Assembly (NCBI RefSeq): GCF_003334815.1
Contig: NZ_QOWO01000143.1
Length of the DNA: 213 nt
From: Escherichia coli
GTDB lineage: Bacteria > Pseudomonadota > Gammaproteobacteria > Enterobacterales > Enterobacteriaceae
Direction: 5' to 3' (one strand)
Part shown: positions 1 through 213 of the stretch, piece after piece
Numbering within the stretch: position 1 is the first letter of the stretch
Layout of the letters: every line of letters starts with the position of its first letter
Position numbers and translations under genes: made by a program
The notes under the pieces: generated by a model
The model's input: only the letters and a program-made list of their open reading frames with translations
Told to the model about the DNA's origin: nothing
The model's database searches: none

Positions 1-76
1 CTCTCATATAGCCACACTTGTAGACCGAAAATCACGTTATACGATCATCCTTAGACTCAGGGGCAAAGATTCTGTC
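1..76 (+). mobile_element. IS30 internal fragment (IS30 family), truncated by the window at its 5' side and interrupted at 76/77 by another IS
   Basis: Plus-strand frame 2 (codons from position 2) translates to SHIATLVDRKSRYTIILRLRGKDSV, which matches from memory an internal segment of E. coli IS30 transposase InsI (roughly residues 239-263 of about 383). The match stops abruptly at position 76. Confidence 0.85.
2..76 (+). pseudogene. insI: IS30 transposase InsI, interrupted internal CDS fragment (25 codons); the in-frame TGA at 77-79 is supplied by the terminus of the adjacent IS
   Basis: 25 consecutive codons identical to the recalled InsI sequence (...ATLVDRKSRYTIILRLRGKDSV). The native protein continues SVNQALTDKF..., but here the frame reads V-stop followed by unrelated sequence. 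No start codon or N-terminal region is in the window. Confidence 0.8.
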
Positions 77-101
77 TGAACCGCCCCGGGTTTCCTGGAG
101 A
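77..101 (-). repeat. Terminal inverted repeat (IRR) of the IS3-family element, about 25 bp; outer terminus at position 77
   Basis: Sequence TGAACCGCCCCGGGTTTCCTGGAGA directly abuts the point where IS30 homology ends. IS3-family IRs begin with 5'-TG. The inner boundary (about 101) is approximate because the partner IR is not in the window. Confidence 0.7.
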
Positions 102-118
102 GTGTTTTATCTGTGAAC

Positions 119-213
119 TCAGGCTGCCAGATCATTGTTTCCGATGGAAGCATAATAAGCTTTTTCTGCTTCTGCCGGAGGAGTATGGCCCAGCCTTTCC
201 AGCAATCGTCGAT
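119..213 (-). CDS. IS3 family transposase OrfB (integrase-core/rve type), C-terminal 31 codons plus stop; 5'-partial because the gene continues past the window end
   Basis: Minus-strand translation gives ...(N)RRLLERLGHTPPAEAEKAYYASIGNNDLAA with stop TGA at 119-121 (reverse complement). The LG-x-x-P-x-E-x-E motif near the C-terminus is characteristic of IS3-family OrfB proteins, and the tail matches the recalled IS629/IS1203 OrfB C-terminus. Confidence 0.85.
   Translation of the reverse strand, partial: RRLLERLGHTPPAEAEKAYYASIGNNDLAA

Follow-up and report, generated by a model that had tools for sequence, protein, structure and literature searches.

A probable insertion of an IS629/IS1203-group element into a resident IS30 copy, and related nested insertion sequences in Escherichia coli

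Results

The interior of IS30 abuts the end of an IS3-family element

The window, by which we mean the whole stretch of 213 bp that was analysed, is made up of pieces of two insertion sequences (ISs). Bases 1–76 are the interior of an IS30 copy on the plus strand, as judged from their translation, from 100% identity to K-12 IS30 and from a match to the NCBIfam IS30 transposase model NF033563. They correspond to nt 794–869 in IS30 coordinates: insI codon 244 ends at position 1, and positions 2–76 are codons 245–269, which read SHIATLVDRKSRYTIILRLRGKDSV in plus-strand frame 2 and are followed by a TGA stop. Bases 1–77 are 100% identical to K-12-derived IS30 (E = 4e-31), with 77/77 matches to the IS30 of the K-12 derivative DH1Ec169 (locus L010) and the same identity in several other K-12-type genomes. 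The match of the window's 25 codons to NF033563 is weak (E = 0.0015), while the 269-residue InsI fragment of strain 67-1, described below, matches the model at 2e-36, above the curated cutoff. Pfam domains in full-length InsI are HTH_38 at residues 58–98 and rve at residues 229–320.

Bases 77–213, on the minus strand, are the last 137 bp of what appears to be a 1,310-bp element of the IS629/IS1203 group. The element starts in the window with TGAACCGCCCCGGG at position 77, and bases 77–101 (TGAACCGCCCCGGGTTTCCTGGAGA, minus strand) are its right inverted repeat (IRR), as delimited by an end-to-end comparison of the element in locus L002 (strain 67-1), the opposite end of which reads ...CCCGGGGCGGTTCA. 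The repeat is imperfect, about 22 of the first 25 bases matching the left end in L002, and the same termini are found in seven full copies. Further into the element, bases 119–213 on the minus strand translate as the 3′ end of an IS3-family orfB, which encodes the catalytic part of the transposase; the stop codon lies at 119–121, the last 30 codons (122–211) read RRLLERLGHTPPAEAEKAYYASIGNNDLAA, and the gene runs beyond the window. The transposase of the element is on the opposite strand to insI and convergent with it. Thousands of E. coli records contain IS3-family elements whose ends match bases 77–213, next to many unrelated flanks, and these alignments mostly begin at 76–77 (a few at 69–75) and run to 213, with E about 1e-63. 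A 5-bp GC-rich hairpin with a T-run at 86–98, within the terminal repeat, is a weak match to a terminator consensus and probably due to chance, and a 20-nt inverted repeat at 140–179 in orfB (75% complementary) is likewise weak and was treated as chance. Scans of the window against Rfam (E up to 1) and for sigma-70 promoters returned no hits.

In L002 the element has overlapping reading frames for OrfA (108 aa) and OrfB (296 aa). OrfB matches NF033516, the NCBIfam IS3 family transposase model, at 2e-91, OrfA aligns with the N-terminal portion of that model, and the RefSeq annotation of the 67-1 element includes a programmed frameshift and an AL1L pseudoknot. For naming we used phage records, since depositor annotation is kept there: the 67-1 copy aligns over all 1,310 bp with phage-record elements labelled IS629 at 95.6–96.0% identity, and one of the phage-record matches is annotated 'insertion sequence: IS3 family IS629, target site duplication AGG'. 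An earlier note on this DNA had called the intruding element IS629-like. Of the 137 IS bases in the window, 136 match an annotated IS629 (L006), with the same single-base distance to the copies in strain E2348/69 and locus L011, and 135/137 match a copy that PGAP names 'IS1203'. The L011 element is in turn 99.5% identical to the PGAP 'IS1203' copy, and the seven full-length relatives, all of them 1,310 bp long, share 94.5–99.5% mutual identity. On sequence grounds the intruder is an IS629/IS1203-group element, 137 bases being too few to separate IS629 from its IS1203 isoform. IS629 subtypes have been described as 4–5% apart, with IS1203 and IS3411 treated as isoforms, and IS629 as generating 3–4-bp target duplications at no sequence-specific target (Rump et al., PMC3271280), all of which agrees with the present data on identity and target-site duplication (TSD).

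The junction is gapless and rare

The two elements meet without a gap and share a single base, T77, which continues intact IS30 (...GTCT...) and at the same time opens the terminal TGAACC. Comparison with intact IS30 revealed no IS30 homology beyond 77, and no database element spans the whole window as one native sequence, the contiguous matches being only other copies of the nested junction. Translation and alignments thus bear out the view of the earlier note that the IS30 frame is intact to 76 and is followed directly by an IS terminus beginning TGAACC. The same is true of the layout it had anticipated, with IS30 over the first 76 bases and the IS629-like element over 77–213 on the opposite strand without gap or overlap, the only departure being the shared T77; neither of the two outcomes that it had named as contrary, a single element across the window or IS30 sequence continuing past 77, was found.

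With the whole window as a megablast query, 4,831 of 5,426 complete E. coli genomes were matched, and the features under the matches are 'IS30-like element IS30 family transposase' and 'IS3 family transposase'. Among the two-piece matches listed none has the junction, and the two halves lie at least 67 bp further apart than in the window. A junction query of 47 bases, positioned to keep any 28-mer seed from fitting one side alone, was found in just one of the 5,426 genomes, that of strain 67-1. The exact 41-nt junction was absent from species-representative genomes, viral contigs and metagenome contigs, and no 100% copy of the window is present in PLSDB plasmids or complete E. coli genomes. 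The nearest relatives of the 213 bases are L011 and 67-1, with three and five differences, respectively. Base T52 of the window is the K-12 IS30 base and is C in 67-1 and L011; T136 is C in the 67-1, E2348/69, EC12 and Stx2_499 copies and, among the loci compared, T only in L011 and L003. The combination of T52 and T136 is absent from every locus retrieved. A literature search found no paper describing this IS30::IS629 junction.

InsI is cut within its catalytic core

The IS terminus opens with TGA (77–79, plus strand) in frame with insI, so that the predicted product ends at residue 269 as a clean fragment with zero foreign residues. A 269-aa product is also encoded in 67-1 (L002 ORF 3226..4035), and the exact 269-aa InsI product is found on 83 contigs. 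The earlier note had placed the break at about codon 263, which is incorrect, the actual break being after insI codon 269; it had rightly taken the C-terminal part to be severed, the size of the loss being 114 of 383 residues (30%) and not a third. Since codon 269 falls within the rve core delimited by Pfam (residues 229–320), the cut passes through the catalytic core. From the DD(33)E spacing of the family the candidate catalytic residues are D237, D316 and E350 (motifs HWEGD, FCDP and QHELD); with this motif-based assignment D237 precedes the break, and D316 and E350 lie beyond it. The copy in the window lacks the uninterrupted ORF with all three DDE residues that an autonomous IS30 requires and, as the full transposase is no longer made, the interrupted IS30 should be inactive alone. 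In the related loci IS30 has intact ends, and IS30 reactions can depend on transposase provided in trans by other copies (PMC9333248; bioRxiv 10.1101/2023.06.07.543989). The interrupted IS30 can reasonably be expected to be non-autonomous and is possibly mobilisable in trans, in which case it would at most move via InsI from another IS30 copy.

Related loci place IS30 first and the IS629-type element second

The three IS30 bases that precede the junction are GTC (74–76; IS30 nt 867–869), which we interpret as the left copy of a TSD given that GTC stands on both flanks of the element in 67-1 and L012. Intact IS30 has a single GTC at this point (TTCTGTCTCAG) and reads TTCTGTCTCAGTAAAT across the site. 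The annotation of 67-1 (L002/L007) shows IS30 in two partial pieces, separated by a complete IS3-family transposase gene that runs on the opposite strand. The intruder there is 1,310 bp long, with TG...CA ends, imperfect terminal repeats and GTC on both sides; the left junction is TTCTGTC/TGAACCGCC and the right junction GGCGGTTCA/GTCTCAGTAAAT. Removing the element and one GTC from the 67-1 sequence gives a 1,221-bp IS30 with an uninterrupted 383-aa insI ORF, which makes IS30 the target and the IS629-type element the later arrival, the order proposed in the earlier note. The IS30 rebuilt from L011 is 1,221 bp as well, this length being that of the related loci only, since the window contains no IS30 end. 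The same junction is present in the assemblies of L008, L009 and L011, which were found via the exact 269-aa truncated product. Three loci (67-1, L011 and L012) have an element at this site whose far end can be seen; in each of them the element is complete, with TG...CA ends, and IS30 resumes directly on its far side. The left repeat copy in L011 reads GTT.

The identities of the two parts and their exact boundary are seen in the window itself, and the TSD and the IS30 reconstruction in other genomes with the junction. In our view the window very likely spans the left junction created by a simple transposition, in which a 1,310-bp IS629/IS1203-group element entered a resident IS30 and GTC was duplicated; the remaining IS30 of the window's genome presumably still lies beyond the element. 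The IS3 and IS30 families both transpose by copy-out-paste-in, with integration from a circular intermediate (bioRxiv 10.1101/2023.06.07.543989; PMC9333248), and this was probably also the pathway of the window's element, with the 3-bp repeat as its footprint. The incoming element would have integrated at IS30 nt 867–869, duplicating GTC, with its transposase genes facing insI, and insI would have been split after codon 269. A simple nested insertion predicts the sequence ...GGTTCA GTC TCAGTAAATCAGG... 1,310 bp downstream of position 77.

Other insertions in the same part of IS30

In L012 (5808–9387), L017 and L015 (left junction 5807/5808) the IRL end of an IS629 variant, in the opposite orientation to the window's element, abuts IS30 at the equivalent of window 74–77. 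Because GTC is present on both sides, the L012 element must have entered these 3 bp independently. It is 3,580 bp long since it encloses an RVT_1 + GIIM gene, encoding a group II intron-type reverse transcriptase/maturase (L012:7259–8782), which adds a fourth level of nesting. A different terminus, GTAAGCGTCAACGG... (GTAAGCG...), abuts IS30 at 5806/5807 in L013, L014, L016 and L018, corresponding to window 75/76; an IS66-family transposase gene adjoins this terminus in L013 and L014, and in all four loci GTG followed by TAA yields the same 269-aa InsI by codon coincidence. Locus L003 (NZ_CP037904.1) carries an IS629 variant (3589–4898; TSD CAG) with the terminus TGAACCGCCCCGATTTTCC, 12 bp further into IS30 than in the window, and the same junction, recognised as 225-bp single-piece matches, is common to many E. 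coli, Salmonella enterica and Shigella flexneri plasmids, of which the one inspected is IncF. In E2348/69 (L001:3279–4588, NC_011601.1) the IS629-type element lies 202 bp further into IS30 (TSD ACT).

The elements of 67-1 and L011 differ at 64 of 1,310 positions and the surrounding IS30 at 4 of 1,224 (L007 vs. L011), the differences running along the whole element (composite positions 870–2179). Either independent insertions by two IS629 subtypes or wholesale gene conversion could have produced this pattern. In a search for homologues of full-length InsI, the 120 matches listed are all near-full-length (337–630 aa), most of them 383-aa relatives with about 83–85% identity. The 630-aa match, a predicted protein (P0075), aligns with 84% of the InsI length at 100% identity and in addition has IS3-type rve_2/rve_3/HTH_21 domains, and is apparently a read-through fusion over another IS30/IS3-family junction.

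Alternative explanations for the junction

Could the junction be an assembly or sequencing chimera of two repeated elements? Both halves are multi-copy repeats and as such typical misassembly sites, and an exact copy of the whole window was not found; on the other hand, the base-exact junction recurs in independent assemblies that include a closed chromosome, with the far-end TSD matching, and a chimera would not reproduce a TSD together with a clean IS terminus. The TSD and the IS30 reconstruction led us to reject this explanation, which is extremely improbable. The reverse order of events, with IS30 inserting into an IS3-family element, is even harder to credit. The two elements do abut, and these loci have IS30 inserted in IS3-family elements at other places, but at the junction it is the outermost terminus of the IS3-family element that is intact and IS30 that is broken mid-gene, 869 nt from its own left end; the reverse order is refuted by the fact that removal of the IS3-family element restores IS30 and not vice versa. 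More has to be said about a history in which the insertion came first and was followed, in the window's genome, by an element-mediated deletion, inversion or recombination that left the far side without the 3′ third of IS30. The window shows one junction only, the other end of the element being outside, and IS629 has been linked to genomic deletions (PMC9943667). In addition, the IS629-type element of EC12 (L005), which lies 67 bp further into IS30, has non-IS30 DNA on its other flank and no TSD, so that a later rearrangement is conceivable for the window's strain too. Against this, IS30 resumes directly, with the GTC repeat, in 67-1, L011 and L012, where the element is at the exact site and its far end is visible, making a secondary rearrangement quite improbable; were it to have taken place, it would leave the nature of the 76/77 junction unchanged.

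A different question is whether the simple insertion was guided by its target, i.e. whether IS30 nt 867–869 and the next dozen bases are a preferred IS target and the window is one recurrent, targeted event. Several observations point this way: the same 3-bp target holds two IS629-group subtypes 4.9% apart (67-1 and L011), an IS629 variant sits in the opposite orientation at the same GTC (L012), an IS66-family end is found 1 bp upstream of the window junction (L013, L014, L016 and L018), and another IS629 variant occurs 12 bp downstream in widespread plasmids. However, most of the events at the site came to light through look-ups of the exact 269-aa product, a procedure biased towards this codon, and the difference between 67-1 and L011 could reflect gene conversion from one IS copy to another. 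Truncated InsI proteins of many lengths (e.g. 243 aa on 73 contigs) make up a cluster of 3,498 distinct members, although many of these are labelled partial because of contig ends and need not be insertion breakpoints. Chance coincidence at one site is therefore a live explanation, given the very large number of InsI breaks of many lengths. Moreover, the site is occupied in 1 of 5,426 complete E. coli genomes, others carrying the element at +67 and +202, with match spans suggesting further offsets, and IS629 has been reported to lack sequence-specific targets (PMC3271280). Overall, we regard repeated targeting as possible but doubtful. The more far-reaching proposal, that IS30 nt 867–881 are a real IS hot spot and/or that the 269-aa InsI fragment is kept for interfering with IS30 transposition, seems unlikely to us. 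The fragment retains both HTH DNA-binding regions, its catalytic core is broken and nothing foreign is appended to it; if the proposal were true, one IS family would be repeatedly disarming another.

The IS30 copies lie within IS3-family orfA sequences

In the related loci, IS30 copies are located directly after codons for (E/D)ILKKA, with the DNA motif ATATTAAAAAA(A/G)GCNNC, in an A-rich slippery region. This insertion point is seen in four different IS3-family orfA sequences and in both orientations: the sequence concerned is the 30 bp upstream of IS30 in L002/L007–L009, L005/L019, L012/L015/L017 and L013/14/16/18, and in the downstream flank of IS30 in L001 and L011. The rebuilt IS30 target of L001 is GAAATATTAAAAAAGGCT[AC]CGCGCTC, with a 2-bp repeat. 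The 2-bp repeats flanking IS30 are GT in L001 and CT in L010, and the attack points of IS30 on the two target strands are 2 bp apart (PMC9333248). These locations suggest that IS3-family frameshift windows may be a target hot spot for IS30, and the insertions after (E/D)ILKKA are consistent with the known preference of IS30 for particular hot-spot sequences (PMC9333248).

We considered whether E2348/69 and 67-1 share one IS30 copy and rejected this since the flanks differ. E2348/69 and L011, by comparison, share their IS30 flanks save for two bases beside the IS30 right end, while the positions of their IS629-type elements differ, that of L011 being at the window's site. With shared flanks and different element positions, the same nest seems to have received two insertions, in different lineages.

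Discussion

The junction described here is an already known kind of event between known elements, and public genomes already contain it, annotated as a partial IS30 transposase beside an IS3-family transposase. The assessment of the earlier note that it is a common signature of genome plasticity and not a novel system agrees with what we find, i.e. a routine IS-into-IS event. Its importance lies mainly in annotation, the inactivation of one insertion sequence by another being routine genome plasticity in E. coli: IS30 fragments ending at residue 269 are products of insertion and not a distinct gene. The rarity of the exact junction (1 of 5,426 complete E. coli genomes) makes it a practical lineage marker. 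The repeatedly used 3-bp site and the nest of orfA, IS30 and IS629-type element would be of wider interest only if targeting is true.

IS629 and its isoforms IS1203 and IS3411 are abundant in EHEC O157 and Shigella. The intruder resembles them in the 1,310-bp length of its relatives, their TGAACCGCCCCGG... termini, the orfA/orfB organisation with a programmed -1 frameshift, and the 3-bp TSD, and the spread of the related full copies over 94.5–99.5% identity corresponds to several subtypes. Compared with IS30 itself (K-12 insI, the prototype of its family), the window is identical over the 76–77 bases present, and the IS30 of its relatives has 1,221 bp and encodes an InsI of 383 aa that combines N-terminal HTH domains with an rve core; unlike a functional IS30, the window's copy is broken after codon 269 and is thus a disrupted copy. 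IEE promotes the excision of IS629 and other copy-out-paste-in ISs, and IS629-type elements between 3-bp repeats have been described as substrates for its precise excision (bioRxiv 10.1101/2023.06.07.543989; PMC9943667). The 3-bp-flanked IS629-type element here fits that substrate type, and its excision could in principle restore insI.

When an IS lands in another IS the host presumably pays no price, and such insertions would be tolerated for that reason. As in other nested ISs ('IS graveyards'), the related loci are layered, forming three-level nests in which an IS3-family orfA (one read as IS2) contains IS30, which in turn contains the IS629-type element. From such nests the present locus does not differ in kind, its sole oddity being a 3-bp site that has been used more than once.

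Follow-up and report, generated by a model that had tools for sequence, protein, structure and literature searches.

The insertion sequence IS629 (isoforms IS1203 and IS3411), present in Escherichia coli O157:H7, is bounded by inverted repeats starting TG and has the terminus TGAACCGCCCCGGG… In the relatives considered here its full copies are 1310 bp long, carry the overlapping frames orfA and orfB, linked through a programmed -1 frameshift and coding for a DDE (rve) transposase, and are accompanied by a 3-bp duplication; the published range of IS629 duplications is 3–4 bp (PMC3271280). Members of the IS3 family transpose by copy-out-paste-in via a circular intermediate (bioRxiv 10.1101/2023.06.07.543989). 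IS30 is 1221 bp long and its gene insI codes for a transposase of 383 aa. The two elements are nested in E2348/69 (IS629 at IS30 nt 1071), in O157:H7 (nt 1117) and in many IncF plasmids, pLHM10-1 among them (nt 881), with duplications ACT, AGA and CAG, respectively. These nests represent the same element pair and the same type of event as the locus described here at other insertion points and, since the insertion points differ, they are independent events. Closest to our locus are the nested IS30::IS629 structures of 67-1 (locus L002 in what follows), ETEC1749 (L001), ETEC4085, rl0044 and the draft genome GCA_021534865 (L005), which share its breakpoint and orientation and have a 1310-bp insert with a GTC duplication. 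E2348/69 and the O157 copy are referred to as L015 and L016.

The stretch of DNA analysed, 213 bases in all and hereafter called the window, splits cleanly at 76/77, with insI of IS30 on the left and the end of an IS629/IS1203-type element on the right; no Rfam RNA family was found in the window. Positions 1–76 (plus strand) are an internal fragment of insI that corresponds to IS30 nt 794–869 with at most one synonymous difference (T/C at position 52), and that is identical or near-identical to the IS30 copies of L001–L017. Translation in frame 2 gives SHIATLVDRKSRYTIILRLRGKDSV followed by a stop, which is InsI through V269 (…GKDSV); the fragment covers codons S245–V269, position 1 being the last base of codon 244. 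Its last three bases, GTC at 74–76 (IS30 nt 867–869), are the target triplet, in the place where the relatives have the left copy of their 3-bp target-site duplication. The first three bases of the incoming element, TGA at 77–79, form an immediate in-frame stop for insI on the plus strand, so that the product is 269 aa long. Unlike intact IS30, the copy in the window thus has its gene cut after codon 269 and is presumably inactive.

Only one end of the incoming element is present in the window. Its IRR, TGAACCGCCCCGGGTTTCCTGGAGA, occupies positions 77–101, and the same terminus is found in L001, L002, L004 and L015–L017. Positions 119–213 on the minus strand are the 3' end of orfB/orfAB: bases 213 to 122 code for …RRLLERLGHTPPAEAEKAYYASIGNNDLAA, the last 30 codons, with the stop at 121 to 119, and the gene leaves the window at its edge. 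This peptide forms the C-terminal end of OrfB from an element of the IS3 family, and the 3' boundary coincides with the end of the RefSeq CDS annotated as 'IS3 family transposase, programmed frameshift' in L001 and L002. In the same two loci RefSeq annotates a programmed-frameshift IS3-family transposase for which Pfam rve matches are recorded, and OrfB scores 315 bits against NCBIfam NF033516, where the cut-off is 160. In L002, 1260 nt separate the IRR arm from the opposite end, with which it pairs at 92% over 26 nt, one flanking base included. All ten full unmodified IS629-type copies that were measured are 1310 bp long, and the element of the window is visible for 137 nt. Over that length it matches the O157 copy, which RefSeq labels 'IS3-like element IS1203 family transposase', at 135 of 137 positions; the end of OrfB reads …LLERLGH…GNNDLAA in the window as against …LLGRLGH…GNDDLAA in O157. 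Across the whole element the O157 copy and the copy found at this site in ETEC1749 show 6 differences in 1310 positions, and the L001 and L018 copies show 6–8 mismatches from the O157:H7 copy. Judged by its sequence, the element in the window is of the IS629/IS1203 type and is seen for its last 137 nt.

The initial annotation had placed a junction between insI and an IS629-like element at positions 73–79, and this is borne out. The heptamer TGTCTGA (73–79) straddles the breakpoint, which is fixed at 76/77 because the IS30 copies in L003 and L015–L017 continue unbroken past position 76 (GATTCTGTC-TCAGTAAATCAG) and because the IS terminus TGAACCGCCCCGGGTTTCC adjoins unrelated left flanks at other loci. 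A megablast search of 5,426 complete E. coli genomes matched thousands of separate IS30 and IS629 copies, and the junction was recovered as a single unbroken match only in the chromosomes of 67-1, ETEC1749, ETEC4085 and rl0044. The fifth carrier, GCA_021534865, came from a search for proteins identical to the truncated InsI of 269 aa. The junction is therefore real, recurring in four complete chromosomes and one draft, and is neither a chance match nor an assembly artefact.

What lies at the far end of the element was rightly taken beforehand to be the only feature that can separate simple insertion from rearrangement; the window alone cannot decide. A query for the right junction gave single-piece matches in the same four genomes only, each 1310 bp from the left junction, and the complete E. 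coli genomes included none with the left junction alone. The IS copies at this junction in L001 (L001:4077-5386) and L002 (L002:4038-5347) are each exactly 1310 bp long, and their far end reads …CCGGGGCGGTTCA|GTCTCAGTAAATCAGGCTCTTACCGAC. Taken with both flanks, the arrangement in the relatives is ..GATTCTGTC|TGAACC…GGTTCA|GTCTCAGTAAATCAGG, and L005 is built alike. Beyond the far end insI resumes in five of five carriers with GTC TCA GTA AAT…, that is (V)SVNQALTDKF. Thus the outcome predicted for a simple insertion, with a 1310-bp IS, a GTC repeat and a resumed insI, is seen in every one of the five genomes that carry the exact junction.

Several details of that prediction need adjusting. Of the two repeats proposed, GTC or TGTC, the first is seen in all five carriers and the second is excluded, since the far flank reads A|GTCT, which rules out a 4-bp duplication. 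The resumed peptide SVNQALTDKF was correctly foreseen, but the break in the gene follows codon 269, and on the 383-aa protein the reading picks up again at 269/270 instead of about codon 264. The far end had been expected about 1.3 kb beyond position 213, and it lies instead at window-equivalent position 1386, 1173 nt past 213. GTC stands on both sides of the IS in L002 and also in L006, another locus with an IS629-family element at this point. In L001 and L005 the left repeat is GTT (L001:4074-4076, L005:4805-4807) and the right repeat is GTC; the GTT of the ETEC lineage is a point mutation that arose after insertion, and the window retains the unmutated GTC.

Removal of the IS and one GTC from L001, L002 and L005 restores an open 383-aa InsI within a 1221-bp IS30 that has both of its inverted repeats. 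The reconstructed protein, which starts MRRTFTAEEK, scores 276 bits against the NCBIfam IS30-family transposase model NF033563 (cut-off 80), and the reconstructed inverted repeats show 88% pairing over 26 nt.

We consider it quite probable that the molecule from which the window derives carries a simple insertion of an IS629/IS1203-type element into a resident IS30, its far end being taken from the relatives. In such an event a 1310-bp IS3-family element would have inserted by ordinary transposition after IS30 nt 869 (insI codon V269), antiparallel to insI transcription. The circular form would be pasted into a staggered cut of the target and repair of the cut would duplicate 3 bp, here GTC, the repeat arising because integration occurs into a 3-bp staggered cut. 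The window would then represent the left junction only, comprising the 5' part of IS30, GTC and the right end of the IS. Its continuation would consist of 1173 more bases of the IS to ..CCGGGGCGGTTCA, GTC again, and then TCAGTAAATCAGGCTCTTACC; after the second GTC the remaining 352 bp of IS30 would follow, coding for SVNQALTDKF… up to the stop and ending with the right inverted repeat of IS30. Put as expected sequence, a simple insertion predicts that the IS ends ..TTTCCGGGGCGGTTCA (or TTCCCGGGG…) and is followed by GTCTCAGTAAATCAGGCTCTTACCGAC from window-equivalent position 1387, with CCAGGATTTCCGGGGCGGTTCAGTCTCAGTAAATCAGGCT as the 40-mer across the right junction.

The main alternative is that the left insertion is the same but that its far side was rearranged later, either by homologous recombination between two IS629 copies or by a transposase- or IEE-dependent adjacent deletion. 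Rearranged far ends are on record for this pair of elements: of 10 distinct IS629-in-IS30 junctions examined, 3 are followed on the far side by DNA other than IS30, namely those of L004 (nt 865), L017 (nt 936) and L021 (nt 879). Adjacent deletions that arise through IEE-dependent excision of IS629 range in size from a few nt to over 40 kb (PMC9943667), and in O157:H7 genomes matching 3–4 bp repeats accompany only 21 of 47 IS629 copies (Rump et al., PMC3271280). The window also has no exact sequenced match and perhaps comes from a separate lineage. However, the nested structure is intact in all five genomes that have the exact junction, and the left junction never occurs without the right one in the complete E. 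coli collection, and we regard a later rearrangement as unlikely, at roughly one chance in a handful. The choice between insertion and adjacent deletion offered by the initial annotation was in this respect incomplete, recombination and IEE-assisted excision or deletion being missing from it. Were the repeat absent, recombination of two IS629 copies or IEE-assisted excision/deletion would be a more likely cause than a classical adjacent deletion. That the window joins two repeat families only through chimerism or mis-assembly, with no genuine junction, is highly improbable: it is 213 bases made up wholly of two high-copy repeats, of the kind that yields short, error-prone short-read contigs, and its exact sequence is absent from every collection searched, but four complete chromosomes and a draft reproduce the breakpoint to the base and have the matching right junction and duplication, and a random chimera would not recreate an exact insertion site together with an IS terminus.

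The window is identical to none of the relatives, having 3 mismatches to ETEC1749 and 5 to 67-1. As its insert 67-1 has another IS629 variant, which is mismatched to the ETEC copy at 64 of 1310 positions, the differences being spread over the whole element. The 137-nt IS tail of the window is, by comparison, identical to L018, a complete 1310-bp copy on a metagenome scaffold (ENA ERZ28602160) which has 2 mismatches to the ETEC1749 copy. This identity suggests that the window may belong to, or lie near, the ETEC1749 lineage and may carry the same or a closely related insertion. The presumed OrfB, which is the ETEC1749 protein with one G→E exchange, has exact matches only in two short metagenome scaffolds, L018 and L019, and no IS30 flank is present on either. 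The 296-aa and 404-aa fusion versions of this presumed protein are not on record, nor is an exact match to the junction-spanning minus-strand ORF of 38 aa. Records of the 269-aa truncated InsI cover 83 contigs, and the 24 of these that were examined gave no exact match to the window. A single-piece match at 100% was likewise absent from complete E. coli genomes, PLSDB plasmids and phage records, and exact junction patterns were absent from GTDB species-representative genomes, IMG/VR and JGI metagenomes. The record of this IS variant on only two short scaffolds is a hint that the window, with its 213 bases, could likewise be a short contig formed at a junction. The L018 scaffold consists of exactly one whole IS, which fits a repeat-collapsed short-read assembly.

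The consequences for IS30 can be read from the truncated product. Precomputed Pfam matches for the 269-aa InsI are to HTH families only, with the N-terminal helix-turn-helix domains kept, and no match to the integrase core (rve) is recorded for it. This pattern fits a predicted loss of the catalytic core, and the interrupted IS30 copy has presumably lost its activity, except where a transposase supplied in trans acts on it. The same 269-aa InsI is produced by three incoming ends, namely the right end of IS629, the left end of IS629 and an IS66-type end (GTAAGCG…), because each incoming element brings an immediate stop codon. The locus is a nested pair of two well-known E. coli insertion sequences, which is already known biology and nothing new in kind. 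The clean insertion in the relatives shows only that IS30 was inactivated by ordinary IS629-type transposition, which matters little beyond annotation, although IS-in-IS junctions of this sort are useful as lineage markers and account for the breaks that short-read assemblies show there.

The IS30 copies of the carriers lie in differing chromosomal contexts. No matching 2-bp duplication is found around them at L001:3158-3207 / 5742-5790 or at L002:3119-3168 / 5703-5750, and in both loci the IS30 copy lies between fragments of different IS3-family elements. The lack of matching 2-bp repeats and the presence of different IS3 fragments around IS30 imply that these IS islands were reshuffled. A common left flank of IS30 is present in L001, L004 and L015, which carry IS629 at different positions. 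We also observed that several different IS3-family elements repeatedly have IS30 a few bases past the A-run in their programmed-frameshift window (ATATTAAAAAA[A/G]GC…). This holds for the left flank in L002 (L002:3149-3168), in L006, L010, L011, L013 and L017, and in L007, L008 and L012, and for the right flank, in inverted form, in L001 (L001:5742-5760) and L015 (L015:4242-4260). It suggests that the frameshift-window motif is a favoured target of IS30.

Position nt 869 of IS30 appears to have received an IS629-family element more than once. The ETEC variant, which is O157-like, and the 67-1 variant, which is about 5% divergent, both lie there in minus orientation with GTC, and their 64 differences over 1310 positions extend from nt 60 to nt 1297. 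A third variant (L006:4808-8387, pLHM10-1-like) occupies this position in plus orientation; it likewise has the GTC repeat, and it contains a group II intron. The three insertions at nt 869 are apparently independent, to go by their sequences and orientations. A second site, nt 1071 (ACT), appears to have been hit twice, by the E2348/69 element (L015:2779-4088) and by that of pAMSC2 (L020:2079-3388) and some 20 similar plasmids; these two elements show 53 mismatches and lie in opposite orientations. We considered in-situ inversion and gene conversion as sources of the same-site hits and rejected both, as the variants differ throughout the element and conversion cannot flip orientation. For the junction in pOkiPb01684, which is 4 bp shorter, slippage at TCTGTCTG was considered as the origin. 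Since the IS there is mismatched to that of ETEC1749 at 51 of 1310 positions, an independent insertion is more likely than slippage.

These repeated hits raise the possibility that IS629-family elements have preferred triplets in IS30 that are reused in either orientation, a proposal that we put forward tentatively and regard as doubtful. In the literature no recognisable hot spot has been reported for IS629. Span arithmetic on four BLAST tables suggests some 40 distinct minus-orientation junction positions across the whole of IS30, and because of this number a few same-site coincidences are expected by chance, so that a hot spot is only suggestive. Were it true, it would contradict the published view and would be the first concrete target preference for IS629, and this stretch of IS30 would provide a natural substrate for studies of target choice by IS3-family transposases. 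An apparent bias in orientation in the first BLAST search proved to be an artefact of a query that contained the IRR alone; with the IRL end in the query, the opposite orientation turned up.

Within about 25 bp of the window site, IS30 has further IS629-type ends at nt 865, 879, 881 and about 888 and, at nt 868/869, the end of an IS66-family element (GTAAGCGTCAACGG). The loci that define the cluster at nt 865–889 are L004:3034, L021:1887, L003:3089 and L007:4808, with H302 and H303 placed by span only, and part of this set is biased by the protein look-up, which selects products of exactly 269 aa. In two loci a group II intron with a 507-aa reverse-transcriptase ORF (Pfam RVT_1 and GIIM) splits orfB (L006:5668-7900, L009:2592-4706), giving a three-level nest of an intron in IS629 in IS30.

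Follow-up and report, generated by a model that had tools for sequence, protein, structure and literature searches.

The minus-strand reading frame of 58 codons that crosses the junction of two insertion sequences in the analysed 213-bp stretch of Escherichia coli DNA (in the following, the window) is very probably a non-functional chance frame and not a gene (probability approximately 0.94). Of its 58 codons, 46 belong to a +1 frame that is intrinsically open at the 3′ end of IS629, and the junction supplies a tail of 12 codons and the stop. The original prediction had described it as most likely a chance frame to which the junction gave rise. The first part of this description stands, because in 43% of 5,000 dinucleotide-preserving shuffles of the window at least one of the six frames is open for 58 codons or more, whereas an origin at the junction does not apply to 46 of the 58 codons. 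The properties by which a functional small open reading frame (ORF) would be recognized were openness beyond chance, a ribosome-binding site before the start, conserved boundaries, purifying selection, and membership in a known family or similarity to a solved structure; none of these was found.

An IS629 right end in an IS30 transposase gene

The window consists of two parts that meet at base 77 (Table 1). The left part matches features annotated as “IS30-like element IS30 family transposase” with 98–100% identity in a Megablast search against 5,426 complete E. coli genomes, and the match lies in the reading frame of the transposase, which identifies it as an IS30 remnant that is cut after approximately codon 269 of 383. 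The right part of 137 bases corresponds to sequences labelled “insertion sequence: IS3 family IS629” and “IS629 transposase OrfB” in Stx phage records, and contains both the terminal repeat and an orfB 3′ end that match IS629. In the Megablast results the second half of the window falls under annotations as “IS3 family transposase.” The equivalent of the 25 terminal bases is labelled “inverted repeat from right end of IS629” in AP000422.1. The C-terminus of orfB reads ...AEAEKAYYASIGNNDLAA before its stop codon, and the coding sequence annotated in RefSeq as “IS3 family transposase, programmed frameshift” terminates at the corresponding position in E. coli 67-1 (L003) and in strain ETEC1749 (L004).

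Table 1. Features of the 213-bp window and their positions.
Feature	Position	Strand	Remarks
IS30 transposase gene fragment	1..76	+	open frame from base 2 (SHIATLVDRKSRYTIILRLRGKDSV) up to the junction
GTC, putative left copy of a 3-bp target-site duplication	74..76		by comparison with E. coli 67-1
TGA, bases 1–3 of the IS629 terminal repeat	77..79	+	closes the truncated IS30 frame
IS629-type right end (IS3 family), transposase genes inverted	77..213	-	99.3% identity; element extends past the window
Right inverted repeat (IRR) of IS629, 25 bp, begins TGAACCGCCCCGGG	77..101		equivalent annotation in AP000422.1
IS629 orfB 3′ end, ...RRLLERLGHTPPAEAEKAYYASIGNNDLAA*	119..213	-	minus frame 2; stop TGA 121-119
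Reported open frame, 58 sense codons and TAA	37..213	-	minus frame 0
First in-frame ATG, codon 21	151..153	-	38-aa product; anti-SD -1.5 kcal/mol
Second in-frame ATG, codon 27	133..135	-	32-aa product; anti-SD -3.5 kcal/mol

Translation of plus-strand frame 1 terminates with ...GKDSV* exactly at the junction. Since the IS30 frame is closed by the TGA of IS629 itself, the remnant encodes 269 residues without any residue contributed by IS629, and the truncated IS30 coding sequence in ETEC1749 has a length of 807 nt, which equals 269 codons. An identical junction in E. coli 67-1 contains a complete element of 1310 bp with a programmed-frameshift coding sequence and GTC on each flank. This junction arose by simple transposition, in which 3 bp of the target were duplicated and IS30 was cut after codon 269 of 383. 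By comparison, the GTC preceding the IS629 tip in the window probably is the target duplication made by the IS629 insertion, whose other end lies outside the window. Full copies of 1310 bp, including the left inverted repeat that is the counterpart of the IRR in the window, are present in E. coli 67-1 and in strain E2348/69 (L001).

Within the IS629 terminal repeat, the plus strand can form a terminator-like hairpin (CCGGGTTTCCTGG followed by AGAGTGTTTT, window positions 86–98 plus a T-run to 108), which faces transcription entering IS629 from outside. One consensus match of this kind was found on the plus strand, compared with 0.2 expected from shuffled sequences. The hairpin is weaker on the minus strand because a G–T pair turns into an A–C mismatch.

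A match of 100% identity to the window was found neither in the 5,426 complete E. coli genomes nor among the PLSDB plasmids. The same junction is intact in the chromosomes of three porcine ETEC strains (ETEC1749, ETEC4085, and rl0044; 98.6% identical) and in E. coli 67-1 (97.7% identical), and a version shortened by 4 bp occurs on the Okinawan bovine plasmid pOkiPb01684_1 (L005). IS629-type elements were observed repeatedly in IS30, in the same orientation at different sites (window 74–79; L001 3279, L002 3144, L003 4040, L004 3077, L005 3073, and L006 1852). The site in L006 lies 12 bp further along IS30 and recurs widely among IncF plasmids from E. coli, Salmonella, and Shigella, and in E2348/69 the element lies 202 bp further along and is flanked by an ACT duplication. 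To the right of IS30, E2348/69 and ETEC1749 agree in their context, but their IS629 copies lie at different positions, and further spacings between IS629 and IS30 were seen among E. coli genomes. The two target copies in ETEC1749 differ (GTT on the left, L004 3074–3076; GTC on the right, 4387–4389), which is a point change that followed the insertion. In pOkiPb01684_1 the 4 bp of IS30 adjoining the IS629 tip are missing (L005 3068–3072) and the other flank is unrelated; an IS-adjacent deletion or a recombination would fit, as described for IS629 with the excision enhancer IEE (PMC9330008).

IS629 is described as the most abundant insertion sequence in E. coli O157, often responsible for the inactivation of genes (PMC9943667), and further as a cause of deletions and a substrate of IEE (PMC9943667, PMC9330008). 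A read-out product of IS629 is not described in either publication. The window resembles other junctions of IS629, IS1203, and IS1203v in its terminal repeat and orfB C-terminus, and, at the identical 67-1 junction, in the 1310-bp element and the 3-bp duplication. It differs from IS629 junctions generally in its target, which is another insertion sequence (IS30) and not a chromosomal or prophage gene.

Extent, length, and expression signals of the open frame

Translation of the reverse complement from base 213 reproduced the predicted frame of 58 codons that ends with TAA at 39–37; the peptide IDDCWKGWAILLRQKQKKLIMLPSETMIWQPEFTDKTLSRKPGAVQTESLPLSLRMIV agrees exactly, and both in-frame ATG codons were found at their predicted positions. 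A mechanical ORF list contains the frame from the first of these codons onward (37..153, minus strand, 38 aa). Relative to orfB the frame is shifted by +1, and it coincides with the frame of orfA. Its predicted course through the 3′ region of orfB in a different frame, across the inverted repeat and into IS30 antisense sequence is right as a route, but the boundary had to be corrected to base 77, which is the tip of IS629 (TGAACCGCC...). Codon 46 (CAG, 78–76) straddles the junction, and the IS30 antisense sequence provides the following 12 codons and the stop. That no other junction-crossing frame has a start codon holds for this window.

The length of the frame is at the level expected by chance. 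The longest open run in the shuffled windows had a median of 55 codons. In the window itself, plus-strand frame 0 is open for 53 codons (55–213); between the TAG at 52–54 and the junction it contains no start codon. The expected probability of 12 stop-free codons in the flanking sequence is approximately 0.52. Other non-coding frames of IS629 contain open runs of 70, 71, 89, 93, 120, and 159 codons. In full IS629 copies the reported frame begins at a stop located 7 or 24 codons past the end of the window, and its IS-internal part thus spans 52.7 or 69.7 codons. When the synonymous codons of orfB were permuted with the protein sequence kept and the length of the stop-free tail was scored, 34% of the trials gave a run of 52 codons or more, and 4% gave 69 codons or more (P = 0.04). 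The 69-codon version is therefore somewhat longer than the permutation predicts, which counts against a chance origin, but it is unremarkable because several frames exist and a shorter natural variant occurs.

Signals for expression were assessed on both levels. To score the ribosome-binding potential, the 15 nt upstream of each ATG were paired with the 3′ end of the 16S rRNA. The resulting energies (Table 1) lie in the range of the background over all positions of IS629, which has a median of -2.0 kcal/mol and in which 35% of positions score -3.0 or better, whereas the authentic start codons of orfA in IS629 and of the IS30 transposase gene reach -7.1 and -10.2 kcal/mol, respectively. The assertion that neither ATG has a convincing Shine-Dalgarno sequence was thus borne out. 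A consensus scan for sigma-70-like promoters found none on either strand of the window, and a TATAAC at 41–36 that was noticed by eye has no -35 partner; a hybrid promoter formed at the junction was rejected on these grounds. Nor does the window resemble an IS-generated hybrid gene or an outward-promoter fusion, since no promoter was found in it and the sequence downstream consists of 12 IS30 antisense codons and a TAA. The window has no match in Rfam at E ≤ 1, and a structured RNA was rejected as well. The only terminator-like site in the window is the one on the plus strand; because none was found on the minus strand, transcripts of the IS629 transposase genes probably cross the junction. 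The region of the frame would then form the 3′ tail of the transposase mRNA, which presumably is not translated in this frame.

Two mechanisms by which the frame could be connected to a transposase gene were also considered and rejected. A programmed frameshift from orfB into the reported frame is not compatible with the sole A-run (GAA AAA G, approximately 166–158), which does not form an X XXY YYZ heptamer when read in the orfB frame, and a -1 slip from orfB would lead into minus frame 1, where a stop lies at 134–132. Continuity into orfA across the junction of an IS circle or tandem does not arise either, as 1310 bp plus a 3-bp spacer lead into IS frame 1 and not into the frame of orfA.

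Conservation of the frame and its database matches

A comparison of 13 IS629-type right ends with 75–100% identity, located at 12 different junctions, revealed that the C-terminus of orfB is kept in all of them including the 75%-identical relative, and that the reported frame is free of stops through the terminal repeat in 13 of 13. Its boundaries vary. The distance of the upstream stop to the IS tip is 69.7, 52.7, 49.7, 37.7, or 21.7 codons depending on the lineage, and the number of flank-encoded codons is 0, 0, 0, 2, 4, 4, 9, 12, 18, or at least 49 across the junctions. At the junction located 12 bp away (L006) the frame stops at once (...GAVH*), and at the shortened junction on pOkiPb01684_1 the tail reads NLCP*. 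The tail TESLPLSLRMIV is common only to loci with the identical junction, as must be the case. A lack of conservation of the frame in related junctions had been named in advance as an outcome that would speak against a product, and this is what the boundaries and tails show.

In this small sample of 13 sequences, counted per single site, the overlap with orfB contains 41 distinct variant sites. In orfB 18 of them are synonymous (23 non-synonymous); in the reported frame only 9 are synonymous and 32 non-synonymous, and three of the 41 variants introduce a stop codon. Such counts are to be expected of a +1 frame, in which the wobble positions of orfB fall on second codon positions. The substitutions track orfB and not the reported frame.

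Searches of curated resources gave no match in Pfam, even at E ≤ 10, or in the PDB, and the best score against NCBIfam was 14 bits compared with a cut-off of 85 bits. The exact junction products of 32, 38, and 60 aa are absent from approximately 15 billion predicted proteins. A homology search of the protein collection, in contrast, retrieved 2,451 clusters. Approximately five sixths of the 120 clusters listed are named “hypothetical protein, partial”; the listed clusters have lengths of 55–100 aa and nearly all contain a single member. Their sequences share only the 46 residues derived from IS629 (...IDDCWKGWAILLRQKQKKLIMLPSETMIWQPEFTDKTLSRKPGAVQ/H) and continue with unrelated tails, a few of which happen to continue the reading frame of IS1, IS66, or IS3-family transposase fragments. 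These clusters are automatic gene calls at IS629 ends and contig breaks and not a protein family. The expectation that no family would be hit was correct; an absence of any hit applies to curated families only, as raw collections contain thousands of IS629-derived calls with arbitrary tails. Some database ORFs (P0001–P0003) run from the right tip of IS629 into an internal IS629 fragment (...SRKPGAVQ|KQKKLIMLPSETMIWQ...), a sequence pattern that points to insertions of IS629 into IS629, to partial duplications, or to artefacts of assembly where contigs end.

Two PHROG profiles, phrog_33794 and phrog_31974, match residues 27–47 of the translated frame (MIWQPEFTDKTLSRKPGAVQT) with E-values of 6e-7 and 1e-5, respectively. 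The matches are confined to profile positions 1–21/23, and both profiles begin with MIWQPEFTDKTLSRKPGAVQ(T), which is the peptide read out of IS629 from the ATG at 135–133 (window 77–135, minus strand). IS-derived N-terminal extensions from mis-called starts thus appear to contaminate phage family models. Member records of these profiles were not located among the four Stx-phage loci inspected; three of the four contain chimeric ORFs on the opposite strand that read into IS629, and one contains none.

These opposite-strand ORFs (H0115 of VT2-Sakai, AKI86481.1 of PA18, and gp04 of SH2026Stx1) resemble the reported frame in crossing an IS629 right-end junction and in combining codons of a host gene with IS-derived codons. 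They differ in direction: the phage ORFs enter IS629 on the opposite strand and consist of a real phage gene with an IS-antisense tail of 78 codons, whereas the reported frame exits IS629, with a real gene on neither side. Inward from the IS629 tip, the strand antisense to orfB is open for 78 codons in the frame that is plus-strand frame 0 of the window, and the orfB-antisense frame was seen in three Stx-phage loci (L014 558–2036, L015 132–2036, and L016 858–2036). In the records of H0115, AKI86481.1, and gp04, phage genes cut by IS629 are annotated with such an IS-derived C-terminal tail. A closer likeness exists to spurious alternative-frame ORFs that leave IS ends, which likewise overlap a real gene in its +1 frame, have a chance-level length, no ribosome-binding site and unconserved boundaries, and appear in databases as single-member calls. 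Nothing material distinguishes the reported frame from these, and its version at this junction is absent from protein collections.

Origin of the frame and alternative readings

The frame can be accounted for by a short series of events. An IS629-type element transposed into the IS30 transposase gene after codon 269, in opposite orientation and probably with duplication of GTC. The +1 frame of orfB lacks stops over the last 50–70 codons of the element, the terminal repeat included, and as no +1 stop exists near the right end of IS629, the frame exits into the flank at every insertion. Its end is set by the first in-frame stop of the flanking sequence, which in the window follows after 12 IS30 antisense codons. 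The frame is very probably a non-functional by-product of the sequence constraints acting on orfB and the terminal repeat, extended by a random flank. Any translation would be due to rare, unassisted initiation on read-through transposase mRNA and would yield an unconserved peptide of 32–38 aa that has no function; we infer that no meaningful product is made from the frame.

It is very improbable that IS629 instead carries a real, weakly expressed start at the ATG at 135–133, at which ribosomes that terminate at the nearby orfB stop would perhaps reinitiate, so that every insertion would make a short chimeric peptide or add an N-terminal extension to a gene downstream. This ATG is located 59 nt from the right tip and precedes the orfB stop by 12 nt, a distance that in principle permits termination-reinitiation; in the window, translation from it would yield the 32-aa peptide MIWQPEFTDKTLSRKPGAVQTESLPLSLRMIV. 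Most of the 13 copies compared have the ATG, and all 13 keep the frame open through the terminal repeat; no terminator was found on the minus strand of the window. However, the anti-SD pairing upstream of this codon does not exceed the background, the 75%-identical relative (L012) is altered at both ATG positions (M>T and M>V/R) and open in this frame for only 22 codons, and the substitutions in the reported frame are mostly non-synonymous. In the IS3 family, moreover, the orfB product is reached through a programmed frameshift. The RefSeq note on the coding sequence indicates that OrfB is made only in this way, so few ribosomes would reach the orfB stop. Acceptance by others seems to favour a real start, as gene callers and the two PHROG profiles include ORFs that begin at this ATG and some database entries fuse the peptide in frame to real transposase domains of IS66, IS1, or IS3, but these entries are automatic calls, mostly at contig ends, and not evidence of translation. 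In the window itself the tail consists of 12 IS30 antisense codons, with no downstream gene to which it could be fused. The broader notion that the right end of IS629 acts as a portable low-level start, which adds the 20-residue leader MIWQPEFTDKTLSRKPGAVQ to downstream frames, is more doubtful still. If it were true, chimeric proteins would occasionally be created and expressed, although at this locus only the 32-aa peptide would result.

An effect on the level of RNA has the least to recommend it and is hardly to be expected: the junction would create a hybrid outward promoter or regulatory element, and the frame would mark a functional antisense transcript directed against the IS30 transposase. 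Transcription that leaves IS629 is indeed antisense to the IS30 transposase gene. Right ends of IS3-family elements carry a -35-like element of the circle-junction promoter, as in IS911, IS2, and IS3, and by analogy the IS629 end might contribute one here. The consensus scan found a sigma-70-like site on neither strand of the window, however, and no Rfam family is matched. As the insertion has already disabled the IS30 gene, no function would be left for antisense control to act on, and an RNA role would neither require nor explain an open frame. A non-functional chance frame remains the reading that agrees with length, signals, conservation, and database matches alike.

The biological weight of the locus is little, as it represents a dead IS30 copy with an IS629 insertion, and nested insertion-sequence debris of this kind is common in E. 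coli. Its value lies in annotation. The +1 frame of IS629 gives rise to a differently tailed “hypothetical protein” wherever a gene caller picks up a junction, and annotators who recognize the 46 residues contributed by IS629 (...IDDCWKGWAILLRQKQKKLIMLPSETMIWQPEFTDKTLSRKPGAVQ) can remove such calls.

Follow-up and report, generated by a model that had tools for sequence, protein, structure and literature searches.

Assignment of a 137-nucleotide segment of Escherichia coli DNA to the right end of an IS629-lineage element inserted in IS30

Results

Features of the analyzed DNA

The window, i.e. the whole 213-nt stretch of Escherichia coli DNA that was analyzed, holds parts of two insertion sequences meeting at position 77. 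The following features were located (positions are those of the window).

1..77, plus strand: fragment of the IS30 transposase gene, IS30 nt 794-870, identical at 77/77 positions to an intact 1221-bp IS30 (locus L003)
77..79, plus strand: in-frame TGA of the IS629 terminus, ending the IS30 transposase frame after residue 269
77..213, minus strand: right-hand 137 nt assigned to an IS629-lineage element (IS3 family, IS51 subgroup) by identity to complete copies; its transposase genes run from right to left in the window
77..101: right terminal inverted repeat (IRR) of 25 nt, TGAACCGCCCCGGGTTTCCTGGAGA, starting with the IS3-family terminal TG
102..118: noncoding spacer of 17 nt separating the IRR from the OrfB stop codon, read from the sequence
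119..121, minus strand: stop codon TGA of OrfB/OrfAB, from translation
122..211, minus strand: last 30 codons of orfB, OrfB residues 267-296, RRLLERLGHTPPAEAEKAYYASIGNNDLAA, from translation
136 (codon 134-136), minus strand: variant base T, codon AAT, Asn292; C (GAT, Asp292) in most lineage members
198, minus strand: variant base T, codon GAA, Glu271; C (GGA, Gly271) in IS1203-named copies
212-213, minus strand: part of the preceding Asn codon, upstream of the 30 orfB codons

The minus-strand frame is open from the window edge to the TGA at 119-121, and positions 119-211 translate to RRLLERLGHTPPAEAEKAYYASIGNNDLAA followed by the stop. All 30 residues are identical to residues 267-296 of the 296-aa OrfB encoded by the E. 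coli 720632 copy of the element (L003). The IRR is identical to the right repeat in nine of ten reference copies, and the spacer and the stop position are identical in the Shigella copies; the stop is found at the same position in the 042, 720632, Shigella, and IS1203 copies compared. The window thus contains a 25-nt repeat starting with 5′-TG at 77-101 (right repeat only) and an OrfB C terminus with its stop 17 nt inside this repeat, both as in IS629. The IRR is the putative binding and cleavage site of the OrfAB transposase.

An initial annotation, made from the window alone, had described a 25-bp terminus, an OrfB stop 17 bp inside it, an OrfB tail preceded by WYNN and ending in -DLAA, and an undamaged right end. 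The terminus was recovered at 77-101, and 25-nt ends are annotated as IS629 by the depositor in phage CP-1639. The gap between the repeat end at 101 and the stop codon at 119-121 spans positions 102-118 and is indeed 17 nt long. VDWYNN precedes RRLL in the full-length OrfB of an exact-match copy, and the identity of all 137 nt to intact copies agrees with a complete, undamaged right end. The tail sequence was correct as well, the residue left as a dash being Asn, which is Asp in most copies. The annotation had refrained from judging intactness beyond the window, aptly so because the window reaches no further than 137 nt into the element.

Scanning the window for further signals revealed a terminator-like hairpin inside the IRR, at positions 86-108 of the plus strand: CCGGGTTTCCTGG with a T-rich stretch after it. 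It is a consensus match only, faces inward from the IS30 side, and occurs once versus 0.2 sites expected in shuffled sequences. An Rfam scan of the window at E ≤ 1 gave no match, and no sigma-70-like promoter was found in a promoter scan of the window.

Database matches of positions 77-213

Megablast analysis of positions 77-213 against 5426 complete E. coli genomes yielded 6238 records in 4091 genomes, the best with 100% identity over 137 nt (E = 1e-64). The annotated features beneath the sampled matches were all IS3-family transposases or fragments thereof. In PLSDB, 2679 plasmids mostly from Escherichia, Shigella, and Salmonella were matched, again with IS3-family features. Exact 137-nt matches were found in 18 E. 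coli records and seven PLSDB plasmids, among them plasmid pAA of EAEC 042.

Identity of 137/137 was observed with the complete 1310-bp copies of E. coli 720632 (NZ_CP025842; L003:3001-4310) and of EAEC 042 plasmid pAA (NC_017627; L010:2501-3810). It was 136/137 with the copies of Shigella sonnei pSS_046, Shigella flexneri pCP301 (gene named 'IS629 ORF2'), O55:H7 pO55, and E2348/69, and 135/137 with the copies named IS1203 by PGAP and the copy of phage CP-1639, named IS629 by its depositor. The OrfB tail shares 30/30 residues with the 042 and 720632 copies, 29/30 with the Shigella copies, and 28/30 with the IS1203 copies.

By ISfinder convention, isoforms of an insertion sequence share at least 95% nucleotide identity. 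Over the 137 nt visible, this degree of identity was reached with IS629 including its isoforms (136/137 with pCP301, 135/137 with CP-1639, 135/137 with IS1203), and all lineage members compared were at least 95% identical to one another. The initial annotation had proposed the IS629/IS1203 lineage, and the database matches bear this out: the best matches were all IS629-lineage IS3-family elements, and no other IS family was matched. From sequence comparison, positions 77-213 can be placed in the IS629 lineage with very high confidence.

Complete relatives and protein family

IS629 is a 1.31-kb element of the IS3 family, IS51 subgroup (PMC10758439). The E. coli 720632 copy (L003:3001-4310) comprises 1310 bp with a 108-aa orfA and a 296-aa orfB; according to the PGAP annotation, orfA and orfB are joined via a programmed frameshift in the exact-match copies. 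Its 25-nt terminal inverted repeats are complementary at 22/25 positions, in line with the pairing of the repeat arms at 22-25 of 25 positions among complete lineage copies, and the 3-bp direct repeat ATA flanks the copy. Matsutani and Ohtsubo reportedly described IS629 from Shigella sonnei in 1990.

The full-length OrfB of L003 scored 313 bits with the NCBIfam model NF033516 (IS3 family transposase, cut-off 160), and Pfam domains were assigned to residues 48-104 (HTH_21), 127-223 (rve, 3e-25), and 218-278 (rve_3). The tail visible in the window (residues 267-296) forms the extreme C terminus past the rve core and overlaps the last ~12 residues of rve_3/rve_2. When searched alone against NCBIfam, the 30-aa tail gave no match; family membership is therefore shown via the full-length relatives. 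Accordingly, the similarity to rve-domain proteins suggested as a check on the minus-strand translation was found for the full-length relative (rve, NF033516) but not for the tail by itself.

The window shows 137 of the 1310 nt and stops short of the catalytic core, the frameshift site, the left end, and the target duplication. The segment might be a remnant, i.e. a right-end IS629 fragment generated by deletion or further insertion rather than part of a complete transposable copy. Such fragments exist: in E. coli O157:H7 TR01, a right-end fragment of 259 nt bears the annotation 'integrase core domain-containing protein' (partial), a label found in 3 of 40 matches of a spread sample, and the missing IS30 remainder past the element in EC12 indicates that rearrangements occur at such sites. 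Nevertheless, a remnant is unlikely, as the 137 nt are free of defects and identical to intact copies, the window has no sign of truncation, and most of the sampled matches lie within full-length annotated transposase genes.

Junction with IS30

The left flank (1-77) is assigned to IS30 by nucleotide identity (77/77) and by its transposase frame: the frame-2 peptide corresponds to IS30 transposase residues 245-269, SHIATLVDRKSRYTIILRLRGKDSV, and this 25-aa peptide gave a weak match to the IS30 model NF033563. Native IS30 goes on with TCTGTCTCAGTAAATCAG, and the IS30 sequence from nt 870 reads TCAGTAAATCAGGC. Since T77 is also the base at IS30 nt 870, it can be assigned to either element; the junction coordinate given in the initial annotation was correct within this 1-base ambiguity. 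T77 was placed in the IS629 end because the IS629 terminus needs TG, and the likeliest reading of the junction is IS30 through nt 869 followed by the IS629 end. A 3-bp target duplication, GTC, is predicted at the IS30 site. Of the 383 residues of the IS30 protein, only the first 269 precede the in-frame TGA of IS629, and this IS30 copy is therefore presumably inactive.

A 31-nt junction sequence across 76/77, GGCAAAGATTCTGTCTGAACCGCCCCGGGTT, was absent from the GTDB representative genomes and from IMG/VR, and a 24-nt junction pattern was absent from the JGI metagenomes. Whole-window megablast gave no one-piece full-length match in the 5426 E. coli genomes, PLSDB, or phage records. Shigella chromosomes and draft assemblies, outside the collections searched for the junction, are the likely source of the window. 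The junction nearest to that of the window was found on a plasmid, 12 nt further along IS30.

This pattern of results leaves room for a junction that did not arise by simple insertion, e.g. by a deletion adjacent to the IS629 end, possibly IEE-promoted, or by an assembly join of two repeats. IEE-associated deletions beside IS629 have been described (bioRxiv 10.1101/2023.06.07.543989), distal IS30 sequence is missing at the EC12 locus, and neither the 5426 complete E. coli genomes nor the PLSDB, phage, genome, viral, and metagenome collections contained the exact junction. Such an origin appears rather improbable, given that clean insertions with 3-bp duplications account for three of the four comparable IS30::IS629 junctions, that the IS terminus meets its flank with base precision as predicted for transposition, and that Shigella chromosomes and draft genomes are left out of the searched collections.

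An 18-nt junction pattern, TTCTGTCTGAACCGCCCC (window positions 70-87), matched 43 loci (L014-L056), none of which was the junction. Some 20 of these loci lie in rpoC genes from unrelated phyla, a few are ends of distant IS51-group relatives whose flank agrees by chance, and the remainder are unrelated. The motif GRFRQN of RpoC is universally conserved, and the reverse strand of TTCTGTCTGAACCGCCCC is one spelling of it, a coincidence that is misleading for short-pattern searches. Five distinct environmental elements (L016/L030, L017/L034, L033, L038, L044) have IS629-like ends of the form TGAACCGCCCCGG...CC.GGAG, and L033 shares 67% identity with the orfA end of IS629 over 371 nt. The 7-nt outside flank TTCTGTC is common to the window and all five environmental elements. 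This is probably due to ascertainment from a very large database; a flank preference may also lie behind it.

Other IS629-lineage insertions in IS30

IS30 and the IS629-lineage element were mapped onto four other loci with nested elements (L001:2209-4741, L002:2208-4573, L007:1254-3741, and L008:1208-3453), which derive from unrelated strains and have the same orientation.

pLHM10-1: IS30 nt 881, simple insertion with 3-bp duplication
EC12: IS30 nt 936, distal IS30 part missing
E2348/69: IS30 nt 1072, simple insertion with 3-bp duplication
O157: IS30 nt 1118, simple insertion with 3-bp duplication

Together with the window, at least five distinct insertion points of IS629-lineage elements in IS30 (nt 870, 881, 936, 1072, and 1118) were obtained from unrelated strains, the element variants being 95-97% identical; the nt 870 site was absent from every searched collection. 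Further spacing classes of IS30/IS629 pairs were present in the E. coli match list of the whole-window megablast. The common orientation at the four loci comes partly from the search, which joined pieces on one strand, and no target preference is concluded from it. That the 3′ half of IS30 is a preferred landing site of the IS629 lineage seems doubtful; if true, it would suggest that IS629 selects its targets or that IS-in-IS insertions are strongly tolerated, rather than neutral scatter.

Naming and sub-type

Element names used here were taken from depositors and from PGAP annotation, not from ISfinder reference sequences. The genes of S. flexneri pCP301 were named 'IS629 ORF1/ORF2' by the depositor, and both 25-nt ends in phage CP-1639 are annotated as 'insertion sequence:IS629'; the O111, O157, and EC12 copies are labeled 'IS3-like element IS1203 family transposase' by PGAP. 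IS1203 and IS3411 are isoforms of IS629, and three IS629 sub-types that differ by 4-5% have been distinguished: I (IS1203-like), II (Shigella-like, O55:H7), and III (O26-like) (PMC3271280).

Only 2 of the 137 positions (136 and 198) are variable among the main reference copies. T198 (Glu271) is common to S. sonnei pSS_046, S. flexneri pCP301, O55:H7 pO55, and E2348/69, and C198 (Gly271) occurs in all four sub-type I-like copies (three named IS1203 by PGAP, and CP-1639). At this single site the window has T198/Glu271 and thus lacks the sub-type I allele C198/Gly271. T136 (Asn292) is a rare nonsynonymous minority allele that the divergent pLHM10-1 variant carries as well.

Over the full 1310 nt, the copies with an exact 137-nt match differ by 21-27 nt from the Shigella/pO55 copies and by 38-42 nt from the IS1203 copies. 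In terms of identity, these full-length carriers share 98.0-98.4% with Shigella-type IS629 and about 97% with IS1203. In a neighbor-joining tree of the full 1310 nt, the two exact-match copies join the Shigella/pO55 (sub-type II) clade. With a Shigella-type T198 and full-length relatives near the Shigella/pO55 clade, IS629 is the better label than IS1203, and of the two names in the initial annotation only the former is favored. The element of the window is thus probably IS629 proper (Shigella/EAEC-042-like allele) rather than IS1203, an assignment that is based on two variable bases only and has to be read with the caveat that IS copies recombine.

The converse assignment, an IS1203 isoform (Rump sub-type I, the dominant O157:H7/O111 type) and not IS629 proper, would agree with the 135/137 identity and identical IRR of IS1203-named copies, and as lineage members are at least 95% identical, the two names differ at the isoform level only. 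It is nonetheless improbable: all four sub-type I-like copies have C198 versus T198 in the window, and the full-length copies with the exact 137 nt are closer to the Shigella-type (21-27 nt) than to IS1203 (38-42 nt). In the spread sample of matches, moreover, every IS1203-labeled record had at least two mismatches, and the records with 99.3-100% identity carried a generic IS3 label. Membership in a different IS family or a chance similarity, for which no supporting point was found, is ruled out for practical purposes by the 100% identity over 137 nt (E = 1e-64), by the IS3-family transposase annotation of all annotated matches, and by the score of the full-length OrfB with IS481, only a weak secondary match (84 bits versus a cut-off of 224).

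Discussion

Positions 77-213 almost certainly represent the complete right end of an IS629-lineage element that interrupts IS30 at nt 869/870. By analogy with characterized IS3-family elements and IS629, orfA and orfB would together give rise to the OrfAB transposase by a -1 programmed frameshift. OrfAB would bind both terminal repeats and cut at the terminal TG...CA, the element would be copied out as a circle, and the circle would then be integrated at a new target, where 3 bp are duplicated. Formation of OrfAB via a -1 frameshift and copy-out-paste-in transposition have been described for IS629/IS1203v (bioRxiv 10.1101/2023.06.07.543989). In such a scheme, one cis-acting end out of two would lie in the window, together with the terminal part of the transposase gene. 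An intact simple insertion would end with ...TCTCCAGGA(T/A)TTCCGGGGCGGTTCA at 1310 bp, followed by GTC and IS30 from nt 870 onward.

In Shigella and pathogenic E. coli, few insertion sequences are as abundant or as well studied as IS629, whose ends, genes, and isoforms are already on record. An IS629 right end in IS30 is an ordinary, already described mobile element with nothing novel about it. The practical value of the assignment lies in a clean annotation: the right end of IS629, in its Shigella/EAEC-042-like allele, inserted at nt 870 of IS30. The specific IS30/IS629 junction could be used as a strain marker if the source is identified.

Among known elements, the copies of EAEC 042 pAA and E. 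coli 720632 are identical to the window over all 137 nt and are complete at 1310 bp with orfA, orfB, and a programmed frameshift; they differ in their insertion sites, which are other than IS30 nt 870. IS629 of pSS_046, pCP301, and pO55 (Rump sub-type II) shares the right repeat, the spacer, the stop position, and Glu271 with the window, amounting to 136/137 nt and 29/30 residues, but has C136/Asp292 instead of T136/Asn292. IS1203/IS1203v of E. coli O111:H- and O157:H7 (Rump sub-type I) has the same architecture and right repeat and is identical at 135/137 nt; unlike the window, it has C198 (Gly271) and C136 (Asp292).

The pLHM10-1 variant (L002:3089-4398), present on many IncF plasmids, shares ~95% identity with the other members of the lineage, and its right repeat is altered (CCCCGATTTTCC). 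Being widespread on plasmids and at the edge of the isoform threshold, it may deserve its own name. The IS30::IS629 nests of E2348/69, O157:H7, EC12, and pLHM10-1 resemble the window in that both elements are present and oriented alike, the right repeat of the IS3-family element lying against the 5′ part of IS30. They differ from it in the insertion point (IS30 nt 881, 936, 1072, or 1118 versus 870) and in carrying element variants that are 95-97% identical.
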